Below the pieces are notes generated by a model. It ran no database searches. It was not told the DNA's origin and saw nothing but the letters and a program-made list of their open reading frames with translations. From Actinomycetota bacterium (GTDB lineage: Bacteria; Actinomycetota; Geothermincolia; Geothermincolales; RBG-13-55-18): a stretch of DNA of 64,000 nucleotides. Positions 1 to 64,000 of the stretch are shown piece after piece. Every line of letters starts with the position of its first letter. Within the stretch, counting starts at the first letter, position 1. Position numbers and translations under genes: made by a program. Where the stretch lies: positions 934 through 64,933 of the forward strand of contig JAFGDU010000097.1 of NCBI GenBank assembly GCA_016931915.1, given 5' to 3'.

Positions 1-381
1 GTGAGCATCTTCAAGGAGCAGATCGAGGTGCTCAAGGAGATGCTGCTCAAGGCCTCGCCCACGGAGGGGCAGCGCAAGGACATCGACTTCCTGCTCACCC
101 TGGGAGAGCTCTTCACCCTTGTAGCCTACGGCCAGCTCCTCCTGGAGAACCAGCCCATCTACGGGGTGGAGGACGATTTCATGGAGTCCATCTTCGACTT
201 CATGGTGCGGGACTTCTCCCGCTACGCCCTGCAGCTCTACTCCAAGACCTCGAGCACCCCGGAGCAGATGGACCTGTGCCTGAAGATGATCCGCAAGCCT
301 GTGATCGACGAGGCAAGGTTCGAGCGCGTGTGGGAAAAGTACGTCTTCGCGACCGTGGGCGCCTATACCATGAACGACTGA
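1..381 (+). CDS. Acyl-CoA dehydrogenase family protein, C-terminal part (5' truncated by window)
   Basis: Helical C-terminus 'DIDFLLTLGELFTLVAYGQL...IFDFMVRDFSRYAL' resembles long actinobacterial FadE-type ACAD C-termini; typical codon usage; stop at 379-381. Confidence 0.7.
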   Translation: MSIFKEQIEVLKEMLLKASPTEGQRKDIDFLLTLGELFTLVAYGQLLLENQPIYGVEDDFMESIFDFMVRDFSRYALQLYSKTSSTPEQMDLCLKMIRKPVIDEARFERVWEKYVFATVGAYTMND

Positions 382-387
382 GGCATC

Positions 388-436
388 GGGGTCAAGCCTC
401 GCCTGGTGCCTCAGGCCTCAAACGAGGCCTGGCCCC
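388..436. repeat. Short REP-like inverted repeat
   Basis: GGGGTCAAGCCTCG (388-401) pairs imperfectly with CGAGGCCTGGCCCC (423-436), just after the stop codon. Confidence 0.5.
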
Positions 437-445
437 TGGCCGCGG

Positions 446-542
446 TGTCATTGCGAGGCAGTGTAGCCGCCGTGGCAACCCCCCTCAGGACCGTACCCGG
501 TTTCCCTGCTAAGGGGATCGCTTCGCCCCGCTCGCGATGACA
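446..542. repeat. Palindromic intergenic element (GTCATTGCGAG...CTCGCAATGAC type)
   Basis: TGTCATTGCGAG (446-457) and CTCGCGATGACA (531-542) form a terminal inverted repeat; internal CGTGGCAACC / GGATCGCTTCG; the left arm resembles segments at 29436-29463 and 33339-33368. Confidence 0.7.
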
Positions 543-649
543 AGGGGAAGGGCTTGCACGCATGGGGCGAGAAATAACCATACAAGTGAAGCTGGTATCA
601 TACCCCCCGCTCGCATGCGGCTGGTGTCGCGAAAGAAGGAGAGTGTGCC

Positions 650-2107
650 ATGAATGGAAGGGCGGTTCATTACCTCTTGGTGGTGATCGCGGCAATTACT
701 CTCGCCACGTTGCTCCTGGCGGGATGCGGCGAGACCACGCAAGAGGAACAGGGGGAGATTGCAAGCCCGGATGAGGGCGATATAACCTCCTACGAAGGTG
801 GCTACCGCTACGACTACAACGGCTGGGTCTATCTCCATATCGAGGGCGAGCCCTACGAGAGGGGGTACCAGCACGGCTACCTCATGGCTCCGGAGCTGGC
901 GGAGATCATGGAAATGGTGGAGTACACCACCTTCCAGGACACGGGTAAAGAATGGGGATTCTTCGTCGAGCAGGCTGAGCGGATCTTCATGCCCAACGCC
1001 GAGGAGGAGTACATCGAGGAGATGAAGGGCATCGCCGACGGGGCCACCCAGGCCGGGACGGAGATGACCTGGCAGGAGGTGCTGGCCTGGAACGGCGACA
1101 TGGAGCTGACCGGCTACTGGTGGCCCAACGAGATGGCGGGCACTTACGGCGACCGGCCCGACAACGAGCACTGCAGCGCCTTCATCGCCACCGGTTCCTA
1201 TACCAGCGACGGCGGGATAGTCATGGCCCACAACTCCTGGGACGCCTACGTCATGGGCCAGTACTTCAACCTCATCCTGGATATCGAGCCCTCCGAGGGC
1301 AACCGCATGTTCATGCAGAGCGTTCCCGGCTACATCGACAGCATGACGGACTTCTTCGTCACCGGCGCTGGCATCATGGGAACCGAGACCACGCTGGGCG
1401 GCTACAGCGATTACGACCCCGACGAGGAGGCGGAGTTCTTCCGCGTGCGCAAGGCCATGCAGTACTCAGGCGACCTGGACGGGTTCGTGGTGCTGATGCA
1501 GAAGAAGAACAACGGGGGATATGCCAACAGCTGGCTGCTGGCGGACGTCGGCAGCGGCGAGATCATGCGTTTCGAGCAGGGCCTGGAGGATCAGGACGTG
1601 CAGAGGAGCAAGGACGGCTACTTCGTGGGCTGCAACACTCCCTTCGACCCGGAGCTGCGCAACCTGGAGTGCTCAGATACCGGCTACTTCGATATCAGGA
1701 CGCCCATGGGGGCGAGGCGGGTGCGCCTCACCCAGCTCATGGAGGATAACCGGGGGAGCATTGATATCGAGCTGGCCAAGGAGATCCTGGCGGATCATTA
1801 CGACGTATACCTGGACGAGGCCGACAACCCGTGCTCCCGCACCATCGAGGGCCACTACGAGCTGGACCCCTTCGAGTACTGGCAGGCCAGGATGCCATTC
1901 CAGCCCTCGGGCGCGGTGGACGGCAAGGTCATGGACGGCGAGCTGGCAAGGAGCATGAGTTTCTGGGCCCGTTTCGGCAACTCCAGCGGCATGCCCTTCG
2001 TGGCAGCGGAGTACCTGGAGAAACAGCCGCAGTTCGACTACCTGGAGGGATATCTGAAGGACCGGCCCACCCAGCCGTGGACGCTCTTCAGCGCGGAGAA
2101 CTTATAA
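650..2107 (+). CDS. Lipoprotein Ntn-hydrolase (peptidase C45 / phospholipase B-like)
   Basis: Lipobox LLAGC; 'LHIEGEPYERGYQHG'; autoprocessing nucleophile motif 'HCSAF' followed by 'MAHNSW'; RBS AAGGAG. Confidence 0.8.
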   Translation: MNGRAVHYLLVVIAAITLATLLLAGCGETTQEEQGEIASPDEGDITSYEGGYRYDYNGWVYLHIEGEPYERGYQHGYLMAPELAEIMEMVEYTTFQDTGKEWGFFVEQAERIFMPNAEEEYIEEMKGIADGATQAGTEMTWQEVLAWNGDMELTGYWWPNEMAGTYGDRPDNEHCSAFIATGSYTSDGGIVMAHNSWDAYVMGQYFNLILDIEPSEGNRMFMQSVPGYIDSMTDFFVTGAGIMGTETTLGGYSDYDPDEEAEFFRVRKAMQYSGDLDGFVVLMQKKNNGGYANSWLLADVGSGEIMRFEQGLEDQDVQRSKDGYFVGCNTPFDPELRNLECSDTGYFDIRTPMGARRVRLTQLMEDNRGSIDIELAKEILADHYDVYLDEADNPCSRTIEGHYELDPFEYWQARMPFQPSGAVDGKVMDGELARSMSFWARFGNSSGMPFVAAEYLEKQPQFDYLEGYLKDRPTQPWTLFSAENL

Positions 2108-2137
2108 CGGCGCGCGGTATTGCGATCTCTTCGCAGT

Positions 2138-2614
2138 CTATATCTTGGACTTTAATATACTGATGGCCGTGCCGTCTTCTTTGCCGCTCACTATTACCTG
2201 GATGCTCATGCCGTCCTTCTCCAGGTTCCACCAGGTCTGGTAGCTGCCGTCCGGCAGCTGCTGGAATTCCTTGGGCTCGCCCAGCTCGTTCTTATACCAG
2301 GAGACGACCGTCTCGAAATCGTCCTTGGTAGAGTAGTCGACGCCCACGTCCGTGACCTCTCCATCGGTCTCGGTCTTAGATGACTCGACCGTGGAAGGAT
2401 CGAGGTTATCGTTGTATACGGGAACCCCCATTTCATCCTCGGTCGGCAATACCGTCGATGTGGAATAGTCCTCCTTCTCCTCCTCCTCGAATTCATGCTC
2501 GGGGTAGTTGTACAGCTCGTGCTCGCCGTTACAGCCGCACCCGCCGCAGCCCGACATGAAACCCACGGTGAATATCACCGCTATGGTGAGCGCGAAAAGT
2601 ATTTTCTTTCTCAT
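2138..2614 (-). CDS. Hypothetical lipoprotein (GCGGCGC lipobox), paralog of 2678-3151
   Basis: Signal peptide plus SGC; shares LP-E-E-GVPVY and WYK--LGEP motifs with its neighbour. Confidence 0.75.
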   Translation of the reverse strand: MRKKILFALTIAVIFTVGFMSGCGGCGCNGEHELYNYPEHEFEEEEKEDYSTSTVLPTEDEMGVPVYNDNLDPSTVESSKTETDGEVTDVGVDYSTKDDFETVVSWYKNELGEPKEFQQLPDGSYQTWWNLEKDGMSIQVIVSGKEDGTAISILKSKI

Positions 2615-2677
2615 GCTTTCCCCCTTGCTTCTTCCTGAAGATACGAGGAGCTTTCAGACCAGCTTCCGACACTTCAG

Positions 2678-3151
2678 TTACATGGACCACCATATTTCTT
2701 CTCTATGGATATCTATGTCAGCGCCTTGGTCGGTGCAGGTCACGATGATGGTGATGTCCCATCCGTTCTTCTGCAGGTTCCAGATGGCCTTGTTGTGCCC
2801 ATTCGGGAGCTTGGTTATCCCTGCGGGTTCTCCCAGCTGTCCTTTGTACCACTCGTGCACGGTCTGAAAGCCGTCCGTCGTCTTGTATGAGAGGTCCGTG
2901 CTCTCTTCTTCGCTGTCGGGCTGGGAGGAGGACTTAACGATGGAGAGCTCGTCGACGTTCTGGTCGTATACGGGCACTCCGAGTTCCGCTTCAGAGGGCA
3001 GCTCCTTTGTAAACGGCTCCTCGGATTTCTGGTCTTCGCCCGTGAACACCGCTATATCGTCCTCGCTGCATCCGCACCCCCCGCATCCCGAGAGGCAACC
3101 GACGGTCATGATAACAGCGATGACGAACAGGCAGAACAGCTTCCTCCTCAT
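2678..3151 (-). CDS. Hypothetical lipoprotein (GCGGCGC lipobox), paralog of 2138-2614
   Basis: Signal peptide plus LSGC; RBS AAAGGAG upstream; motif sharing with 2138-2614. Confidence 0.75.
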   Translation of the reverse strand: MRRKLFCLFVIAVIMTVGCLSGCGGCGCSEDDIAVFTGEDQKSEEPFTKELPSEAELGVPVYDQNVDELSIVKSSSQPDSEEESTDLSYKTTDGFQTVHEWYKGQLGEPAGITKLPNGHNKAIWNLQKNGWDITIIVTCTDQGADIDIHREEIWWSM

Positions 3152-3246
3152 GAGTCTCTCCTTTGCTCCTGTGTTCGTATGCCTAGTTTTTCATCGGTCG
3201 CGTGCCTCGAGGCCTTAACGGTACTTCGAGCGCACGAAAAGGACTC

Positions 3247-3284
3247 TTGACGTAACTTACGTTATCTGATAACGTAAGTTACGT
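3247..3284 (+). promoter_or_regulatory. Promoter overlapped by a perfect 17-bp inverted repeat (probable PadR operator)
   Basis: TTGACG (3247-3252), 17 nt, TAACGT (3270-3275); ACGTAACTTACGTTATC-T-GATAACGTAAGTTACGT at 3250-3284, ending just before the ATG at 3286. Confidence 0.8.
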
Positions 3285-3285
3285 T

Positions 3286-3753
3286 ATGGGACGTATATTC
3301 AGACGGGGAGAACTTAAAGAGGTGCTCGTGATCATCCTTGCGAGCCTGGGTGAGGCGCACGGCTATGCCATCATGACCGAGCTGAAGGAGCGCATAGGGG
3401 GGGGATGGAAGCCGAGCCCGGGTGCCATCTACCCCGCGCTGCTGGCGCTGGTGGAGATGGGCTATGTCCAGACGACGGAAAAAGACGGCACGCGCATGTA
3501 TTCACTAACTGAAGCAGGCCGGCGCGCTGCGAAGAAAAGCAGCTCGGCTGGCCGCTGGGCGTCCCTGAGCGCTCGCTCCGAGAGGGACGAGGGGCGCATA
3601 ACCATCGGAGCGCTGCTCGACCGTTTCGCGGCGCAATCGAAATTGCGGCGGCGGCTAGCGGGGCCCGAGCAGGAGCAGCAGATCGAGAAGATACTCGTGC
3701 GCGCGAGCGGCGAGATCGAGCAGGTGTTAAAGAAAGGAGATAACGATGGATGA
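3286..3753 (+). CDS. PadR family transcriptional regulator
   Basis: 'HGYAIMTELKER..GGWKPSPGAIYPALL.L...GYV...RMYSLTEAGR' is a canonical PadR winged helix. Confidence 0.92.
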   Translation: MGRIFRRGELKEVLVIILASLGEAHGYAIMTELKERIGGGWKPSPGAIYPALLALVEMGYVQTTEKDGTRMYSLTEAGRRAAKKSSSAGRWASLSARSERDEGRITIGALLDRFAAQSKLRRRLAGPEQEQQIEKILVRASGEIEQVLKKGDNDG

Positions 3754-4021
3754 GTTCGGCGAGCTGTCGCTGAGGGAGCGGGAAGCCAGGCGCATCGCCC
3801 GGCGCCAGTGGTTCTGGCTGCATTTCGCGGTCTACGCGGTAACACAGGTTTTTCTGTTCGTTATCTGGCTGCTCAGCTCGGCCTCTTACCCCTGGTTCAT
3901 ATTCCCGCTCTTCGGGTGGGGGATCCTGGTCGCGGCCCATGCGGTATACGCTTTCGTGGTGCGCGATCCGGAGGAGATCATGGTCGAGCGTGCGGCACGG
4001 CAGGCGGGAAAGCGGCAATGA
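3746..4021 (+). CDS. 2TM domain small membrane protein
   Basis: 'FWLHFAVY...LFVIWLL...YPWFIFPLFGWGILVAAHA' matches the 2TM family pattern; RBS AAAGGAG. Confidence 0.85.
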   Translation: MDEFGELSLREREARRIARRQWFWLHFAVYAVTQVFLFVIWLLSSASYPWFIFPLFGWGILVAAHAVYAFVVRDPEEIMVERAARQAGKRQ

Positions 4022-4836
4022 GCTGGTTGCTGGGCCCGTACGCCGAGATGAGGACCTACCGCGTCCTCGCGTACCTGCTGCTCGGCCTGCCCCTCGGGAT
4101 CCTCGACTTCACCATCGTGGTCACCGGGCTCTCACTCGGTCTCGGCCTGATCATAACGCTGGTCGGTATCCCCGTGCTCGTCGCTACCCTGCTCGTCGTA
4201 AGAAGCCTAGCGGCAATGGAGAGAGGGCTTGCCGTTTCGCTGCTGGATGCGCCCATGCCGCGCCGCGTGCCGGGGCGTGAGCGGGAGAGCGGGTTCTTCT
4301 GGGCGCGCCTGCGCGACCTCGTCTTCGGCAGACACACCTGGGAGGAGATGGGCTTTCTGCTCCTGCGCCTGCCCCTCGGGATCCTCGACTTCACCGTTGC
4401 CGTGACCATCGTAGCGCTCGCACTCTGCGGCATCGCCATGCCGATAATCGTGGCGGCCGGCGTACCGGCATCGGTAGGTTCGTGGGAGATAGACACGTTC
4501 GTGGAGTCCCTCGCCTACCTGCCGGTCAGCGCCCTCTTCCTGCTCGTAGGCCCCCGGCTTATCCTCGCCTGGGGTGAGCTGTCGCGGTGGCTCGCGACCG
4601 CTCTACTCGGCCGCATCGAGCCCCGGGAATCGAAGCGTGCGGTCGTCGACGTACTCGCCAGCATAGGAGAGGCCGACGGGTTCCGCATCCTGGACGAGCT
4701 CGAGCTGCGCATCGGTCGCGGACCTTTTCTGACTCCGACCCGCCTCGAGGCGACCCTGCTGGCGCTCGAGTCGGCGGGACAGGTCAGCGCCCGCCACGAA
4801 GGCGGCCGGACTTTTTATACACTGGCCCAGAGCTGA
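4018..4836 (+). CDS. Membrane putative-sensor domain protein with C-terminal PadR-like winged helix
   Basis: ATGA overlap with the 2TM stop; 'YLLLGLPLGI...LVGIPVL...AAMERGLA..LL' and 'TW..MGFLLLRLPLGI' fit the actinobacterial Sensor (PF13796-like) domain; the C-terminus aligns to the upstream PadR. Confidence 0.8.
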   Translation: MSWLLGPYAEMRTYRVLAYLLLGLPLGILDFTIVVTGLSLGLGLIITLVGIPVLVATLLVVRSLAAMERGLAVSLLDAPMPRRVPGRERESGFFWARLRDLVFGRHTWEEMGFLLLRLPLGILDFTVAVTIVALALCGIAMPIIVAAGVPASVGSWEIDTFVESLAYLPVSALFLLVGPRLILAWGELSRWLATALLGRIEPRESKRAVVDVLASIGEADGFRILDELELRIGRGPFLTPTRLEATLLALESAGQVSARHEGGRTFYTLAQS

Positions 4837-5114
4837 AAAACATGGTTTTTTGCGAGAAGGATGGAAAAAGAAATGCTAAGAAAGGCCGGGTCAGACCAGG
4901 AGATCGAGACTGGATGCGGGAATGAGCCACAGCTGCCTCTGCCTCATGGAGAGGAGCAGAATAAAGAAAGCGTGCCGAATGAACGATGATAAGGTAGTCG
5001 TCGATTCCCTCGTGGGAGTCGGGACGAAGGAAAGTTGGATCATTGGCGTCCGGGGTGGGAGCGCGTATAATCACACCTTGTATGCTGAAAAACGGAAGAA
5101 AGAAGAGTGATCAA

Positions 5115-6494
5115 TTGAAGCTGCATCTTGTTGCCCCGACCAAGCAGGGCGAGTCGTATCTGTTCAATAAAGGGCTCCTGGCTCCCCTCGGCCTCATGTA
5201 CCTGGCGGCTTATACCCCGCCGGAGGTCGAGGTGAAGTTGATCGACGAGAACGTCGAACGCGTCGATTTCTCCGATGTCCCCGACCTGGTGGGCATCACC
5301 ACCATGACCGCTACCGCACCACGGGCATACCAGATCGCCGGCCGCTACCGCTCCCAGGGGGCCAAGGTTGTGTTGGGCGGCGTACATGCCTCCATGATGC
5401 CCGAGGAGGCGCTGCGCTATGCCGATAGCGTGGTGATAGGGGAGGCGGAGAGCATCTGGCCGCAGGTCCTCTCCGACTTCGAAGCAGGACGGCTCGAGCC
5501 CATTTACCGCCAGGAGGACTTTATTGATTTCAGGCGCCCCATCCAGCCCCGCCGCGATATCATCGACCCCAAGCGCTACTGGAGCGCTAACGGCGTGCAG
5601 ACCGCGCGCGGCTGCCCCCACGGCTGCAACTTCTGCTCGGTGACCGCCTTCAACGGGCGCCGGGTACGTATGCGCGACGTGGACAACGTGCTGGCCGAGG
5701 TGGAGTCCCTGCCCCGCCACAACCGCATTCGCAACAAGGTAGTGGCTTTCGTCGACGACAACATTGCCGCACATCCCACCCGCGCCAAGGAGCTCTTCCG
5801 GGGGCTCATCCCCATGAACCTGAAGTGGGGTTCGCAGGCTTCCATCACTTTCGCCCGGGACGAGGAACTGGTGGCCCTTGCGGCCGAGAGCGGCTGCCAT
5901 TTTCTCTTCATCGGGCTGGAGACAATGAACCGCAAGGCCCTGGCCGAGATGGGAAAGAGCCAGAACAAGGTGGAGGAATACGCCGACTCCTTGCGGCTGC
6001 TGAGGAAGTATGACATCCACGTCATGGGCGCCTTCGTCTTCGGGTTCGATAGCGATGACGAGTCCTCGTTCACTGACACCCTGGAGTTCGCCACGGATAA
6101 CCAGATACAGGTGGGCCAGCTAGCCCACCTCGTCCCTTACCCGGGGACGCGCCTCTACAACGATTTGATGGCACAGGGCCGCGTGGAGCCGGAGTTCTGG
6201 TTCGAGCCTTCCTGGGATGCCAGGGTTGTGTACACGCCCAAGAACTTCACCGCGCAGGAACTCACCGATCTCACCCATAAGGTACAGAGTGATTTCTACT
6301 CCTACCGTTCCATCGCCAGGCGCATGTACCTGCACCGCCACTGGAGCTACTGGTTCGCATTCAACCTCCTCTACCGCCATTCCCTCACGGGCGGCCGTTC
6401 CCACGAGGTGGGGGACCACGCGGGAGGCGGGAACGGCAGAAAATGGTGGTTCTTCCGCCGTCCCGAGAAGGCCTGGGCGACTAAGTCCGCTTAG
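5115..6494 (+). CDS. B12-binding domain radical SAM protein
   Basis: 'APLGLMYLAA', 'VLGGVHAS', 'TARGCPHGCNFC' (CX3CX2C); probable TTG start at 5115. Confidence 0.9.
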   Translation: MKLHLVAPTKQGESYLFNKGLLAPLGLMYLAAYTPPEVEVKLIDENVERVDFSDVPDLVGITTMTATAPRAYQIAGRYRSQGAKVVLGGVHASMMPEEALRYADSVVIGEAESIWPQVLSDFEAGRLEPIYRQEDFIDFRRPIQPRRDIIDPKRYWSANGVQTARGCPHGCNFCSVTAFNGRRVRMRDVDNVLAEVESLPRHNRIRNKVVAFVDDNIAAHPTRAKELFRGLIPMNLKWGSQASITFARDEELVALAAESGCHFLFIGLETMNRKALAEMGKSQNKVEEYADSLRLLRKYDIHVMGAFVFGFDSDDESSFTDTLEFATDNQIQVGQLAHLVPYPGTRLYNDLMAQGRVEPEFWFEPSWDARVVYTPKNFTAQELTDLTHKVQSDFYSYRSIARRMYLHRHWSYWFAFNLLYRHSLTGGRSHEVGDHAGGGNGRKWWFFRRPEKAWATKSA

Positions 6495-6554
6495 ACCGGA
6501 CCCCGATGCGGACAGCCGTGACTCCGAAGCACCCTTGTCATAATTGAGCCTGAC

Positions 6555-7715
<1,161 letters not shown>

Positions 7716-7915
7716 GGGTCAGCCCTCCATTTTCCACGTCGGGGGTCAGGCCTCCACGGTCCCGGTGACTCAAGTACGTTACAAGCCAATCCTTTTATCA
7801 TGTTGTCTATCTCCCGCATCGCCGTACGTATACTGCATCGGGCACAGACGGACTGCGATTATACGTGGATATGCACGAGGCGTAAAAATATATAAACATG
7901 TCACCGTCGCGCCCT

Positions 7916-8899
7916 TCACAGCTGATCCTCTTCCCATTCCGCCTGCGCTCTCTTCACGGCTGCGCGCAGCTCCGCCGCTTTCTCCTCGGGGACGGTGGTG
8001 TTGATGTGGGCCCATGCCCCGGTCTCGGAGGAGGCGCTGTACTTGAGCTTGTCGCGGCCGCGCATGGGTGGATAGAACTCGATGTGGAAATGGTAGTATG
8101 GGTAGTCCCCACCGTCCGTGGGGTCCTGGTGCATGCACATCATGTAGGGGAAGGTGAAGCCGAAGAGCAAGTCGTATCCTCCCGCGACGCTCTTCAATGC
8201 CCGGGCGAGGCCCCGCCTTTCCTCGCCGTTCATCTCCGTCAGGGACCCCAGGTGGCGATCGGGAGCGACGATGACATCGTAGCCGTACTGGGCGAATGGA
8301 GGCACGAAGGCGGTGAACCCATCGCCCGCGTAGACCATGCGCGCTCCCGCTTCACGCTCGTGCTCCAGCAGGTCGCATACCAGGCAGCTGCCCCTTTCCC
8401 GCCAGTGCAGCAGGGACGAGTCCAGCTCCGCCTTGATCCTCAAGGGGATGAAGGGGTAGGCGTAGATCTGACCGTGGGGATGGTGGATGGTGACTCCTAC
8501 AGCCTCTCCACGATTCTCGAAGATGAAAACGTATTCTATGCCGGGGATATCGCCCAGCACCCGGTAGCGTTCCTCCCAGTGCCCCACCAGCCGGGTGACA
8601 TGGTCAAGGGGCAGTTGCGGCAGGGTGATCTCGTGGTCGGGGGAGTACAGGGTAACCTCGCATTTGCCGAAACTGGGCCTCACCGGCAGGAGATCATCCT
8701 CCGCGATATCCGGCTCCGGGGGATCAAGGGTAAGGGATGGGAAGTCGTTGTCGTAGGCGAGGATGTCGTATTCATCGGGTACCATGCCCGAGCCGGGGCA
8801 GAAGGGGCAGCGTCCCTCGGGCAGGAGTGGCCTTTCCTGTCGGCGTGACGCCATCATGACCCAGGTACGGAGAAACGGATCCCATCGCAGTTCCATCAC
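7916..8899 (-). CDS. galT: Galactose-1-phosphate uridylyltransferase
   Basis: 'ELRWDP', 'CPFCPG', 'FENRG', catalytic 'HPHGQ'. Confidence 0.93.
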   Translation of the reverse strand: MMELRWDPFLRTWVMMASRRQERPLLPEGRCPFCPGSGMVPDEYDILAYDNDFPSLTLDPPEPDIAEDDLLPVRPSFGKCEVTLYSPDHEITLPQLPLDHVTRLVGHWEERYRVLGDIPGIEYVFIFENRGEAVGVTIHHPHGQIYAYPFIPLRIKAELDSSLLHWRERGSCLVCDLLEHEREAGARMVYAGDGFTAFVPPFAQYGYDVIVAPDRHLGSLTEMNGEERRGLARALKSVAGGYDLLFGFTFPYMMCMHQDPTDGGDYPYYHFHIEFYPPMRGRDKLKYSASSETGAWAHINTTVPEEKAAELRAAVKRAQAEWEEDQL

Positions 8900-8979
8900 G
8901 GCTCACCTTCCGAAAACCGGAATCGTGCCATCGTCACTGATTATAGAGGGGAGGGCGCATGCATGACCAACTCCCGGGG

Positions 8980-9672
8980 CTAAGCATCGAGCCGGATGGG
9001 AAGGCGCGTCTCGATGCTTATATTCCTGCCGCGCCAGGGAGCGAGATAGGCCAGGACCTCCACACCGGCAGCCGCGGCGCGCCGCAAGGTGGAGGCGAAG
9101 AGGGGGTCGGTGTCCTCCTTCGGCGCGAAGGCCTCGCCCCCCGGATGCTTGACCACCATCATCATGCAGGCGCGGTAACCCGCGGCCTTGGCCTTGATCA
9201 GCTCCTCCAGGTGGCGGGAGCCCCTGATGGTGGGGGCGTCGGGAAAGAGCGCCAGGCCTTCCACCACCAGCGTGCATCCCTTGACCTCCACCAGGCATGG
9301 CGGGCCTCCGCACTCCAGGAGGAAGTCGAGCCTGCTGGCTCCGAAGCGTGGTTCCGCTTGCATGGAGCACCCCGCAGGGAACCCCTCCAGGCGTCCCTTC
9401 CGCAGCGCCTCGGCGAAGAGCAGGTTGGGCAGGCGGGAGTCGATGTTCACCCAGCCCTGCGGGCACTTTACCCCGATCACGTCCCAGGCGGTGCGCCTGC
9501 CGTGAGCCGGTGCCGCCCGCAGCCGCACCCTGGCGCCGGGGAGGAGCAGTTCCTTAAGCCTGCCCGGGTCTGGTACGTGGGCTTGCTCGTTTTTTCCATC
9601 CAGCTCTACGACGGCCAGGAAGCGGTTTGGCCGCTCGAGGAAAACCGCCTCGCTGTATTCTCCGATATCCAT
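8980..9672 (-). CDS. sfsA: Sugar fermentation stimulation protein / SfsA nuclease
   Basis: 'RPNRF', 'HVPDPGRLKELL', 'SRLDF', 'VEVKGCTL', 'FPDAPT.RG.RHL'. Confidence 0.92.
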   Translation of the reverse strand: MDIGEYSEAVFLERPNRFLAVVELDGKNEQAHVPDPGRLKELLLPGARVRLRAAPAHGRRTAWDVIGVKCPQGWVNIDSRLPNLLFAEALRKGRLEGFPAGCSMQAEPRFGASRLDFLLECGGPPCLVEVKGCTLVVEGLALFPDAPTIRGSRHLEELIKAKAAGYRACMMMVVKHPGGEAFAPKEDTDPLFASTLRRAAAAGVEVLAYLAPWRGRNISIETRLPIRLDA

Positions 9673-9746
9673 GGATCAACTACCTCGGCGATCATGTCCC
9701 GTACCTTCTCCGCCCTGGTGCCGATGGGGATAATGGTTCAACGTTG

Positions 9747-10334
9747 TCAACCCGGCTCTCCCGGCAGGAGCGAGGCTCCCTCGAAATAGATGGTGAAATC
9801 ACCCCGGCAATGTCCGGTCTCGTGCATGATGCACTTCTCGATAACGGGTTCGATGGTGTAGGGAACCCCGAGGTTTTCCAGCCAGCACTGGATGCGGAAC
9901 ATGACGCCGCAGACGTATTCGTCTATGACCCCCAGTTGCTGCATCGCCTTGTATGCGAAGCATTCGCCGTCCTCCCATTCCCAGCGAAACACGTTGGGAG
10001 GATCGAAGGTGAAGCTCGCCCGCGAGTAGACCGATTCCGGGAGGATCATCTCCAGGGCGTCCTGCATGAAGGCCTGCACCCCTTCGAAGGTCCGCAGGTC
10101 CGCGTCCTCCGCATGCAGGACCTTCCTCGCCCGGGCCATCTCGATGGCGGCAAGCGATTTTATCGCCTCGTGGTTGATGCGGTTCGCCTTCTCCATGCCC
10201 GAGTCGAGATAGGTATGGTAGAACCACATGCCGTCGTGGGTAAGCCAGCCTTTGCCCAGGAAATCCTTGAGCTCATCCGGCGGTACGTCCGCAAGCCTTC
10301 TCATGATCACACCTGATCCCTCTATGCCTGACAT
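9747..10334 (-). CDS. DUF6125-like protein (V4R/ATC-hydrolase-like fold)
   Basis: 'WLTHDGMWF' motif and four spaced Cys in the C-terminal half. Confidence 0.65.
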   Translation of the reverse strand: MSGIEGSGVIMRRLADVPPDELKDFLGKGWLTHDGMWFYHTYLDSGMEKANRINHEAIKSLAAIEMARARKVLHAEDADLRTFEGVQAFMQDALEMILPESVYSRASFTFDPPNVFRWEWEDGECFAYKAMQQLGVIDEYVCGVMFRIQCWLENLGVPYTIEPVIEKCIMHETGHCRGDFTIYFEGASLLPGEPG

Positions 10335-10508
10335 CTTATTCTACCCTTCTCGCCGGGGGGTTGGTGTCCCGCGGGGCGAAACTGACCCACGGTCTGGGCA
10401 AACGCAAATACTACGATAAGAATGATAATATCTCAGTGACGCGAGAGGGTTGGGGATGCGGATGAGAGATGCCGGGTGAAATGCCCGGCAGGAAGAGGGG
10501 TAATGGCG

Positions 10509-10973
10509 ATGAAGGTGAAAGGTGTGGCGATCATCACGCGGACGCTGCGGGAAGGGAAGACATTCGACGATTATCGCAAGGCCTGGTATCACACGCATGG
10601 CTTCGGGGTGCCGACGCAGATGCTCACGGTGGTCAATCTATATGATCCGCGCGAGATACTATCCATCGGGATCATGGAGCTGGACGATATAGAGCAGTTG
10701 CCGTCCGTATTGCACATAGACATCGAGGAGAGGCTGGCCAACCCTCTGGACGAGGTCGTCGAGGACACCATCGTGCGGCAGTTCGGGATAGTCGCTTCCG
10801 AGGATGATTTCTCCGCGGCGGGGGAGATCCCCCCCAAGCCGATGACGGTAGCGGGAGAAGAGGTGGAGTATTCCGACATAGAAGGAATATTGGGCGTTGC
10901 GGCCGGCATGTTTACCGAGGCCGCCAGGGAGCGCGACAGGCGCAAACAGGAGAAAACATCAGATAACAATTAA
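10509..10973 (+). CDS. Hypothetical protein (possible dimeric alpha-beta barrel)
   Basis: RBS AGAGGGG; 'RTLREGKTFDDYRKAWYH' N-terminus; coding-like codon usage. Confidence 0.65.
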   Translation: MKVKGVAIITRTLREGKTFDDYRKAWYHTHGFGVPTQMLTVVNLYDPREILSIGIMELDDIEQLPSVLHIDIEERLANPLDEVVEDTIVRQFGIVASEDDFSAAGEIPPKPMTVAGEEVEYSDIEGILGVAAGMFTEAARERDRRKQEKTSDNN

Positions 10974-11244
10974 GAGAATATATCACTGCTTATTCAACCC
11001 TCCGGAACAGCGCTTCGATTCCCTCGACGACGAAATCGTCGAACTGGCTTGACTTATCCTTGAAGCACGAAGGGTGTTTACCTATCAACTCGACATGCGA
11101 TGTATGCAAGCTCTCCTCATACCCCGGTTTTCTTGTCCCCATTTGTCCCCATATATGACTACAGCTTATCAAAGAGGAGATAATAACGATATTACAACGA
11201 TGTTTGGTGGGGCGTGAAAAGAAAAGAGGCGGCAGCGCCCTACC

Positions 11245-11253
11245 TGCTATAAT
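11245..11253 (+). promoter_or_regulatory. Extended -10 promoter, probably leaderless
   Basis: TGcTATAAT ends 7 nt before the ATG at 11261; no SD sequence. Confidence 0.55.
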
Positions 11254-11260
11254 CATCGAT

Positions 11261-11617
11261 ATGGCAAGAGACGACCCCGAAATCGAGAACTTCATCTCCG
11301 ACAGCCTGCTCCTCGACGAGGAGAAAGGCGAGATCATAACCTCGCTCCGGGAATTGGTCCTGGGAGCCTTTCCGCAAAGCGAAGAGAAGATCAAGTATGG
11401 CGGACTGGTCTTTATCGTCGACAACAGATTGTTCTGCGGTGTTTTCCCGAGAAAAGACCATGTGTCCATGGAGTTCGACAACGGCGCACTGATGTCCGAT
11501 CCGCATGGGCTGCTGGAGGGCGGCGGGAAACACAGGAGACACCTCAAGCTGAGCAGGCTTGAGGATATCGAGGATAAGAAGGCGGGATATTACCTTCGTC
11601 AATCTTTCCTCGACTAG
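11261..11617 (+). CDS. DUF1801 (YdhG-like) protein
   Basis: 'LRELV...P..EEKIKYGG', 'HVSMEF..GA...DP.GLLEG.GK.RRHLK'. Confidence 0.85.
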   Translation: MARDDPEIENFISDSLLLDEEKGEIITSLRELVLGAFPQSEEKIKYGGLVFIVDNRLFCGVFPRKDHVSMEFDNGALMSDPHGLLEGGGKHRRHLKLSRLEDIEDKKAGYYLRQSFLD

Positions 11618-11792
11618 CTGGAGATCTTCCTCACCCTCGTAGTCTTTCGCATGGTTGCTGACTGTGGAGTACTCCGTTTTACCGGGGATAATCCTGCCGG
11701 GTACGGCCTGAGACCTGGCGTCGAGTCCCGCGAAGTTGCTGGCCGTCCGGGATGCATATGGGTGATGGAAGGGTACTTTGCGTGGCAGCGGG

Positions 11793-14700
11793 TCACGAAC
11801 ACGGCAGGGAGAAGCGGAAGGCGGAGCCGCCGCCCCCACGCGGCTCATACCAGATGCGGCCGCCATGCGCTTCCACGATCTGCCTGGCCAGGTACAGGCC
11901 CAACCCCAGGCCGGGCGAGGAATGATACTGCGCTTCCTCGACCTGGTGGAAACGCTCGAATACCTTGTCGCGGTGCTCCGCGGGGACGCCGATGCCCCGG
12001 TCTAGCACCGAGACGATCAGCTCCCCCCCCGCCACCTCGGCGTCGAGCGTCACCTCGGAGTCGTCGGGGGAATACTTGGCCGCGTTATCGAGGAGGATGA
12101 CCAGCAGGCTGTGGATCCTATCCATGTCCGCCTCGCACTCCATGGCGCCTGCGGGCAGATCACTGTTGAACATCCTCCCGGGCAGCTTCTGCCTCATCTC
12201 GCGCAGTACGCGTTCGAGCAGCGGCACGAGGTCAACGGGGCGCTTGAGGATCACGAAGCGTTCCCGTTCCGTCAGGGATACCTTGAGCAATCCCTCGACC
12301 ATGTGGCTTATGCGCTCCGCGGACTGCCTGATGGCATCGATGACCTCCTGCCTGGTGAGCTCGTCCATGTCGACGCCGTGCGACTCCAGCGTCTCGGTGA
12401 AGCCGGACAGAAGCGCCACGGGATGCCGCAACTCGTGGGAGGCGACGTCCACGAAATCGCGCAGGCTCTCGTTGAAGGCGTATCGTTCCTCCTCGATGCT
12501 TATCGCCCTGCCGAGCATAGCCAGGGTGTCCATCTCCACCTGCGAGTATTGCCGTTCCTCCCTGTCCAACATGTTGAAACACCCGATTTTATCGCCGTGC
12601 ACCCTCACGGGGTAGAAGAGACAGGAACGAAAGCCGTGCTCGCGTACGTCGGGATCCTTTATAAAGATGTCATGCGCTACTTCGTTGCAGGCTATGGGAC
12701 CCGCCGCATCTCTGGACATGAGGTTGTAACAAAGGCAATCCTCGGTACATTCGAGGTGCCCGAAGCCCTCGTCTACGCCTGAGGACGAAAAGATGTAGAA
12801 ACCACCTTTTTCGATCCTGCCGTACCTGGCCAGATCCGCCTCGAGGATGTCCCTGCCGGCCAGTACGAACCTCTTGATGTTCTCCAGGGGGTCGGTTCCG
12901 AGGCTGAGGAAGCACTCGTTCAGCTTTAACAGCCTCTCCTCGGCCCGCTTGCGGTCGGTGATGTCAAGTATGGTGAAAATGCCCGTGGGCCTGCTATCCC
13001 CCAGGTCGAGGGGGGTGGAACTGATCAGAACGTTCATGACCGTTCCGTCCTTGCGCAGCCAGCGCGACTCCAGCGAAGCCGTCTCTATCCTGCCCTCCTC
13101 GTATAGCTTCCTGCCCACCTCCGCGAAGTCGTCCTCGCTCGCATATAGCATCCCGGTGTTCTTCCCGACGAGCTCGTTTCGGGAGTAACCGAGCATGTCG
13201 CAGATACGTTCGTTCACGTCCAGTATCACCCGTTGAGGCGAGACCACGCCGATGCCCACCGGGGCGACGAGAAAGATGCTCTTCAGCTTCTCCTCGCTCT
13301 CGCGCAGGGCTTGCTCCGCTATTTTACGGTCGGTGATGTCCCTGCTTATGCCCAGGAAACCCACGGGCCTTCCCTCGGCGTTCCTGACCAGGGAGGCGAC
13401 GACCTCGGCGTAGAAGTGGGCCCCGTCCCTGCGCAGCATTACATACTCCCCCCGGGTCGCCCGCTGCTCGGCATAGCTCCGGTCGCTCATGACCTCCCTG
13501 ACTCTTACCCGTTCCTTTGGGGCGAAGAAATCCAGGAGGTGCTTCCCCAACATCTCCTCCTCGTCCTTGTAACCGTAAAGCGCTACGCCCGATCGATTGA
13601 TCATCAGCAGCTTTGCATCCAGACCCGTCATGATAATGCAGTCCGGCGAGGTCTCGACCAGGGAGCGGTAGCGCTCCTCGCTGTCCCGCAATGCCAGCTC
13701 CGCCCTCTTACGCTCGGTGATATCCCTGGTAACGCTGATAAAGCCTATGGGATCTCCCTGCGCGTTTCTGAGCAGCCTGGAGTTGCTCTCGCTGATGAAG
13801 CGGGACCCGTCCGGTCTGATCGAGGTTAACTCGATGGGAGTCTCCAGCAGATCCACCTGTTCCCGCAGGGGCTCTCTCGCCTTTGGTATCTCCTCGGGAA
13901 CCATGAATTCCACGAAGCTCTTTCCCACCATCTGCGAGGGGTCACTGCACCTGAAGAGCCTCAAACCGGAACGGTTGACCATCAGGATCTTTCCCTCCAG
14001 ATCCGCCATGATGATGCAGTCTGGCGAGGTCTCCACCAGGGAGCGGTAGCGCTCCTCGCTTTCCCGCATGGCTGCTTCGGCCTTCTTGCGGTCGGTGATG
14101 TCCCGGGCGTTCACAACGATACCGCGCACCACCGGATCGTCGATCAGGTTGGTGGCTATCGCCTCCTGCCAGTGCCAGGATCCGTCCCTGTGCTGCCAGC
14201 GGTATTCGACTACGTCCGTATGGCCCGGCTGCCGCAATCCCCTGGCGAACGCCTCCATCACTCTGGGCAGATCGTCGGGGTGGAAGAACTGGAAGGCGTC
14301 CTCGCCCAGCCGTTCCTCCTGTTTGAATCCGGAGATCCTTTCCAGAGAAGGGCTCAAATAGCCCATGGTCCCGTCCTCCTTCAGCACGGCGATGATGTCG
14401 TAGGCGTTCTCGATCAGGGCCCGGAAATACCTCTCGCTGCGGTGCAGCTCCTCCCCCAGTTGCATGCGGTCGGTGATGTCGCGGCTGTTCAAGACTATGC
14501 CCTTGACCGCCGCATCTTGCAGCAGGTTGGTCGCTATTGTCTCGTGATAATGATAGGAACCGTCCCTGTGCCTGAAGCGCACTACGATATCCTGCGGCTT
14601 GCCCGGGTTTTCAAGCACCCGATCCAGCAGTTCCCTGGAGGTCGGGATATCGTCGGGATGAACGTAATCCAGGATGCTGTTGCCGTAGATCTCCTCCGGC

Positions 14701-15776
14701 GTATAGCCGGTTATGCGTCCGGCTGAAATACTGCCCCAGCGGATGGTTAGATCTTCGTTGAGGATGTCGATCATGTCCGGCGCGTTCCTGATGAGCGAAC
14801 GGTAATAGCTCTGGCTGCTGCGCAGGTACTCCGCGGCCTCCCCCAATTCCCTGGTGCGCTCCTCGACCAGTTCCTCCAGGTGGTCGCGGTGCCTGGCCAG
14901 CTCCTCCTCGGCCTGTTTGCGCTTGCTTATATCTGACATCACGCCGGTAGTGCCGATAAGTTCGCCGTTCTTGAACAGCGGCCGGCTGGACGTCCTGACG
15001 TGGATCTGCCCACCTTCTTTATCGAGGACGCGGAATTCGAGGGGCTCCTGCTGCCCATCCAGGGTACGCTCGAGGCTGGCGAGCAGCACCGGCACGTCGT
15101 CGGGGTGGACGAGATGAGTAAAGGGCCAGCCGATGACCTCTTCAGCTTTATGGTGAGTTATACTCTCGATCATGGGGCTGATATAGGAGAAGCGGCCTAA
15201 AGGATCGAGGGTAAAGACCACGTCGTTCAGGTTCTCCACCAGGTTGCGGTACTTCTGCTGCGATTCCCGCAGCTCTTCATCGGCTTGCTTCCTCTCGGTG
15301 ATGTCGCGGCAGAAGGTTATATAGTATGTCCGCTCGCCCGACTCGAAGGCGGAGATCGAAACCTCCACGGGGAATTCCCCGCCGTTTTTTCTCAGCGCCT
15401 GGAACTCTCTTACCGTGCCCAGCATGCCCTTCATGCCCGTGGTGCTATGGGCCGCGAATGCCCTGCTGGAATAATCGCGAAAGCGTTCTGGTATCAACGT
15501 TTCGTGCAGGTGTCTGCCGACGACCTCATCCGCGCTCTGCCCGAACAGGTGTTCTCCCGTCTGGTTGATGTAGATGACGGACCCTTGTTCGTCCAGGACC
15601 AGGATGGCGTCGTTGGCGCTGTCCGCCATGGAGCGGAACAGGTCCTCGCCGTGACTCAGCTCCTCGGCGAGCCTCTTGTAGACGCTCTGCGTTGATTCCA
15701 GCTCATTCTTGCGCCGGCGTAATTCCGCCAGTTCTTCCTTGAGCCTGGCCGCATCCTTACCGGTCTTTCCAACCAC
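11793..15776 (-). CDS. Cytoplasmic sensor histidine kinase (about 7 PAS + GAF + HisKA + HATPase)
   Basis: Repeated 'RDITERK/RDITDRK' PAS ends; H-box 'SHELRHP'; 'LLDNAAKYS', 'DRGIG', 'GLGLGL'. Confidence 0.93.
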   Translation of the reverse strand: MVGKTGKDAARLKEELAELRRRKNELESTQSVYKRLAEELSHGEDLFRSMADSANDAILVLDEQGSVIYINQTGEHLFGQSADEVVGRHLHETLIPERFRDYSSRAFAAHSTTGMKGMLGTVREFQALRKNGGEFPVEVSISAFESGERTYYITFCRDITERKQADEELRESQQKYRNLVENLNDVVFTLDPLGRFSYISPMIESITHHKAEEVIGWPFTHLVHPDDVPVLLASLERTLDGQQEPLEFRVLDKEGGQIHVRTSSRPLFKNGELIGTTGVMSDISKRKQAEEELARHRDHLEELVEERTRELGEAAEYLRSSQSYYRSLIRNAPDMIDILNEDLTIRWGSISAGRITGYTPEEIYGNSILDYVHPDDIPTSRELLDRVLENPGKPQDIVVRFRHRDGSYHYHETIATNLLQDAAVKGIVLNSRDITDRMQLGEELHRSERYFRALIENAYDIIAVLKEDGTMGYLSPSLERISGFKQEERLGEDAFQFFHPDDLPRVMEAFARGLRQPGHTDVVEYRWQHRDGSWHWQEAIATNLIDDPVVRGIVVNARDITDRKKAEAAMRESEERYRSLVETSPDCIIMADLEGKILMVNRSGLRLFRCSDPSQMVGKSFVEFMVPEEIPKAREPLREQVDLLETPIELTSIRPDGSRFISESNSRLLRNAQGDPIGFISVTRDITERKRAELALRDSEERYRSLVETSPDCIIMTGLDAKLLMINRSGVALYGYKDEEEMLGKHLLDFFAPKERVRVREVMSDRSYAEQRATRGEYVMLRRDGAHFYAEVVASLVRNAEGRPVGFLGISRDITDRKIAEQALRESEEKLKSIFLVAPVGIGVVSPQRVILDVNERICDMLGYSRNELVGKNTGMLYASEDDFAEVGRKLYEEGRIETASLESRWLRKDGTVMNVLISSTPLDLGDSRPTGIFTILDITDRKRAEERLLKLNECFLSLGTDPLENIKRFVLAGRDILEADLARYGRIEKGGFYIFSSSGVDEGFGHLECTEDCLCYNLMSRDAAGPIACNEVAHDIFIKDPDVREHGFRSCLFYPVRVHGDKIGCFNMLDREERQYSQVEMDTLAMLGRAISIEEERYAFNESLRDFVDVASHELRHPVALLSGFTETLESHGVDMDELTRQEVIDAIRQSAERISHMVEGLLKVSLTERERFVILKRPVDLVPLLERVLREMRQKLPGRMFNSDLPAGAMECEADMDRIHSLLVILLDNAAKYSPDDSEVTLDAEVAGGELIVSVLDRGIGVPAEHRDKVFERFHQVEEAQYHSSPGLGLGLYLARQIVEAHGGRIWYEPRGGGGSAFRFSLPCS

Positions 15777-15996
15777 GCTCTATCCTCCGGTACCCCTATG
15801 CAACGGTATCAGTCGATGGAAGAAGCCGCGTGTCGCTGCATACTGCAAGGGTTGTGGCTCAAGCTGAAGCTTGAACTGCTTAACTGCCTTGTCCAGATAA
15901 AACCAAGTTCCTCCCGTTTATATTATTCCCACTTACTAAAATAACAATCCTTTGCGCTCGCGGGAATATCAACCGTATGCTCGCGGGGATCCGCCC

Positions 15997-16653
15997 TTAG
16001 CGCTCGGAGCTCTCCTCCCTGCGGAGTATGCGATCGAGAACCCTGTTGATGGGGATGAGGGCGAGGTAGAAGTACTGCGAGGCGGGTATGTTGAGGAAGG
16101 CTATCGCGATGGACAAGCCGAATACGAGGGCTATGCTTAGATAGACGAGCAGCAGGTGCTTCTTTATAGCGGGGGTCACAGACTCGACCACCAGGCCATT
16201 GCGGTAGCTCGCATACCACCACAAGAAGCCGAGACAAAGGGCCACGACAAGTACGTTGATGTCGTAGAAGACCGCAGCGAGCACACTGCTGCCGTATTCG
16301 CTCATGAGGTCGGTGGAGAAGGGGAGCAGCACGATAAACATGAGCAGAAAAAGGTTTATCCATAACAGGCCGGGCGTCGCACGCCTGATCATGGCGAACA
16401 TGCCGTGATGGTTTATCCAGAAAGCGCCGATGATGACGAAGCTGATGAAGAAGCCCATGAACTTTGGCCACAGATCGACGAGTTCCTGCCTAAGTTGAGA
16501 GATATCGGACACCTCCGGGACGACGATGGTCAGGATGAGCAGGGTGATGGCCACCGCGAAGACAGCGTCGCTGAAGCCCACCAGGCGTTCCACCCCGAGC
16601 GTTTCCCTGCCACCATCTTCATTTCCCGTGTGCGGTGGTTCTTGCAAGGGCAT
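15997..16653 (-). CDS. TMEM175 family K+ channel (DUF1211)
   Basis: 'ERLVGFSDAVFAVAITLL', 'FWINHH', 'LLPFST'; start at ATG 16653 with a GGAGG RBS. Confidence 0.9.
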   Translation of the reverse strand: MPLQEPPHTGNEDGGRETLGVERLVGFSDAVFAVAITLLILTIVVPEVSDISQLRQELVDLWPKFMGFFISFVIIGAFWINHHGMFAMIRRATPGLLWINLFLLMFIVLLPFSTDLMSEYGSSVLAAVFYDINVLVVALCLGFLWWYASYRNGLVVESVTPAIKKHLLLVYLSIALVFGLSIAIAFLNIPASQYFYLALIPINRVLDRILRREESSER

Positions 16654-16890
16654 CTTGCCTCCGTATCCTGTCTTCGACTGCGCTTGCGGTGCGGCCGTTT
16701 CATAACTTCGCCGCGGGGTGTTTATAACCCTGCAGACGGCCTGCGGAGCCAGGGAATGAGTGACCGGAAACCCTGATGAAAACCGGAAAAACGCTGCTGT
16801 GACGGGGCGTCCGACCGGGTGCGATGGTGCCGCGCAGACCCCCTGTGATAAATTGATATAGTCCTGCGGCGGTGGAAAGCGGGTGTTGCT

Positions 16891-17664
16891 GTGAGAAAAA
16901 TACGTATATGTTCCTGGAACGTCAACGGCATCAGGGCGGCGCATTCCAAGGGATTTCTGGCATGGTTCGAGAAGGGCCGCCCCGATATCCTCTGCCTGCA
17001 GGAGACGAAGGCCAGCGAGGAGCAATTGCCACCCGATTTGAAGGAGATAAAGGGCTACCGGGCATATTTTTGCGCGGCGGAGCGCAAGGGCTATAGTGGT
17101 GTGGCCCTCTACGCGCAACCCGAGCCGCAGAAGGTCAGGAACGGCTTCGGGATACCCCGTTTCGACCTCGAGGGCAGGACCATCATCGCCGATTTCGGCG
17201 GCTTTACCCTCTTCAATATCTATTTCCCCAACGGCAAGCAATCCAAAGAAAGGCTCAGGTATAAGATGGAGTTCTACGATGCCTTCCTGGAATATGCGGA
17301 TGGCTTGAGGAAGAAGGGCAGGGGTATCGTCGCATGCGGCGATTTCAACACCGCCCACAAGGAGATCGATCTAGCCCGCCCCAGGGAGAACGGCAAGGTA
17401 TCCGGGTTTCTGCCGCAGGAGCGTGCGTGGATGGACAAGTTTGTGGAACACGGCTACGTGGACACCCTGCGCATGTTCAACCAGGAGCCCGAGCAATACA
17501 CGTGGTGGGACCTGAAGACCAGGGCACGCGAGAGAAACGTGGGCTGGAGGATAGATTACTTCTTCGTCAGCGAGGACATGCGGGATAGGGTGAAATCCTC
17601 GACCATACTGGCGGAAGTGACGGGCTCGGACCACTGCCCCATATGCATTGAACTGGCGTTTTAA
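16891..17664 (+). CDS. xth: Exodeoxyribonuclease III / AP endonuclease
   Basis: 'SWNVNGIRA', 'LCLQETK', 'GDFNTAH', 'GWRIDYF', 'GSDHCP'. Confidence 0.95.
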
Positions 17665-17683
17665 AGGAGAATAGGAGGTCGGC

Positions 17684-17977
17684 GTGTTCTCGGATATCGA
17701 CGATATCACCATCAACTACGAGGAAGACGGGGTCCAGGTGGTGGAGGAACTGGACAAGGCGATCCTGACCAGGGGAGCGTGGGTGACCATCATATTCCGC
17801 TACCGCCAGTGGGAACAGTCAAAGGAGGACTACAGCCCCGACCGGTTTACCATACGCCGTTACCGCAAGATAAACAACGAATACAGGCAGCAGGCCAAGT
17901 TCAATATCTCCAGCATCGACCAGGCGAAGAAGATCATCGAGGCCCTGAACGGCTGGATTGAGGCGGCGGATTCCTGA
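17684..17977 (+). CDS. Small conserved-looking hypothetical protein
   Basis: Strong RBS AGGAGGT, GTG start, coding-like codon usage, 20 nt after xth. Confidence 0.8.
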   Translation: MFSDIDDITINYEEDGVQVVEELDKAILTRGAWVTIIFRYRQWEQSKEDYSPDRFTIRRYRKINNEYRQQAKFNISSIDQAKKIIEALNGWIEAADS

Positions 17978-18196
17978 GCATCACTAGCGGCCATTGTCTG
18001 ATGCGCTGGATTCAGGCGGGCTTGCTTTAATCGAGGGAAATAGTATAAATATACAAAGACGGCTTGCTTGTACGAATATCTCTTCCGGCAGGGATATGCC
18101 CGACCATGGGAATAGTCAGGCGTGACAACATTCCGCTTCTGGTGCCCGTGGTAATGTTATGCCCGGGCAGCAGACCGTAGTAATGGGGGGAAGAGC

Positions 18197-19390
18197 ATGA
18201 AGTCTGCATCTACCGACTACGATGTGGTCGTGGCGGGAGGGGGTCCGGCCGGGGCTTCCGCGGCCAAGGCCGCCGTCGAGGGGGGGCTGCGCACCCTTAT
18301 CCTGGAGCGCAAGGAGATGCCCCGCCTCAAGCCTTGTGCCGGCTATATCTTCAAGGAGGCGCGGGAGTTCCTGGGCCGGCATTACCCTCCCCTTCCCGAC
18401 GGCGTGTACGCCGAGCCACCCTACGTGAAAGAGATAAAGCTCTATGCAGGCAGCCGCCTGCACATCGATGTAGAGGAAGACGGCCTGAGCGTGTGGCGGG
18501 ACAAGTTCGACGCCTGGCTGTGCGAGAGCTCGGGAGCAGAGATATGGGATCGTACGGCGCTGGTGGACTTCTCGGAGTGGAGGGACCGCGTGGAGCTCGT
18601 ATGCAGGCGTGCGGGCGCCGAGACCAGGCTCAGCACGGGCACGCTGATAGCCGCGGACGGGGGTCTTTCCAGGGTCGCCTGCAAGATCGACCCTACCTTC
18701 ATAGACGGCGCGCCCTATATCCACAGCCGGCACGAGTATCATCGCGCCGACTGCCGGCTGGAGCCCGGTACTTTCCACGTGTTCATCGACGCTGAATACG
18801 GTGTCTACCCGGCCGTCTATTTCAAGGACGACCTCATGGTAGTGGACACCTCCGTGTCCAGGGGGATGAAGATAGGCCCGACCCGTGATGCCTTTCACGC
18901 CATGCTAAAAAGGGATTTCGGCTTTACCTCGCGGGAGGAGGTCCACAACCTGGGCTGCCGGGTTACCTTCACCGCCGCGCTCAACCGCTTCTGCCTCGGT
19001 ACCGACCGGGTCCTCGTGACGGGGGAGGCGGCGGGTTTCATGAACGCCCTGGGGGAGGGGATATCATCGGCCCTGGCCACCGGCCGGCTGGCCGGACTTG
19101 CCTCGGCGGCGAGCGCAGGCGCACCCCCCGGGCCTTTCTACCGGCGTAGCGTATCTCCCGAGAGGGACAGAACGGCGCGCGAATGGTCGCTGCTTTCCCT
19201 GCTCTCGGGCGGTTCGCGGCCTGAGTTGAACCGGGCCCTGGGCCGGCTTCCGATCATAGACAGGCTGAGGTTCGTCAGGAGGGTCCTGGCGTGGCAGCGG
19301 GGAGGGGGAGTTGCGCCCGGGTTAGACCGGGACTTCATCGAGGTCGCACTGCGTAGAATACTCCGCGGCAGCTACGATTACCGCTCCTGA
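18197..19390 (+). CDS. Geranylgeranyl reductase-like FAD-dependent oxidoreductase
   Basis: 'DVVVAGGGPAG', 'PRLKPCAG', 'IAADG', 'TGEAAGF...GEGISSAL'. Confidence 0.85.
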   Translation: MKSASTDYDVVVAGGGPAGASAAKAAVEGGLRTLILERKEMPRLKPCAGYIFKEAREFLGRHYPPLPDGVYAEPPYVKEIKLYAGSRLHIDVEEDGLSVWRDKFDAWLCESSGAEIWDRTALVDFSEWRDRVELVCRRAGAETRLSTGTLIAADGGLSRVACKIDPTFIDGAPYIHSRHEYHRADCRLEPGTFHVFIDAEYGVYPAVYFKDDLMVVDTSVSRGMKIGPTRDAFHAMLKRDFGFTSREEVHNLGCRVTFTAALNRFCLGTDRVLVTGEAAGFMNALGEGISSALATGRLAGLASAASAGAPPGPFYRRSVSPERDRTAREWSLLSLLSGGSRPELNRALGRLPIIDRLRFVRRVLAWQRGGGVAPGLDRDFIEVALRRILRGSYDYRS

Positions 19391-19586
19391 GCGCCACCGC
19401 AGGTAACCGGCTGGCGGCTGAAACCATTGCCTGCCCGGGGCTCGATTGACGCCTTCCCGACCGTATGTTCCACAACCTATCACCTGGAAGGTTATTAATC
19501 TGCGATAGGGAAAGAATGTAATAGAGAGGTCTTCTCTTATAGCTTTTCTGGTGCCGTGTCCGAGCTGGGGAAAGGAGTGGGGATTC

Positions 19587-20561
19587 ATGGCTGAGAAAAA
19601 TAAAGCGAAGGGACTCGGGCGCAAAAGGTCACGGATACTCTACGAGATCACTGTACTGATAGTATTGCTCATGATCGTCATGGGGGTGCTGTCCTTTCTC
19701 TTCATCAACAGCGCATTCGACCGCCTGATAGACAAGAGCGTGGACAAACTGGTCGAGGAACAGGGAAAGATCATCCATAGTGGCTTGAGCTACGTCGCCG
19801 AGGCCGAGGCTGAAGCTATAATAGGGGATTTCGCGGCGTATACGTCGGAAGAGCTCATCGAGATGACCATGACCTCGATGGAGACGGGAGAGCAGAACGA
19901 ACTGGGGATGAAGGCCATCGAGAGGCTGCAGGACCTGGTTGCCAGGGGCGTGCTGGGGCTGGAGCTCGTCATCGAGGTGACCATGCCCAGCCCGCCGCTT
20001 ATGGACGAAGCCATGATCAACATATCCAACGATGAAGACTTTCTCTTTGCCGAGGTTCCAGCGGAAATCCTTGCGGCCATTGAGGAAGCCGAGGCGGGAG
20101 GGGAGTCCTACGTATACCTGGAGGAGGGTCTGCCGGCCCTTGGCCTCGAGGGCGAATATCTCATTTCGCTTTACAGCATGGCCGCTTTGAGCCCCATGAT
20201 GAGTGGAACCTGGGGCGTCCATTTCGTCTCCATGCAGGAGGCGGTGAAGGATATCAACGACTTCTATGACAGCGAGAAGAACCGCTCGACTGCTATCATC
20301 GCGGGGATAATCGGAGGTTCCGTCATCCTCATCATCCTCATCACGTTCTTCGTGCTCAGCTACCTCATCCGCAAGCAGATCACCGACCCCATCGACGCGC
20401 TTGCCGTTGCTGCCGGTGAGGTCATGGAGGGCAACCTGGATGTCGATGTCGGGGTGCATCAAGGCGGGGACTTCGAGAACCTCGAGCGGGCCTTCAAGGA
20501 GATGGTCGAAAGCTTCAGGAAATATATCGCCAAATCCACCGGTGAAGATCAGGATGACTGA
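19587..20561 (+). CDS. Membrane protein, TM-extracellular-TM-HAMP, no output domain
   Basis: Two TM helices; HAMP 'ITDPIDALA.AA..V..GNLDV...GDFENLERAFKEMV' at the C-terminus; RBS AAAGGAG. Confidence 0.85.
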   Translation: MAEKNKAKGLGRKRSRILYEITVLIVLLMIVMGVLSFLFINSAFDRLIDKSVDKLVEEQGKIIHSGLSYVAEAEAEAIIGDFAAYTSEELIEMTMTSMETGEQNELGMKAIERLQDLVARGVLGLELVIEVTMPSPPLMDEAMINISNDEDFLFAEVPAEILAAIEEAEAGGESYVYLEEGLPALGLEGEYLISLYSMAALSPMMSGTWGVHFVSMQEAVKDINDFYDSEKNRSTAIIAGIIGGSVILIILITFFVLSYLIRKQITDPIDALAVAAGEVMEGNLDVDVGVHQGGDFENLERAFKEMVESFRKYIAKSTGEDQDD

Positions 20562-20648
20562 TAACACTTGACGGCGTGCGGCACGGAAGCGCGGCAGCGC
20601 GCCTGCGTCCGCTCATCCACGAGGCAAGGCAACAGGGTGTATCAGGCC

Positions 20649-21884
20649 TCAGGGTATTGCGGTGTCGTGCCCGGACTCGGTCTGTGGGGCTCCTGGCCGG
20701 GACAGCCCTTCCACCCAGTCGAGGATGTCCGGGTAGATCTCATCGTATACGCGCTTGCCCATCACCAGGTCCGTATGGCCGTAGCCGGCGTAGTTCTCGA
20801 ACCGCCTCTTATCGCTGGACACCTTGGCATACCCGTCCGTGCGGATGTTTTCCGCGCCGGCGAAATCCTCCGTCCCCGTAATGAAGAACAGGGGTGCGGT
20901 TATGTTGTGCATGTTGGCGGTGAACCCGTACTCCTTGCGGGAATCCGTGTATTCGGGGTCTAGCCCGAGGGACAGGATCTGGACGGTCATGCCGGTCGTG
21001 ACGTTGTCTGCGGCCCATTTCAGGAGGCTGTATCCGACGTCGGCATCGACGTTATCGGGGTTATAGAGCCCGATGGCGATGGGACCCCTCTTGGCGATTA
21101 TCCTTCCAAAACGTGGGAACAGGGTGACGAGCTGTCTTGTTCTGCTGTTCGGCAGTTTGGGCGCAAAGCGGCCCAGGAACGTCAAGTAGCGGATCAAAAA
21201 CCCCACCTGCGACTCGTAGAAAGGTAATCTCTGCAGCTTGGCGATCCAATCCCCTCCGCCGTAGGCCAGAGAAGGTGGACTGCCGATGGTAATGCCGCCC
21301 AGGATGGAGGCGTTGCGTATATTCGCCAAGCTGGGATCGACGACAACCCGGAAACTGCCGTTGGTCATCTCCACCGTTGCCCCCAACAGGTACATGTAGA
21401 GGACCATGCCGCCCATGCTGTGGCCGATCCAGATCGGCCGTTTCCCGGTAGCCCGGGTCACGCCATCTATAAGGGCGGGCGCATCCAGGGCGGCGAGTTC
21501 GTCGACGGAATGCCCCCAGTCGTTTATGCAGCATTCGTAGGGGCCGTTCCCGCACCCCCGGAAGCTGGAGATCCATACGTCGTATCCGCGTTCGGCGAGG
21601 TAGAGGGCGAGGTTGTGCCTGCGGTGGGGGAGGTCGAACTCCAGACCGTTTCCCAGAAACCCGTGGGCCAGCAGCACGGGCTGCCCGCCTTCGTTGACGT
21701 ACCGCTTCAGTTTCAGGGTAATCCCATCGTCGGTATGCACGGTCTCCACCCGCGTGTCCATGCGGTCGAGGCAGGCGAGGTCCTCCTGCGGCAATGGCGA
21801 CTCGTGCAAACGCCAGAGAGCGAGAGCCCCCGCACATGAAGCGGCCAGGACGGCATACTTTGCGTACTTACCAGAATCCCCCAT
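20649..21884 (-). CDS. Alpha/beta hydrolase (lipase-like)
   Basis: 'VLLAHG', nucleophile 'GHSMGG', 'GTEDF', 'YGHTDL'. Confidence 0.88.
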   Translation of the reverse strand: MGDSGKYAKYAVLAASCAGALALWRLHESPLPQEDLACLDRMDTRVETVHTDDGITLKLKRYVNEGGQPVLLAHGFLGNGLEFDLPHRRHNLALYLAERGYDVWISSFRGCGNGPYECCINDWGHSVDELAALDAPALIDGVTRATGKRPIWIGHSMGGMVLYMYLLGATVEMTNGSFRVVVDPSLANIRNASILGGITIGSPPSLAYGGGDWIAKLQRLPFYESQVGFLIRYLTFLGRFAPKLPNSRTRQLVTLFPRFGRIIAKRGPIAIGLYNPDNVDADVGYSLLKWAADNVTTGMTVQILSLGLDPEYTDSRKEYGFTANMHNITAPLFFITGTEDFAGAENIRTDGYAKVSSDKRRFENYAGYGHTDLVMGKRVYDEIYPDILDWVEGLSRPGAPQTESGHDTAIP

Positions 21885-22123
21885 GGTTTCCCCCTTATTC
21901 TTAGGCCGGCAATGACTCAAAAGTGGATGCAGCCATTCTATCATACATTCCGCAGGGAAAAGTCCATTACGGATCGGCGCGAGATAGCCGGGGCCGCGCC
22001 TCTTCAAAGAAAATGCTAATGCCCGAAAGCGAGAAGAGCCGATAGATAAGTATAGTGAGAGTGAAAGTAATAATTTTAGCAAGAGTGAAGCAATAGTACT
22101 ACCCGATGAAGGAAGTGATCGTC

Positions 22124-23086
22124 ATGGCAACACGCAAGGAATCGCTGGAACTGAAGAGCAAGAGATCCAGGATACTGTACGAGATCACGGGCCTCGTGGT
22201 CGTCCTGGTGATCGCCTCGGGCCTGCTGACCTTCTTCTTCGTCAACACGGCCTTCGACCGCCTGGTGGACGAGAGCATCGACAGGGTGATCGAGGAGCAG
22301 GCCGCGACCATCGACTCGGGCTTGAGATACGTGGGGGAGAGAGAGGCGGAGGCGATATTGGGCGATCTGTCGCAACTCTCGATGGACGAGATGATCGAGA
22401 TGACGAAGGAGGCGGCAGAGACGGGAGAACCCTCCGCATTTGCGCTGGACGCAGCCGAACGCATGAAGGAACTGGTGGCAGACGAAGTGCTGGGCTTGGA
22501 CATGATACTCGATATAAGCCTGGCGAATCCACCGGTCATATCGCAAGACCTCATCATCGTCTCCACCGATGACGAGCTCATGATGAAAAAACCGCCCGAT
22601 GCGTTGCTCGCGGCTATCGAGGAAGCACAGGCTGAGGGCAAGACCTACGTATTCATGGAGGAGGGGATGCCGGAGGTAGGCCGGGAGGGGGAATACCTCG
22701 TCTCCCTTTACGATATGTCGGAGTTGAACCCCCTCTTCGTCGGGCAATGGGGCGCGCACTTCGTCTCCATGCGCAAGGCCGTGGTGAGCATCGAGGACTT
22801 CTACGACAGCGAGAAGGCCAGGGCGACTTGGATCATCGCCCTCATCATCGGCGTTTCCGTGCTGCTGGTCATCCTGATAACCTACTTCATCCTCAGCTAT
22901 CTCATCCGCACCAGGATCACCGAACCCATAGATAAACTCTCTGCGGCGGCAGGCGCGGTCATGGATGGGAACCTGGATATCGAGGTAAAGATACACGAGG
23001 GCAGCGATCTCGAGGAGCTCGAACGTGCATTCAAGGCCATGGTGGACAGTATCCGCAACGTCATCGCCAGATCCATGGAGCATTGA
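22124..23086 (+). CDS. Membrane protein, TM-extracellular-TM-HAMP, no output domain (paralog of 19587-20561)
   Basis: Shares 'KRSRILYEIT', 'AFDRL', 'EGEYL.SLY', 'WG.HFVSM', 'FYDSEK' and the HAMP with the paralog. Confidence 0.85.
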   Translation: MATRKESLELKSKRSRILYEITGLVVVLVIASGLLTFFFVNTAFDRLVDESIDRVIEEQAATIDSGLRYVGEREAEAILGDLSQLSMDEMIEMTKEAAETGEPSAFALDAAERMKELVADEVLGLDMILDISLANPPVISQDLIIVSTDDELMMKKPPDALLAAIEEAQAEGKTYVFMEEGMPEVGREGEYLVSLYDMSELNPLFVGQWGAHFVSMRKAVVSIEDFYDSEKARATWIIALIIGVSVLLVILITYFILSYLIRTRITEPIDKLSAAAGAVMDGNLDIEVKIHEGSDLEELERAFKAMVDSIRNVIARSMEH

Positions 23087-23269
23087 TCGCCAGCGCCTCA
23101 AGATGTGGTCACGCGCTCTCGGAGCCGTTGCCGGGGGATAACGCGCTATTGAGATGGCGAATCGCATAGATTGGCATGATAAGGCAACGATAGAATACAC
23201 GTCGGAGGAATCAGGCCTCGAGGCTTGCAGTGTGGGCAATGCGACCCTCGAGGCTTTTCCCGCGCGGGG

Positions 23270-23319
23270 TTGACACTGCGAGAGCGCGGATTTAAAATGA
23301 ACCTACTGACCGTTAAGTA
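23270..23319 (+). promoter_or_regulatory. Sigma70-type promoter and candidate TetR operator for the lipid cluster
   Basis: TTGACA (23270-23275), 17 nt, TAAAAT (23293-23298); imperfect palindrome TACTGACCGTTAAGTA (23304-23319) at the expected TSS. Confidence 0.65.
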
Positions 23320-23432
23320 AAGATAATTCCGGCGGATATCTGACCACGAATAAAAAACGCCCGACTCCATCTATAAGGAGCTCATGCGCGCGGGCAACGC
23401 AGTTTCTTTCCAGCCTGAAGGAGGATGGGATC

Positions 23433-24587
23433 ATGGCCGCAGACCTTTTTTTCACCGACGAACACAAGATGCTCAGGCAGAGCGTGCGCGAGTTCGTGCA
23501 GAGGGAACTGGTGCCCCATGCCGAGGAATGGGAGGAGGAGGGTTTCTTCCCGGACTGGGTGTTCAAACGGCTGGGAGAACTCGGCTACCTGGGACTGCAT
23601 TTTCCCGAGGAGTATGGCGGCGGCGGAGGCGATTACTTCACCAACATCGTGCTCATGGAGGAGCTCGCCAACTGCGGTTCCTTCGGGGTGAATACCGGGG
23701 TGGCCGTGCAGCTGGGGATGGCCACGCCGCCCATCCTGAAGTTCGGCAGCGATGAACAGAAACAGAGATACCTGGTACCGGCAATCCAGGGGGAGAGGAT
23801 TGCCTGCCTGGGGATAACCGAGCCCGAGGCGGGTTCCGACGTCTCCAACGTAAAGACCTTTGCCGAGAAGGTGGACGGTGGCTGGAAGGTAAACGGCAAC
23901 AAGATCTTCATCACCAACGGCTGGCGCGCCGACTTCATGACCCTCCTGGCCCGCACGGACAGGGAGAAGAAGGGCTACCGGGGGATGAGCATTTTCCTCG
24001 TGGATACGGATACTCCCGGTTTCGTGAAGTCGCGCAAGCTGGACAAGGTGGGTCAGAGGTCCTCGGATACGGCGGAGATCTTCTTCGAGGACATGATCAT
24101 CCCCGAGGACTCCATGATGGGCGAGGAAGGCAGGGGCTTCTACAATATCATGTGGGAGCTGCAGGGAGAGCGCCTCATCGTGGCCGTGGCGGTGATCGCC
24201 ATCGCCGAGGTGACCCTGCAGCAGGCCATCGAGTACGGCAAGGAGCGGGTGCAGTTCGGCAAACCCATCATCAAGAACCAGGCCCTTGCCCACCGCGTGG
24301 CGGACCTGGTCACCGAGCTCGAGGCGGTGAAATCCCTCACCTATCTCACCGCCTGGAAATACGACCGGGGCGAGTACCCGGTGAAGGAGATATCCATGGC
24401 CAAGCTCATGAGCACCCAGGTGGCGTTCAGGGTTACGGACGAGGCCATGCAGCTGATGGGCGGCTACGGCTACATGATGGAGTATCCGGTGCAGAAAGCC
24501 TGGAGGGATATGCGCATCGCGCGCATCGGGGGCGGCAGCGACGAGATCATGCGGGAGATAATCGCCACCACCATGGGCCTCTATTGA
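23433..24587 (+). CDS. Acyl-CoA dehydrogenase
   Basis: 'GITEPEAGSD', 'NGNKIFITNG', 'RVQFGKPI', 'GGYGYMMEYPV', 'IGGGSDEIM'. Confidence 0.95.
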   Translation: MAADLFFTDEHKMLRQSVREFVQRELVPHAEEWEEEGFFPDWVFKRLGELGYLGLHFPEEYGGGGGDYFTNIVLMEELANCGSFGVNTGVAVQLGMATPPILKFGSDEQKQRYLVPAIQGERIACLGITEPEAGSDVSNVKTFAEKVDGGWKVNGNKIFITNGWRADFMTLLARTDREKKGYRGMSIFLVDTDTPGFVKSRKLDKVGQRSSDTAEIFFEDMIIPEDSMMGEEGRGFYNIMWELQGERLIVAVAVIAIAEVTLQQAIEYGKERVQFGKPIIKNQALAHRVADLVTELEAVKSLTYLTAWKYDRGEYPVKEISMAKLMSTQVAFRVTDEAMQLMGGYGYMMEYPVQKAWRDMRIARIGGGSDEIMREIIATTMGLY

Positions 24588-24603
24588 AGGACGGGGAGAG
24601 ACG

Positions 24604-25191
24604 ATGAATAAATCACGCTGGGACGAGATAATCGCGGTATCGGCGCGCCTGTTCCGGGAAAAGGGATACCGGGCCACAACCATGGACGACATCGCTTCCG
24701 AGCTCAACGTGACCAAGCCGGCACTCTACTACTACATCAAGACCAAGCACGATCTGCTCTACGCCATATGCAAATCGGCCATCGAGCGTCTCATGGAGGG
24801 CATGAAGGGCATCATGCAGGAGGAGGGTGATGTGGAGGAACAGCTGCGCCGGCTGATCTCCTGGCACGTGAACATGTTCTCCGAACGCGGCGACGTCATC
24901 ACCGTCTACCTGGCGGAGGAGAGCGAGCTCCCCGAGGAAGAGAGGGGTTTCATACGCTCCCAGAGCCGCGATTACGAGGCTATTTACAGGCAGCTCCTCG
25001 AGCGCGGGATCGAGGAGGGCAAGTTCAGGGATCTTGATGTCCCCATGGTCGTGCGCGCCATCTCCGGTATGTGCAACTGGCTGTTCGCCTGGTACAAGCA
25101 GGACGGGCCCGCGACGGCCGACGACATCGCGGAGATATTCTTCGACCTCATCATGAAGGGATGCATCAGTAAACAGGCGGAGGGAAGGTGA
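24604..25191 (+). CDS. TetR/AcrR family regulator (KstR2-like architecture)
   Basis: 'LFREKGYRATTMDDIA...KPALYYYIKTK'; C-terminus 'GIEEGKFRD...GMCNW...WY...G'. Confidence 0.9.
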   Translation: MNKSRWDEIIAVSARLFREKGYRATTMDDIASELNVTKPALYYYIKTKHDLLYAICKSAIERLMEGMKGIMQEEGDVEEQLRRLISWHVNMFSERGDVITVYLAEESELPEEERGFIRSQSRDYEAIYRQLLERGIEEGKFRDLDVPMVVRAISGMCNWLFAWYKQDGPATADDIAEIFFDLIMKGCISKQAEGR

Positions 25192-25670
25192 TGAAGATGG
25201 ATGATTGGAGGGAGAAGCAGGAACTGCTGGTGATGGACGGCCGCATCAAGGTACCCTACCGCTGGTTCGCCGGCGAGACGGGGACGCGGTATCTCGAGTC
25301 CCTGCGCGACGAGGGCAAGTTCCTGGGCACGCGCTGTCCGGAGTGCGGTGTTGTCTACCATATCCCGAGGAGGAACTGCCCCGATTGCTTCGCGGAATGC
25401 TCGGAGTGGGTCGAGCTGGGATCGGAAGGGACCCTCGAGTCCTACACCGTGGTGAGAAAACACCACCCCCAGCTCTCGGTACTGCCCCTGCCCTACGGTT
25501 ACGGGATCATAAAGCTGGACGGCGCGGACACGGGTTTCCTGCACCTGCTCGGCGAGTTCGACGAGAACGAACTGGCGGTGGGGTCACGCGTGGAGGCGGT
25601 CTTCTCGGATGCGAGGGAAGGCAACATCCTGGATGTGAAGTACTTCCGTCCGACCGGGGGGGTGGAGTAG
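25188..25670 (+). CDS. Zn-ribbon/OB-fold (DUF35) protein
   Basis: 'CPECG..Y..PR..CPDC' followed by OB fold 'IKLDGADT', 'G.RVEAVF'. Confidence 0.9.
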   Translation: MMKMDDWREKQELLVMDGRIKVPYRWFAGETGTRYLESLRDEGKFLGTRCPECGVVYHIPRRNCPDCFAECSEWVELGSEGTLESYTVVRKHHPQLSVLPLPYGYGIIKLDGADTGFLHLLGEFDENELAVGSRVEAVFSDAREGNILDVKYFRPTGGVE

Positions 25671-26816
25671 ATGGAACCTGCAGCCATTGTCGGCGTTGGC
25701 ATGACGCAGATCAAGAGGGAGAGGAAGGCGGACGGGTTTGCGGACCTGGTCTACGAGGCCTCCCGCGCGGCGCTGGACGATGCGGGCATGACCATCGAGC
25801 AGATTGACAACGTCATCACCGTCTCCAACGACTTCTTCGACGGGCGCACCATCTCCTCCATGGCCATCCAGGACGCCTGCGGCTCCTTCGACAAGAACGT
25901 TTCCACCGTCGAGGGAGACGGGACCTTCGGGGCGTTCTACGGCCTCATGCGCATCCTCTCGGGGAGCTACGGCACCACCCTGGTGTGCGCGCATCACAAG
26001 GGCTCGGAGAGCGAGATGGCCCTCATCACCAACGCCATGTTCGATCCCATCTACGCGAGGTTCCTGGGCATAGATGCCGTAACCTCCTCGGCCCTGCAGG
26101 CCAGGGCATACATGGCAAAGTACGGCATAACGGAGGAACAGTGCGCCATGGTGTCGGTGAAGAACCACGGCAACGCCTTTGCAAACCACGTGGCCCAGCT
26201 CCCACTGGAGCTCACGGTGGAGGAGGTCATGTCCTCGCCTTATATCGCCGATCCCATCAAGCTCCTGGACTGCTGCCCCATATCCGACGGGGCCGCGACC
26301 GTCATCCTGGCTTCCGGGGAGAGGGCGAAGAAGATAACGGATAAACCAGTGTGGGTAAAAGGAGTGGCCCACTGCAGTTCCGCCTACCACCTGGGCGACA
26401 TGGATCTCCATAACGTAAGCGCCCTGGAGGAAGCGGCGAAAAAGGCTTACTCCATGGCGGGCATCGGAGATCCAAAAAAAGATATCGACCTGGTGGAGCT
26501 CTACGACGCCTTCAGCTACATGGAACCGCTGTGGCTGGAGGGCCTGGGCTTCTGCGAGCGGGGAGGCGGAGGTGAGCTCACCGCATCAGGGAAGACGGCA
26601 ACAGGCGGCGAGCTGCCGGTGAACGCCTCGGGGGGCTGCCTCTCCGGCAACCCGATCCTGGTGGCGGGGCTCAACCGCATCATCGAGGCCGCCCTGCAGA
26701 TCAGGGGTGACGCCGGCGAGCACCAGGTAGACGGCGTGAAGACCGCCCTGGCCCATGGCATCAACGGGCCGTGCGGTCAATCGCACTGCGTGTGGATCCT
26801 GGGAGGTGAGAAGTAA
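25671..26816 (+). CDS. Thiolase-fold (SCP-x type) protein, Ltp4-like
   Basis: 'PISDGAA', 'VELYDAF', 'PVNASGG'; nucleophile region reads 'TVEGDG' with no Cys. Confidence 0.85.
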   Translation: MEPAAIVGVGMTQIKRERKADGFADLVYEASRAALDDAGMTIEQIDNVITVSNDFFDGRTISSMAIQDACGSFDKNVSTVEGDGTFGAFYGLMRILSGSYGTTLVCAHHKGSESEMALITNAMFDPIYARFLGIDAVTSSALQARAYMAKYGITEEQCAMVSVKNHGNAFANHVAQLPLELTVEEVMSSPYIADPIKLLDCCPISDGAATVILASGERAKKITDKPVWVKGVAHCSSAYHLGDMDLHNVSALEEAAKKAYSMAGIGDPKKDIDLVELYDAFSYMEPLWLEGLGFCERGGGGELTASGKTATGGELPVNASGGCLSGNPILVAGLNRIIEAALQIRGDAGEHQVDGVKTALAHGINGPCGQSHCVWILGGEK

Positions 26817-28003
26817 TGGGCAAGCGAGTAGCGATAACCGGCGTGGGCATGACCCACCAGCGTTCGGCCCGCCCGGACGTCACCGGGCAGGAGCTCATCA
26901 ACGAGGCGGTGCGCATGGCCCTGGACGATGCCGGTATGACGCGTAAGGACATCGACGCCATCGTCATCGGCAACATGGACCACTTCGAGGGCATCAATTA
27001 CGTGGATACCTGGTCTGTGGACGGCAGCGGCGGCCTCATGAAACCGATCATGAAACTGACCACCGGCGGCACCACCGGTTCCACCGTGGCCATGGGCGCC
27101 TATTACCACGTGGCTTCCGGCCTCTTCGACCGGGTGCTGGCCATCGGGTGGGAGAAGAACTCGGAGTCCGATACCACCGGCGCCATCATCACCGCCTTCG
27201 ATCCTTTCTGGGACCGTCCCATATTTGCGGGAGCCGTGGCCGGACTGGCCATGGAGGCTACCGCCTACATGCAGGAAACCGGTGCCACCGAGGAGGACGC
27301 GGCCTACGTGGCGGTGCGCGAACGCACGCACGCCCTCAACAACCCCTACGCCCACCTGCATATCAACATGACCATTGCGGACGTCATGAACTCCCCCTAC
27401 CTGTCGTGGCCGGTGAAGATGGGGGACATGTGCCCCCGCACCGACGGGGCCTGTGCCCTGGTCTTCACCTCCGAGGATGCGGTAGCCGATACCCCCCGTA
27501 AACCCGCCTGGATACTGGGCGTCGCCGACCGCCACCTCTGGGCCTACACCAGCGATCCCTACCTGGACTTCAAGACCGGCGAGGGGTGGTTCCCGGCCAT
27601 GCAGAAATCCTCGCAGGATGTCTACGACAAGGTGGGCATCACCGATCCCCTGGAACAGTTCGACGTGGCCGAACTGTATCTGCCGTATTCCTTCGCCGGA
27701 CTGCGTTACATGGAGTCCCTGGGGTTCTGCGCCAAGGGCGGGGCGCCCGAGCTGACGCGGGCCGGTACCTTCGACATGGGCGGCAAATGTCCGGTGAATC
27801 CCTCCGGCGGGGTTATGTCCTCCAACGCCATCGGGGCCACCGCTCTCATCAGGGTGGCGGAATGCGCCTGGCAGATCCAGGGTCGGGCGGGCGAGCGCCA
27901 GGTCCCCGACGTCAAGCTGGCCCTGGCCACGGGGTTCGGCGGCTGCTTCTGGTCCGACGTGCTGGTCCTGGGCAAAGAGAAACCGGAAAAGGCCAGGGGG
28001 TGA
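26816..28003 (+). CDS. Thiolase-fold (SCP-x type) protein, Ltp3-like
   Basis: 'TTGGTTGST' (no Cys), 'CPRTDGACA', 'AELYLPYS', 'VNPSGGV.SSNAIGA'. Confidence 0.85.
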   Translation: MGKRVAITGVGMTHQRSARPDVTGQELINEAVRMALDDAGMTRKDIDAIVIGNMDHFEGINYVDTWSVDGSGGLMKPIMKLTTGGTTGSTVAMGAYYHVASGLFDRVLAIGWEKNSESDTTGAIITAFDPFWDRPIFAGAVAGLAMEATAYMQETGATEEDAAYVAVRERTHALNNPYAHLHINMTIADVMNSPYLSWPVKMGDMCPRTDGACALVFTSEDAVADTPRKPAWILGVADRHLWAYTSDPYLDFKTGEGWFPAMQKSSQDVYDKVGITDPLEQFDVAELYLPYSFAGLRYMESLGFCAKGGAPELTRAGTFDMGGKCPVNPSGGVMSSNAIGATALIRVAECAWQIQGRAGERQVPDVKLALATGFGGCFWSDVLVLGKEKPEKARG

Positions 28004-28008
28004 AAGAG

Positions 28009-28476
28009 ATGAATGAGGAGAAAAAGGACCTCATCACGCTGGAGAGCGGCGAGATGGCGCAGCCATTCCGCTGGGCAGCTGGAGCATACGGCTCCAAGTT
28101 CCTCACCGAGCTGCGCGACAACAAGAAGTTCGTGGGAGCGAAGTGCCCCAAGTGCGGCAAGGTCTACGTACCACCGCGCCGGGTATGCGGCCCATGTTTC
28201 GAGGAGCTGACAGAGCTGGTGCCGGTATCGGACGAGGGAGAGATAGTCACCTGGACCGTGGTCAGTTTCGGTTTCGTCGACCCCGCCACCGGTATGCAGA
28301 AGCCCGTGCCGTACTGCTACGCTGCCATCATGCTGGACGGGTCGGACACCGTGCTGCTGCATTTCGTGGACGAGACCGACCCGGAGAAGATCAAGATCGG
28401 GGCGCGGGTGAAAGCGGTCTTCGAGGAAGAGCGCACCGGCAGCCTCCTGGATATCAAACACTTTGAATTAGTCTGA
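28009..28476 (+). CDS. Zn-ribbon/OB-fold (DUF35) protein
   Basis: 'KCPKCGKVYVPPRRVCGPC', 'IMLDGSDT', 'GARVKAVF'; start is ATG 28009 or GTG 28000, not the ORF-track start. Confidence 0.9.
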   Translation: MNEEKKDLITLESGEMAQPFRWAAGAYGSKFLTELRDNKKFVGAKCPKCGKVYVPPRRVCGPCFEELTELVPVSDEGEIVTWTVVSFGFVDPATGMQKPVPYCYAAIMLDGSDTVLLHFVDETDPEKIKIGARVKAVFEEERTGSLLDIKHFELV

Positions 28477-28539
28477 AGTCTGAAGCACGAATAGTCTGAA
28501 GTCTGAGGTCTGAAGCGTCAAATAGTCTGAAGTCTGAAG
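28468..28539. repeat. Heptamer tandem repeat (GTCTGAA) in three blocks
   Basis: Seven GTCTGA(A/G) units arranged 2-3-2, each block starting TAGTCTGAA. Confidence 0.85.
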
Positions 28540-28608
28540 GGGTGCCGCTGGCGGCAGGCTATACGATGAGGACCAGAGAACGGATGTGAAAAGACAGGGA
28601 GGTTTCAC

Positions 28609-29382
28609 ATGGGATCCGAGAACTTCAGGATCGAGAAACAGGACGGGATCGCGCGCTGCACCATGAAGGGGCCGAACATGAACTCCCTGAGCAACGTGAT
28701 GCTCCCGGCCCTGATGGAAGGCATGAGGTCCGTCCTGGACGACGACGAGGTGAGGGTCATCGTCCTGCGCGGAGACGAGGGGAATTTCTGCACTGGAGCG
28801 GACCTCACCACCATGGGGGACAAGATGGACCCGGCCATGCTCTGCGCAGGCATGCGTGCGATGGGGGATTTCGTCTACGAGATACACGAGGGACCCAAGC
28901 CTGTCATCGCCGAGGTGGACGGCTGGGCGGTGGGGGGAGGATTCGGGCTGGCCATGGCCGCCGACATCACCTATGCCACGGAGAGGGCGCGCTTCTTCCT
29001 CAGCTGGACGAAGCTCTCGATCCTGCCCGACTTCGGCTCCGCCTACTTCCTCACCCGCAGGGTGGGGCTGTCCATCGCCAAGGAGCTTGCCCTGACGGCG
29101 GCCATCATCGATGCCGATGAAGCGCTGCGCATCGGGCTCATCAACCGCGTGGTCCCGCACGAGGAGATATCGGATGCGGTCATGAAGCTGGCCGGCAAGC
29201 TGGCGCGCCGCACCCCGAACGTCCTCGCCACGACCAAGCGCTGGCTCAACACCGGACACCAGGTGGACCTGCAGACCTTCCTGGACCTGGAGGCATACTC
29301 GCAGGCACTGGCCGTTGTCACCCCGGAGCACGACGAAGCCATCAAGGAATTCTTCTCAAAACGCTCAGGATCTAAGGAATAG
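28609..29382 (+). CDS. Enoyl-CoA hydratase/isomerase (crotonase), PaaG-like
   Basis: 'FCTGADL', 'KPVIAEVDGWAVGGG', 'LPDFG'; the two usual hydratase Glu residues are not evident. Confidence 0.9.
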   Translation: MGSENFRIEKQDGIARCTMKGPNMNSLSNVMLPALMEGMRSVLDDDEVRVIVLRGDEGNFCTGADLTTMGDKMDPAMLCAGMRAMGDFVYEIHEGPKPVIAEVDGWAVGGGFGLAMAADITYATERARFFLSWTKLSILPDFGSAYFLTRRVGLSIAKELALTAAIIDADEALRIGLINRVVPHEEISDAVMKLAGKLARRTPNVLATTKRWLNTGHQVDLQTFLDLEAYSQALAVVTPEHDEAIKEFFSKRSGSKE

Positions 29383-29389
29383 GCACGAG

Positions 29390-29626
29390 AGTATGCATCG
29401 CGAAAGCCAGGTTTTTCGCGAAGCGGAAAACCGTGTTGCGAGGAGGCGAAGCCGACGTGGCAAGCTCGATTGAGTACCACCTTTCGCATGAGGGACCTCT
29501 GACGCAGCGGTGTCCCAGCGCCTGGACCATTGATTATTCGGCGTGTCAGCGCCTCCACATTTCCATGTGGAGGCCTGATACCCGTCTTCTATCCATGGAG
29601 GCCTGGCACCTGTACGCAACGGAAGA
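29390..29626 (+). repeat. Composite structured intergenic repeat, copy 1
   Basis: 29418-29476 matches 33408-33466 (58/59); 29547-29626 matches 33536-33615 (75/80), counted by eye. Confidence 0.9.
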
Positions 29627-29658
29627 GAGATAAGGCTTAGTATCAGGGAGAGGTTGCT

Positions 29659-30642
29659 TTGTTCAAGACACGCATAACCGAGCTTTTCGGCATAGAGTAC
29701 CCCGTCGTCGGGGGATGCATGCAGTGGATCACCGGCCCGGAATTCACCGCGGTGGTGAGCAACGCCGGCGCCCTGGGAATCATGTCGTCCGCGATGTTCC
29801 CCACCCAGGAGGAATTCCATGCGGCCCTGCGCAAACTGAAGGGGCTCACCTCGCAGCCCTTCGCCGTCAACCTCAACCTCTTCCCGGCCCTGCGTCCCAT
29901 CGATAACGACCTCTACGTGGACGTGATCCTGGAGGAGGGCGGGGTGGGGATCGTGGAGACCAGCGGCGCCCGGCCGCCGGCGGAGCTTCTCGCCAGGCTC
30001 AAGGACGGCGGGATAAAGCTCATGCATAAGTGCACCTCCGTGCACCATGCCGCGGTCGCGGAGGAGATGGGTTACGACGCGGTGACTGTCTTCGGCAGCG
30101 AGGGAGGGGGCCATATCGGGGACGCCGGTTTGACCTTCCTCTCCATGGTGCCGCGCGCGGCCGACGTGCTGCGCATACCGGTGATAGCCGCCGGGGGCAT
30201 CGCCGACGGCAGGGGGCTGGCGGCGGCACTGGCCCTGGGAGCGCACGGCGCGCTCATCGGCACCAGGCTGCTCCTCTCCGAGGAATGCCCCATCCACGAC
30301 GGTGTCAAGCGCGCCCTGCTGGACGCGTGCGAGACCGACACCGTGACCGTGCTGGGGACGGTGCACAATAATCTCAGGGTATGGAAGAACCTGGCAGCCG
30401 AGAAGACGGTGGAGCTCGAGGCCTCGGGCGCTCCCTTCGAGGAGATAATCAAGGTGGTGGCGGGCGCCCTTACCCGCAGCATGTTCGAGACGGGTGACCC
30501 GGACGGCGGGATCATCACCTGCAGCCAGGACATAGGGATAATCAGCGAGATAAAAACGGTCGCAGAGATCGTGACCGACATGGTACAAGAAGCCGAGGCG
30601 GTTGCGGGTCAGCTGGCCGCGGGAGATGTGACGGAAAGATAA
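29659..30642 (+). CDS. Nitronate monooxygenase / FabK-like FMN oxidoreductase
   Basis: 'TRITELFGIEYPVV', 'PFAVNL', 'EGGGH', 'PVIAAGGIADGRG'. Confidence 0.9.
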   Translation: MFKTRITELFGIEYPVVGGCMQWITGPEFTAVVSNAGALGIMSSAMFPTQEEFHAALRKLKGLTSQPFAVNLNLFPALRPIDNDLYVDVILEEGGVGIVETSGARPPAELLARLKDGGIKLMHKCTSVHHAAVAEEMGYDAVTVFGSEGGGHIGDAGLTFLSMVPRAADVLRIPVIAAGGIADGRGLAAALALGAHGALIGTRLLLSEECPIHDGVKRALLDACETDTVTVLGTVHNNLRVWKNLAAEKTVELEASGAPFEEIIKVVAGALTRSMFETGDPDGGIITCSQDIGIISEIKTVAEIVTDMVQEAEAVAGQLAAGDVTER

Positions 30643-30656
30643 AGGGAGGGTACGAG

Positions 30657-33278
30657 ATGAAAGATTATGACGTTGTGGTGATCGGCGCCGGTCTGGGAGG
30701 CCTCTCGTCGGCCGCCTTCCTGGCCAAGGCGGGCAAGAAGGTGCTCCTGCTGGAGCGCCATTACGTGCCCGGCGGGTACGCTTCGTCCTTCCTGCGGGGG
30801 CGTTTCGAGTTCGAGATCTCCCTGCACGAGCTCTCCGGCCTGGGGGACGAGGACAACCCGGGGCCGCTGTGGAAACTGCTCAGCGAGGTGGACGTCACCC
30901 GCAGGGTGGATTTCCTGCGCATACCGGAGTTCTACCGCTGCGTGCTGCCGGACGTGGACTTCGTGGTGCCCATCGGGCGCGAGAACTTCGAGGAAGCCAT
31001 GGCCGAGTACTTCCCGGCGGACGCCGAGGGCATCAGGGAGTTCACGGACGTCATGTTCAAGTTCGCCCAGGAGGCGCTGCGCGCCAACCGCGTGGGCATG
31101 AAGATGGTCATGGAACACCAGGAGGAATTCCCCACCCTGCTCGCCTACTTCGGCAAGAGCCTGCAGGAGGTCATGGGCGAGTTCATTAAAGACGAGAGGG
31201 CGCGCACGGTGCTCAACGTGATTTGCGGCTACTACTGCAACCCCCCTTCCACGCTGTCCTTCATGACCTACGCCCTGGGGACGGTGAGCTACCTCCGCTT
31301 CGGCCCCTGGCATGTGAAGGGCAAGAGCCAGGCCCTCTCGCAGGCCTTCGTCGACTCCATCGAGGACATGGGCGGAGAGGTGTGGCTGCGCAACGGGGCG
31401 CAGCGCATCCTCAGCGAGGGCGGCAAGGTCAGGGGAGTGGTGGCCCAGGACGGCACGGAGATACTGTGCCCCACCGTGGTCAGCAACGCCAACCCTTACG
31501 CGACGTGCCTCGAGCTCGTCGGGCGGGAGAACACGCCCGACTGGTATCTCAGGCGGCTCGGCGCCTGGTCGGGAGGGGCCTCCACGGTAAACCTCTACCT
31601 GGGTGTGGACTGCCCCCACGAGGACCTGGGATTGGGGCACCACGAGACCTTCTACAGCGACAACTACGATGTAGACAGCAACTGGAAAAAGATGAATGTC
31701 ATCGCCGTAACCGCCTACAACTCCATCGACCCTACCTTTTCGCCCCCTGGTACCTCCAACCTGGTGTGCACCTCTATCGCCTTCTCGGAGCCGTGGCTGA
31801 AGGTCCCGCCCTCCGAGTACGCGGACGCCAAGCACCGCGTGGCGGACCGCGCCTTGAACCTGGCGGAGAACGTGGCCCCCGGCCTGCGCGACCACATCGA
31901 GGTCATCGAGGTAGCCACGCCGCTCACCAACATCCGCTACTCCCGCAACGTGGGCGGCAGCATCATAGGCTTCGACGAGACCTTCGCCGGGACCGGCCTG
32001 GTGCGCATGCCCGCGACCGGGCCGCTGCAGGGCCTGTATTTCTCCGGGGCCTGGGTCAACATCGGCGGCGGGTACGAGCCCTCCCTGTACTCCGGCTTCC
32101 TCACCTCGCGCAAGGTGCTCGAGGATATGGAGGCCGGGGGCGCCGGGCCCGCGGCCATCGAGAAACTCCAGAAAGACCTCGAGAAACAGGTGGAGGGGAT
32201 GGAACTCCCGGACAGCCCCACCACCCGGGTGGAGCAGGCGCTGGCCGGCCTCCACCCCGACCGCGTCCAGTTGCAGGTGTCCGAGGTCATCGAGGATACG
32301 GCCAGCACCAGGACCCTGCGCATGAAGGCGGCGGAGGGAGAACTGCCCTGGTTCCGGGCCGGCCAGTACGTGAACCTCTTCTGCGAGGTGGAGGGAGTAC
32401 TGACCTCCCGGCCATATTCCATCGCCTCGGCGCCGGGGGCGGGATTCTGGGACATCACCGTGCGGCACATGACCGACGGCTTCGTATCCGACTACCTTCT
32501 CCACGAGGTGAAGGCGGGAGACCGCTTCGAGTCCACGGGGCCCTTCGGGAGCTTCTACTACGAGCCCCTCATGGACACGGGCGACCTGGTGTTTCTTGCC
32601 GGGGGCAGCGGCATCACCCCCTTCGCCTCCATCATCCGCGAGGCGGCTGAGAAGGGCTCGGGCCTGAAGATGCATCTCATCTACGGCAGCAGGGATCCAG
32701 CGGACATCATCTTCGGGGAGGAGATGAAGGAGCTGGAGAAAAAGCTCCCCGACCTCAAGGTGGACTACGTCATCTCCGAGCCTCCCGAGGACTGGGCGGG
32801 GATGTGCGGTCTCCTGGACGCGCAGATGATCTCCGACCTCGTGGGCAAGGTGGAGGGCAAGACCTTCTTTATCTGCGGCCCGGCCCAGATGTACGTGCTC
32901 TGCGAGGGGGCTCTGGAGTCCCTGGGAGTGCCGGGGCGGAGGATACGCCGAGAGGCATACGGTCCCCCCGCCGATATAACCTCGGAGCCGGGATGGCCGG
33001 GAGCCGACCCCGATGCCGTCTTCGAGGTGAGCGAGGAGCGCACGGGAAAGACATTCCAGGCGCGCGCGGGTGAGCCGCTCATGAACTCGCTGGAGCGGGC
33101 GGGTATCGTGGTGGAGGCCGTGTGCCGGGCCGGCGAGTGCTCGGTCTGCCGCACCCGCCTCATCTCCGGCAAGGTCTTCGTTCCGGAGCGGGTGCTCAAG
33201 CGCCAGGTGGATGCGGTGGCCGGATACATCCACCCCTGCATGAGCTACCCACTAGAGAACCTAAGGATACGCATTTAA
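30657..33278 (+). CDS. CrtI/retinol-saturase-like FAD oxidoreductase fused to FNR-type reductase and [2Fe-2S] ferredoxin
   Basis: 'VIGAGLGGL', 'ATPLTN.RY', 'GLYFSGAW'; then 'RPYSIAS', 'AGGSGITP', 'ICGP'; then 'CRAGECSVC...C'; one continuous ORF. Confidence 0.9.
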   Translation: MKDYDVVVIGAGLGGLSSAAFLAKAGKKVLLLERHYVPGGYASSFLRGRFEFEISLHELSGLGDEDNPGPLWKLLSEVDVTRRVDFLRIPEFYRCVLPDVDFVVPIGRENFEEAMAEYFPADAEGIREFTDVMFKFAQEALRANRVGMKMVMEHQEEFPTLLAYFGKSLQEVMGEFIKDERARTVLNVICGYYCNPPSTLSFMTYALGTVSYLRFGPWHVKGKSQALSQAFVDSIEDMGGEVWLRNGAQRILSEGGKVRGVVAQDGTEILCPTVVSNANPYATCLELVGRENTPDWYLRRLGAWSGGASTVNLYLGVDCPHEDLGLGHHETFYSDNYDVDSNWKKMNVIAVTAYNSIDPTFSPPGTSNLVCTSIAFSEPWLKVPPSEYADAKHRVADRALNLAENVAPGLRDHIEVIEVATPLTNIRYSRNVGGSIIGFDETFAGTGLVRMPATGPLQGLYFSGAWVNIGGGYEPSLYSGFLTSRKVLEDMEAGGAGPAAIEKLQKDLEKQVEGMELPDSPTTRVEQALAGLHPDRVQLQVSEVIEDTASTRTLRMKAAEGELPWFRAGQYVNLFCEVEGVLTSRPYSIASAPGAGFWDITVRHMTDGFVSDYLLHEVKAGDRFESTGPFGSFYYEPLMDTGDLVFLAGGSGITPFASIIREAAEKGSGLKMHLIYGSRDPADIIFGEEMKELEKKLPDLKVDYVISEPPEDWAGMCGLLDAQMISDLVGKVEGKTFFICGPAQMYVLCEGALESLGVPGRRIRREAYGPPADITSEPGWPGADPDAVFEVSEERTGKTFQARAGEPLMNSLERAGIVVEAVCRAGECSVCRTRLISGKVFVPERVLKRQVDAVAGYIHPCMSYPLENLRIRI

Positions 33279-33292
33279 CAAGAGGTATCGAT

Positions 33293-33615
33293 AGTATGCA
33301 TCGCGTAAGTCAGACTGCTCGCGCAGCGAGAAGTCAGATTGTGAGGAGCGAAGCGACGTGGCAACCTCGATCAAGCAATAGGCAACGACAGAAAGTGGAT
33401 CGCCTATGCGAAGCGGAAAACCGTGTTGCGAGGAGGCGGAGCCGACGTGGCAAGCTCGATTGAGTATTGCGTTTCGACTGTAAAGCCCGCAATGGGTGAC
33501 GCGATGGTGCCTGTGCCGAGCGAAGTGAGGTATCCCAGCGCCTCCACATTTCCATGTGGGGGCCTGATACCCGTCTCATATCCATTGAGGCCTGGCACGT
33601 GTACGCAACGGAAGA
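33293..33615 (+). repeat. Composite structured intergenic repeat, copy 2
   Basis: Same modules as 29390-29626 plus an extra 'TTGTGAGGAGCGAAGCGACGTGGCAACCTC' arm. Confidence 0.9.
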
Positions 33616-33642
33616 AGATGCCATAGAAAAGGAGGTCGGGTT

Positions 33643-34608
33643 ATGAACGTCGAGGATTACATCTGGGACTACCGCGATCCCTACGCCTGGATGGCCAGGG
33701 TGAGGCAGGGCCTCCCGCCGCTGATCATCTCCTGCGCCATCACGGGAGGAGTGCAGGGCAAGGAGATGAACGAGAACCTGCCCGAGACCCCCGAGGAGCA
33801 GGCGGAGCAGACCAGGGAGGCCTACGAGGCGGGAGCATCCATAGTGCACGTGCACGCCCGCAACCCGGAGGTGCAGTGGATGACCACCAGCGACCCCGAG
33901 GTCTACCGCAAGATCAATGCCATGATCAGGGAGAAGTGCCCGGACATCATCATCAACAACACCACGGGGGGAGGGCCGGAGCTCACCATGGAACAGCGCA
34001 TGGCCTCCATCTACGCCAACCCTGAGCTGTGCTCCCTCAACCTGGGGCCCTTCGTGCTCAAGGTCCCCATGCCGGAGCGTGCAGAGCCCATTCCCCACCC
34101 GCACCCGGCCATGGTCTTCGACCGCTGCATTCCGTGTGCCTACTCAGATATCGAGACCTTCGCCCGCACCATGAAGGAGAAGGGCATCAAGCCGGAGATG
34201 GAGCTGTACCACCCCGGCATGTACTGGGTGGTGCAGGACCTCATAATGGAGGGGCTGATCGAACCCCCCTACGACATCCAGTTCGTCATGGGCTTCCAGA
34301 CCAGCTCCTTCCCCACCCCGGCCAACGTGCTGGGGCTGGTGAGCGAGCTGCCGCCGCAGTCGCTCTTCTTCGTCATCGGCGTGGGCCACTACCAGCTGCC
34401 CATGAACGTGCTGGGCATCATGCTGGGAGGACACGTGAGGGTAGGCATGGAGGATAACCTCTATTACGCGCGGGGAAGGAAGCTGAAGAACAACGCCGAG
34501 CTGGTTGCGAGGATAGCGCGCATCGCCAGGGAGATGAACCGGGAGGTAGCCACCCCGCAGCAGGCCCGGGAGATGCTGGGCATCTCGCAGAAGCCCAGCA
34601 GCTACTGA
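33643..34608 (+). CDS. Beta-keto acid cleavage enzyme (BKACE / Kce family)
   Basis: 'IISCAITG', 'LPETPEE', Zn motif 'HVHAR', 'NNTTGG', 'HVRVGMEDN'. Confidence 0.92.
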   Translation: MNVEDYIWDYRDPYAWMARVRQGLPPLIISCAITGGVQGKEMNENLPETPEEQAEQTREAYEAGASIVHVHARNPEVQWMTTSDPEVYRKINAMIREKCPDIIINNTTGGGPELTMEQRMASIYANPELCSLNLGPFVLKVPMPERAEPIPHPHPAMVFDRCIPCAYSDIETFARTMKEKGIKPEMELYHPGMYWVVQDLIMEGLIEPPYDIQFVMGFQTSSFPTPANVLGLVSELPPQSLFFVIGVGHYQLPMNVLGIMLGGHVRVGMEDNLYYARGRKLKNNAELVARIARIAREMNREVATPQQAREMLGISQKPSSY

Positions 34609-34658
34609 GAGATAACGCATAACAGTCGGATAGACGGGCCTGGAGGGGAGGAAGGACC

Positions 34659-36155
34659 ATGCCTGATTACGATGTCATAGTCATCGGGGCCGGCTGCGGT
34701 GGGCTGACCGCGGGGGCCGTCATGTCCAAACAGGGGCGCAATGTGCTGGTGCTGGAGCAAAGCGACAAGATCGGAGGATGCTGCTCCACTTACGAGCGCG
34801 GCGGTTACCGTTTCGACGTCGGCGCCACCCTCCTGGAGATCATCGTACCCTACGAGATCGCCTTCGAGAGGCTGGGGACCACCCTCAAGGATGAGCTGGA
34901 ACTCGAGCCCTGTGACCCCGTATACAACATCATCTTCCCCGATGGGTCGCGCATGACCTATCCCGCTTCCATAGAGGAGAAGGCGGAGATCATCTCCCGC
35001 ATCTCCCCGGAGGACGGTAAAGCCTGGCTGGAATATGCACGCTATATCGGTGATTTCATGCGCACCGCATTGAGGGGGTTTTTTCTGAGCCCGGTCAACA
35101 ACATGGTTGACATGACTAAGATATTTCTCAAGGATCCTCACCTGCTGAAGTTCTTCCCCCTCTTCAGTAAGTCCTTCGAGGAGATCATGCGCGGTTACTT
35201 TAAAAACGAAAGGGTGCAGGATTCCCTGTCCTACCCGGGGAAGTTCTGTGGCCAACCTCCCGCCCTGGCCCCCGGCATCTTCGCTTTCCTCTCCTACGCG
35301 GAGCACGAGGGAACGTGGTTTCCCAAGGGGGGTATGATCGCCGTTCCCGAGGCGCTGCAGAGGTGCGGCGAGAGGTACGGACTGGAGGTGCGCACCGGGC
35401 AGCAGGTGGACAAGGTCATGGTACGCGATCGCAGGGCCGAGGGGGTGGTGCTCGCGGACGGGACGGAGATAACCGCGCCGGTGGTGGTCTCGAACATCAA
35501 CGCCAAGGTGCTCTACCTGGAGAAGATAGGCGAGGAACACCTGCCCTGGCTGGCACGCTATGGCGTAAAGAGCTACCGCGTCTCGGTCTCCGCACCCATG
35601 ATCAACGTGGGGTTGGACTGGCGGCCGCCCCTTGACGCCCACCATACACTGATCACGGAATCCATGGACAAGATGAACGAGTACTGGTTCGGGGACATGC
35701 GCAAGGGTCTGCTGCCCGAGGAGACCTTCGGCCTCGTGTGTTTCCCGACCTTCTCTGACCCCTCCATGGCCCCCGAGGGACATCACGTGCTCAACATAGT
35801 GCAGTCCGGCCCCTATCACGTGAAAGAAATAGACTGGGACCGTGACAAACAGGCCTACGGGGAGCGGCAGTTGGAGAGGTTGAGCGAGAAGGCCATACCG
35901 GGGCTGGCCGACCACGTGGAGGTGATGGACGTCCTCACCCCCAGGGATTACGAGCGACGCCTGCTCACACCCGAGGGTGCCATCCTGGGTCTGGATATGG
36001 ACCTGCCGTCCTCGACCGTGTTCAGGCCGGCGGCCAGGTCCAAGAGCATCAAGGGGCTTTACCTGGCGGGTGCTTCCACCCATCCCGGAGGAGGGTTGCC
36101 GTCGGTGATAGCCTCGGGCCTCATCGCCGCCGACCTGGTGGACAAGTATGAATAG
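34659..36155 (+). CDS. Phytoene desaturase (CrtI)-family FAD oxidoreductase
   Basis: 'VIGAGCGGL', 'GYRFDVGAT', 'FPKGGM', 'GLYLAGASTHPGGGLP'. Confidence 0.88.
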   Translation: MPDYDVIVIGAGCGGLTAGAVMSKQGRNVLVLEQSDKIGGCCSTYERGGYRFDVGATLLEIIVPYEIAFERLGTTLKDELELEPCDPVYNIIFPDGSRMTYPASIEEKAEIISRISPEDGKAWLEYARYIGDFMRTALRGFFLSPVNNMVDMTKIFLKDPHLLKFFPLFSKSFEEIMRGYFKNERVQDSLSYPGKFCGQPPALAPGIFAFLSYAEHEGTWFPKGGMIAVPEALQRCGERYGLEVRTGQQVDKVMVRDRRAEGVVLADGTEITAPVVVSNINAKVLYLEKIGEEHLPWLARYGVKSYRVSVSAPMINVGLDWRPPLDAHHTLITESMDKMNEYWFGDMRKGLLPEETFGLVCFPTFSDPSMAPEGHHVLNIVQSGPYHVKEIDWDRDKQAYGERQLERLSEKAIPGLADHVEVMDVLTPRDYERRLLTPEGAILGLDMDLPSSTVFRPAARSKSIKGLYLAGASTHPGGGLPSVIASGLIAADLVDKYE

Positions 36156-36184
36156 AGGCAAGGTGTTTTTCATACCGAACGGAG

Positions 36185-36228
36185 GAACCACCGCCGAAGG
36201 CGCTCCGCCTTCCCGGGCGGAGCGTGCC
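36185..36228 (+). repeat. 44-nt hairpin repeat, copy A
   Basis: GAACCACCGCCGAAGGCGCTCCGCCTTCCCGGGCGGAGCGTGCC; near-identical to 38227-38270. Confidence 0.75.
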
Positions 36229-36341
36229 GGGTCTGTTGTGCGCATGGACGGGGACGTTTTCCTCCCGGGCCGCACTCTCGTGAAGGACCTGGCACGCATA
36301 CATCGGTTGGCAGGATTTGTCGAAAGAGGGAGTGAGTTCTT

Positions 36342-37838
36342 ATGCCTGATTATGACGTGATAGTGATCGGAGCCGGAGGAGGAGGCCTCTCGTCCGGGGC
36401 CATTCTGGCCAAGGAGGGGCGAAAGGTCCTGGTGCTGGAGCAGAGCGACCTCATCGGCGGCTGCTGCTCCACCTTCGAGAGGGAGGGGTACGAATTCGAC
36501 GTGGGCGCCTCTATAGTGGAGGTCATCGGCTCCATCGAGAACGTATTCGAGAGACTGGGCACCACCTTCCAGAAGGAAGTGGACCTGGTGACCTGCGACC
36601 CCGTGTACAGCTGCGTGCTCAGGGACGGCACCAAGGTCACGGTACCTCATTCAATGGAAGGCACCGTGGAGGCCCTGTCCCGCATATCGGAGCAGGATGG
36701 AAAAAACTACCGTAATTTCGCCGACTACACCGGCGGCTTCCTGGCCGAGACGCAGAAGGGTTTCTTCTCCAGCGCCCTCAACGGATTAGGTGACTTTCTC
36801 AGGGTCTTCCGCGCCAGCCCCGGATTGCTCAATTACCAGGACCTCTTCACCAGCTCCTACCAGGATGTATTGCGCAAGTACTTCAAGAGCGCTCAGGTAC
36901 AGGAGACCATGTCCTTCCAGAGCTGGTACGTGGGGCTTCCCCCCGAACTGGCGCCCGGCGTTTTCTCCATACTGGGGTACACGGAGCACGAAGGGGTATG
37001 GTATCCGCGGGGAGGCATGGTCGCCATACCGCAGGCACTTGCCAGCTGCGGTGAAAGACACGGCATGGAACTGCGTACGGGCTCACGCGTGCGCAAGGTC
37101 CTGGTGCGCGATCGTCGCGTACAGGGCGTTGTGCTCGACGACGGCAGCGAGATCACCACGCGGGCGGTCGTATCCAATATCAACGCCAAGACCCTCTACC
37201 TCGACCTTATAGGAGAGGAGCACCTGCATCCACTGGCCCGCTACGGTATCAAGAGCTACAGCCCTTCGGTCTCCGCCATCATGGTCTGCCTGGGGGTAGA
37301 TTACGAGCCTCCCCTGGATGCCCATCACACCATCATCACCGCTCCATACGAGGAGATGAACGACTACTGGTGGAACCGGCTGCAGAAGGGCCTCCTGCCC
37401 AAGGAGCAGTTCGGCCTGGTCTGCTGGGCGACGAAGTCCGATCCCTCCCTGGCGCCGGAGGGGTGTCATGCCATCAACGTCATCCTCATGGGGCCCCACG
37501 CCTTGAGCGGCACGGACTGGGACCGGGAGAAGGAACGTTTTCTCGAGGATTCCATCGAGTATCTCACCCGCAAGGCGGTGCCCGGGCTTTCCGACCACGT
37601 CAAGGTGGCGGAGATAATAACCCCCCTAGATTACGAGCGCAGGTTGCTTCATCCCGGCGGCGCCATCTACGGCCTGCAACAGGACCTGTCCGCCCAGACC
37701 GTATTGCGCCCACGCTCCAAGTCCAAGAGCATAGCCGGGCTTTACCTGGCGGGAGCCTCCACCCATCCCGGCGGCGGGGTTCCCACCACCATCGGCTCGG
37801 GCATGGTGGCGGCCGACCTGGTCAATAAATATGAATAA
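36342..37838 (+). CDS. Phytoene desaturase (CrtI)-family FAD oxidoreductase, tandem paralog
   Basis: Same length (498 aa) and same termini (MPDYDVIVIGAG / AADLV.KYE) as 34659-36155. Confidence 0.88.
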   Translation: MPDYDVIVIGAGGGGLSSGAILAKEGRKVLVLEQSDLIGGCCSTFEREGYEFDVGASIVEVIGSIENVFERLGTTFQKEVDLVTCDPVYSCVLRDGTKVTVPHSMEGTVEALSRISEQDGKNYRNFADYTGGFLAETQKGFFSSALNGLGDFLRVFRASPGLLNYQDLFTSSYQDVLRKYFKSAQVQETMSFQSWYVGLPPELAPGVFSILGYTEHEGVWYPRGGMVAIPQALASCGERHGMELRTGSRVRKVLVRDRRVQGVVLDDGSEITTRAVVSNINAKTLYLDLIGEEHLHPLARYGIKSYSPSVSAIMVCLGVDYEPPLDAHHTIITAPYEEMNDYWWNRLQKGLLPKEQFGLVCWATKSDPSLAPEGCHAINVILMGPHALSGTDWDREKERFLEDSIEYLTRKAVPGLSDHVKVAEIITPLDYERRLLHPGGAIYGLQQDLSAQTVLRPRSKSKSIAGLYLAGASTHPGGGVPTTIGSGMVAADLVNKYE

Positions 37839-37849
37839 GAAATACATCT

Positions 37850-37945
37850 CGACAGCATATATCGCGAAAGCGATTGCGCCGTCTGCGGCGCAACAGTGTC
37901 CCAGCACCTTCACGTTTCAGAACGTGAAGGCCTGGCACATGTACG
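37850..37945 (+). repeat. Structured intergenic repeat, copy 3
   Basis: 96 nt, colinear with 58556-58651; two hairpins followed by GGCCTGGCAC.TGTACG. Confidence 0.88.
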
Positions 37946-38005
37946 TTCCGGATATGTATCCGTCATCCGAGGCTGAATCGGTAGGTAAGACGATAGGAGG
38001 TTGAA

Positions 38006-38191
38006 ATGGCACGCAAAGAAGATATCGAAGTCGCAAAGGGAGGAATTATAAAGAAGATCAGGCCCTTGATCCTGCTGGCGCTGGTGGCCGGGTTGGCCTT
38101 TAAGTACACACAGCTGGACGAATCCAAGAAGCGTTTCATCATGCACCTGGCGAAGCAGGCGCCCTATCTACCCGGCCGTTACTACGCCTGA
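38006..38191 (+). CDS. Small single-TM hypothetical protein
   Basis: Strong RBS AGGAGGT; hydrophobic 'LILLALVAGLAF'. Confidence 0.7.
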   Translation: MARKEDIEVAKGGIIKKIRPLILLALVAGLAFKYTQLDESKKRFIMHLAKQAPYLPGRYYA

Positions 38192-38226
38192 GGTTAAAGC
38201 TTGTTCTCATCATGCAGCCTTATAGA

Positions 38227-38270
38227 GAACCACCGCCGCAGGCGCTCCGTCTTCCGGGGCAGAGCGTGCC
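38227..38270 (+). repeat. 44-nt hairpin repeat, copy B
   Basis: GAACCACCGCCGCAGGCGCTCCGTCTTCCGGGGCAGAGCGTGCC, between convergent genes. Confidence 0.75.
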
Positions 38271-38338
38271 TGTTCTTTTGTGCGGACAATACGTGGTGTT
38301 GATCTCAAACGCTGCTGAGCGCATGAAGAGGGAAATGC

Positions 38339-40015
38339 TTATTCCGGTTTTTCCTGCTTCGCGATCTCCTGGTCGCGCAGCTCGCGCCGGAGGATCTTGC
38401 CCACCACGCTCTTGGGCAACTCGTCAGCGAACTCTATATCCTTGGGCACCTTGTAGGGAGCCAGGTTCTCCTTGCAGTAGGCGATGACCTCCTCCGCCGT
38501 CAGGGTCTCGCCCTCCTTGGTGACGATGAAGGCCTTGAGGGTCTCGCCGCGGTACTCGTCCGGCACCCCCACGGCGCAGGCCTCGAGGATCTTGGGGTGG
38601 TCGAAGAGAACGTTGTCGATCTCCACCGGATAGATGTTGTAGCCCCCGGCGATGATCATGTCCTTCTTACGGTCCACCACCGATAGGTAACCGTCCTCGT
38701 CGAAGAAACCGATATCGCTGGTGTAAACCCAGCCGTTCCGCAATGCCTCTGCCGTCTCCTCGGGCTTCTTGTAATAACCCATCATGTTCTGGGGGCCGTA
38801 GATGGCGATCTCGCCTACCTCACCCCGGGGCAGTTCGTTCTCCCCCGTCTCGATATCCATGATCTTGATGTCCGTGTCGGGGACGGGAATACCCACCGTA
38901 CCAGGCTTGATCACGCCGCCCCAAGGGGTAACGGTAGCTATGGGAGAGGTCTCCGTCTGACCGTAGACCTCGAGGATGGTGGCGCCGGTGAGCTCTTTGA
39001 GATCGCGGATGGTATCCGCCGCCAGGGGGGCGGCGCCAGAGAAGAATCCCTTGATAAAGGAGAGGTCCATCTCCCTGAACTCCGGCTCGGCCAGCAGTCC
39101 GACGAAGATAGTAGGCACGCCGGGCAGATAGTCGGGCTTGTCCTTCTTGAGGATTTCGATGACACCCGCCGGGTCCGGGCGCGGGATCATGCAGTGCTCC
39201 CAGGCCTGCCAGCAGAAGAAATTCTGGCAGGCGGTGAAGCCAGCGGCGTGGAAGACCGGGAAGGTCCCGACCAGGGATATGCCGCCCCGGTCCAGGTCCG
39301 GGAACCAGGCCGCGAACTGCTGCACGTTGACGCTGATGTTTTTGTGGCTGAGCATCACGCCCTTGCTCACCCCGGTGGTGCCGCCGGTGTAGATGATGGT
39401 GGAGAGCTCCTCCCACTTGCCCTTCTCCTCCACGGGAGTGGAGGGATACTTCCTGATCAGGTCCTCGAAGCGGAGCACCTTGTCCGTGGGCTCGATCTTC
39501 CTGTACATGGCCTTGCGCACCAGGGGGAAGAGCTGCTTCTTGGGGAAGGGGAGGTAGGTGTTGATCTGGCAGCCGATGATCTTCTTCACCTTGGTCTCGG
39601 GCATGATCTTCTCGATGCGCGGCACCAGCAGGGTGAGGGTGATGGCTATTATCGAGTCGGAGTCGTCTAGCTGGTACTGCAGTTCCCTCTCCGTGTACAG
39701 GGGGTTGTTGAGAACCACCACCGCCCCGATGCGGAAGGCGGCCATGTTGGCAATGATCATCTGGGGGATATTGGGCATGATGGTCGCCACCTTGTCCCCT
39801 TTTTTCACCCCCAGGTCCGAGAGCGCCCTGGCGAAGCTGTTGACCATGCCGTCCAGCTGCTTATAGGTGATCTTCTTGCCCATATAGTTGAGGGCTACCT
39901 GGTCGGGAAACTCCCTTGCTGACCTGGTCAGGCCCTCGGAGACGGTCAGCTCCTCGTAATCGATGCTCCACGGCACTCCCTCGGCGTAGGACTTATGCCA
40001 CAGCTTCTCTTCCAT
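38339..40015 (-). CDS. Long-chain fatty acid--CoA ligase (FadD family)
   Basis: 'YTGGTTGVSKG', 'YGQTETSP', 'DRKKDMII.GG.NIYP', 'LPKSVVGKILRR'. Confidence 0.93.
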   Translation of the reverse strand: MEEKLWHKSYAEGVPWSIDYEELTVSEGLTRSAREFPDQVALNYMGKKITYKQLDGMVNSFARALSDLGVKKGDKVATIMPNIPQMIIANMAAFRIGAVVVLNNPLYTERELQYQLDDSDSIIAITLTLLVPRIEKIMPETKVKKIIGCQINTYLPFPKKQLFPLVRKAMYRKIEPTDKVLRFEDLIRKYPSTPVEEKGKWEELSTIIYTGGTTGVSKGVMLSHKNISVNVQQFAAWFPDLDRGGISLVGTFPVFHAAGFTACQNFFCWQAWEHCMIPRPDPAGVIEILKKDKPDYLPGVPTIFVGLLAEPEFREMDLSFIKGFFSGAAPLAADTIRDLKELTGATILEVYGQTETSPIATVTPWGGVIKPGTVGIPVPDTDIKIMDIETGENELPRGEVGEIAIYGPQNMMGYYKKPEETAEALRNGWVYTSDIGFFDEDGYLSVVDRKKDMIIAGGYNIYPVEIDNVLFDHPKILEACAVGVPDEYRGETLKAFIVTKEGETLTAEEVIAYCKENLAPYKVPKDIEFADELPKSVVGKILRRELRDQEIAKQEKPE

Positions 40016-40358
40016 GGTTACCCCTCCTGTATCCGCGGGCGATAGCCTGTGCTTACGGAACGCCCCCGTCCTGGCACTGCAGTGGTATCAATGGGACCTC
40101 GTTTCCTGTTCTCCGAATGGAGCTGGGACGATGGATAGGACAGTTGCTTTAACCCCTGTTAGTCTTTTTATATATGAAGCCAGATGCTTACTTCAAGTCG
40201 GTTTTCGCGCGGCCGCGCATGCGGAATGAAGCAGCCCCGAAATGAAAGCCAGGAAGCGGCGTTTCTATATAGAGGAAGCTATGGTGCCGATATAAGGGTA
40301 TGGTGACTTTTTGGCTCTGACCCCCAGGTTTGGCATCGTACGAATAAAGGAGGCTCGC

Positions 40359-42971
40359 ATGCTTAGTATCGCGGCGCACAGACGTTCTCGATGTAGGGCG
40401 TATTTGCGAACCGGAGTTCTTGGGAGGATCCTCCCCGCTGTATGCGCCTGCACCCTGATCGTCTTCTTTCTTCCGGTCGTGACGGCCATCCCCCTGTTCC
40501 GGCCGGGCCAGGAGTCATATGCGGCCGCTACGGACGGTCTCGTCCGCGCGGCCGTGGACGACCCCACTCCCCCGGCGAGCCCGGTCAAACTCATCTTCAT
40601 CCACCATTCCTGCGGCTCGAACTGGCTCTCGGATTCCAACGGCGGCCTGGGCGTTGCCCTGCGCGATGCTAACTATTTCGTCAGCGATACCAACTACGGC
40701 TGGGGTCCGGATGACATCGGCTCGAGCACCGATATCGGCGACTGGTGGTCGTGGTTCCGTGGGCCATCCAGCGCTACCTACACCACGGCCCTCTATGCGG
40801 AGAGCGGGCAGAATAGCTCCTATTCAAGACTCGGATCGGATCCCGGCGGCGAGAACGAGATCATCATGTTCAAGTCCTGTTATCCGAACTCCGCTATAGG
40901 GGGAAGTCCCACCGACCCCGTCCCCCCCATCGAAAGCAATCCCCTCAAGGGCAGTTCGTCTCCCCTCACCGTGGCCAACGCCAAGGGTATATATATCGAC
41001 ATCCTGGAGTACTTCGAGACCCGGCTGGACAAGCTATTCGTGGTCATCACGGCGCCACCCCTGCGCTCCTCAACCTATGCCGACAACGCCCGCGCCTTCA
41101 ACAACTGGTTGGTCGACGACTGGCTGGACGGATATCCTCACGACAACGTATTCGTCTTCGACTTCTACAACGTGCTCACCAGCAACGGCGGCAATCCTTC
41201 CGCCAGCGACTTCAACTGGGAGACGGGGAACCACCACCGCTGGCTGAACGGCGCGATCCAGCATAAGACCGACGGTGGAGGCAACACCCTCGCCTATGCG
41301 AGTGGGGACGACCACCCCAACTACGTCGGCAACCAGAAAGCCACGGGCGAGTTCATCAACCTGCTCAACGTGGCTTACAACCGTTTCGTGGACGGCGGCG
41401 CCGACGCGCCTTCCGTTGCCTCTGTCAGCCCTTCCTCCGGCGCGGTCGGAACGGAGGTGACCATCGAAGGTGCTAATCTCGGGGACAGCCGGGGTTCTTC
41501 ATACGTGGCGTTCGAGTCGACCCAAGCGACCCAATATACGGAATGGACGGACACGCGCATAAGGTGCCTGGTCCCGACCGGCGCCCTTTCGGGGTGGCTG
41601 AGGGTTGTAACAGAAGGGGGTACCTCCAACGTCTTCAACTTCGTCATACCTCTGCCCGTCGTTGAGAGTTCCTTCCTCTTTGCAGAGGGATACACGGGAG
41701 GCGGTTTCCAGGAGTGGCTGTGCCTGCTGAATCGAGACCCGGATACCGCCATTGCCCAGATCACCTACCTCTATGCGGATGGCAGCGCTCCCTTTACAAA
41801 GGATTACCCCCTTCCCGGGGACAGCCGCACGACCATAAACGTCAACGAGGAGGTGGGGGCGGACCGTGACGTGTCGGTTAAACTCGAATCGGACGGCGTT
41901 ATCCTGGCCGAGCGCCCAATGTACTTCGATTACCAGGGCATGTGGAGCGGTGGCCACGATGTCATCGGCGCCGCGGCTCCCGCAGGCGAGTGGTATTTCG
42001 CCGAGGGTTATACCGGCCAGGGTTTCGACGAGTGGATATGCGTGCTCAACCCGGGAGATGAAGATGCCACCCTGACCTTCCGCTTCCAGACCCAGGAGGC
42101 GGGGGAGCAGGTGAGGAAGGGGTACGAGGTGCCGGCCCGTTCGCGCCGGACCTTCAAGGTCAACGAGGTACTCGGGGCCGATTACCAGGCTTCCCTGGCC
42201 GTGGAGTCGACCAGTCCCATCGTGGCCGAGCGCCCCATGTACTTCGATTACATGGGGACCGGTGCCTACCACTGGGAGGGCGGCCACTGCGTCATGGGTG
42301 CGACGGCCCTTTCCCGGGAGTACTATTTTGCCGAGGGTACCACCCGGCCGGGGTTCGAGGGGTGGATCACCCTGCAGAACCCCAACACCTACGCGATAAC
42401 CGTTGATGCCGAGTATCAGCTGGGTGCGGGCCAGGGAGATCCCGTGCAGTATGTATACGAGGTGGCTGCCGGTTTCAGGCGTACTGTGTTCCTACCCGAC
42501 GAGGTAGGCTGGAACAAGGACGTTTCGGTCAAGCTCTCCTCGGACGATGGTTTCCTGGCGGAACGCCCCATGTATTTCAGCTACAGCACCGCGGGATTGA
42601 ACGCCCAGGGGGGCCACTGCGTCATCGGGGCAACCCTTCCCGCCTCGGAGTGGCTTTTCGCCGAGGGTTATACCGGAGGTTCCTTCCAGGAGTGGCTGTG
42701 CCTGCAGAATCCGGAGGATACCGCGGCCGAGGTCGAGATCACTTACTACACCCAGGAGGCGGGGGTGCTTCCCGCCCGGCAGGTTGCCGTACCCGCCAGT
42801 ACCAGGGTTACTCTGTTGGTCAACCAGGACGCCGGCCCGGATTACCAGCTGTCCACGCGGGTCCAGGTCATGTCGGGTCCGGATATCGTGGCGGAGCGCC
42901 CCATGTATTTCGTTTACGGCTCCGGCTGGGACGGCGGGCATGACGTAGTGGGGTATGTGCCCGGGGAGTAA
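40359..42971 (+). CDS. Secreted/surface protein: SGNH-like domain + IPT/TIG + four DUF5719-like repeats
   Basis: RBS AAAGGAGG; hydrophobic signal; 'FIHHSCG...MFKSCY...DDHPN'; 'PSVASVSPSSG.VGTEVTI.G'; four '(W/Y/F)-FAEG.T...AERPMYF' repeats. Confidence 0.85.
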   Translation: MLSIAAHRRSRCRAYLRTGVLGRILPAVCACTLIVFFLPVVTAIPLFRPGQESYAAATDGLVRAAVDDPTPPASPVKLIFIHHSCGSNWLSDSNGGLGVALRDANYFVSDTNYGWGPDDIGSSTDIGDWWSWFRGPSSATYTTALYAESGQNSSYSRLGSDPGGENEIIMFKSCYPNSAIGGSPTDPVPPIESNPLKGSSSPLTVANAKGIYIDILEYFETRLDKLFVVITAPPLRSSTYADNARAFNNWLVDDWLDGYPHDNVFVFDFYNVLTSNGGNPSASDFNWETGNHHRWLNGAIQHKTDGGGNTLAYASGDDHPNYVGNQKATGEFINLLNVAYNRFVDGGADAPSVASVSPSSGAVGTEVTIEGANLGDSRGSSYVAFESTQATQYTEWTDTRIRCLVPTGALSGWLRVVTEGGTSNVFNFVIPLPVVESSFLFAEGYTGGGFQEWLCLLNRDPDTAIAQITYLYADGSAPFTKDYPLPGDSRTTINVNEEVGADRDVSVKLESDGVILAERPMYFDYQGMWSGGHDVIGAAAPAGEWYFAEGYTGQGFDEWICVLNPGDEDATLTFRFQTQEAGEQVRKGYEVPARSRRTFKVNEVLGADYQASLAVESTSPIVAERPMYFDYMGTGAYHWEGGHCVMGATALSREYYFAEGTTRPGFEGWITLQNPNTYAITVDAEYQLGAGQGDPVQYVYEVAAGFRRTVFLPDEVGWNKDVSVKLSSDDGFLAERPMYFSYSTAGLNAQGGHCVIGATLPASEWLFAEGYTGGSFQEWLCLQNPEDTAAEVEITYYTQEAGVLPARQVAVPASTRVTLLVNQDAGPDYQLSTRVQVMSGPDIVAERPMYFVYGSGWDGGHDVVGYVPGE

Positions 42972-43337
42972 TGCGTTCGGACTCAGTAGTCGTCTTAAAG
43001 CCCGAGCCCGGGAATACGGTCCTCGCTTCTGTCCGCAGGTTGCATATCCGGAGCATGATCCTCCTGTCGCTCAGACTGCTCCCAATGTCGCTTCGGACCG
43101 ATCCCCGGTTCTCGGGTTGGTAGCAGCGTAGATGGAGGTTCGCCCGAACACATCAAACCCCGGACAGTGTGTTTAACACGGGCTATGCCCGATCCTGTTC
43201 CTGACATCCTTTGCGTGCGTATACACCCGGTTCTTTTCCTTTAACTGCTTCTTCTGCGACCGACATGGTAGCTCCCCGGGCTGGTGGCAGCTCAGATTGA
43301 TGGGGTTCGCCAGGGGACGTGGCAGCGAAGATCACGG

Positions 43338-43378
43338 GTGCCAGGCCCCCACATTCGGAAATGTGGAGGCGCTGGGAC
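43338..43378 (-). repeat. Structured intergenic repeat, partial inverted copy 4
   Basis: Reverse complement is GTCCCAGCGCCTCCACATTTCCGAATGTGGGGGCCTGGCAC, the shared core hairpin. Confidence 0.85.
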
Positions 43379-43524
43379 TCCCTTATGCGGATACACCCGT
43401 TTGTTTTCTTTTTGCTACTTCTTATTCGACCGACCCGTTCAGATGATAGTGAAATGCCCTGCTGCTACGCTTTTTATCGTTTTTTCCTTACACTATTAGG
43501 ATGAAGACGGATGTGGGGGCATAG

Positions 43525-46500
43525 GTGAAGATGGAAAAAGAATCGAAGCTGAAAAAAGGAAACCCCAGTATTTACTGGCAGCTGGCGGTTGGAGTAGTGG
43601 TCTTCGCTGTCCTCTTCGTCATCAGCCGTAACAACTACCTGCTATTCCATGGCATCGCGGAGATCTTCAGTTCTCTCGTGGCTTTTACCATTTTCGTGCT
43701 GGCATGGCACACCCGCAGCTACACCGAAAACGATTACCTTCTCTTCCTGGGCATTGCATATCTATTCGTCGGCATGCTAGACCTGGTCCATATGCTCGCC
43801 TATTCCGGGATGGGTGTATTTGGAGGCTACGGCACCAACCTGGCTACTCAACTGTGGATCTCAGCGCGCTATATAGAAGCTGCATCCCTCCTCCTGGCGC
43901 CCTTTTTTCTTGCACGCAGATTGAGGGTCTGGACGGACGTAGCCGTCTACTCGGCGGTCTCCTTCTTTGTGATCATAAGTATCTTCTACCTGGATATCTT
44001 CCCCACGTGTTTCGTGGAGGGAACCGGTCTTACTCCTTTCAAGAGGATCAGCGAGTATGTAATCTCCCTCATCCTCATCGCCGCTATCGTGGCGCTATTC
44101 AGGAAGCGCGATGAATTCGATCCCAGGGTGTTCTGGCTCATGGTCTCCTCCATCTCGATTACTGTAGCTTCGGAGTTGTGTTTCACGCTCTACCAGGACC
44201 CCTACGCTTTTTTCAACCTTATGGGTCATTTCCTCAAGATAATATCCTTCTATCTCATCTACCTTGCCATCATTGAAACCGGCCTGGAGGAACCTTACGA
44301 GCTGCTGTTTAAGGAGTTGAGCGAGAAGGGGAAGAGAAAGAAAGCCATACTCGACGCGACGGCGGATTCCCTTGTACTGCAAGACCTGGACGGAAAGATC
44401 CTGGTGATAAACGATGTTGCTGCTCGCATTATGGGGAAGGAAGAGGACGAACTCGTAGGCGCAAGTATCAGCGAGCTCAAGCCCCCTTTCTTACCACAAA
44501 ACATGCAAGATATCGTCCAGGAGATACTCGTCGAAAGAGCAAGCGTATACGGGGAATACGAATGCGAAGGCAAATGGTATGAGAACACCTATTATCCCGT
44601 GCTCGATGAAGGTGGGGGAGTCGGGTTGGTGGCTATCTACTCCAGGGACATCACCGAGCGCAAGCGCATGGAGGAGCAACTGCGCGAGAGCGAGGAGAAA
44701 TACCGTCTCATCGTGGACAGCGCGCATGAGGGCATATGGGCCGTCGACCGTTATGCGGTGACCACCTTCGTTAACTCGCGCATGGCGGAGATGCTCGGTT
44801 ATGAGGAGGAGGAGATGCTTGGGCGCATCCTCTTCGACTTCATGGACGAGAAAGGTAAAGAGTTAGCCGAGACAAACCTGGAACGCCGCGAGGCCGGCAT
44901 CAGCGAACAGCACGATTTCGAGTTCATCAAGAAGGATGGCAGGCGTATCTACAGCCGCCTGGAGACATCCCCCCTTTATGATGCGGAGGGAGAATATATG
45001 GGAGCACTCGCGATGGTGGCGGACATCACCGAGCGCAGACGCATGGAGGAGGAACTGCGCGAGAGCGAGGAGAAATTCCGCAGTATCGTCGAGCAATCAA
45101 GCGACGGTATCACGCTGGTGGATCAGGGTGGAGTGATCATGGAGTGGAACAGCGCCCAGGAGGATGTAACGGGATTGCGGCGAGAGGAAGCGGTTGGAAA
45201 GCCCATCTGGGATATTCAGTACATGCTTACCACGCCCGAGCAAAAGACTGCTGCGGCCTACGAGCTGCTCAGGGAGAATGTCGTCGGTTCCCTGGAAAAG
45301 AGCTATACCTCCTGGTTCGGTGAGAGCAGCGAAACGGAGATCCTGACTCCGGGGGGCGAAAGGCGCATCATGCAGACCGTGACCTTTCCCATACGTTCAA
45401 GCGAGGGAATGATGATGGGGAGTATAACCAGGGACATCACCAGGCGGGTGCGCATGGAGGAGACGTTAGCCTTCGAGCTGGAGGCGAACAGCGCGGTGGC
45501 GGAACTCTCGGCCGCTCTGCTCGCGCAAGCCTCCATCGAGGACGTATCCTATGTCATGCTTGAGAAAGCCAAGCAGCTCACGGAGAGCCCCTTCGGCTTC
45601 GTTGGCTATATCGAGAGCGAAACGGGGTACCTGATCTCCCCCACCCTTTCCCGGGATATGTGGGATGAATGCGGGATCGCGGACAGGAGCGTTGTTTTCA
45701 AGGAATTCAATGGCCTCTGGGGGTGGGTCCTCGACAGCAAAAAGCCACTGCTGACCAACGAACCTCACGGGGATCCCAGGTCCACGGGAGTGCCGCACGG
45801 CCATATACCCATCGAGCGCTTCGTCTCGGTACCCGCCTTGCTGGGGGGGGCACTGGTGGGGCAGATAGCCCTCGCCAACTCCATACGCGACTACTATGAG
45901 AGGGACATCGCGCTTCTGAACCGGCTGGCTGACCTCTATGCCATAGCTGTGCTGCGCATGTGGTCCGAGGAAGAACTGGATAAATACCGCGAGCACCTGG
46001 AGGAACTGGTGAGGGAACGCACCCTGGAGCTGGAAAGGATCAACCTGCAGCTGCAGGAAGAGGTGACGGAGCGTAAAAAGAACCAGGAGGAGCTTCGGGC
46101 CTCCGCAGAGCAGCTGCGCGCCCTCTCAGCACGCGTGGAATCGGTACGAGAGGAGGAGAGGCGCCGCGTAGCACGTGAAGTGCACGACACTTTGGGGCAG
46201 GCTCTGACAGGGTTGAAGATCAACCTCTCTCTCCTGGGTAGGAAGCTGGAGGGAGAGGCCGAACTGGAGGAAAGGATAGCGTCCATGTCCGGTCTCGTGG
46301 ACACGACCATCAAGTCGGTGCGCGAGATCGCCACCGAGCTCAGGCCCGGCGTGCTGGACGATCTCGGGCTGGCCGCAGCCCTGGACTGGCAGGTGAAGCG
46401 GTTCGGGGAGTTGACGGGCCTGGAGGCCGGCTTCATCTCGGACGCGGACGACAACCTCCTGAACAAGGACCTGACCATCGCCCTGTTCCGCATAGCACAG

Positions 46501-46797
46501 GAGGCCTTGACCAACGTAGCCCGCCATGCCGAAGCCAGCCGGGTCGAAGTACGTCTGGCGCAAGAGGCGGATGGGATTCTGCTCGAGATCAAGGATAATG
46601 GTAAAGGTGTCAGCGAGGAAGAGACCGGCGGCATGGGTGGCCTGGGCGTCCTGGGTATGCGGGAGCGCGCCCATATCTTCGGGGGAGAGGTGGGGATCGA
46701 AGGCGACAGCGGGACGGGTACCACGGTGGCCGTAAGGATCCCACTCGATGCGGGTGATCGATGGGACGACGGCGAAGGGACGGAGGAGATCCGATGA
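43525..46797 (+). CDS. Sensor histidine kinase: MASE3 + 3 PAS + GAF + HisKA_3 + HATPase
   Basis: 'NYLLFHGIAEIFS...DLVHMLAYSGM...QLWISARY' (MASE3); 'ERRRVAREVHDTLGQ'; 'RIAQEALTNVARHA'; 'DNGKG'. Confidence 0.93.
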   Translation: MKMEKESKLKKGNPSIYWQLAVGVVVFAVLFVISRNNYLLFHGIAEIFSSLVAFTIFVLAWHTRSYTENDYLLFLGIAYLFVGMLDLVHMLAYSGMGVFGGYGTNLATQLWISARYIEAASLLLAPFFLARRLRVWTDVAVYSAVSFFVIISIFYLDIFPTCFVEGTGLTPFKRISEYVISLILIAAIVALFRKRDEFDPRVFWLMVSSISITVASELCFTLYQDPYAFFNLMGHFLKIISFYLIYLAIIETGLEEPYELLFKELSEKGKRKKAILDATADSLVLQDLDGKILVINDVAARIMGKEEDELVGASISELKPPFLPQNMQDIVQEILVERASVYGEYECEGKWYENTYYPVLDEGGGVGLVAIYSRDITERKRMEEQLRESEEKYRLIVDSAHEGIWAVDRYAVTTFVNSRMAEMLGYEEEEMLGRILFDFMDEKGKELAETNLERREAGISEQHDFEFIKKDGRRIYSRLETSPLYDAEGEYMGALAMVADITERRRMEEELRESEEKFRSIVEQSSDGITLVDQGGVIMEWNSAQEDVTGLRREEAVGKPIWDIQYMLTTPEQKTAAAYELLRENVVGSLEKSYTSWFGESSETEILTPGGERRIMQTVTFPIRSSEGMMMGSITRDITRRVRMEETLAFELEANSAVAELSAALLAQASIEDVSYVMLEKAKQLTESPFGFVGYIESETGYLISPTLSRDMWDECGIADRSVVFKEFNGLWGWVLDSKKPLLTNEPHGDPRSTGVPHGHIPIERFVSVPALLGGALVGQIALANSIRDYYERDIALLNRLADLYAIAVLRMWSEEELDKYREHLEELVRERTLELERINLQLQEEVTERKKNQEELRASAEQLRALSARVESVREEERRRVAREVHDTLGQALTGLKINLSLLGRKLEGEAELEERIASMSGLVDTTIKSVREIATELRPGVLDDLGLAAALDWQVKRFGELTGLEAGFISDADDNLLNKDLTIALFRIAQEALTNVARHAEASRVEVRLAQEADGILLEIKDNGKGVSEEETGGMGGLGVLGMRERAHIFGGEVGIEGDSGTGTTVAVRIPLDAGDRWDDGEGTEEIR

Positions 46798-47423
46798 AGA
46801 TCCTTATAGTAGACGACCATCCCGTGGTCAGAAAGGGCCTGACGCAAATCCTCTGCGAGGAACCGGACGTGGAGATAGCAGCCGAGGCGAGAACCGCCGC
46901 CGAGTCGCTGGACATGGTCAGGGAGAAGGAATGGGATGTCGTGGTGCTCGACATCACCCTTCCGGACCGCAGCGGCCTGGAGGCGCTCAAGGACATCAAG
47001 GCCGTGCGGCCGCAGCTGCCCGTGCTCATCCTCTCCATGCATCCCGAGGACCAGTACGCGCTGCGCGTGCTCAAGGCGGGGGCCGCCGGGTACGTGAACA
47101 AGGACAGCGCCTCGGAGGAGCTGGTTAAAGCCGTGAGGAAGGTGATGGGCGGGGGAAGATACGTAAGCCCGTTCATGGCCGAGAAGCTTGCTTCCGTCGT
47201 AGGGGGCGACTACGAGAGACCGCCGCACGAGAGCCTCTCCGACCGCGAGTTTCAGGTTATGTGCATGCTCGCCTCCGGCAAGAGGCTCAAGGAGGTCGCC
47301 GAGGAATTGTGTCTCAGCGTAAAGACGGTCAGCACCTACCGGGCACGCGTCCTGGAGAAGATGGGGATGGAGAGCAACGCGGAGCTCACCTATTATGCTG
47401 TAAAGAACGGCCTGGTCGAATAG
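46794..47423 (+). CDS. NarL/UvrY-type response regulator (REC + LuxR HTH)
   Basis: 'IVDDHPVVR', 'VLDI', 'LSDREFQV...LSVKTVSTYRARV..KM'; overlaps the kinase stop. Confidence 0.95.
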   Translation: MKILIVDDHPVVRKGLTQILCEEPDVEIAAEARTAAESLDMVREKEWDVVVLDITLPDRSGLEALKDIKAVRPQLPVLILSMHPEDQYALRVLKAGAAGYVNKDSASEELVKAVRKVMGGGRYVSPFMAEKLASVVGGDYERPPHESLSDREFQVMCMLASGKRLKEVAEELCLSVKTVSTYRARVLEKMGMESNAELTYYAVKNGLVE

Positions 47424-47549
47424 GCCCTTTAATCCATCCCCAGGGTTGCCTTGCCGCTGCATCCCCCTCGAGCGACATTCCGGATCATGATATCTGCATC
47501 CGTTACAGTGCCATAGAACCGCGGAAAATCCGCCCGAAACAACAAACTG

Positions 47550-47567
47550 TGTAGGAAAATTCCTACA
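47550..47567. promoter_or_regulatory. 18-bp palindrome, candidate response-regulator binding site
   Basis: TGTAGGAA-AA-TTCCTACA has perfect 8-bp arms and resembles the GacA/UvrY box TGTAAG-N6-CTTACA. Confidence 0.6.
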
Positions 47568-47678
47568 TATGACATGCATTCCGTCCGACATGTGGACGAG
47601 AGCCACTCCGATACCCTAATAATGCAGCTCAACATATCCTATGAACTGATAAGCAGGGGCCCGCGAAAGGGGTGTCTT

Positions 47679-47870
47679 ATGAAGGAAAAAACCGAGCTGG
47701 GTGTACTTCCTTCCATGGCGGGAACGGCCTGTCCTATATGCGGCTCCGGGACTGTCAGGGGAGTGTTTTTCTGCTCTCGCTGTGGGCGCTCCGTACGGCT
47801 GCATCACGATCCCGCGGAGATAAGTGAGAGGAGGAAGGAAGTATATATCCCCCGCCAGCTCATGCGATGA
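47679..47870 (+). CDS. Putative small zinc-ribbon protein
   Basis: RBS AAGGGG; 'CPICG' and 'CSRCG' within 63 aa. Confidence 0.45.
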   Translation: MKEKTELGVLPSMAGTACPICGSGTVRGVFFCSRCGRSVRLHHDPAEISERRKEVYIPRQLMR

Positions 47871-48006
47871 ACGAGGCATCCCAAACGGGCCCCTTTAATC
47901 TGTTTGATTACCTGCCCGCCGCAAAGAAGGGTTCGCCGCATTACACGGAGCCAGGTGGGCGGGGAGGGAAGCGGTATGCATGGGCGGTAAAGGATCGGGA
48001 AAGGCG

Positions 48007-48492
48007 GTGGCGGGTAAGGCATCCATCAGGGTACTGGTCGTCGATGACCATATCATCGTCCGGCAGGGTCTGAGGTTGATCATGGACGAGGAACCCGACA
48101 TGGAGGTGGCGGGAGAGGCCAGCAGTGTGGAGGAGTTGATGAACAAGATACGGGAATCGGAATGGGACGTCGTTCTGCTGGATATAACCCTGCCCGACCG
48201 CAGCGGCCTGGAGGCGCTGGAGGATATCAGGGCTATTAAGCCGGGATTGCCGGTGCTCGTCCTGTCCATGCATCCCGAGGAACAGTACGCCAGTCAGGCG
48301 TTGAAGAAAGGCGCTTCAGGCTACTTGAGCAAGGAGAGTGCCGCTCAAGAGGTTGTAAAAGCGATAAGGCAAGTGGTCGACGGCGGCGTGTATACGGGAA
48401 GAGACGAGAAGGACCGGCTTTCCGGGAAGGGCGCAGACGAAACAGGGCCTGCGGCGGTAAGACGCCGCAGGCCGGACACAAAGAGGCGCTGA
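48007..48492 (+). CDS. Receiver-only response regulator, paralog of 46794-47423
   Basis: Near-identical 'EWDVV.LDITLPDRSGLEAL.DI.A..P.LPVL.LSMHPE.QYA'; no HTH. Confidence 0.85.
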   Translation: MAGKASIRVLVVDDHIIVRQGLRLIMDEEPDMEVAGEASSVEELMNKIRESEWDVVLLDITLPDRSGLEALEDIRAIKPGLPVLVLSMHPEEQYASQALKKGASGYLSKESAAQEVVKAIRQVVDGGVYTGRDEKDRLSGKGADETGPAAVRRRRPDTKRR

Positions 48493-48558
48493 GGCTACCG
48501 TACTGGATTGCGGAGGATATGAAGGATTGGGCCTGAGGATCACGGAGGTAAAGGATAC

Positions 48559-49320
48559 ATGGAAAGAAAGGGTTTGAACACCACGGAGATCGATCTGCTG
48601 GAGCGCATCAAGGAGGAGGACGACCCCGATGCCAAGGAGCGTTTCTTTTCACGCTACCAGGACCTGCTGCACCGCTTCGCCCACAAGTATCATTCCGATA
48701 GACTGCCCTACGAGGATGCCTACCAGCTGGCGGCGCTGGGCCTGATGAAGGCTTTGAGGAGGTTCGATCCCGAGCGGGGCGTTTCGTTCATAACCTTTGC
48801 GTATCCGACCATGGAGGGAGAGCTCAAGAAGCACTACCGGGACCACCTGGAGATCATACGCCTGCCCCGGCCCCTGCGCGACCTGCGGCACCGTATAAAC
48901 GTGGAGACGCGCAATATCATAGAGGAGGAGGGCCGAGAGCCGGATATCAAGAGGCTCGCGAAGAGGCTTGAGGTGAGTGAGGAGAATATTATAGAGGCCC
49001 TGGCGGCGCAGCAGTACACGTGCGTATTCTCGCTGGACAGCACCGGCGGGGAAGGTCAGGACGAGCCACCCCTCAGCTTCTTCATCGGCGCCTACGACCC
49101 GGCGTTCGAGGAAGTGGAAAAAGAGCTGGTCATCGAGAACGCCCTGGCAAGCCTGCCACCGCGCCACCGCGAGGTGATGGACCTACGCCTCAACAAGGGG
49201 TGGACACAGACCAAGATAGCCCGCGAACTCAAGATATCCCAGATGCACGTCTCCCGTCTCATCCGCGAGTCGGTTGGCATGCTGCAGGATAGATGTTGCC
49301 TGCAGGAGGAGCCGGCCTGA
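48559..49320 (+). CDS. SigB/SigF/SigG family sigma factor
   Basis: 'GLMKALRRFDPERGVSFITFAYPTMEGELKKHYRD', 'IRLPR', 'TQTKIARELKISQMHVSRL'. Confidence 0.93.
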   Translation: MERKGLNTTEIDLLERIKEEDDPDAKERFFSRYQDLLHRFAHKYHSDRLPYEDAYQLAALGLMKALRRFDPERGVSFITFAYPTMEGELKKHYRDHLEIIRLPRPLRDLRHRINVETRNIIEEEGREPDIKRLAKRLEVSEENIIEALAAQQYTCVFSLDSTGGEGQDEPPLSFFIGAYDPAFEEVEKELVIENALASLPPRHREVMDLRLNKGWTQTKIARELKISQMHVSRLIRESVGMLQDRCCLQEEPA

Positions 49321-49330
49321 GCAGCTTCTT

Positions 49331-50431
49331 CTACTCGACCACCTCGTACATCTCGCCGGTTTCCTTATCTACGGCAAAGTAACCGTATGGGATCTCGTTG
49401 TAGTCCTCGTCGATCTCGTACAGGTAGACGACGTAGCTGGTGTTCTCGTCGGTGACGTCGAAATACGCCCCGTCGGTCTCCATGTACCAGTCCCAGATAT
49501 CCGAGTCCTCGAAGACCACGGTCAGGGCCTCGTCCTCGGAGTCGATGGGCAGCTCGACCCCCATGTCGTCATAGTACCCGTCGTCCAGTTCCGTATCCAG
49601 CTCATCGAGGTCCATATCATCGAGATCCAGATCCTCGTAGCCGCTGAAATCGAAGCCCATCTCGATGAGGAAGTCCTCCGACAGGTACCATTTACCATCC
49701 ACCTTGACCAGCTCGAAGGCATCCATATCCGCTTCGGCGGCTTCCTCCGTCACCCTTTCCCCGTCTTCGGTGTAGGACATGGTGCCTTCCTTGATGGTGA
49801 CCTCGGCCGTGTCCCCATCGGTGTTGGTCTCCATCTTTGTGATGGTTATCTCCAGGTCCTCCGGGAACCAGGTGAAGAAGTAATCATCGAGCAGCGCGAG
49901 ATACTCGTCGCCCAGGATGTCCTTGATCTCAGCTGCGAAGGACGGCTCCATGGTGCCGATGAGCATCTCGGCGTCCCGCCTCTCCAGGGCCTCGAAGAAG
50001 GCCTCCACGGTCTGCTCGGGGTTTGCACTGGCTCCGCCGCCCCCGCCGTTATCGTCGCCGGCAAACCACTTTGGACCCACAGCGAAACCTAGCAGTAGCA
50101 CTACGACTACCCCTACAACCACCACGACTCCCAGGATGCCCAGGATCCAGGGCAGGGGGGATTTCTTCGCCGGTGGGCCATACTGGCCCGGCGGCATACC
50201 TGCGCCCGCGGGTGGCGCCGCCCCCGCTTGAGCTGGCGGCGGTGGCGGCCCGTCTACCGGAGGAGAGGGAGGTGGGGGCGGGGGAGGTGGGGGAGGTTGC
50301 GCCGCTGATGTGGCTTCGGCTGCCTGCTCCGCTCCTGCTGCAGCAGACGGCACTGCGGCCGCGCCGCAATATCCGCAGAATTCGCTGTCCGCCGGGATCT
50401 CTTTTCCGCATTGGGCGCAGTTCATATACAT
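49331..50431 (-). CDS. Zinc-ribbon, Pro-rich, single-TM protein with NTF2-like extracellular domain
   Basis: 'CAQCG..IP.DSEFCGYCG', poly-Pro linker, TM, 'PEQTVEAFFEAL', 'LVKVDGKWYL'. Confidence 0.85.
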   Translation of the reverse strand: MYMNCAQCGKEIPADSEFCGYCGAAAVPSAAAGAEQAAEATSAAQPPPPPPPPPPSPPVDGPPPPPAQAGAAPPAGAGMPPGQYGPPAKKSPLPWILGILGVVVVVGVVVVLLLGFAVGPKWFAGDDNGGGGGASANPEQTVEAFFEALERRDAEMLIGTMEPSFAAEIKDILGDEYLALLDDYFFTWFPEDLEITITKMETNTDGDTAEVTIKEGTMSYTEDGERVTEEAAEADMDAFELVKVDGKWYLSEDFLIEMGFDFSGYEDLDLDDMDLDELDTELDDGYYDDMGVELPIDSEDEALTVVFEDSDIWDWYMETDGAYFDVTDENTSYVVYLYEIDEDYNEIPYGYFAVDKETGEMYEVVE

Positions 50432-50649
50432 ACTCCTTTACTCGATGTTCAACCGGCTCAACCCATTACGGCCGGTCTTGATGCGCTCCTCTATATTATA
50501 CCTGCCGGGTGAGTCGCCCTCCCTGACCGGCAGCTACCCTTAGAGTATTTCGTCACGCGAGGTCTATGCACCTGTACGGCGGGGAACAATACTTGTAGTG
50601 GAGTGAAGATTGACGGGGAACCATGTGAGCGGATGAAAGGGGGCACACC

Positions 50650-52080
50650 ATGGGGATCGCGGAGGACACGGCCTGGCTCGATGCAACAGCCCTGGCGGAG
50701 CTGGTGAGAAACAAGGAAGTGAACCCTGCCGAGCTGGTTGAAGGAGCTATTGCACGTATAGAAAGGTTGAACCCCGAATTGAACGCGTTGATAACGCCCA
50801 TGTACGACCTGGCCCGCGAGGCGGCAGCAGGCGAGCTGCCCCAGGGGCCTTTTACGGGGGTGCCCTTTCTTCTCAAGGACCTGATGGCTGCATACAACGG
50901 CGTGCGCATGGCCTGGGGTTCAGCCTTCACCCGGGATTACTTTCCCGATTACGACAGCGAACTGGTCGTGCGTTTGAAAAGGGCGGGGCTGGTGGTACTG
51001 GGTAAGACGAACACTCCGGAATTCGGCATCCTTCCCACCACTGAGCCCCATCTTTTCGGACCTACACGCAATCCCTGGGATAGCGAAAGGACAACCGGCG
51101 GGTCCAGCGGAGGATCTGCGGCTGCGGTAGCCTCAGGGATGGTGCCGATGGCACATGCCAACGATGGTGGAGGTTCCATACGTATCCCCTCCTCCTGCTG
51201 CGGCCTCTTCGGCCTCAAGCCGACCAGAGCCCGCAACCCCCTGGGGCCGAGCATAGGCGATGCCATAAGCGGCCTCGTCGCCGAGCATGCCGTCACTCGC
51301 ACGGTGCGCGACAGCGCCGCCCTCCTGGACGCTACTTCCGGCCCTGACCTCGGCGACCCATACTGGGCGCCGCCTCCCGCACGTCCCTTCCTCGCGGAGG
51401 TAGGCGCCGATCCCGGCAAGCTGCGTATCGCCTATACATCCGAGGCGCAGGGAGCTGTGGCACATGAGGACTGTGCGAAGGCGGTGGAAGATGCAGCCGG
51501 GCTTTGCGCCGGGTTGGGCCACGAGGTCGAGGAGAAGATGCTGGATGTGGATGTCGAGGCACTGACGCCGATGTTCATGACCCTGTGGTCTGTAGCCCAG
51601 ACCTGGACCGCTGATGGTATGGCGCTTGCCACCGGAAAAACGCTCACACCCGATGAGTTCGAGCCGCTTACCTGGGCTCTCATAGAGATGGGCAGGGGAT
51701 TCAGCGCCTCGGATTATCTCATGGCGGTGACCGGCCTGCAGGGGATGACCCGCGATGTAGCCCGCCAGATGGCCGCATACGATCTCTGGCTCACGCCTAC
51801 CCTCGCCGAACCCCCCGTACCCCTGGGAACCTTCGAGTCGCCGCCGGACAACCCCCTTTACGGCATCATACGCGCAGCGGGGTTCGTGCCCTTCACGCCG
51901 ATATGCAATATCACGGGGCTCCCGGCCATGAACGTACCTTTGTGTTGGAACGCGGAAGGGCTTCCCATAGGGGCGCATTTCATAGCCAGGTTCGGCGATG
52001 AAGCGACGCTCTTCCGCCTCGCGGCGCAACTGGAGGAGGCGCGTCCCTGGTCGGACCGCCGTCCACCGCTCAGTGCCTGA
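50650..52080 (+). CDS. Amidase signature family protein
   Basis: 'GVPFLLKDL', 'GKTNTPEFG', '[11 protein letters not shown]', 'DGGGSIRIP'. Confidence 0.95.
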
Positions 52081-52090
52081 AGCGCAGCGA

Positions 52091-52522
52091 TCAAGGTTGC
52101 TGGCGGTCCCCGACATAGGAGTATTCGAGCCTTTCCGGTACGCCGGCCGGATAGAGGAAGAACCCGTTGCGGTCCTGCGAGAAGGCGATAGTGAAGGGCT
52201 CGGTGGTATCCCCCTGGCCGATATACCTTAGTTTCAGCTCGAACCCCCCCAGGTCCTCCTCCACCACTTCGTACCGGAGGGCGATGGATTCGCCGCTCTC
52301 CTTAGGAAGGTAGGTGGCGGTATCCGGGCTGAAGAAAATATATGCCGCGCCGGCCGTGAGGGGTTCCCACTGTCCCAGCAGGGCGGTATGCGGTGTCGAT
52401 AGGTCCCGTATGCTACTCTCCCCACACCCGTATACCAACGTTCCTGTGCAGAGGGCGATGATGAAGGTGACGGCGCAAGCCCGCAGGTAATCCGGTCGCC
52501 TGTGGGGCTTGGCAAAATCCAT
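52091..52522 (-). CDS. Hypothetical lipoprotein
   Basis: Hydrophobic signal with VYGC lipobox; 'LLGQWE' beta-barrel-like start; RBS AGGAG. Confidence 0.65.
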   Translation of the reverse strand: MDFAKPHRRPDYLRACAVTFIIALCTGTLVYGCGESSIRDLSTPHTALLGQWEPLTAGAAYIFFSPDTATYLPKESGESIALRYEVVEEDLGGFELKLRYIGQGDTTEPFTIAFSQDRNGFFLYPAGVPERLEYSYVGDRQQP

Positions 52523-52748
52523 CGCTCGCCTACTCCTGAATCAGTCTGAACACATTCTGTGCGCCTACGATACTCACACTTTTAAAAGTATACCTGTAAA
52601 TCGAAAAGGCCGGCGCGTCGATACACAACTGTACACCGATGTTTTAAAGTGTACGTAGTGGCTTATATTGAAATGGGGGATTTCGGCGGATAGAAAGGAC
52701 AATAACTAGAACGCGTCCTTTACTGAGGGTCGATGCAGGAGGAGAAAG

Positions 52749-53801
52749 ATGTATTGCAGCGAGTGTGGTATGCCGAGGGGTGTGGGCAAGGCGAATACCT
52801 GGAAGTCCAGCGGGGTTATCGTGAGCAATTACGAGACCGATCTCAGGGGGATCTTTTACGATACCAGGGAACTCGAGAACCTCTTCACTTCGCTTTCGAC
52901 ACAGATGGATTATGATGTGACCCGCCTGGTGATCGAGGGCAAACGCAAGGATTCCAAGCACTATACCCGAGGCCTGCTCAAGAGCATAAAGGAGTCGGGT
53001 GCAGAGCTGCCGGGGCCGGAGGAGTTCTTCCGCATCATGGCGGCTAATTACCCCGTCCCCGGGTTCGGCAAGGTCACCATCCTCTCTTATAGCGATAACG
53101 AGGGCATCGTCCTGGAGATGGAGGACACCTACCATGCGGCCATGGCCCAGGGACAGGCCGCGGGGGTGTTCGAGGCCGTTTTGGACCGCAGGGGATACGT
53201 CTCCTGGGAAGGGGACGAACGGAGCGGCCGCGTTACCATAACGGTGATGGAGGACGATCCGGAACTGGAGAAGCGCATCGAGTCGGAGGTGGAGTACTCG
53301 GTATCACTGTCCGAGAGCGGAGACAGGGAATACGAGCTCTGCTCGCGCTGTTCCGCACCGATGGAGCTCTCGCGCGAGTTCGATTGGGACGTGGACAAGG
53401 CCACGATAAACGAACGCCGCTCCGGCAGGAGGTTCATCTTCGACAATACCAGGGGCATGACGGCGGTGATGCAGGTACTGGTGGAGGAACTGGGAGAGGA
53501 TGTAGAACAACTGCTGCTGGAGATATCCCGTGCTCATGCACGCGATTACTACGATCTTCTGCAGCCCGGCCTCGATGCAAAGAGCGAGTTCTCCCGGCTT
53601 TCACTATGGGGTTGGGGCCTCCCCTGGAAACTGCGCAGCAGCAACGGTGGCCTCGAGCTCCAGGTGATAAACCCCTTTTACGAGCCGGTCATGACGGGCA
53701 GGGTGTGGGGACTGCTCGAGGCGGTAGACGGCAGGAAGCTTGAGCTTCGCGGGCGCGACCTGAAGGATAATATCGCTTACCTGGAGCTGGCAGCGGCTTG
53801 A
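52749..53801 (+). CDS. Hypothetical protein with two CxxC + V4R-like repeats
   Basis: 'CSECG.P......W' and 'CSRCSAP......W'; each half has 'GFGK/GWGL' and 'G...G..EAV'; RBS AGGAGGAG. Confidence 0.75.
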   Translation: MYCSECGMPRGVGKANTWKSSGVIVSNYETDLRGIFYDTRELENLFTSLSTQMDYDVTRLVIEGKRKDSKHYTRGLLKSIKESGAELPGPEEFFRIMAANYPVPGFGKVTILSYSDNEGIVLEMEDTYHAAMAQGQAAGVFEAVLDRRGYVSWEGDERSGRVTITVMEDDPELEKRIESEVEYSVSLSESGDREYELCSRCSAPMELSREFDWDVDKATINERRSGRRFIFDNTRGMTAVMQVLVEELGEDVEQLLLEISRAHARDYYDLLQPGLDAKSEFSRLSLWGWGLPWKLRSSNGGLELQVINPFYEPVMTGRVWGLLEAVDGRKLELRGRDLKDNIAYLELAAA

Positions 53802-53834
53802 GCCCGGAAGCTGGCGCATGCCTTACCTGCCGGG

Positions 53835-56057
53835 TCAGGATATCTTGAAGTGAGCCACCATCTCCTCCAGGCTCTTCGCTATCTCCGACAGGCGCTCGGC
53901 CGTAGTGGTCAGCTCCGAGGTGGCGGCGGTCTGTTCCTCTGATGAGGCACCTATCTCTTCGTAGGCACCCGCGGTGTTCTCCACCTGTTCTTTCATGGAG
54001 GTGAGGGACTGGGACAACCTCTCGCTCTCGTCCAGCTCGAGCGAGGAGGCCTCGGCGATAGACTCCGCCATCCTGGCCATCTGGTTGACGATATCGGAGA
54101 TCGACAGGAGCGAGCTGTCGGTACGCTCCACCGTCTCCATGCCTACGTACATGCCCATGGTGCCCTTTTCCATCAGGTTCTTGGCCGTCTCCACGTCCTG
54201 CTGGATTATCCTCACCAGGTCGTGTATGCGGTGTGCCGAACCAGAGGCTTCCTCGGCCAGTTTCTTGACCTCGTCCGCCACTACCGCGAACCCCTTGCCG
54301 AACTCGGGCACCCGCGCCGCCTCGATGGCGGCGTTGAGGGCGAGGAGGTTGGTCTGGTCCGCGATGCGGGTGATGATATCGACGATGGTGCTGATCTTCT
54401 GCGAGCTCTCGCCCAGCGAAAGGATGGCATCCATGGTCTCATCCAGGATATCCTTGAATTCCGCTATCTTCTCCACCGCGTCGTGGGCGTGCTCCCTGCC
54501 CTCCATTACCACCTTTTCCGCGTCCTGGCTGATCTCGAAACTCTGGCTGGCCTTGGCGTGCGCGGTGGAGATGGTATCAGCCACGCTGCCCATGATTTCC
54601 TCGACGCTCCTTATCTGGTCCACCTCGTGCACGATCTGCTCCGAGAGGTCCTGGACCAGTGCGTTCAGCTCCTCTATGGCGGCCATTATCTGCTCAGAGA
54701 CGGCCACGATGCTGACCGCTCCCTCGCTGACCTCTCCCGAGGTATCGCGCAGCTCGCCGCTGATCTTACGCAGGGACCGGAGCATATCGGAATATGAGCC
54801 GGATAGTTCGCCCATGTCGTCAAGGGAGTCCACCGGCACGTCCACCGCCAGATCCCCCGTGCCCACGATGCGGCAGGTCTTGACCAGGCGCTTGATCGGG
54901 TCGGAGATATTATGGGTCATGAGCAGGGTGAGGAAGGCCGCAACCCCGATCCCCACGAGGAGCAGGAGCAGCATGGTTGGGCTCAAGCGCCACAGGGTAT
55001 GGAAGGCGGTGTCAGACAGGGACACCCTGCGCACCGTCCAGCCCTGGTTGAGATGCAGGGTGGCGCTGGAGACCAGGTACTCGCGGTTTCCCGCCTGCTC
55101 GAAACGGCTGATCACATCGGAGCTCTCTTCCCGTAGTGGTGCGGTCAGCTCCTCCCAGACCTCATCGCCGATCCCACCCCGGAAGAACTCGAAGGCCGCA
55201 TTACCCCTGTCGTCGTACACGGCCACCCTCTCGTCTTCGCCGAGAGACAGCCCCTCCGCCTCCTCCTCCAGTTCCCGCCGCGGCGCATCTTCCGCGATAA
55301 GGTTGTCCAACTGCACCGCCAGCAGGCGGACGTTGTCGCTGCCCCTGTCCTCTATCTCCTGCTTGAGCATATCGCTGGAGATATAGGAGGATGCTATCCA
55401 GGTGATGCCCAGGGCGAGAACCAGTATGGTGAGGGAGAACATGGCCAATCGCCTTCCGATGCCCGCCGCGGTGTAATAGCCGAAACCCTGGCAGTCTACC
55501 AGGAACATCTGGAGCACTGGACGCATCTCCCGGTGGGATATGAACAGGGTCACGAAAAAGTCAGTCAGCGCCAGCAGCACTCCCAGGGATATATAGGAGA
55601 CGGACGTGTAGGGCGTGAAGTCGGCATATCTCCCGAAGAGCAGGACGCTCAACGCTATGCTCAGGAATATCCCCAGTCCCACGAAGAGGGCGTGCTCGGA
55701 GCTGGACGTGTCTATCTCCTTCTGCAGGCGTAAGGCCAGGGCGCGGTCCGCCTGGGAAGCGGTGTCCCTTTCCTTCTCGTACCAGCCGGACAGTAGCCTT
55801 ACCAGGTGACGCTGCCTGGCCATGTACACGAGGGCGAAGGTGATGATGAGAGGGACCACGACGGCGGCAAGGGCGAGGAGGAAGACCAGGTACTGGCTGG
55901 AGGAAAACCTGAAGATGGTCAGGGAGAAGAGGGCGAGGATGACGATGGGAATGGTTATCGCCGAGAGGGAGGCTTTGAACAACAACCTCCTCGAAGACGA
56001 GTAAACGGCAGCCTCTATTTCCCTGGCGCTTGCTTCCAACGCGTACTCCCAAGTCAA
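53835..56057 (-). CDS. Methyl-accepting chemotaxis-like protein
   Basis: About six TM helices; HAMP; signalling domain '[18 protein letters not shown]...[16 protein letters not shown]'. Confidence 0.9.
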
Positions 56058-56167
56058 TGCCTAGACTTCATCGCTATGTCTAATCGACCTCACTCTATAT
56101 ATGCTTGATATGTTCGCGGACCTGTGAAAACGAGCGCGTGTATGCATATCAGGCTTGATTTGAAGCG

Positions 56168-56186
56168 GCTCTGTTATAATCAGAGC
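56168..56186 (+). promoter_or_regulatory. Extended -10 promoter flanked by an inverted repeat
   Basis: GCTCTG-TTATAAT-CAGAGC contains TGtTATAAT; ATG at 56190 has no SD. Confidence 0.55.
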
Positions 56187-56189
56187 GAA

Positions 56190-58544
56190 ATGTTAGAGAT
56201 CCAAGACAGGGTGGGCGAGAGCGAGCGCTTCGGGCGCATCAAACGTGAGTTGCAGGAAACCCCGGTCTGCCTATGCCCCGAAAGGGCCCTGCTGGTCACG
56301 GAGTTCTTCAAGCATCACGACGATCCCTTGGACCCCATGATAGTGCGCAAGGCGAAAGCGCTGCGCTATATACTCACCAACAAGTCGGTACGCATCTATC
56401 CCGATGAGCTCATCGTCGGCAACATGGGTTCCAGGCGCATCTCGGCCATCATGCAGCCGGAGGCCGCCGGGGTCTTCATGAGCGAGGACCTGCTGTGGAT
56501 CGAGCGCAGGAAGACCACCCCGCTCCGCATATCCTGGTCCGACCGGTTCAAGCTGCTCCTGCAGGTGATCCCCTACTGGCTTACCCGTAATATGAACTTC
56601 CGCGCCTTCAAGAACCGCATCCATCTTCTGCGTTACATACGCGAGCAGTTATGGCCCGCGTTCTACCTCATCAACGAGGCTGGAGGCATCGGGCACTTCC
56701 TGCCCGACTACGAGAAGATGATCGCACGTGGAGTGAGGGGATACCTGGAGTCCATGAGGGGAGAGGAGGGGCCTCTCTACGAAGCAGCGCGTATCGCCTG
56801 CGACGGCCTCCTGATATATGCGGCACGCCTGGCGGTGGAGGCGAAAAAGATGGCATGGGAGGAGAAAGACCCCGAACGCAAGGCCGAACTCGAGGAGATC
56901 GCGAGGGTATGCCGCAAGGTCCCGGCCGGGCCTGCAGAGAGCCTGCAGGAAGCCCTGCAGTCATTGTGGCTCACCCACATGGCGGTCAACCTCGAGAGCC
57001 TCAACTCGGCGGTCTCATTCGGCCGCGTCGACCAGTACCTGTACCCTTACTTCGCATATGATATCTCGTCGGGACGTATCGACCGCGAGGCCGCGAAGGA
57101 ACTCCTGCTCTCCTTCACCGCCAAGGCCGCGGAGCATGTCTTCCTCCTCTCCGAGAGGATAAGTCAGTATCACGGCGGATACCTGGTGGTACAGGCCGCC
57201 ATCGTCGGCGGTACCGACCGGGCGGGAAACGATGCCACCAACGGATTGACCTATCTCTTTCTGGATGTTATGGAGGAGGCCGGCTTGCGCGACCCCAATT
57301 ACCAGGCGCGTGTACATGCCGGCTCCCCCGATGCATACCTGCTCAGGGTCGCGGACGTGGCTCGAAAGGGCTACGGCGTTCCGGCCGTATTCGGGGACGA
57401 GGCGACGGTGGCCGCTCTCGTCTATCACGGCTATCCGCTGGAGGAGGCCCGCAACTACGGCGTGGTGGGCTGCGTGGAGCCGGCGCTCCCCGGCAACAGC
57501 TTTTTCTCCACCGATGCCGCGCTGTTCAACCTCCCCGTCTGCCTCGAGATGGCATTGAACCGGGGCCGCCGTTTTGGAAAGCGCACGCGTTCGGGGGCGG
57601 ACACCCCGCCCCCCTCCGAATTGCGGGATATGGACGCGGTGATCGGCGCCTTCCGCCTCCAGGTGGAGCACATGGTGGACAGGATGGTAGGTGACTTCCG
57701 GGTAGTCGAGGGGGGCAATCGTGATTACCATCCCACCCCTTTCTCCTCCATGCTCATCGAGGGATGCCTGGAATCGGGTCTGGACCTCACCGAGGGCGGA
57801 GCCAGGTTTAATTCCAGCGGCATCCAGGGGGTGGGGGTGGCGGACGTCGCAGATTCCCTGTCCGCACTGGGCAGGCTGGTATTCACGCAAAAGAAGTACG
57901 GCCTGGAGGAGATCGTCACGGCACTCGGGGCTGACTTCGCAGGCCATGAGCGGCTCCAGGCGGAGCTGTTGAACTCGCCCAAGTACGGTAACGACGATCC
58001 CTCGGCCGACGACTACGCGGACCTGGTGGTAAAGATATTCCACGACGCCCTGGCGCGGCATCGCAATACCAGGGGTGGTCCTTACGTGCCCGGTTTCTAT
58101 TCGGTCACCTGCCACGTCGCTTTCGGAAAGTGGGTGGGAGCGCTGCCGAGCGGCAGGAACGCCGCCAAGCCCCTGGCGGCCAGCCTTGGCCCCGCCAACG
58201 GTTGCGATCGCCTCGGCCCCACCGCGACGCTGCAGTCGGTGGCGAGGGTGGATACGAGGATGATGCCCAACGGATGCGCCGTCAACCTGCGTTTCGATCC
58301 CCGCAACCTCTCCGGGGACGAAGGCGCCGCAACGCTCGCGGCATTGATGCGCGGTTATTTCGAGCAGGGTGGGATGCAGGTGCAGTTCAACATCATCGAT
58401 GCGGAAATACTGGAGGATGCACGGCGAAATCCCGGCAAGTACCCTGGCCTGGTGGTGAGGGTCGCGGGTTACTGCGCCTACTTCGACGACCTTCCCGAGG
58501 CGTCAAAGGACGAGATCATCTCCCGCACCATCCAATCCATCTGA
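56190..58544 (+). CDS. Glycyl radical enzyme (non-PFL, single-Cys type)
   Basis: 'IYPDELIVG', 'SFGRVDQYLYP', Cys loop 'GCVEP', 'PKYGNDD', Gly loop 'LVVRVAGYCAYF'. Confidence 0.93.
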   Translation: MLEIQDRVGESERFGRIKRELQETPVCLCPERALLVTEFFKHHDDPLDPMIVRKAKALRYILTNKSVRIYPDELIVGNMGSRRISAIMQPEAAGVFMSEDLLWIERRKTTPLRISWSDRFKLLLQVIPYWLTRNMNFRAFKNRIHLLRYIREQLWPAFYLINEAGGIGHFLPDYEKMIARGVRGYLESMRGEEGPLYEAARIACDGLLIYAARLAVEAKKMAWEEKDPERKAELEEIARVCRKVPAGPAESLQEALQSLWLTHMAVNLESLNSAVSFGRVDQYLYPYFAYDISSGRIDREAAKELLLSFTAKAAEHVFLLSERISQYHGGYLVVQAAIVGGTDRAGNDATNGLTYLFLDVMEEAGLRDPNYQARVHAGSPDAYLLRVADVARKGYGVPAVFGDEATVAALVYHGYPLEEARNYGVVGCVEPALPGNSFFSTDAALFNLPVCLEMALNRGRRFGKRTRSGADTPPPSELRDMDAVIGAFRLQVEHMVDRMVGDFRVVEGGNRDYHPTPFSSMLIEGCLESGLDLTEGGARFNSSGIQGVGVADVADSLSALGRLVFTQKKYGLEEIVTALGADFAGHERLQAELLNSPKYGNDDPSADDYADLVVKIFHDALARHRNTRGGPYVPGFYSVTCHVAFGKWVGALPSGRNAAKPLAASLGPANGCDRLGPTATLQSVARVDTRMMPNGCAVNLRFDPRNLSGDEGAATLAALMRGYFEQGGMQVQFNIIDAEILEDARRNPGKYPGLVVRVAGYCAYFDDLPEASKDEIISRTIQSI

Positions 58545-58555
58545 GCAATCCCACA

Positions 58556-58687
58556 CGACAGCCTGTATCGCGAAAGCGATTGTGCCGTCTTCGGCACAAC
58601 GATGTCCCAGTGCCTACACATTTCCGAATGTGGAGGCCTGGCACGTGTACGCTCGGAGCAAGTCATAGACCTGGCACGTGTACGCAT
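58556..58687 (+). repeat. Structured intergenic repeat, copy 5, with duplicated tail
   Basis: 58556-58651 colinear with 37850-37945; CCTGGCACGTGTACGC occurs twice. Confidence 0.88.
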
Positions 58688-58716
58688 CGAAGGTTGGAAG
58701 TTGATCAATGCCGGGA

Positions 58717-60654
58717 TTACCCCAGAGGGGCCGTGAAATAGAACGTGGCTCCCTTTTCCGGTTCGGACTCGACCCATATCCTTCCGCCCCACCCTTCAAC
58801 CGCCCTCTTGACGGTAGAGAGGCCTATGCCCAGGCCGGGTGATGTGGAGGTAACGAAACGCTTGAAGGGCTGAAAGATCTCTTCCTTCAGCGCGGGATCG
58901 AGTCCAGGGCCGTTGTCGCGGACGAGGAAGGTAGCGGTGCCATGATCAGCCTGAGAGCCGATCTCGATACGTGGGCGTGCGGTATGGACCAGATATTTGA
59001 CCGCGTTATCGATGAGATTGGTGAAGACCTGGCGCAGCTTGAACCGGTCCACCTCCAGGGTGGGGAACTCCTCGCCGAGGATGATGTCGATGCCGGCCTT
59101 CTCGATCTCGACCGAGTGCTCGAAAAGGATATCGCTGATGATATCCAGAGGCTCGACCGGGCCGACCGTCCCCTCCGCCTGGCCCGCCTGCGCGTATTCC
59201 AGCAGGGACTCCGTCATCTCGTCCAGGCGCCTCGCGGCGGTGATGATGCTCTTGAGGTAGGCCTCGTTTTCCTCCTGCGTGTTGCCTTCCGCCCGCATCA
59301 GCTGTGCGTATCCCTCGATAAGGGAGAGGGGGGTGCGCAGATCGTGGGAGACGGTGGTCGCGAAGGAGTCGAGTTCACGGTTGCTTATCAGCAGCATCTC
59401 CTCGATGACCTTGCGCTCGGTTATATCGCGGGAGTTTACGACGATGCCCTGTACAAAGGGATCATGCAGCAGGTTGGTCGAGATCGCCTCGTGCCAGTGA
59501 TAGAGGCCGTCCTTGTGCTGGAAGCGCCTCTCGCCAGTGATGATCATACCCGGATTCGCCAATAGGACGTCATAGTCTTGTTGCGCCGAATCCCTGTCAT
59601 CGGGATGCAGAAAATCGAGGATGCGCTTGCCGTAGGCGTCCTGCGGGCCGTAGCCGGTGATGCGGGCGGCGGAGGGGCTGCCCCAACGGAAGGCGAGGTT
59701 CTCGTCGAGGACGGTGACCATGTCCGCAGCGTTGCGGATAAGGGACCTGTAATAGCGTTCGCGCGCGGCGATGGTCTCCTGTACCTTTTTTTTCTCCGTG
59801 ATATCCCGCATGGTGCTGATCACGCCCTTGATGACCGGGTCGTCCGGGAGGTTGTTGGCCCGGGTCTCGATGGTACGTTCCGAGCCGTCCGCGCGTAGCA
59901 TCCTGAACTCGATGGTTTCCGACAGGCCGGGTTTGCGCAGCGAATCGGCTACGAAATCCATGACTCTTTGCACGTCATCGGGGTGCAGGGCTTCCGTGAA
60001 GTACTCTTTTGGGTCGTGGCCGATATATTCGCCCGGTTCGTATCCGAGCACGCTCGTGAAGGAAGAGCTGATGAAGGTCAACTTGCCCTCACGGTCGAGG
60101 ATGAGTATGACGTCGGTGATATTCTCGATCAGGGTGCGCATATATCTCTCACTCTGCGACAAGGCCTGCTCGATAACCTTTCGGTCGCTGATATCGCGAG
60201 CGGTCAACACCATGCCGGACACCACGGGGTTGTCCGCGAGGTTTATGCCTTGCGCTTCCATGCTGTGCCAGGAGCCGTCAGCGTGGCGGTAACGGAAGTC
60301 GAGATTGATGACACGACCGGGCGTCTGCAGTCCGGCGAAGAACTCCTGCGATACATTCTCGACGTCGTCGGGGTGGATAAGGTCGAATCCGTTTATCCCC
60401 AGTAATTCCTCGATGCGGTAACCGGTGGATCTCCCCAGGGAAGGGCTCGCATAAGCAACCGTTCCATCCGCTCTTACTATGACCAGGATATCGTGGGAGT
60501 TCTCGAGGACCACGCTCAGAGCCTCCGCGCCCTGCTCCAGGGATTTTCTCACCCTCTGCAGTTCCCTGTCGGAGCGTTCGAGTTCGTGGATGCGCTGGCG
60601 GAGCCCGTACAGCTCCGCTTCCAGCTCCGCCCTCGTCTTCGCCTCACCGCTCAT
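58717..60654 (-). CDS. Cytoplasmic sensor histidine kinase (3 PAS + HisKA + HATPase)
   Basis: 'IHPDD' PAS cores; 'VSHDLRTPL'; 'NLIDNAVKY'; 'DNGPG'; 'GLGIGL'. Confidence 0.93.
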   Translation of the reverse strand: MSGEAKTRAELEAELYGLRQRIHELERSDRELQRVRKSLEQGAEALSVVLENSHDILVIVRADGTVAYASPSLGRSTGYRIEELLGINGFDLIHPDDVENVSQEFFAGLQTPGRVINLDFRYRHADGSWHSMEAQGINLADNPVVSGMVLTARDISDRKVIEQALSQSERYMRTLIENITDVILILDREGKLTFISSSFTSVLGYEPGEYIGHDPKEYFTEALHPDDVQRVMDFVADSLRKPGLSETIEFRMLRADGSERTIETRANNLPDDPVIKGVISTMRDITEKKKVQETIAARERYYRSLIRNAADMVTVLDENLAFRWGSPSAARITGYGPQDAYGKRILDFLHPDDRDSAQQDYDVLLANPGMIITGERRFQHKDGLYHWHEAISTNLLHDPFVQGIVVNSRDITERKVIEEMLLISNRELDSFATTVSHDLRTPLSLIEGYAQLMRAEGNTQEENEAYLKSIITAARRLDEMTESLLEYAQAGQAEGTVGPVEPLDIISDILFEHSVEIEKAGIDIILGEEFPTLEVDRFKLRQVFTNLIDNAVKYLVHTARPRIEIGSQADHGTATFLVRDNGPGLDPALKEEIFQPFKRFVTSTSPGLGIGLSTVKRAVEGWGGRIWVESEPEKGATFYFTAPLG

Positions 60655-60798
60655 CCAAAGCCCTCCAGCACAGGTCATAAACCGCATCAACACTGGTATC
60701 CATCGGCTCTTATATGATGATTCCTATATTTTATATCAATCCCTTCAATTAATGCGTATGACCGACTTTGCACCTGGCAGCATGCAAAGTCGGTTTCC

Positions 60799-60837
60799 TT
60801 GAAAACCTCGTGCGAGGGGGGTTATAATCCCCTCGCA
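60799..60837 (+). promoter_or_regulatory. Promoter with -10 box inside an inverted repeat
   Basis: TTGAAA (60799-60804), 18 nt, TATAAT (60823-60828); arms TGCGAGGGG (60811-60819) / CCCCTCGCA (60829-60837). Confidence 0.6.
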
Positions 60838-60857
60838 TGCAGGAAGAGCCGATGCAG

Positions 60858-60952
60858 CTCTCCGAGCCCGGCTGCCTAAAGCGAAGGCCAGGGCGGCGGG
60901 CCGACAGGGTGCGGATGGAAACGACCGCGCCTCCCGTGTTCGGAAAGGAGAG
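60858..60952 (+). ncRNA. Moco/Wco (molybdenum/tungsten cofactor) riboswitch-like RNA 1
   Basis: CTCCGAGC...CCTAA...AGGGT...GGAAAC...GCCTCCCGTGTTCGGAAAGGAG fits the Moco RNA motif (RF01055) as recalled; the P1 3' strand contains the RBS. Confidence 0.85.
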
Positions 60953-60954
60953 GG

Positions 60955-61776
60955 ATGAGTGGAAATGCAAGCCCGTCCTCTCAGGACGGGCTTTTTTCAA
61001 GCCGAGGGGGTCCCAGGATCATCACCGTATCCGGGGCGAACAAGGATATCGGCAAGAGTTCCCTGGCAGCATACCTCGCAGGCCACTGCCGCAGCTGCGC
61101 CGGCATCAAGGTGACGGTACATGCCGAACGCCCGTCCGGAGAGGCCGCTATCGAGGAAGAGAATCCTCCCGCCATTCCGGGAACGGATACGGCGAGGATG
61201 GTGGAGGCGGGAGCTTCGCCCGTATTCTGGTTACGCACTACCCTGGAGGACATGAACGATGACCTCCAGGAGGTCTGGCCGCGGATATATGCAGAGGTGG
61301 TCATCCTGGAGGGTAATAGCATACTCCAACACGTCGAGCCCGATTTCGCGGTCTTCATAATGAACCCTACCATCGATGATTTCAAACCATCCGCTTTCGG
61401 TGCGATCGAGAAGGCGCACACCGTCGTGGTAAACGGCGATGATAACCTGTCGGGAGCGGATATTCTGGAACTCGAGCGCAGAGTCAGGCAGTTGAATCCC
61501 CTGTCCAAGATGGTGGTGGTCTCGGAGTTGGGCCGGGCCGCCGCCTGGGAGATAATACTGTCCCGAGCGGCGGGAAGATTGGGAGGTGAACTGATGACCG
61601 ATGAGGTTGACGAGAAGATCCTGGAGGCGGTGAAAGCAAGGGCAGTCGAGGGGCGCCTTTACTGCGCCGTGGCTTTGAAGCTGGCCGAGGAACTGAAGGT
61701 CTCGCCCAAGGAGATCGGCAAAGCCGCAAATGTCCTGGATATAAAGATAGCAAAGTGTTCACTGGGTTGCTTTTAA
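60955..61776 (+). CDS. MobB-like P-loop protein fused to a small Cys-containing helical domain
   Basis: 'IITVSGANKDIGKSSL', 'GIKVT', 'DTARMVEAGA', 'VILEGNS'; C-terminus 'RLYCAVA...IGKAAN.LDIKI.KCSLGCF'. Confidence 0.75.
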   Translation: MSGNASPSSQDGLFSSRGGPRIITVSGANKDIGKSSLAAYLAGHCRSCAGIKVTVHAERPSGEAAIEEENPPAIPGTDTARMVEAGASPVFWLRTTLEDMNDDLQEVWPRIYAEVVILEGNSILQHVEPDFAVFIMNPTIDDFKPSAFGAIEKAHTVVVNGDDNLSGADILELERRVRQLNPLSKMVVVSELGRAAAWEIILSRAAGRLGGELMTDEVDEKILEAVKARAVEGRLYCAVALKLAEELKVSPKEIGKAANVLDIKIAKCSLGCF

Positions 61777-61924
61777 GGGACGCGAACATGCGTTATATGA
61801 GTGGTCAGATGGGTAGAATAGGCTGTAGCCGATGGCACGAGGGGGAGCATGCCCTCTCTAATCTGCTTGCAGCGGCAGCTATACCCAGGTGACGTTGTGC
61901 CCATTGAAAACCGAGTATTGGAGA

Positions 61925-62024
61925 TTACCTCCGAGCTCCGTTCCTAAAGTCGAAAGACTATGGATATGAGCCGATAGGGTGCGAAGGGAAACCCTTGCGC
62001 CTCCCGTGTTTGGAAAGGAGGTGG
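61925..62024 (+). ncRNA. Moco/Wco riboswitch-like RNA 2
   Basis: CCTCCGAGC...CCTAAAG...CTATGG...AGGGT...GGAAAC...GCCTCCCGTGTTTGGAAAGGAGG, upstream of tupA. Confidence 0.88.
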
Positions 62025-62040
62025 CAGTTCGAGCCATGAT

Positions 62041-62060
62041 GTCCGCCTCCGGGCGGACTT
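62041..62060 (+). terminator. GC-rich hairpin downstream of riboswitch 2 (possible expression platform)
   Basis: GTCCGCC-TCCG-GGCGGAC followed only by TT, so a weak U-tract. Confidence 0.35.
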
Positions 62061-62171
62061 CGTCATCTACGGGTACAGCCGTCTCTTACTAGCTGTGTCA
62101 GGAGGGCGGAATGTCTCTGCATCGGACGAGGATAGGTAGGGATAGAACATATGAAAGGAGATGAGTCGGGA

Positions 62172-63014
62172 ATGAAGAGATGGATGATATTTCTAGTGGG
62201 TCTGGCAATGGTACTGGCACTGGTCGTTATGGGGATCGGGTGCGGGGAGGAGGAGGCACAACCCGTTGAGAGGACCGACCTAAGACTGGCCACTACGACC
62301 AGCACCCAGGACTCCGGGTTGCTTGACGAATGGGTGCCCATGTTCGAGGACGAATATCCTTATACCGTCGAGGTCATAGCGGTGGGCAGCGGTGCCGCGA
62401 TGGAGATGGGGCGCAACGGCGAGTGCGATGTGATGCTCGTGCACAGCCCCGCCGCTGAGGAGGAGATGGTGGAAGAGGGCTACGCCGTCAACCGCAAGGC
62501 GGTAATGCATAACGACTTCATTATCGTCGGACCCGCTTCCGACCCCGCGGGAATAGCGGAAGCGGATTCCGCGGCCGACGCTTTCACCATGGTAGCGGAA
62601 TCGCAGTCCACCTTCATCTCCCGGGGGGATGAATCCGGGACTCACACCAAGGAGTTGAAGATCTGGGACGAGGCGGGAATCACGCCCGAGGGCGAGTGGT
62701 ACGTGGAGAGCGGTAAGGGCATGGGCGATACCCTGCGTATCGCATCCGAGGAGATGGCCTACACCCTGACCGACCGCGCCACCTATCTCAACCTCAAGGA
62801 TGATCTGGAACTCGATATCCTCTTCGAGGGCGACGACATCCTCAACAACTATTACCACGTGATGGAGGTCAACCCCGATAAATGGCCGGATGTGAACAAC
62901 GATGGAGCCAAGGCCTTCTCGGATTTCGTTACGTCGACCGAGGCCCAGGAATTCCTCGACGAGTTCGGGGTGGCCGAGTTCGGGCAGCCGCTGTTCTACC
63001 CCGACGCTCTCTAG
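62172..63014 (+). CDS. tupA: Tungstate ABC transporter substrate-binding lipoprotein
   Basis: Lipobox GIGC; 'LRLATTTSTQDSGLL', 'MHNDF', 'SRGDESGTH'. Confidence 0.95.
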   Translation: MKRWMIFLVGLAMVLALVVMGIGCGEEEAQPVERTDLRLATTTSTQDSGLLDEWVPMFEDEYPYTVEVIAVGSGAAMEMGRNGECDVMLVHSPAAEEEMVEEGYAVNRKAVMHNDFIIVGPASDPAGIAEADSAADAFTMVAESQSTFISRGDESGTHTKELKIWDEAGITPEGEWYVESGKGMGDTLRIASEEMAYTLTDRATYLNLKDDLELDILFEGDDILNNYYHVMEVNPDKWPDVNNDGAKAFSDFVTSTEAQEFLDEFGVAEFGQPLFYPDAL

Positions 63015-63063
63015 CTCTCGGCACTGACGGCTTCTCGATGTAATAGAATATCTACTGTACGAG

Positions 63064-63084
63064 GCCCCGGCATCGGGCCGGGGC
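63064..63084 (+). other. Intergenic hairpin between tupA and tupB
   Basis: GCCCCGGC-ATCGG-GCCGGGGC without a U-tract; probably mRNA-stabilising. Confidence 0.45.
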
Positions 63085-63127
63085 TCCACATTGGAAGTCG
63101 CTCTTTACGCTGGAGGTGATGGCGGCC

Positions 63128-63895
63128 ATGGGTGAGATATGGGAAGGTTTTGTCGAGGCCATAAAACTCATCTTCAGCTTCGATCCCTACGTCATGCAGA
63201 TCACGCTTTTCACCCTGTACGTCTGCGCCATCGCCACCGCCATAGGTATGTGCTTGGGCATCCCCCTGGGATCGGCGCTGGCGCTCTATCGCTTCCGGGG
63301 CAGGAAGATGACGGTCACCCTGGTGAACGCCGGAATGGGGCTTCCGCCGGTGGTGGTGGGCCTTTTCGTCTACCTCTTTCTGAAGAGGAGGGGCCCCCTG
63401 GGCTTCCTGGACTGGCTGTATACACCCTGGGCAATCATCCTGGCCGAGATCATCCTCGCCACTCCCCTCATAGCCGGTATCACCCTGGCAGCCCTTCAAA
63501 ACGAGAACCCCAAGATCCGCCTGCAGGCCAAGTCCCTGGGGGCCAGCGAGACCAGGTCTGTGCTGACGCTCCTGCGCGAGACCAGGCTATCGCTGATGGC
63601 GGCGGTGATAGCGGGTTTCGGCGGCATCATCTCCGAGGTTGGTGCGGCGATGATGGTTGGGGGGAACCTGCTGCGCAACGGGGAGCCGTATACGCGCACC
63701 CTTACCACGGCGACCGTGCTCGAGGTGAGCAAGGGCAACTCCACGCTGGCCATCGCCCTGGGCATAATCCTGCTCTCCATCACCGTCCTCCTGGTCTGGA
63801 TCATGACCTCCATCCAGCAGGGCAGCCTGTTCAGCGAGCCGGTAAGGGTGGCCAAAAGCCTCTTCTCGCGTTTCCGGAGGGAGACCCCATCGTGA
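63128..63895 (+). CDS. tupB: Tungstate ABC transporter permease
   Basis: 'MGLPPVVVGL', 'GPLG', 'ISEVGAAMMVGGN', 'TRTLTTA'. Confidence 0.93.
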   Translation: MGEIWEGFVEAIKLIFSFDPYVMQITLFTLYVCAIATAIGMCLGIPLGSALALYRFRGRKMTVTLVNAGMGLPPVVVGLFVYLFLKRRGPLGFLDWLYTPWAIILAEIILATPLIAGITLAALQNENPKIRLQAKSLGASETRSVLTLLRETRLSLMAAVIAGFGGIISEVGAAMMVGGNLLRNGEPYTRTLTTATVLEVSKGNSTLAIALGIILLSITVLLVWIMTSIQQGSLFSEPVRVAKSLFSRFRRETPS

Positions 63896-64000
63896 CCGAC
63901 TTCCTCTCCATCGCAGGGCTGAAGCATTACTACGGCGACCACAAGGTCCTGGACGTGGATGGCCTGGAGGTTGAGGAGGGAGAGATCATGGCCGTGGTGG
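63892..64000 (+). CDS. tupC: Tungstate ABC transporter ATPase, 5' fragment (truncated by window)
   Basis: GTGA overlap with tupB; translates MTDFLSIAGLKHYYGDHKVLDVDGLEVEEGEIMAVV, leading into a Walker A. Confidence 0.8.
   Translation, partial: MTDFLSIAGLKHYYGDHKVLDVDGLEVEEGEIMAVV

Follow-up and report, generated by a model that had tools for sequence, protein, structure and literature searches.

In the BlaR1/MecR1 and BlaI/MecI systems, a membrane sensor controls the soluble winged-helix (wHTH) repressor of its own operon. Several other arrangements link membrane proteins to bacterial gene regulation. The Sensor-HisKA_3-HATPase_c kinases of Actinomycetota (PMC10663231) start with an N-terminal input domain of four transmembrane (TM) helices, and some of them are fused to a 2TM domain. 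The HAAS-PadR dyads, in which a standalone PadR-like wHTH gene adjoins a multi-TM gene, have been proposed in a computational study by Ravi et al. (bioRxiv 10.1101/2020.09.24.301986 / PMC11237479) as an alternative to two-component systems, with a membrane partner that would hold and release PadR. The three-gene lltR operon of Listeria monocytogenes (lmo0599-0601) begins with a PadR gene followed by genes for membrane/envelope proteins, and is strongly autorepressed, as seen from its 150-fold derepression in an lltR mutant (PMC6624303). Finally, ToxR and CadC are membrane-bound one-component regulators with the co-sensors ToxS and LysP (PMC5430869, PMC7496328); their OmpR-type wHTH is N-terminal and is followed by one TM helix, with a long linker.

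The operon described in this study resides in a 64,000-nt stretch of DNA (the window) of an uncultured actinobacterium. It is composed of three overlapping genes (3286-4836), all on the forward strand, encoding PadR (3286-3753, 155 aa), a 2TM protein (3746-4021, 91 aa) and a Sensor protein (4018-4836, 272 aa). The 2TM gene shares 8 nt with the PadR gene (ATGGATGA) and an ATGA overlap with the Sensor gene; genes and overlaps agree with the first-pass annotation, which had described three coupled genes. This is an operon of an ordinary PadR repressor and a membrane sensor carrying a PadR-derived domain in the position of a kinase.

Each of the known systems resembles this locus in part. Sensor relatives (L027, L032 and L037) contain HisKA_3 and HATPase_c after the Sensor domain, i.e. 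the usual order, but Pfam detected neither domain in the 272-aa Sensor protein, as had been supposed; it lacks both DHp and ATPase domains, its C-terminus is a wHTH of 76 aa, and the neighbourhood of the operon contains no gene for a response regulator. As in the HAAS-PadR dyads, a standalone PadR-like wHTH gene adjoins a multi-TM gene; however, none of the three proteins gave a Pfam match (E<=1) to the HAAS domain (DUF1700/DUF1129/DUF1048). The domain that might make the contact here is a copy of the PadR wHTH, and PF13796 and PF13239 form the TM input. The lltR operon shares the gene order but belongs to Firmicutes, has DUF1700 and DUF4097 partners and, as described in PMC6624303, a membrane protein without a PadR-like domain. 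The combination of a membrane-tethered wHTH with a small membrane protein encoded alongside is reminiscent of ToxR/CadC, from which the Sensor protein differs in that its tail is PadR-derived, C-terminal after four TM helices, attached by a 4-residue linker and devoid of the PadR DNA-contact residues; Trans_reg_C (the OmpR/PhoB-type wHTH) was not found in it by Pfam. A closer analogue of ToxR is the relative L049, a single Sensor-2TM-Trans_reg_C polypeptide. The pairing of a membrane sensor with a soluble wHTH repressor is as in BlaR1/MecR1, but the operon encodes neither a protease nor a penicillin-binding domain. We found no account, in the literature surveyed, of a membrane sensor with a fused PadR-like domain or of a PF13796-PadR architecture; the supplementary tables of the PSP/HAAS paper may list further architectures.

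The PadR-family repressor (3286..3753, + strand) exceeds the Pfam PF03551 threshold (62.3 bits against a cut-off of 27, E 4.5e-17) and comprises a wHTH (approximately residues 9-74) and a family-specific helical C-terminal domain (residues 76-154). Its AF2 model (pLDDT 82.7) matches RosR, B. subtilis PadR, Rv3488 and LmrR in Foldseek searches. The palindrome mentioned in the first-pass annotation is real and lies upstream of this gene, its 17-nt arms (3250-3266 and 3268-3284) showing 100% complementarity, and comparison across relatives resolves it into two separate 13-bp palindromes of the form ACGTAAsTTACGT. The first putative operator box (ACGTAACTTACGT, 3250..3262, assigned to neither strand) is an exact match; the second (ACGTAAGTTACGT, 3272..3284, likewise unstranded) ends 1 nt 5' of the PadR start codon, in a leaderless arrangement. 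A -35-like hexamer, TTGACG (3247..3252, + strand), read directly from the sequence and not called in a consensus promoter scan, overlaps box 1, and the same hexamer overlaps the start of a box in 15 of the 23 promoters compared. A pair of boxes (<=2 mismatches) with a spacing of 21-23 nt precedes PadR in 19/23 loci, and in 16/23 a box ends no more than 2 nt before the start codon. Within the 3.9-Mb genome, boxes 1 and 2 are the sole exact copies and the sole pair; single boxes with one mismatch occurred twice, as did the reversed control pattern. No wider PadR regulon was detected by this genome-wide operator search, and the operon itself is the only detectable regulon. Among listed sequencing runs there was no RNA run for positions 3100-4900, and one DNA run contains the whole stretch and may be its source.

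The Sensor membrane domain (PF13796; residues 1-197, 4018..4608, + strand; 116.6 bits against a cut-off of 28.2, E 1.5e-33 over residues 19-197) consists of four long TM helices, placed by AF2 at residues 11-43, 50-76, 105-146 and 161-197, with very short outer loops. These helices form an internal two-helix repeat, since residues 12-65 can be aligned with approximately 105-165 (27/61 identical, E 0.004). The loop at 62-105 contains nine Arg residues and the loop at 147-162 no Lys or Arg, and both termini are therefore predicted to be cytoplasmic. Foldseek comparison with solved structures gave no match for this domain, and the ESM Atlas yielded nothing beyond the cluster of the protein itself ('putative sensor'). 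The 2TM protein (PF13239; 57.9 bits against a cut-off of 24.8, E 1.1e-15) is the best conserved of the three, with a mean column identity of 79% over 15 sequences; its N-terminal cytoplasmic segment, MDEFGEL..REREARRIARRQWFWLH, hardly varies. In other lineages the 2TM domain is fused to Sensor proteins, which ties it to them and supports this part of the first-pass annotation, where it was taken to be an accessory protein.

The C-terminal tail of the Sensor protein (residues 197-272, 4606..4836 including the stop codon, + strand) is connected to TM4 by a linker of four residues (198-201). BLASTP aligned it with PadR residues 1-77 (31/77 identical, i.e. 40%, with one gap; E 7e-10 as one single pairwise comparison), and hhalign aligned a profile of 22 tails with 21 cognate PadRs at a probability of 98.5% (E 1.9e-15, 78 columns). 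The tail-to-PadR alignment of the first-pass annotation is thus borne out by both methods, and the motif SPGAIYPAL of PadR lines up with TPTRLEATL of the tail in the BLASTP alignment, as it had reported. AF2 predicts three helices (202-216, 221-232 and 240-252) and a beta-hairpin (strands 256-261 and 264-269) with pLDDT blocks of 87-93, the pTM of the whole Sensor model being 0.79. Foldseek returned only wHTH proteins for the tail, including PadR 4esf and LmrR; the top match was MecI (E 0.014, 12% identity), which reflects a generic wHTH likeness. Pfam found no family for the tail of the window's protein at E<=10, hence no PF03551 match; divergent fusions do hit the PadR family of Pfam (E 0.002 and 0.006), under the curated cut-off. 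As judged from these alignments and models, the tail is a genuine PadR-derived winged helix, in agreement with the fold first proposed for it. A search of 1.84 billion representatives with the tail profile found 41 proteins, most of which, judged by their length and where the match lies, are C-terminal tails of fusions or fragments; eight of them are 82-159 aa long, and their match begins at residue 2-7, as in the cognate PadR. Of the 14 sequences inspected, seven were of the cognate-PadR type and seven were fusions or fragments.

The Sensor-tail fusion is not a single chance product but represents a conserved family. It spans the full length in at least 120 metagenomic clusters, and the tail is present in 24 species genomes. 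The first-pass annotation termed the PadR copy degenerate, which is misleading, as the mean column identity over 22 tails is 59%, with invariant and near-invariant positions, and dN/dS in 11 pairs is 0.16-0.52 for the tail, not far from the 0.11-0.30 of the membrane part, indicating purifying selection. Its association with PadR and 2TM proved to be strict: the PadR-2TM-Sensor order recurs, and PadR lies upstream of the fusion in 23/25 loci, the remaining two beginning at a contig end. In a sample of 401 genomes of the phylum, the fusion and the cognate PadR type (E<=1e-77) occurred in the same four genomes, the next PadR match being at 4e-28. Tail-to-PadR similarity within loci was barely higher than between loci (82.8 versus 79.2), a point against control of PadR by the tail through contact; the excess comes mainly from the L022-L024 clade and was reached in 153/10,000 shuffles, which ignore relatedness. 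A similar C-terminal region also occurs in wider PadR relatives (E 1e-28 to 1e-13, 101 further genomes); of the ten such loci examined (L101-L110), none had 2TM or Sensor as a neighbour, and they are uninformative on the PadR-2TM-Sensor module. Only uncultured Actinomycetota carry the module, which is patchy even within the genus (2/7 other genomes), and its physiological reach is therefore probably narrow.

The soluble and tethered domains differ in the residues through which PadR proteins contact DNA. The signature of B. subtilis PadR (Tyr20/Tyr42/Lys67; PMC5728393) is retained in the soluble repressor as Y27 (21/21), Y49 (21/21) and R70 (R in 20/21, K in 1/21), with W41 as the equivalent of the DNA-backbone residue Trp34. 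In the tail, the corresponding positions are occupied by F222 (F in 20, Y in 2 of 22), E244 (E in 18, Q in 3, K in 1 of 22) and P236, and the Lys67 column holds T265 in the window's protein, with an Arg one position earlier, in the wing, in 15/22. The canonical contacts are thus replaced in the tail (Tyr by Phe, Trp by Pro, Tyr by Glu) and kept in PadR. Some features speak against a tail that acts by protein contact alone and would suit DNA binding: an Arg at position 242 of the recognition helix is conserved (R in 16, K in 3 of 22) together with T239 and T241, divergent members retain the Tyr42 equivalent, and net charge does not distinguish the tail from the wHTH of PadR (-0.2 versus -0.7). 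The tail lacks a dimerisation element: neither the subfamily 1 C-terminal domain nor the subfamily 2 helix alpha4 is present, and the protein ends three residues past the last wing strand; a short extra segment, SLTxxGxxAL, is restricted to divergent members and the L022-L024 clade. Since the subfamily 1 C-terminal domain supplies approximately 70% of the dimer interface (PMC5728393), simple pseudo-dimerisation of the tail with PadR is not obviously possible. The N-terminal Arg2 of B. subtilis PadR contacts DNA (PMC5728393), and with a linker of only four residues (approximately 90 separate 2TM from the DNA-binding domain in L049) the membrane would occupy the place of the DNA.

On the basis of sequences and predicted structures, we tentatively propose that the operon encodes a membrane module without a kinase, where direct contact from the tethered PadR-like domain controls the soluble repressor. 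The HAAS-PadR dyads, the lltR operon and Sensor-only proteins encoded beside RHH_8 regulators offer precedents for such a scheme. The soluble PadR would repress its own operon through the two 13-bp palindromes, which cover the putative -35 region and the putative start of the leaderless mRNA, and the 4-TM Sensor with the 2TM protein would constitute the membrane input. As these two proteins expose almost nothing outside, the signal is most likely sensed within the bilayer. The predicted winged helix, standing on the Sensor where relatives have a histidine kinase, would most likely contact soluble PadR and hold or release it as TM4 moves, thereby changing expression of the operon. A more specific 'paralogue-trap' version is possible, though doubtful: the sensor would show the repressor a DNA-blind copy of its own wHTH, and movement of the TM helix would cause PadR to be bound, titrated to the membrane or released from it, for instance by the tail occupying the wHTH docking site on the repressor's C-terminal domain. 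On the same Sensor/2TM input, stoichiometric capture would then have replaced the phosphorelay.

A serious alternative, although in our judgement an unlikely one, is that the Sensor-wHTH protein is instead a membrane-tethered transcription factor of the ToxR/CadC logic, whose tail binds DNA with a specificity unlike that of PadR, with 2TM as co-sensor and PadR only setting the level of the operon. L049 demonstrates that the Sensor-2TM input can be fused to a true DNA-binding domain and hence drive a tethered DNA binder, and the tail occupies exactly the output-domain position of such relatives. R242, T239, T241 and the wing Arg are conserved, a weak likeness of the tail to an ArsR-type wHTH was seen (2kko, E 0.001-0.007), and some members are automatically annotated as ArsR-family regulators in their source. 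Furthermore, the genome has no PadR operator outside the operon, and without DNA binding by the tail the module would act on nothing but itself. Against this, the tail has lost the equivalents of Tyr20, Trp34 and Tyr42 (most tails carry an acidic residue in place of Tyr42), the linker is far shorter than in L049, no dimerisation helix or C-terminal domain follows the wing in the window's protein, and this reading would not explain why a paralogous PadR is so strictly co-inherited.

We consider it distinctly unlikely that the tail serves an internal role, regulatory or structural, within the membrane complex, docking on the Arg-rich loop of the Sensor or on the N-terminal helix of 2TM, in which case the membrane proteins would be effectors (e.g. 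in membrane protection), PadR would sense independently and the paralogy would merely be history. The pTM of the full-length model points to a definite position of the tail against the membrane domain, the near-invariance of the 2TM N-terminal segment agrees with a docking role, and a detectable regulon limited to the operon is also the situation in lltR, whose membrane proteins are the effectors (PMC6624303); but no effector activity is known for the Sensor or 2TM domains, and in relatives the position of the tail is filled by signalling outputs. That the tail is a decaying, functionless remnant of a chance duplication and fusion, as the failure of Pfam to recognise it might suggest, is extremely improbable and contradicted by the purifying selection, column identity, wide retention and confident predicted fold described above.

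If the tethered domain controls PadR, the operon would represent a form of compact transmembrane signalling that involves neither phosphorylation nor proteolysis, by a route built through duplication of the DNA-binding domain of a repressor onto a sensor. The operon is small and self-contained, with a sharply defined candidate operator suited to a reporter; the uncharacterised Sensor and 2TM domains would become experimentally tractable. Sensor-only proteins have also been found beside RHH_8 regulators. One input (PF13796, with 2TM) would serve three or four outputs: a kinase, an OmpR-type DNA binder, a PadR-derived domain, or none beside an RHH regulator.

The operon consists of three + strand genes whose stops and starts overlap: a PadR repressor gene (3286-3753; 155 aa; Pfam PF03551, 62.3 bits), a gene for a 2TM protein (3746-4021; 91 aa; PF13239, 57.9 bits) that overlaps it by 8 nt, and, joined to the latter through an ATGA overlap, a gene encoding a membrane protein of 272 aa (4018-4836), whose residues 19-197 match the 'Sensor' domain PF13796 (116.6 bits) and for which an NCBIfam search yielded nothing beyond the Pfam assignment. 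Of the three proteins, the 2TM protein is the best conserved (79% column identity), and its cytoplasmic N-terminal segment hardly varies. A search of sequencing runs found no RNA data for this region (3100-4900). Divergently from the operon lies a paralogous pair of small-protein genes (2138-2614 and 2678-3151, both on the - strand), whose products carry a lipoprotein-like signal peptide and, after it, a Cys-rich SGCGGCGC motif; this adjacency is not kept in other loci. Downstream, a 483-aa protein (5043-6494, + strand) carries a CxxxCxxC motif (CPHGCNFC), presumably radical-SAM-like, and accompanies the operon in the closest relatives only (loci L001, L002 and L008).

The alignment of the sensor's C-terminal residues with the operon's own PadR, reported in the first-pass annotation, was upheld. 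Residues 197-272 (the tail) lack any Pfam match, also when hits up to E 10 are admitted; 31 of 77 positions are identical to residues 1-77 of the PadR protein (E 7e-10), and hhalign joined a profile of 22 tails to one of 21 cognate PadR proteins with a probability of 98.5% (E 1.9e-15). Two more divergent fusion proteins (P0148 and P0154) match Pfam PadR directly (E 0.002 and 0.006), under the curated cut-off. When 1.84 billion representatives were searched with the tail profile, just 41 proteins were found at E<=1e-3. Their lengths, and the place where the match falls, mark most of them as fragments or as C-terminal tails of fusion-type proteins; in eight, 82-159 aa long, the match starts at residue 2-7, as it does in the cognate PadR. 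The 14 sequences inspected comprised seven of the PadR type and seven fusions or fragments. Taken together, the pairwise, hhalign, Pfam and profile-search results indicate that the tail derives from the PadR lineage of this operon.

An AF2 model of the whole protein, based on a 49-sequence alignment (mean pLDDT 88.4, pTM 0.79), contains four long helices (11-43, 50-76, 105-146 and 161-197), a disordered Arg-rich loop (77-93) and, after a linker of four residues (198-201), a helix-strand-helix-helix unit with a beta-hairpin, i.e. the winged helix presumed for the tail at first reading; the protein ends three residues past the last strand. Foldseek matched the tail in the PDB to winged-helix proteins only (MecI, Z-alpha, CzrA/ArsR, Fur, PadR 4esf and LmrR; 64-76 aligned columns, many at an rmsd of 1-2 A, E about 1e-2), and found no PDB match to the membrane part. 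Because the loop at 62-105 has nine Arg residues and those at 44-49 and 147-162 have none, both termini are predicted to be cytoplasmic, with very little of the protein exposed outside. The membrane domain (4018-4608) consists of a two-helix hairpin in two copies, residues 12-65 being repeated at about 105-165 with 27 of 61 identical (LLGLPLGILDFTIVVTG versus LLRLPLGILDFTVAVT).

Among relatives, the Sensor domain occurs in four arrangements. It is combined with HisKA_3-HATPase_c in L027, and in Thermoleophilaceae it forms part of Sensor-HisKA_3-HATPase_c-2TM histidine kinases (L032:4067-5725, L037:3998-5728), whose C-terminus would re-enter the membrane, since the 2TM segment follows HATPase_c. 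A 496-aa Sensor(PF13796)-2TM(PF13239)-Trans_reg_C protein of an Anaerolineaceae MAG (L049:3830-5317, + strand), with a divergent ArsR-type gene upstream (3404-3748, - strand), represents a membrane-tethered OmpR-type regulator. Finally, in four Chloroflexota/Anaerolineales loci (L031, L033, L034 and L052, two of them confirmed by Pfam; e.g. L052:1721-2110 and 2123-2707) a Sensor-only protein of about 195-210 aa lies directly downstream of an RHH_8 (PF17723) regulator of 130-136 aa, which suggests another Sensor/soluble-regulator pair. A single ORF matched both the 2TM and the Sensor proteins in 9 of the 55 loci matching through the Sensor only; 2TM is therefore a partner that recurs with the Sensor input domain. 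By this comparison, the tail occupies the output position of Sensor proteins.

The main alternative is that the tail binds DNA directly, like ToxR-like regulators. According to Park et al. (PMC5728393), the PadR signature for DNA binding is Tyr20, Tyr42 and Lys67, with Arg2, Trp34 and others touching the backbone. The soluble PadR retains these residues (Y27 and Y49 in 21/21; R70 as Arg in 20 and Lys in one; W41 invariant), while the tail has Phe in place of Tyr20 (20/22), Pro236 at the Trp34 position, Glu (18), Gln (3) or Lys (1) at that of Tyr42, and no basic residue in the Lys67 column, which is preceded by Arg in 15/22. A PadR-like binding mode places the N-terminus close to DNA, and that end of the tail is four residues from TM4; in L049, by contrast, about 90 residues separate the 2TM segment from a true Trans_reg_C domain. 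Three observations speak against the term 'DNA-blind', applied to the tail in the first-pass annotation: R242 is conserved (Arg in 16 and Lys in 3 of 22), the net charge does not differ from that of PadR, and divergent fusion proteins keep the Tyr42 equivalent. Direct binding seems to us rather unlikely, and slightly less likely still is a third reading, in which the membrane proteins form an effector complex and the tail is one of its internal domains.

The fusion is not an isolated case. The best 120 of 313 matches all carry PF13796 (263-308 aa, query coverage 89-100%), and 24 loci, from contigs of one genome per species, match through the tail; they are labelled Actinomycetota, Acidimicrobiia, Gaiellaceae and, for two MAGs, Acidobacteriota. 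The tail is conserved rather than decaying: its dN/dS in 11 pairs is 0.16-0.52, compared with 0.11-0.30 for the membrane part, which contradicts the reading of this 'degenerate' copy as a decay product and leaves it highly improbable. Synteny is stable, with PadR upstream in 23 and 2TM in 24 of 25 loci, the exceptions beginning at contig ends, and no further conserved neighbour among these loci. Of 401 genomes sampled across the phylum, that of the window and three others (two of seven other genomes of the genus and one more in the family) carry the fusion, and the cognate PadR type (E<=1e-77) is co-inherited in exactly the same four, the next PadR match being at 4e-28. Genomes flagged as unpublished in the PadR comparison underlie none of the conclusions drawn here. 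The layout of L011:1006-2834 differs, with a weak PadR match (E 1.9e-18, ORF 1359-1757) and 2TM similarity inside a long ORF (1006-2025), and may reflect a frameshift or an assembly problem. Operons of the Gaiellaceae type have a fourth small gene between those for 2TM and the Sensor protein (L021:3693-4004, L022:3705-3962, L023:2005-2259, L025:3711-3965), encoding a hydrophobic protein of 84-103 aa; one such protein had no Pfam match.

The palindrome noted earlier upstream of PadR is present, with 17-nt arms, and comparison of relatives resolves it into a pair of distinct 13-bp palindromes (ACGTAAsTTACGT), spaced 21-23 nt. Of 23 promoters, 19 contain both boxes; TTGACG overlaps the first in 15, and in 16 the second stops 1 nt (<=2 nt) short of the start codon. 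The four Gaiellaceae-type loci have a different operator arrangement. In the genome (92% complete), the two boxes are the only exact copies and the only pair, single one-mismatch boxes are no commoner than those of a control pattern, and the operator search revealed no wider PadR regulon. The location of the boxes at a leaderless start, unique to this promoter, indicates that PadR is very probably an autorepressor, acting on a leaderless mRNA of the operon.

In concept, the closest counterpart is the HAAS-PadR dyad, a computational proposal (bioRxiv 10.1101/2020.09.24.301986) in which the membrane partner bears a HAAS domain (DUF1700/DUF1129/DUF1048); the closest experimental case is the autorepressed lltR operon of Listeria (PMC6624303). 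In contrast to the dyad, this operon is devoid of a HAAS domain, and a PadR copy is carried by a PF13796 sensor instead; the literature covered (supplementary tables of the HAAS study excepted) held no description of such a fusion. We tentatively favour a kinase-free signalling module, in which PadR would autorepress the operon, the Sensor and 2TM proteins would sense a change within the membrane, and the tethered PadR-derived domain would pass the signal on through direct contact with the soluble PadR.
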